DNA of 1,081 nt from Naegleria gruberi (Eukaryota). Positions 1-1,081 of this stretch are shown one piece after another. Below the pieces are notes generated by a model, which saw nothing but the letters and a program-made list of their open reading frames with translations, made no database searches and had not been told where the DNA came from. The first letter of the stretch is position 1, and every line of letters begins with the position of its first letter. The DNA lies in NCBI GenBank assembly GCA_000004985.1, contig GG739575.1; one strand, 5' to 3'. The position numbers were made by a program, and so were the translations under genes.

Positions 1-78
1 TCATTGGCATTCCATTTGTTTCTTAATTTCCTTAATTTTCTTATTGTAAACATCCACCATCAATACTTCCTTATTCAT
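1..78 (-). CDS. Small K/E-rich ORF MNKEVLMVDVYNKKIKEIKKQMECQ (25 aa) with stop TGA at 1-3. The same frame is open back to GTG 166-168 (55 codons, VLEPQLSLLREDLKVVDLKTNREIKKYFDS…) and overlaps the end of the long ORF in the +1 frame.
   Basis: ATG is the reverse complement of 76-78. The frame contains in-frame repeated EIKK/REIKK motifs, encoded by the recurring tcttaatttc 10-mer at 21-30 and 93-102 plus cttaatttt at 31-39. There is no convincing RBS (only AGAGA / TAAGAAAT upstream). The stop lies exactly at the window edge. It could be a small protein, or the displaced C-terminus of the upstream gene after a frameshift. Confidence 0.3.
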   Translation of the reverse strand: MNKEVLMVDVYNKKIKEIKKQMECQ

Positions 79-136
79 CGAATCAAAATATTTCTTAATT
101 TCTCTATTTGTTTTCAAATCAACAACTTTCAAATCT

Positions 137-883
137 TCACGCAGCAGAGACAATTGTGGTTCCAGCACCTACAGCTGCTGCACTAAGAAGAAGATTTGAT
201 TTCCTAGTTGTTTTGAATTCACAAGAGGTACTCCTTTTAAAATTCATTCTGTCAGAATATTTTGGGTGAATTGTGATTTCTGTACTGGATTCCTCTTGTT
301 TTACTTCTTTCTTTGATGAATCACCAGCAGATTCTACTATTTCCTCTTGTTTGATTGTTTCAAATTCTCTTGGTTTAGTTTCGTCCTGATTTGGAGATTC
401 TTGTTCAGAAGGTGGGATGACATCTAATTGCTGTTTTACAAAATCAATAGTTTTTTCTAATAAATCATTAGATGTTTCCTTGACTGACTGTAAAGCAGAT
501 TGTAAAGTTTCAGAATTTGAAACTTTAGAATATTGAGCAGAAACTTCTTGTTTTCCATTCTCAAACAATTCACCACCCTTTTCCATTAAATTATTTGACA
601 TCTCCTTCACAGATTGTAAAGTAGATTGCATAGCTTTAGAATTTACTATTTTTGCAAGTATTTGTTTTTTATATTCAATGTCATGACCAATAGTTGTAAT
701 TGATACAATATTTGTAAATATATCAAACAGAGAATTACTTTCGGAATGATCGGTTTCAGCACTTGCTTGATGAACGAAAATTCCTCCAAGAAGGAAAAAT
801 AACAGTAAAATTACGAGAATTCGTATTTGCATTTTTTTAAAAGAATTTTTAAATTGAAATTCCAAATGTTTACAATAACTCAT
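137..883 (-). CDS. Hypothetical secreted protein, 248 aa from ATG 883 or 231 aa from ATG 832. It has an N-terminal signal peptide, a duplicated 19-aa helical motif, an acidic low-complexity linker and an uncharged hydrophobic C-terminal tail.
   Basis: This is the longest ORF in the window (747 nt) and its stop is TGA at 137-139. There is no in-frame TAA or TAG across 248 codons of AT-rich DNA, which argues for real coding. The translated N-terminus has a classic n-h-c signal (MQIR + ILVILLLFFLLGGIFV + HQASA) with an AXA cleavage site before E43. Codon usage is coherent and AT-biased. The start is ambiguous: ATG 881-883 gives a 20-aa charged n-region, while ATG 830-832 (MQIR...) begins directly at the signal peptide and is preceded by an A-rich tract. 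Neither ATG has a GGAGG-like RBS. Confidence 0.72.
   Translation of the reverse strand: MSYCKHLEFQFKNSFKKMQIRILVILLLFFLLGGIFVHQASAETDHSESNSLFDIFTNIVSITTIGHDIEYKKQILAKIVNSKAMQSTLQSVKEMSNNLMEKGGELFENGKQEVSAQYSKVSNSETLQSALQSVKETSNDLLEKTIDFVKQQLDVIPPSEQESPNQDETKPREFETIKQEEIVESAGDSSKKEVKQEESSTEITIHPKYSDRMNFKRSTSCEFKTTRKSNLLLSAAAVGAGTTIVSAA
269..415 (-). other. Low-complexity acidic linker (aa 157-205): PPSEQESPNQDETKPREFETIKQEEIVESAGDSSKKEVKQEESSTEITI.
   Basis: The translation is rich in E, Q, S, K and P with no hydrophobic core. This is typical of a disordered spacer between a folded or helical domain and a C-terminal anchoring or sorting element. Confidence 0.5.
452..634 (-). repeat. Intragenic duplication: two copies of a 19-aa motif (AMQSTLQSVKEMSNNLMEK at aa 84-102, encoded by 578..634; TLQSALQSVKETSNDLLEK at aa 126-144, encoded by 452..508), offset by 42 aa.
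   Basis: The two motifs align without gaps at 13/19 identities, with conservative substitutions (M/L, T/A, N/D). At DNA level the 12-mer cagattgtaaag recurs at 496-507 and 610-621 on the plus strand. The copies differ at synonymous sites (tct gtg aag gag vs tca gtc aag gaa). This points to an old duplication kept at protein level rather than a recent DNA repeat. Confidence 0.6.
758..832 (-). other. Signal-peptide coding segment (aa 18-42 of the long ORF). Predicted SPase I cleavage is after Ala-Ser-Ala, between 758 and 757.
   Basis: Translation is MQIRILVILLLFFLLGGIFVHQASA followed by ETDH. It has one basic residue, a 16-aa hydrophobic core, a helix-breaking GG, and A-S-A at -3/-1. There is no Cys lipobox. 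Confidence 0.6.
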
Positions 884-965
884 CCAAATGAAAACGTTGT
901 TCGTTTCATGGATAGGATCTTTTTAAATAAAATGTCTATTTACAAAGTGTTATGAATTTGAATGT

Positions 966-1081
966 TTAGAATTGAAAGGAGGCACCCTGAAGGAACATTT
1001 GTAACATGTCTTCATTGGAAAGGAATGGATCAAAATTATCTGAATCGCAATTAGTTGTTGGACTCTCTAACAACTGAATGT
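966..1081 (-). CDS. Probable C-terminal fragment of an upstream minus-strand gene entering from the right edge (…IQLLESPTTNCDSDNFDPFLSNEDMLQMFLQGASFQF*), with stop TAA at 966-968.
   Basis: The minus-strand frame is open for 37 codons from the window edge to TAA (reverse complement of 966-968). The other two minus frames in this stretch stop within 5-10 codons. The peptide has protein-like composition. This would place three same-strand genes in series with an 82-nt spacer before ATG 883. A random open frame of this length in AT-rich DNA has a chance of roughly 5-10%, so this is only suggestive. Confidence 0.35.
   Translation of the reverse strand, partial: IQLLESPTTNCDSDNFDPFLSNEDMLQMFLQGASFQF
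975..982 (+). promoter_or_regulatory. Perfect Shine-Dalgarno-like AAAGGAGG on the plus strand without a start codon at functional spacing.
   Basis: GGAGG at 978-982. The nearest downstream ATG (1006) is 23 nt away. No ATG, GTG or TTG lies 5-12 nt downstream in an open frame (TTG 999-1001 is followed at once by TAA). On the minus strand the same bases encode G-A-S-F of the edge ORF, so the motif may be coincidental. Confidence 0.2.
1006..1077 (+). CDS. Candidate small ORF MSSLERNGSKLSESQLVVGLSNN (23 aa) on the plus strand. It is mutually exclusive with the minus-strand edge fragment.
   Basis: ATG 1006-1008 is preceded by AGGA (991-994) at an 11-nt spacing, and the stop is TGA at 1075-1077. 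It is short and overlaps the putative minus-strand coding frame. An ORF of this length is common by chance. Confidence 0.15.
   Translation: MSSLERNGSKLSESQLVVGLSNN

What the first reader, a model, noticed from the sequence alone, without database searches (positions are those of the whole stretch)
137..883. Secreted repeat protein ending in an uncharged Ala/Gly/Thr-rich hydrophobic tail with no recognisable sorting motif
The architecture is signal peptide, then a duplicated amphipathic-looking Q/S/K/E motif, then a disordered acidic linker, then KRSTSCEFKTTRKSN followed by LLLSAAAVGAGTTIVSAA and the stop. The tail is the last residue block of the protein. It carries no basic stop-transfer residues, no LPXTG, no PEP/GlyGly-type motif and no lipobox. 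A small-residue stretch followed by an uncharged hydrophobic terminus is the layout of a eukaryotic GPI-attachment signal. In a bacterium it would instead be an uncharacterised C-terminal anchor or sorting tag. Either way it is an unusual, testable cell-surface protein.
Basis: partly seen in the sequence, partly recalled or inferred. Interest (0 to 1): 0.5.

Follow-up and report, generated by a model that had tools for sequence, protein, structure and literature searches.

The report
Naegleria orphan surface protein, doubtful C-terminus
The window is a tiny scaffold of the amoeba Naegleria gruberi carrying a species-only gene for a secretory-pathway, probably membrane-anchored protein; its odd "tail" is an ordinary eukaryotic anchor segment and probably not the true end of the protein, because coding sequence seems to continue one base out of frame past the annotated stop.

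Summary
ORF 137..883 (-) encodes a signal peptide, a duplicated helical motif, an acidic disordered linker, a basic patch and an 18-residue Ala/Gly/Thr-rich hydrophobic end.

The window is the whole 1081-bp scaffold of Naegleria gruberi, a eukaryote. The protein is the annotated "predicted protein" NAEGRDRAFT_77138. It has no homologue among about 5.8 billion proteins except a rearranged near-identical copy in one metagenome contig (L001). That rules out a bacterial sorting tag.

The eukaryotic GPI-signal layout is present, with omega S201-T-S, a 10-residue spacer and an 18-residue tail. But the annotated stop is suspect:
- The 45 codons right after it, in the +1 frame, are stop-free and look as coding as the gene body, up to a TGA at the last base of the scaffold.
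- The tail itself is clearly coding in frame 0.
- The last sense codon, GCG, never occurs among 59 Ala codons of neighbouring genes.
- The other scaffold end shows three 1-nt homopolymer differences against L001.

Most likely reading (0.45): a one-base indel, which would make this a type I membrane protein with a 45-residue charged cytoplasmic tail. Main rival (0.3): the stop is genuine and the protein is GPI-anchored. L001 places an Ifi-6-16 domain just downstream, but the tail resembles that family only in composition.

Either way it is an ordinary, uncharacterised orphan, of low interest.

The parts
137..883 (-). Open reading frame as deposited. 248 aa from ATG 883 and 231 aa from ATG 832. 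This is NAEGRDRAFT_77138 / XP_002667952.1 / D2W6U4, 'predicted protein' of Naegleria gruberi.
758..832 (-). Signal peptide, aa 1-25: MQIRILVILLLFFLLGGIFVHQASA. The inferred cleavage is after A-S-A. ATG 832 has an A-rich context (aaaaaaATG). ATG 883 lies only 82 nt after the upstream gene's stop.
   Evidence: Sequence features and KD profile. No trained signal-peptide predictor was available, so this is inference.
578..655 (-). Repeat copy 1 (aa 60-85, AKIVNSKAMQSTLQSVKEMSNNLMEK), inside a predicted long helix.
452..529 (-). Repeat copy 2 (aa 102-127, SKVSNSETLQSALQSVKETSNDLLEK), 42 codons downstream of copy 1.
248..403 (-). Acidic, predicted-disordered linker or stalk (aa 144-195). It carries two in-frame 3-nt indels and two amino-acid changes relative to the near-identical contig L001.
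194..247 (-). Basic juxtamembrane patch (aa 196-213, MNFKRSTSCEFKTTRKSN). It holds the only well-placed GPI omega candidate, S201-T202-S203.
140..193 (-). Uncharged Ala/Gly/Thr-rich hydrophobic segment LLLSAAAVGAGTTIVSAA (aa 214-231). It is coding in frame 0: AT at third positions 0.83 against 0.31 at positions 1 and 2. It is only marginally hydrophobic (best 19-residue KD window 1.46).
137..139 (-). Annotated stop codon TGA, probably created by a one-base indel. The preceding codon GCG (142-140) is used 0 times among 59 Ala codons in the training genes. Removing G140 gives GCT GCT GAA GAT TTG AAA, all common codons.
   Evidence: codon counts. The indel itself is inference.
1..138 (-). The +1 frame continuation, EDLKVVDLKTNREIKKYFDSMNKEVLMVDVYNKKIKEIKKQMECQ, followed by TGA at 3-1, the last bases of the scaffold. 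It is coding-like and is inferred to be the cytoplasmic tail of the same protein.
966..1081 (-). 3' end of the upstream neighbouring gene (...LESPTTNCDSDNFDPFLSNEDMLQMFLQGASFQF*). In L001 this is a two-exon Zn2Cys6-type gene. It is not part of the finding but fixes the genomic context.

Best explanation
This is a lineage-restricted (orphan) Naegleria gruberi gene for a protein that enters the secretory pathway and is held at a membrane by the Ala/Gly-rich hydrophobic segment.

From N- to C-terminus the protein has:
1. a cleavable signal peptide;
2. a helical ectodomain containing a 42-codon tandem duplication;
3. an acidic disordered stalk;
4. a basic patch;
5. the 18-residue hydrophobic segment.

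The deposited stop codon directly after that segment is most likely the product of a one-base insertion or deletion at about window 139-140, in the poor-quality end of a 1081-bp scaffold. In the real gene the frame would run on for 45 more codons (EDLKVV...KKQMECQ*).

The 'tail' would then be the transmembrane segment of a single-pass type I membrane protein with a short K/E-rich cytoplasmic tail. It would not be a terminal sorting signal.

Shown here: the ORF, its blocks, the duplication, the eukaryotic origin, the lack of homologues, the coding-like +1 frame and the frame-0 coding of the tail.

Inferred: signal-peptide cleavage, membrane insertion, the indel, the topology, and any function (probably a surface or endomembrane protein of the amoeba).
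For: - Origin and orphan status. The only hit among 5.77 billion proteins is the 100% self-hit from N. gruberi, on a contig of 1081 bp. An exhaustive phmmer search of 1.84 billion representatives adds only P0002, a rearranged copy in metagenome contig L001.
- No family or fold match: Pfam, PDB fold search.
- Coding continues in the +1 frame after the TGA.
  - There are 45 stop-free codons (55 counting back to position 168).
  - The codon log-odds is 0.33 per codon, against 0.28 for the gene body and at most 0.21 in 30 false ORFs.
  - With a model trained only on L001 genes it is 0.36 per codon, against 0.19 for the held-out body. That total of 16.0 bits compares with a median of 11.4 and a maximum of 17.9 for true-coding 45-codon windows.
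  - Under a Markov-1 null, the frame is stop-free in 0.8% of trials, and only 1.1% of those reach the observed score.
  - The opposite-strand ORF 4-183 scores -0.24 per codon.
- The tail is coding in frame 0. GC sits at 3 of 18 third positions against 25 of 36 at the other positions, p = 2.8e-4. So the frame switch falls within a few bases of the TGA.
- In the 10 codons before the stop, the +1 frame would need CTG three times (5% of Leu codons) plus CGT and GTG. Frame 0 uses common codons apart from the final GCG, which is 0 of 59.
- Scaffold ends are demonstrably unreliable. Window 1062-1081 differs from the near-identical L001 by three single-base homopolymer deletions within about 20 nt of coding sequence.
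Against: - No read, transcript or orthologue shows the corrected sequence. L001 lacks window 1-251 altogether, and two metagenome scans found nothing.
- The codon model rests on only about 1100-1300 training codons.
- A shadow ORF on the + strand (108-266) also reaches 0.24 per codon, so the statistic is not clean.
- The hydrophobic segment is weak for a transmembrane helix. Its best 19-residue KD mean is 1.46, below the classical 1.6 threshold.
- The charge distribution is the reverse of the positive-inside expectation for a type I protein: +4 before the segment and 0 in the 15 residues after it.
- Weak hydrophobicity with a polar or basic spacer before it is exactly what a GPI signal looks like.
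- AlphaFold on the corrected 276-aa protein was uninformative (pLDDT 40).
- The putative error lies 139 nt from the scaffold end. The demonstrable errors lie within 20 nt of the other end.
Confidence: 0.45

Rival explanations
1. The stop codon is genuine and the protein is GPI-anchored. The transamidase would cleave at about S201, remove the 30-residue propeptide (TS + CEFKTTRKSN + LLLSAAAVGAGTTIVSAA) and attach a GPI lipid. The result would be a lipid-anchored helical surface protein on an acidic stalk. The coding-like +1 frame downstream would be chance, or the still-undecayed remnant of a recent real frameshift.
For: - All textbook elements of a GPI signal are present in the deposited sequence: an N-terminal signal peptide, a disordered region before omega, small residues S-T-S, a 10-residue polar spacer, an 18-residue uncharged and marginally hydrophobic end, and no cytoplasmic residues.
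- The organism is a eukaryote.
- GPI anchoring and the transamidase are described as conserved among all eukaryotes (abstracts of PMC9098846 and PMC10216265).
- A Naegleria pangenome paper reports evidence of GPI-anchored proteins (PMC9928731).
- The low hydrophobicity (KD 1.46 per 19 residues) suits a GPI signal better than a transmembrane helix.
Against: - The coding-grade, stop-free +1 frame starts exactly at the stop.
- The final codon GCG is never used in the training genes.
- With 30 residues after omega and a 10-residue spacer, the signal is at the long end of the usual range (established knowledge, not tested here).
- No trained GPI predictor could be run.
- Presence of the N. gruberi GPI transamidase was not checked here.
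Confidence: 0.3
2. The tail is the first Gly/Ala-rich membrane helix of an Ifi-6-16 (ISG12/IFI27-type, PF06140) domain. On this reading the TGA lies inside a 5' splice site (GC|GTGAAG), and the rest of the domain sits in an exon beyond the end of the scaffold.
For: - In L001, which is near-identical in the shared parts, the sequence right after ...HPKYSD reads GAKLMAMSAVANGGGVAAGSLVSGLQVIGATGAIMSAPVLG on the same strand. That matches Pfam Ifi-6-16 above its gathering score: 39.8 bits against 29.1, E = 4e-10, profile positions 33-70 of 84.
- The window tail has the same Ala/Gly-rich character as the family's first helices in real family members.
- A GT does follow the last full codon.
Against: - Against an HMM built from seven family members, the tail scores 3.4 bits. 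That is no better than its own shuffles (533 of 2000 score at least as high), so the likeness is compositional only.
- Adding the tail to the L001 fragment does not raise the Pfam score: 36.9 against 39.8 bits.
- GTGAAG is unlike the one verified intron of this lineage, GTATGT...TTAACAG.
- The 138 nt after the putative splice site look like coding sequence, not intron.
- In L001 the Ifi frame is out of frame with the upstream ORF (KYSDWC*), and the bases before KLMAM (ttggtgct) do not end in AG.
- No annotated Naegleria protein matches the fragment.
- L001 carries two rearrangements and may be a decayed copy.
Confidence: 0.08
3. A bacterial or archaeal secreted protein with a new C-terminal sorting or anchor tag recognised by a dedicated sorting system.
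Against: - The sequence is a Naegleria gruberi scaffold.
- Its neighbours in L001 are eukaryotic genes: a spliced Zn2Cys6 gene with a GT-AG intron and a PCIF1_WW protein.
- No prokaryotic homologue was found among the 5.8 billion proteins searched with the word index or the 1.84 billion representative proteins searched exhaustively.
Confidence: 0.01
4. The locus is a decaying or non-functional gene (a pseudogene or a young de novo ORF). On this reading neither end matters biologically. The frameshift is real, and L001 shows a further-degraded allele.
For: - There is no homologue outside the species.
- L001 has lost the whole helical repeat region and the C-terminal part, and ends in KYSDWC*.
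- In the shared linker the two copies differ by 4 substitutions (2 of them non-synonymous) and 2 indels in about 128 nt. Across about 350 nt of flanking gene, spacer and signal-peptide sequence they differ by about 2 substitutions.
Against: - There is a clear codon-usage signal through 193 held-out codons.
- Third-position bias persists in the tail.
- The indels in the linker are in frame, and the first L001 junction is also in frame.
- The signal peptide is identical in both copies.
Confidence: 0.1

Closest known systems
Eukaryotic GPI-anchored surface proteins (C-terminal GPI-attachment signal processed by the GPI transamidase)
   Same: N-terminal ER signal peptide. Disordered stalk. Small-residue triplet S-T-S. 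Polar spacer. Uncharged, marginally hydrophobic segment that ends the deposited ORF with no cytoplasmic residues.
   Different: The ORF probably does not end there. The spacer (10 residues) and the propeptide (30 residues) are at the long end of the range. Anchoring is untested. The mature domain shows no sequence relationship to any known GPI protein.
Single-pass type I membrane proteins with short cytoplasmic tails
   Same: After the one-base correction: signal peptide, then ectodomain, then one hydrophobic segment, then a 45-residue charged tail ending in a stop.
   Different: The hydrophobic segment is short (18 residues) and weak (KD 1.46 per 19 residues). The basic residues lie on the luminal side rather than the cytoplasmic side. 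The joined reading frame is inferred, not observed.
Ifi-6-16 / ISG12 / IFI27 family (Pfam PF06140)
   Same: Gly/Ala-rich membrane helices. A bona fide PF06140 fragment lies just downstream of the rearranged copy of this gene in contig L001.
   Different: The window protein has no Pfam hit to the family. Its tail is no more similar to the family than shuffled versions of itself.
Apolipoprotein- or LEA-like amphipathic helical repeat proteins
   Same: Tandem Q/S/K/E-rich helical repeats predicted as long helices. The only faint Pfam echo is ApoC-I at E = 0.21.
   Different: No significant sequence or fold match. Amphipathicity is only marginally above shuffles.

Membership tests
GPI-anchored protein (GPI-attachment signal) | N-terminal ER signal peptide | tested here: met
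   MQIR + a 16-residue hydrophobic core (KD 2.58 per 19 residues) + HQASA|E, which obeys the -3/-1 rule. This rests on sequence rules only, with no SignalP.
GPI-anchored protein (GPI-attachment signal) | Omega site with small residues at omega and omega+2, preceded by a flexible polar region | tested here: met
   S201-T202-S203. The region upstream has pLDDT below 50.
GPI-anchored protein (GPI-attachment signal) | Polar spacer of about 5-10 residues followed by a hydrophobic stretch that is the very C-terminus | tested here: inconclusive
   The spacer CEFKTTRKSN (10 residues) and the 18-residue tail fit the deposited ORF. But codon statistics indicate that the coding region continues in the +1 frame past the stop.
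GPI-anchored protein (GPI-attachment signal) | Positive call by a trained predictor (NetGPI, PredGPI or big-PI) | not testable with these tools
   No such predictor is available offline.
GPI-anchored protein (GPI-attachment signal) | Host has the GPI synthesis and transamidase machinery; the protein is released by PI-PLC | not tested
   Only general literature was found: the transamidase is described as conserved in all eukaryotes (PMC9098846 abstract), and a Naegleria pangenome paper mentions GPI-anchored proteins (PMC9928731). No paper on a Naegleria transamidase was found.
Single-pass type I membrane protein | Signal peptide plus one internal transmembrane helix followed by cytoplasmic residues | tested here: inconclusive
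   This requires the inferred one-base correction. The hydrophobic segment reaches only KD 1.46 per 19 residues, against the classical 1.6 threshold. Flank charges are +4 on the N side and 0 on the C side.
Ifi-6-16 / ISG12 (PF06140) | Match to the Pfam profile at or above the gathering score (29.1 bits) | tested here: not met
   There is no hit for the 248-aa, 276-aa or tail-only sequences. Against a family HMM the tail scores 3.4 bits, and 27% of shuffles score as high. Only the L001 fragment, which is not in the window, matches (39.8 bits).
Bacterial C-terminal sorting signals (LPXTG/sortase, PEP-CTERM, GlyGly-CTERM, lipobox) | Prokaryotic host and a cognate motif | tested here: not met
   The host is Naegleria gruberi, Eukaryota. 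No such motif is present in the sequence.

The most novel reading that the evidence does not exclude
The tail is the first helix of an Ifi-6-16/ISG12-type membrane domain whose remaining exons lie beyond the scaffold end. The gene would then encode a secreted helical domain fused to an interferon-inducible-type membrane module in a heterolobosean amoeba. It would also sit in a structurally polymorphic locus, with L001 as the deletion allele. The adjacency in L001 does not exclude this. It is disfavoured by the shuffle test and by the coding-like +1 frame.
Probability: 0.08. Interest if true: 0.4.

Novelty: new member of a known kind. Interest (0 to 1): 0.15.

Why it matters
The importance is limited.
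- If the stop is an artefact, the public model (XP_002667952.1 / D2W6U4) is truncated by a frameshift. Any GPI call on it would then be a false positive, which illustrates how terminal hydrophobic "tails" can arise on tiny draft scaffolds.
- If the stop is genuine, it adds one candidate GPI-anchored surface protein to an amoeba whose surface proteome is poorly described.
- The gene is species-restricted and apparently fast-changing, with in-frame indels and a deletion variant in a near-identical environmental genome. It may interest people who study orphan or surface-protein evolution in Naegleria.
- It opens no new mechanism.

Tried and rejected
- **Homology.** The word-indexed search of 5.8 billion proteins returned only the self-hit. 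The exhaustive phmmer search of 1.84 billion representatives added only P0002. There was no Pfam family and no PDB fold match. Both AlphaFold models were low-confidence, with pLDDT 54.7 and 40.3.
- **Shared tail in other proteins.**
  - A 72-aa query (tail joined to the Ifi fragment) found nothing at E <= 1e-3.
  - A 159-aa composite (+1 peptide, tail and Ifi fragment) at E <= 10 returned only the self-hit plus seven Ifi-6-16 family proteins, six of them from vertebrates and one unnamed EukProt entry. It returned no Naegleria paralogue and nothing for the +1 peptide.
  - So no family of proteins sharing this tail was detectable with these tools.
- **Extra genomic context.**
  - An exact look-up of P0001 found no contig.
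  - Two scans of JGI metagenome contigs, one by protein pattern and one by a DNA pattern spanning the putative indel with a 0-4 nt gap, found nothing.
- **Intron alternatives.**
  - I enumerated all GT..AG pairs with length 1 mod 3 that would join frame 0 to the +1 frame.
  - Those that remove the tail (231->135 and 222->135) are rejected, because the tail has strong frame-0 third-position bias.
  - The 37-nt candidate 140->104 is rejected as the less likely option, because the strongest +1 coding signal lies inside it (window 138-94) and its splice sites are poor compared with the verified L001 intron.
- **Tail as Ifi-6-16.** Tested by HMM against shuffles and rejected as order-specific similarity.
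- **Other checks.** Rfam found nothing on the window or L001. No paper names the locus tag or accessions, the metagenome project PRJEB11402, or Ifi-6-16 in Naegleria.
Full report
**1. What is in the window**

The minus strand carries one long ORF at 883..137. It is 248 codons from the first ATG and 231 from the ATG at 832.

- A signal-peptide-like start, MQIRILVILLLFFLLGGIFVHQASA|E.
- Two copies of a 26-residue Q/S/K/E-rich motif, 42 codons apart. The protein local score is 82, against 26 +/- 4.6 for shuffles. At DNA level, 453-518 matches 579-644 at 77% identity with 126-nt spacing.
- An acidic stretch at aa 144-195. A single-sequence AlphaFold model leaves aa 139-189 below pLDDT 50, while aa 52-137 form two long helices at pLDDT 70-85.
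- A basic patch, MNFKRSTSCEFKTTRKSN.
- LLLSAAAVGAGTTIVSAA, followed by TGA at 139-137.

**2. Where it comes from**

The only significant hit among 5.77 billion proteins is a 100% identical 231-aa "predicted protein [Naegleria gruberi]", recorded on a contig of exactly 1081 bp. Its accessions are EFC35208.1, XP_002667952.1, D2W6U4 and NAEGRDRAFT_77138. The window is therefore a whole unplaced mini-scaffold of the NEG-M genome.

N. gruberi is a heterolobosean eukaryote. This removes the bacterial "new sorting tag" branch of the interpretation.

No paper in the library mentions the locus.

**3. Relatives**

An exhaustive phmmer search of 1.84 billion representatives adds a single protein, P0002 (112 aa). 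It is encoded on L001, a 4067-bp ENA metagenome contig.

Where L001 and the window align, they differ by only a handful of substitutions plus short indels. L001 therefore comes from the same species or a sibling.

L001 gives the genomic context, all on one strand:
- a PCIF1_WW-domain gene (E = 1e-61);
- a two-exon Zn2Cys6-type gene, whose cysteine motif spans a GTATGT...TTAACAG intron and whose last 35 codons are window 966-1073;
- then our gene.

The L001 copy is rearranged:
- Window 416-719, which holds the helical repeats, is missing.
- It is replaced by an inverted 27-nt piece (window 389-415), and the reading frame is kept across this junction.
- After ...HPKYSD the sequence jumps to unrelated DNA (KYSDWC*).

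There is no Pfam family, PDB fold match or Rfam hit. The gene is a species-level orphan.

**4. The Ifi-6-16 lead**

The unrelated DNA at the end of L001 reads GAKLMAMSAVANGGGVAAGSLVSGLQVIGATGAIMSAPVLG in another frame. This matches Pfam Ifi-6-16 above its gathering score (39.8 against 29.1 bits).

The window's TGA sits in GC|GTGAAG, and the tail is Ala/Gly-rich like that family. I therefore tested whether the tail is the start of such a domain, interrupted by an intron:
- Against an HMM built from seven real family members, the tail scores 3.4 bits. Of 2000 composition-preserving shuffles, 27% do as well.
- Joining the tail to the fragment does not raise the Pfam score.
- No Naegleria protein matches the fragment.

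The resemblance is compositional. I keep this as a low-probability rival and as something noticed in passing.

**5. The C-terminus**

Translating all frames shows that the +1 frame is open from position 168 to a TGA at positions 3-1, the last bases of the scaffold.

I built a codon model from the three L001 genes, with or without the body of the window ORF. The 45 codons right after the annotated stop (138-4, EDLKVVDLKTNREIKKYFDSMNKEVLMVDVYNKKIKEIKKQMECQ) score as follows:

| Measure | +1 frame, 138-4 | Comparison |
|---|---|---|
| Log-odds per codon, full model | 0.33 | 0.28 for the gene body; at most 0.21 in 30 stop-free false ORFs |
| Log-odds per codon, L001-only model | 0.36 | 0.19 for the held-out body |
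| Total for 45 codons, L001-only model | 16.0 bits | median 11.4, maximum 17.9 for true-coding 45-codon windows |

A Markov-1 null built from the region itself is stop-free in 0.8% of trials. Only 1.1% of those reach the observed score. The + strand ORF over the same bases scores -0.24 per codon.

The tail itself is coding in frame 0:
- GC occupies 3 of 18 third positions against 25 of 36 other positions (p = 2.8e-4).
- AT at third positions is 0.83 in frame 0, against 0.29 in the other two frames.

The coding frame therefore changes by +1 within a few bases of the TGA.

Further points bear on the exact site:
- In the last ten codons the +1 frame would need three CTG codons (5% of Leu usage), so the switch is late.
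- The last sense codon, GCG, is used 0 times among 59 Ala codons in the training genes.
- Deleting G140 gives GCT GCT GAA GAT TTG AAA, all common codons.
- The opposite scaffold end (1062-1081) differs from L001 by three one-base homopolymer deletions inside coding sequence. Indel errors at the ends of this scaffold are therefore real.

Introns that could join the frames were enumerated. They are less satisfactory. Those that remove the tail contradict its frame-0 signal. The 37-nt candidate (140->104) would excise the best-scoring part of the +1 region.

**6. Interpretation**

Most likely (about 0.45): the deposited model is truncated by a one-base indel. The gene would encode a 276-aa (from M18) single-pass type I membrane protein, built from:
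- a signal peptide;
- a helical ectodomain with an internal duplication;
- an acidic stalk;
- a basic patch;
- an 18-residue membrane segment;
- a 45-residue K/E-rich cytoplasmic tail.

Weak points of this reading:
- The segment is only marginally hydrophobic (KD 1.46 per 19 residues).
- The flanking charges are inverted relative to the positive-inside rule.
- The training set is small.
- A wobble-sharing shadow ORF reaches 0.24 per codon.
- No independent read confirms the correction.

Main rival (about 0.3): the stop is genuine and the tail is a GPI-attachment signal with omega at S201 (S-T-S, a 10-residue spacer and an 18-residue tail). GPI anchoring is described as universal in eukaryotes (abstracts of PMC9098846 and PMC10216265) and is mentioned for Naegleria (PMC9928731).

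Minor rivals are a decaying gene (0.1), an Ifi-6-16 continuation (0.08) and a bacterial tag (0.01).

**7. Comparison with known kinds, and novelty**

Under either leading reading this is a standard eukaryotic membrane-anchoring arrangement attached to an orphan ectodomain. It is a new member of a known kind. The protein is already in the databases as an uncharacterised predicted protein.

The practical lesson is that the striking "tail with nothing after it" is probably an annotation artefact of a draft mini-scaffold. Interest is low (0.15).

The decisive test is trivial given data I could not reach. Inspect NEG-M genomic and RNA-seq reads (for example PRJEB23822, PMC6142364) at window 135-145, and locate the 3' end of the transcript.

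Noticed in passing
window 966-1081 (-); L001 1567-3529: The window's right end holds the last 35 codons of the upstream neighbouring gene. In L001 this is a two-exon gene whose Zn2Cys6 motif (CX2CX6CX6CX2CX6C) is split by a roughly 100-nt GTATGT...TTAACAG intron. Only 82 nt separate its stop from the first ATG of the studied ORF.
   Followed up: partly
window 1062-1081 vs L001 3411-3435: There are three single-base homopolymer-length differences within about 20 nt of coding sequence at the extreme scaffold end (window AC-ATTC-AGTTG-TTAGAG against L001 ACAATTCAAGTTGTTTAGAG). This points to poor base-calling at the ends of this scaffold.
   Followed up: partly
L001 3941-4067: A fragment of an Ifi-6-16 / ISG12-type domain (PF06140, 39.8 bits) lies in a Naegleria-like environmental contig, directly after the rearranged copy of the gene, and runs off the contig end. 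No annotated Naegleria protein matched it. The nearest hits were Ifi-6-16 family proteins, six of them from vertebrates and one unnamed EukProt entry.
   Followed up: partly
L001 3774-3806 and 3940/3941, relative to window 416-719 and 1-251: L001 is a structural variant. The whole helical repeat region is deleted and a 27-nt inverted copy of window 389-415 sits at the junction, with the frame kept. A second breakpoint after KYSD loses the frame. This could be a real deletion allele or template-switch event, or an assembly or amplification chimera. It is unresolved.
   Followed up: partly
window 252-379 vs L001 3807-3940: The acidic linker differs from L001 by two in-frame 3-nt insertions (QEE-IV-ES against QEEEIVVES), two amino-acid changes (A->T and K->T) and two silent changes. 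The upstream gene end and the signal peptide are essentially identical. The numbers are small, but they hint at relaxed or diversifying evolution of the stalk.
   Followed up: no
window 108-266 (+): A 53-codon antisense 'shadow' ORF overlaps the tail. It shares wobble positions with the real frame and scores 0.24 bits per codon in the codon model. This is a reminder that the codon statistic gives false positives at that level.
   Followed up: yes
L001 1-1482: A PCIF1_WW-domain protein (Pfam PF12237, E = 1e-61) lies two genes upstream on the same strand, cut by the contig start.
   Followed up: no
window 1-3: The +1 frame ORF ends in a TGA formed by the very last three bases of the scaffold. 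This may be coincidence, or the assembly may have stopped just past the gene end. It is not explained.
   Followed up: no
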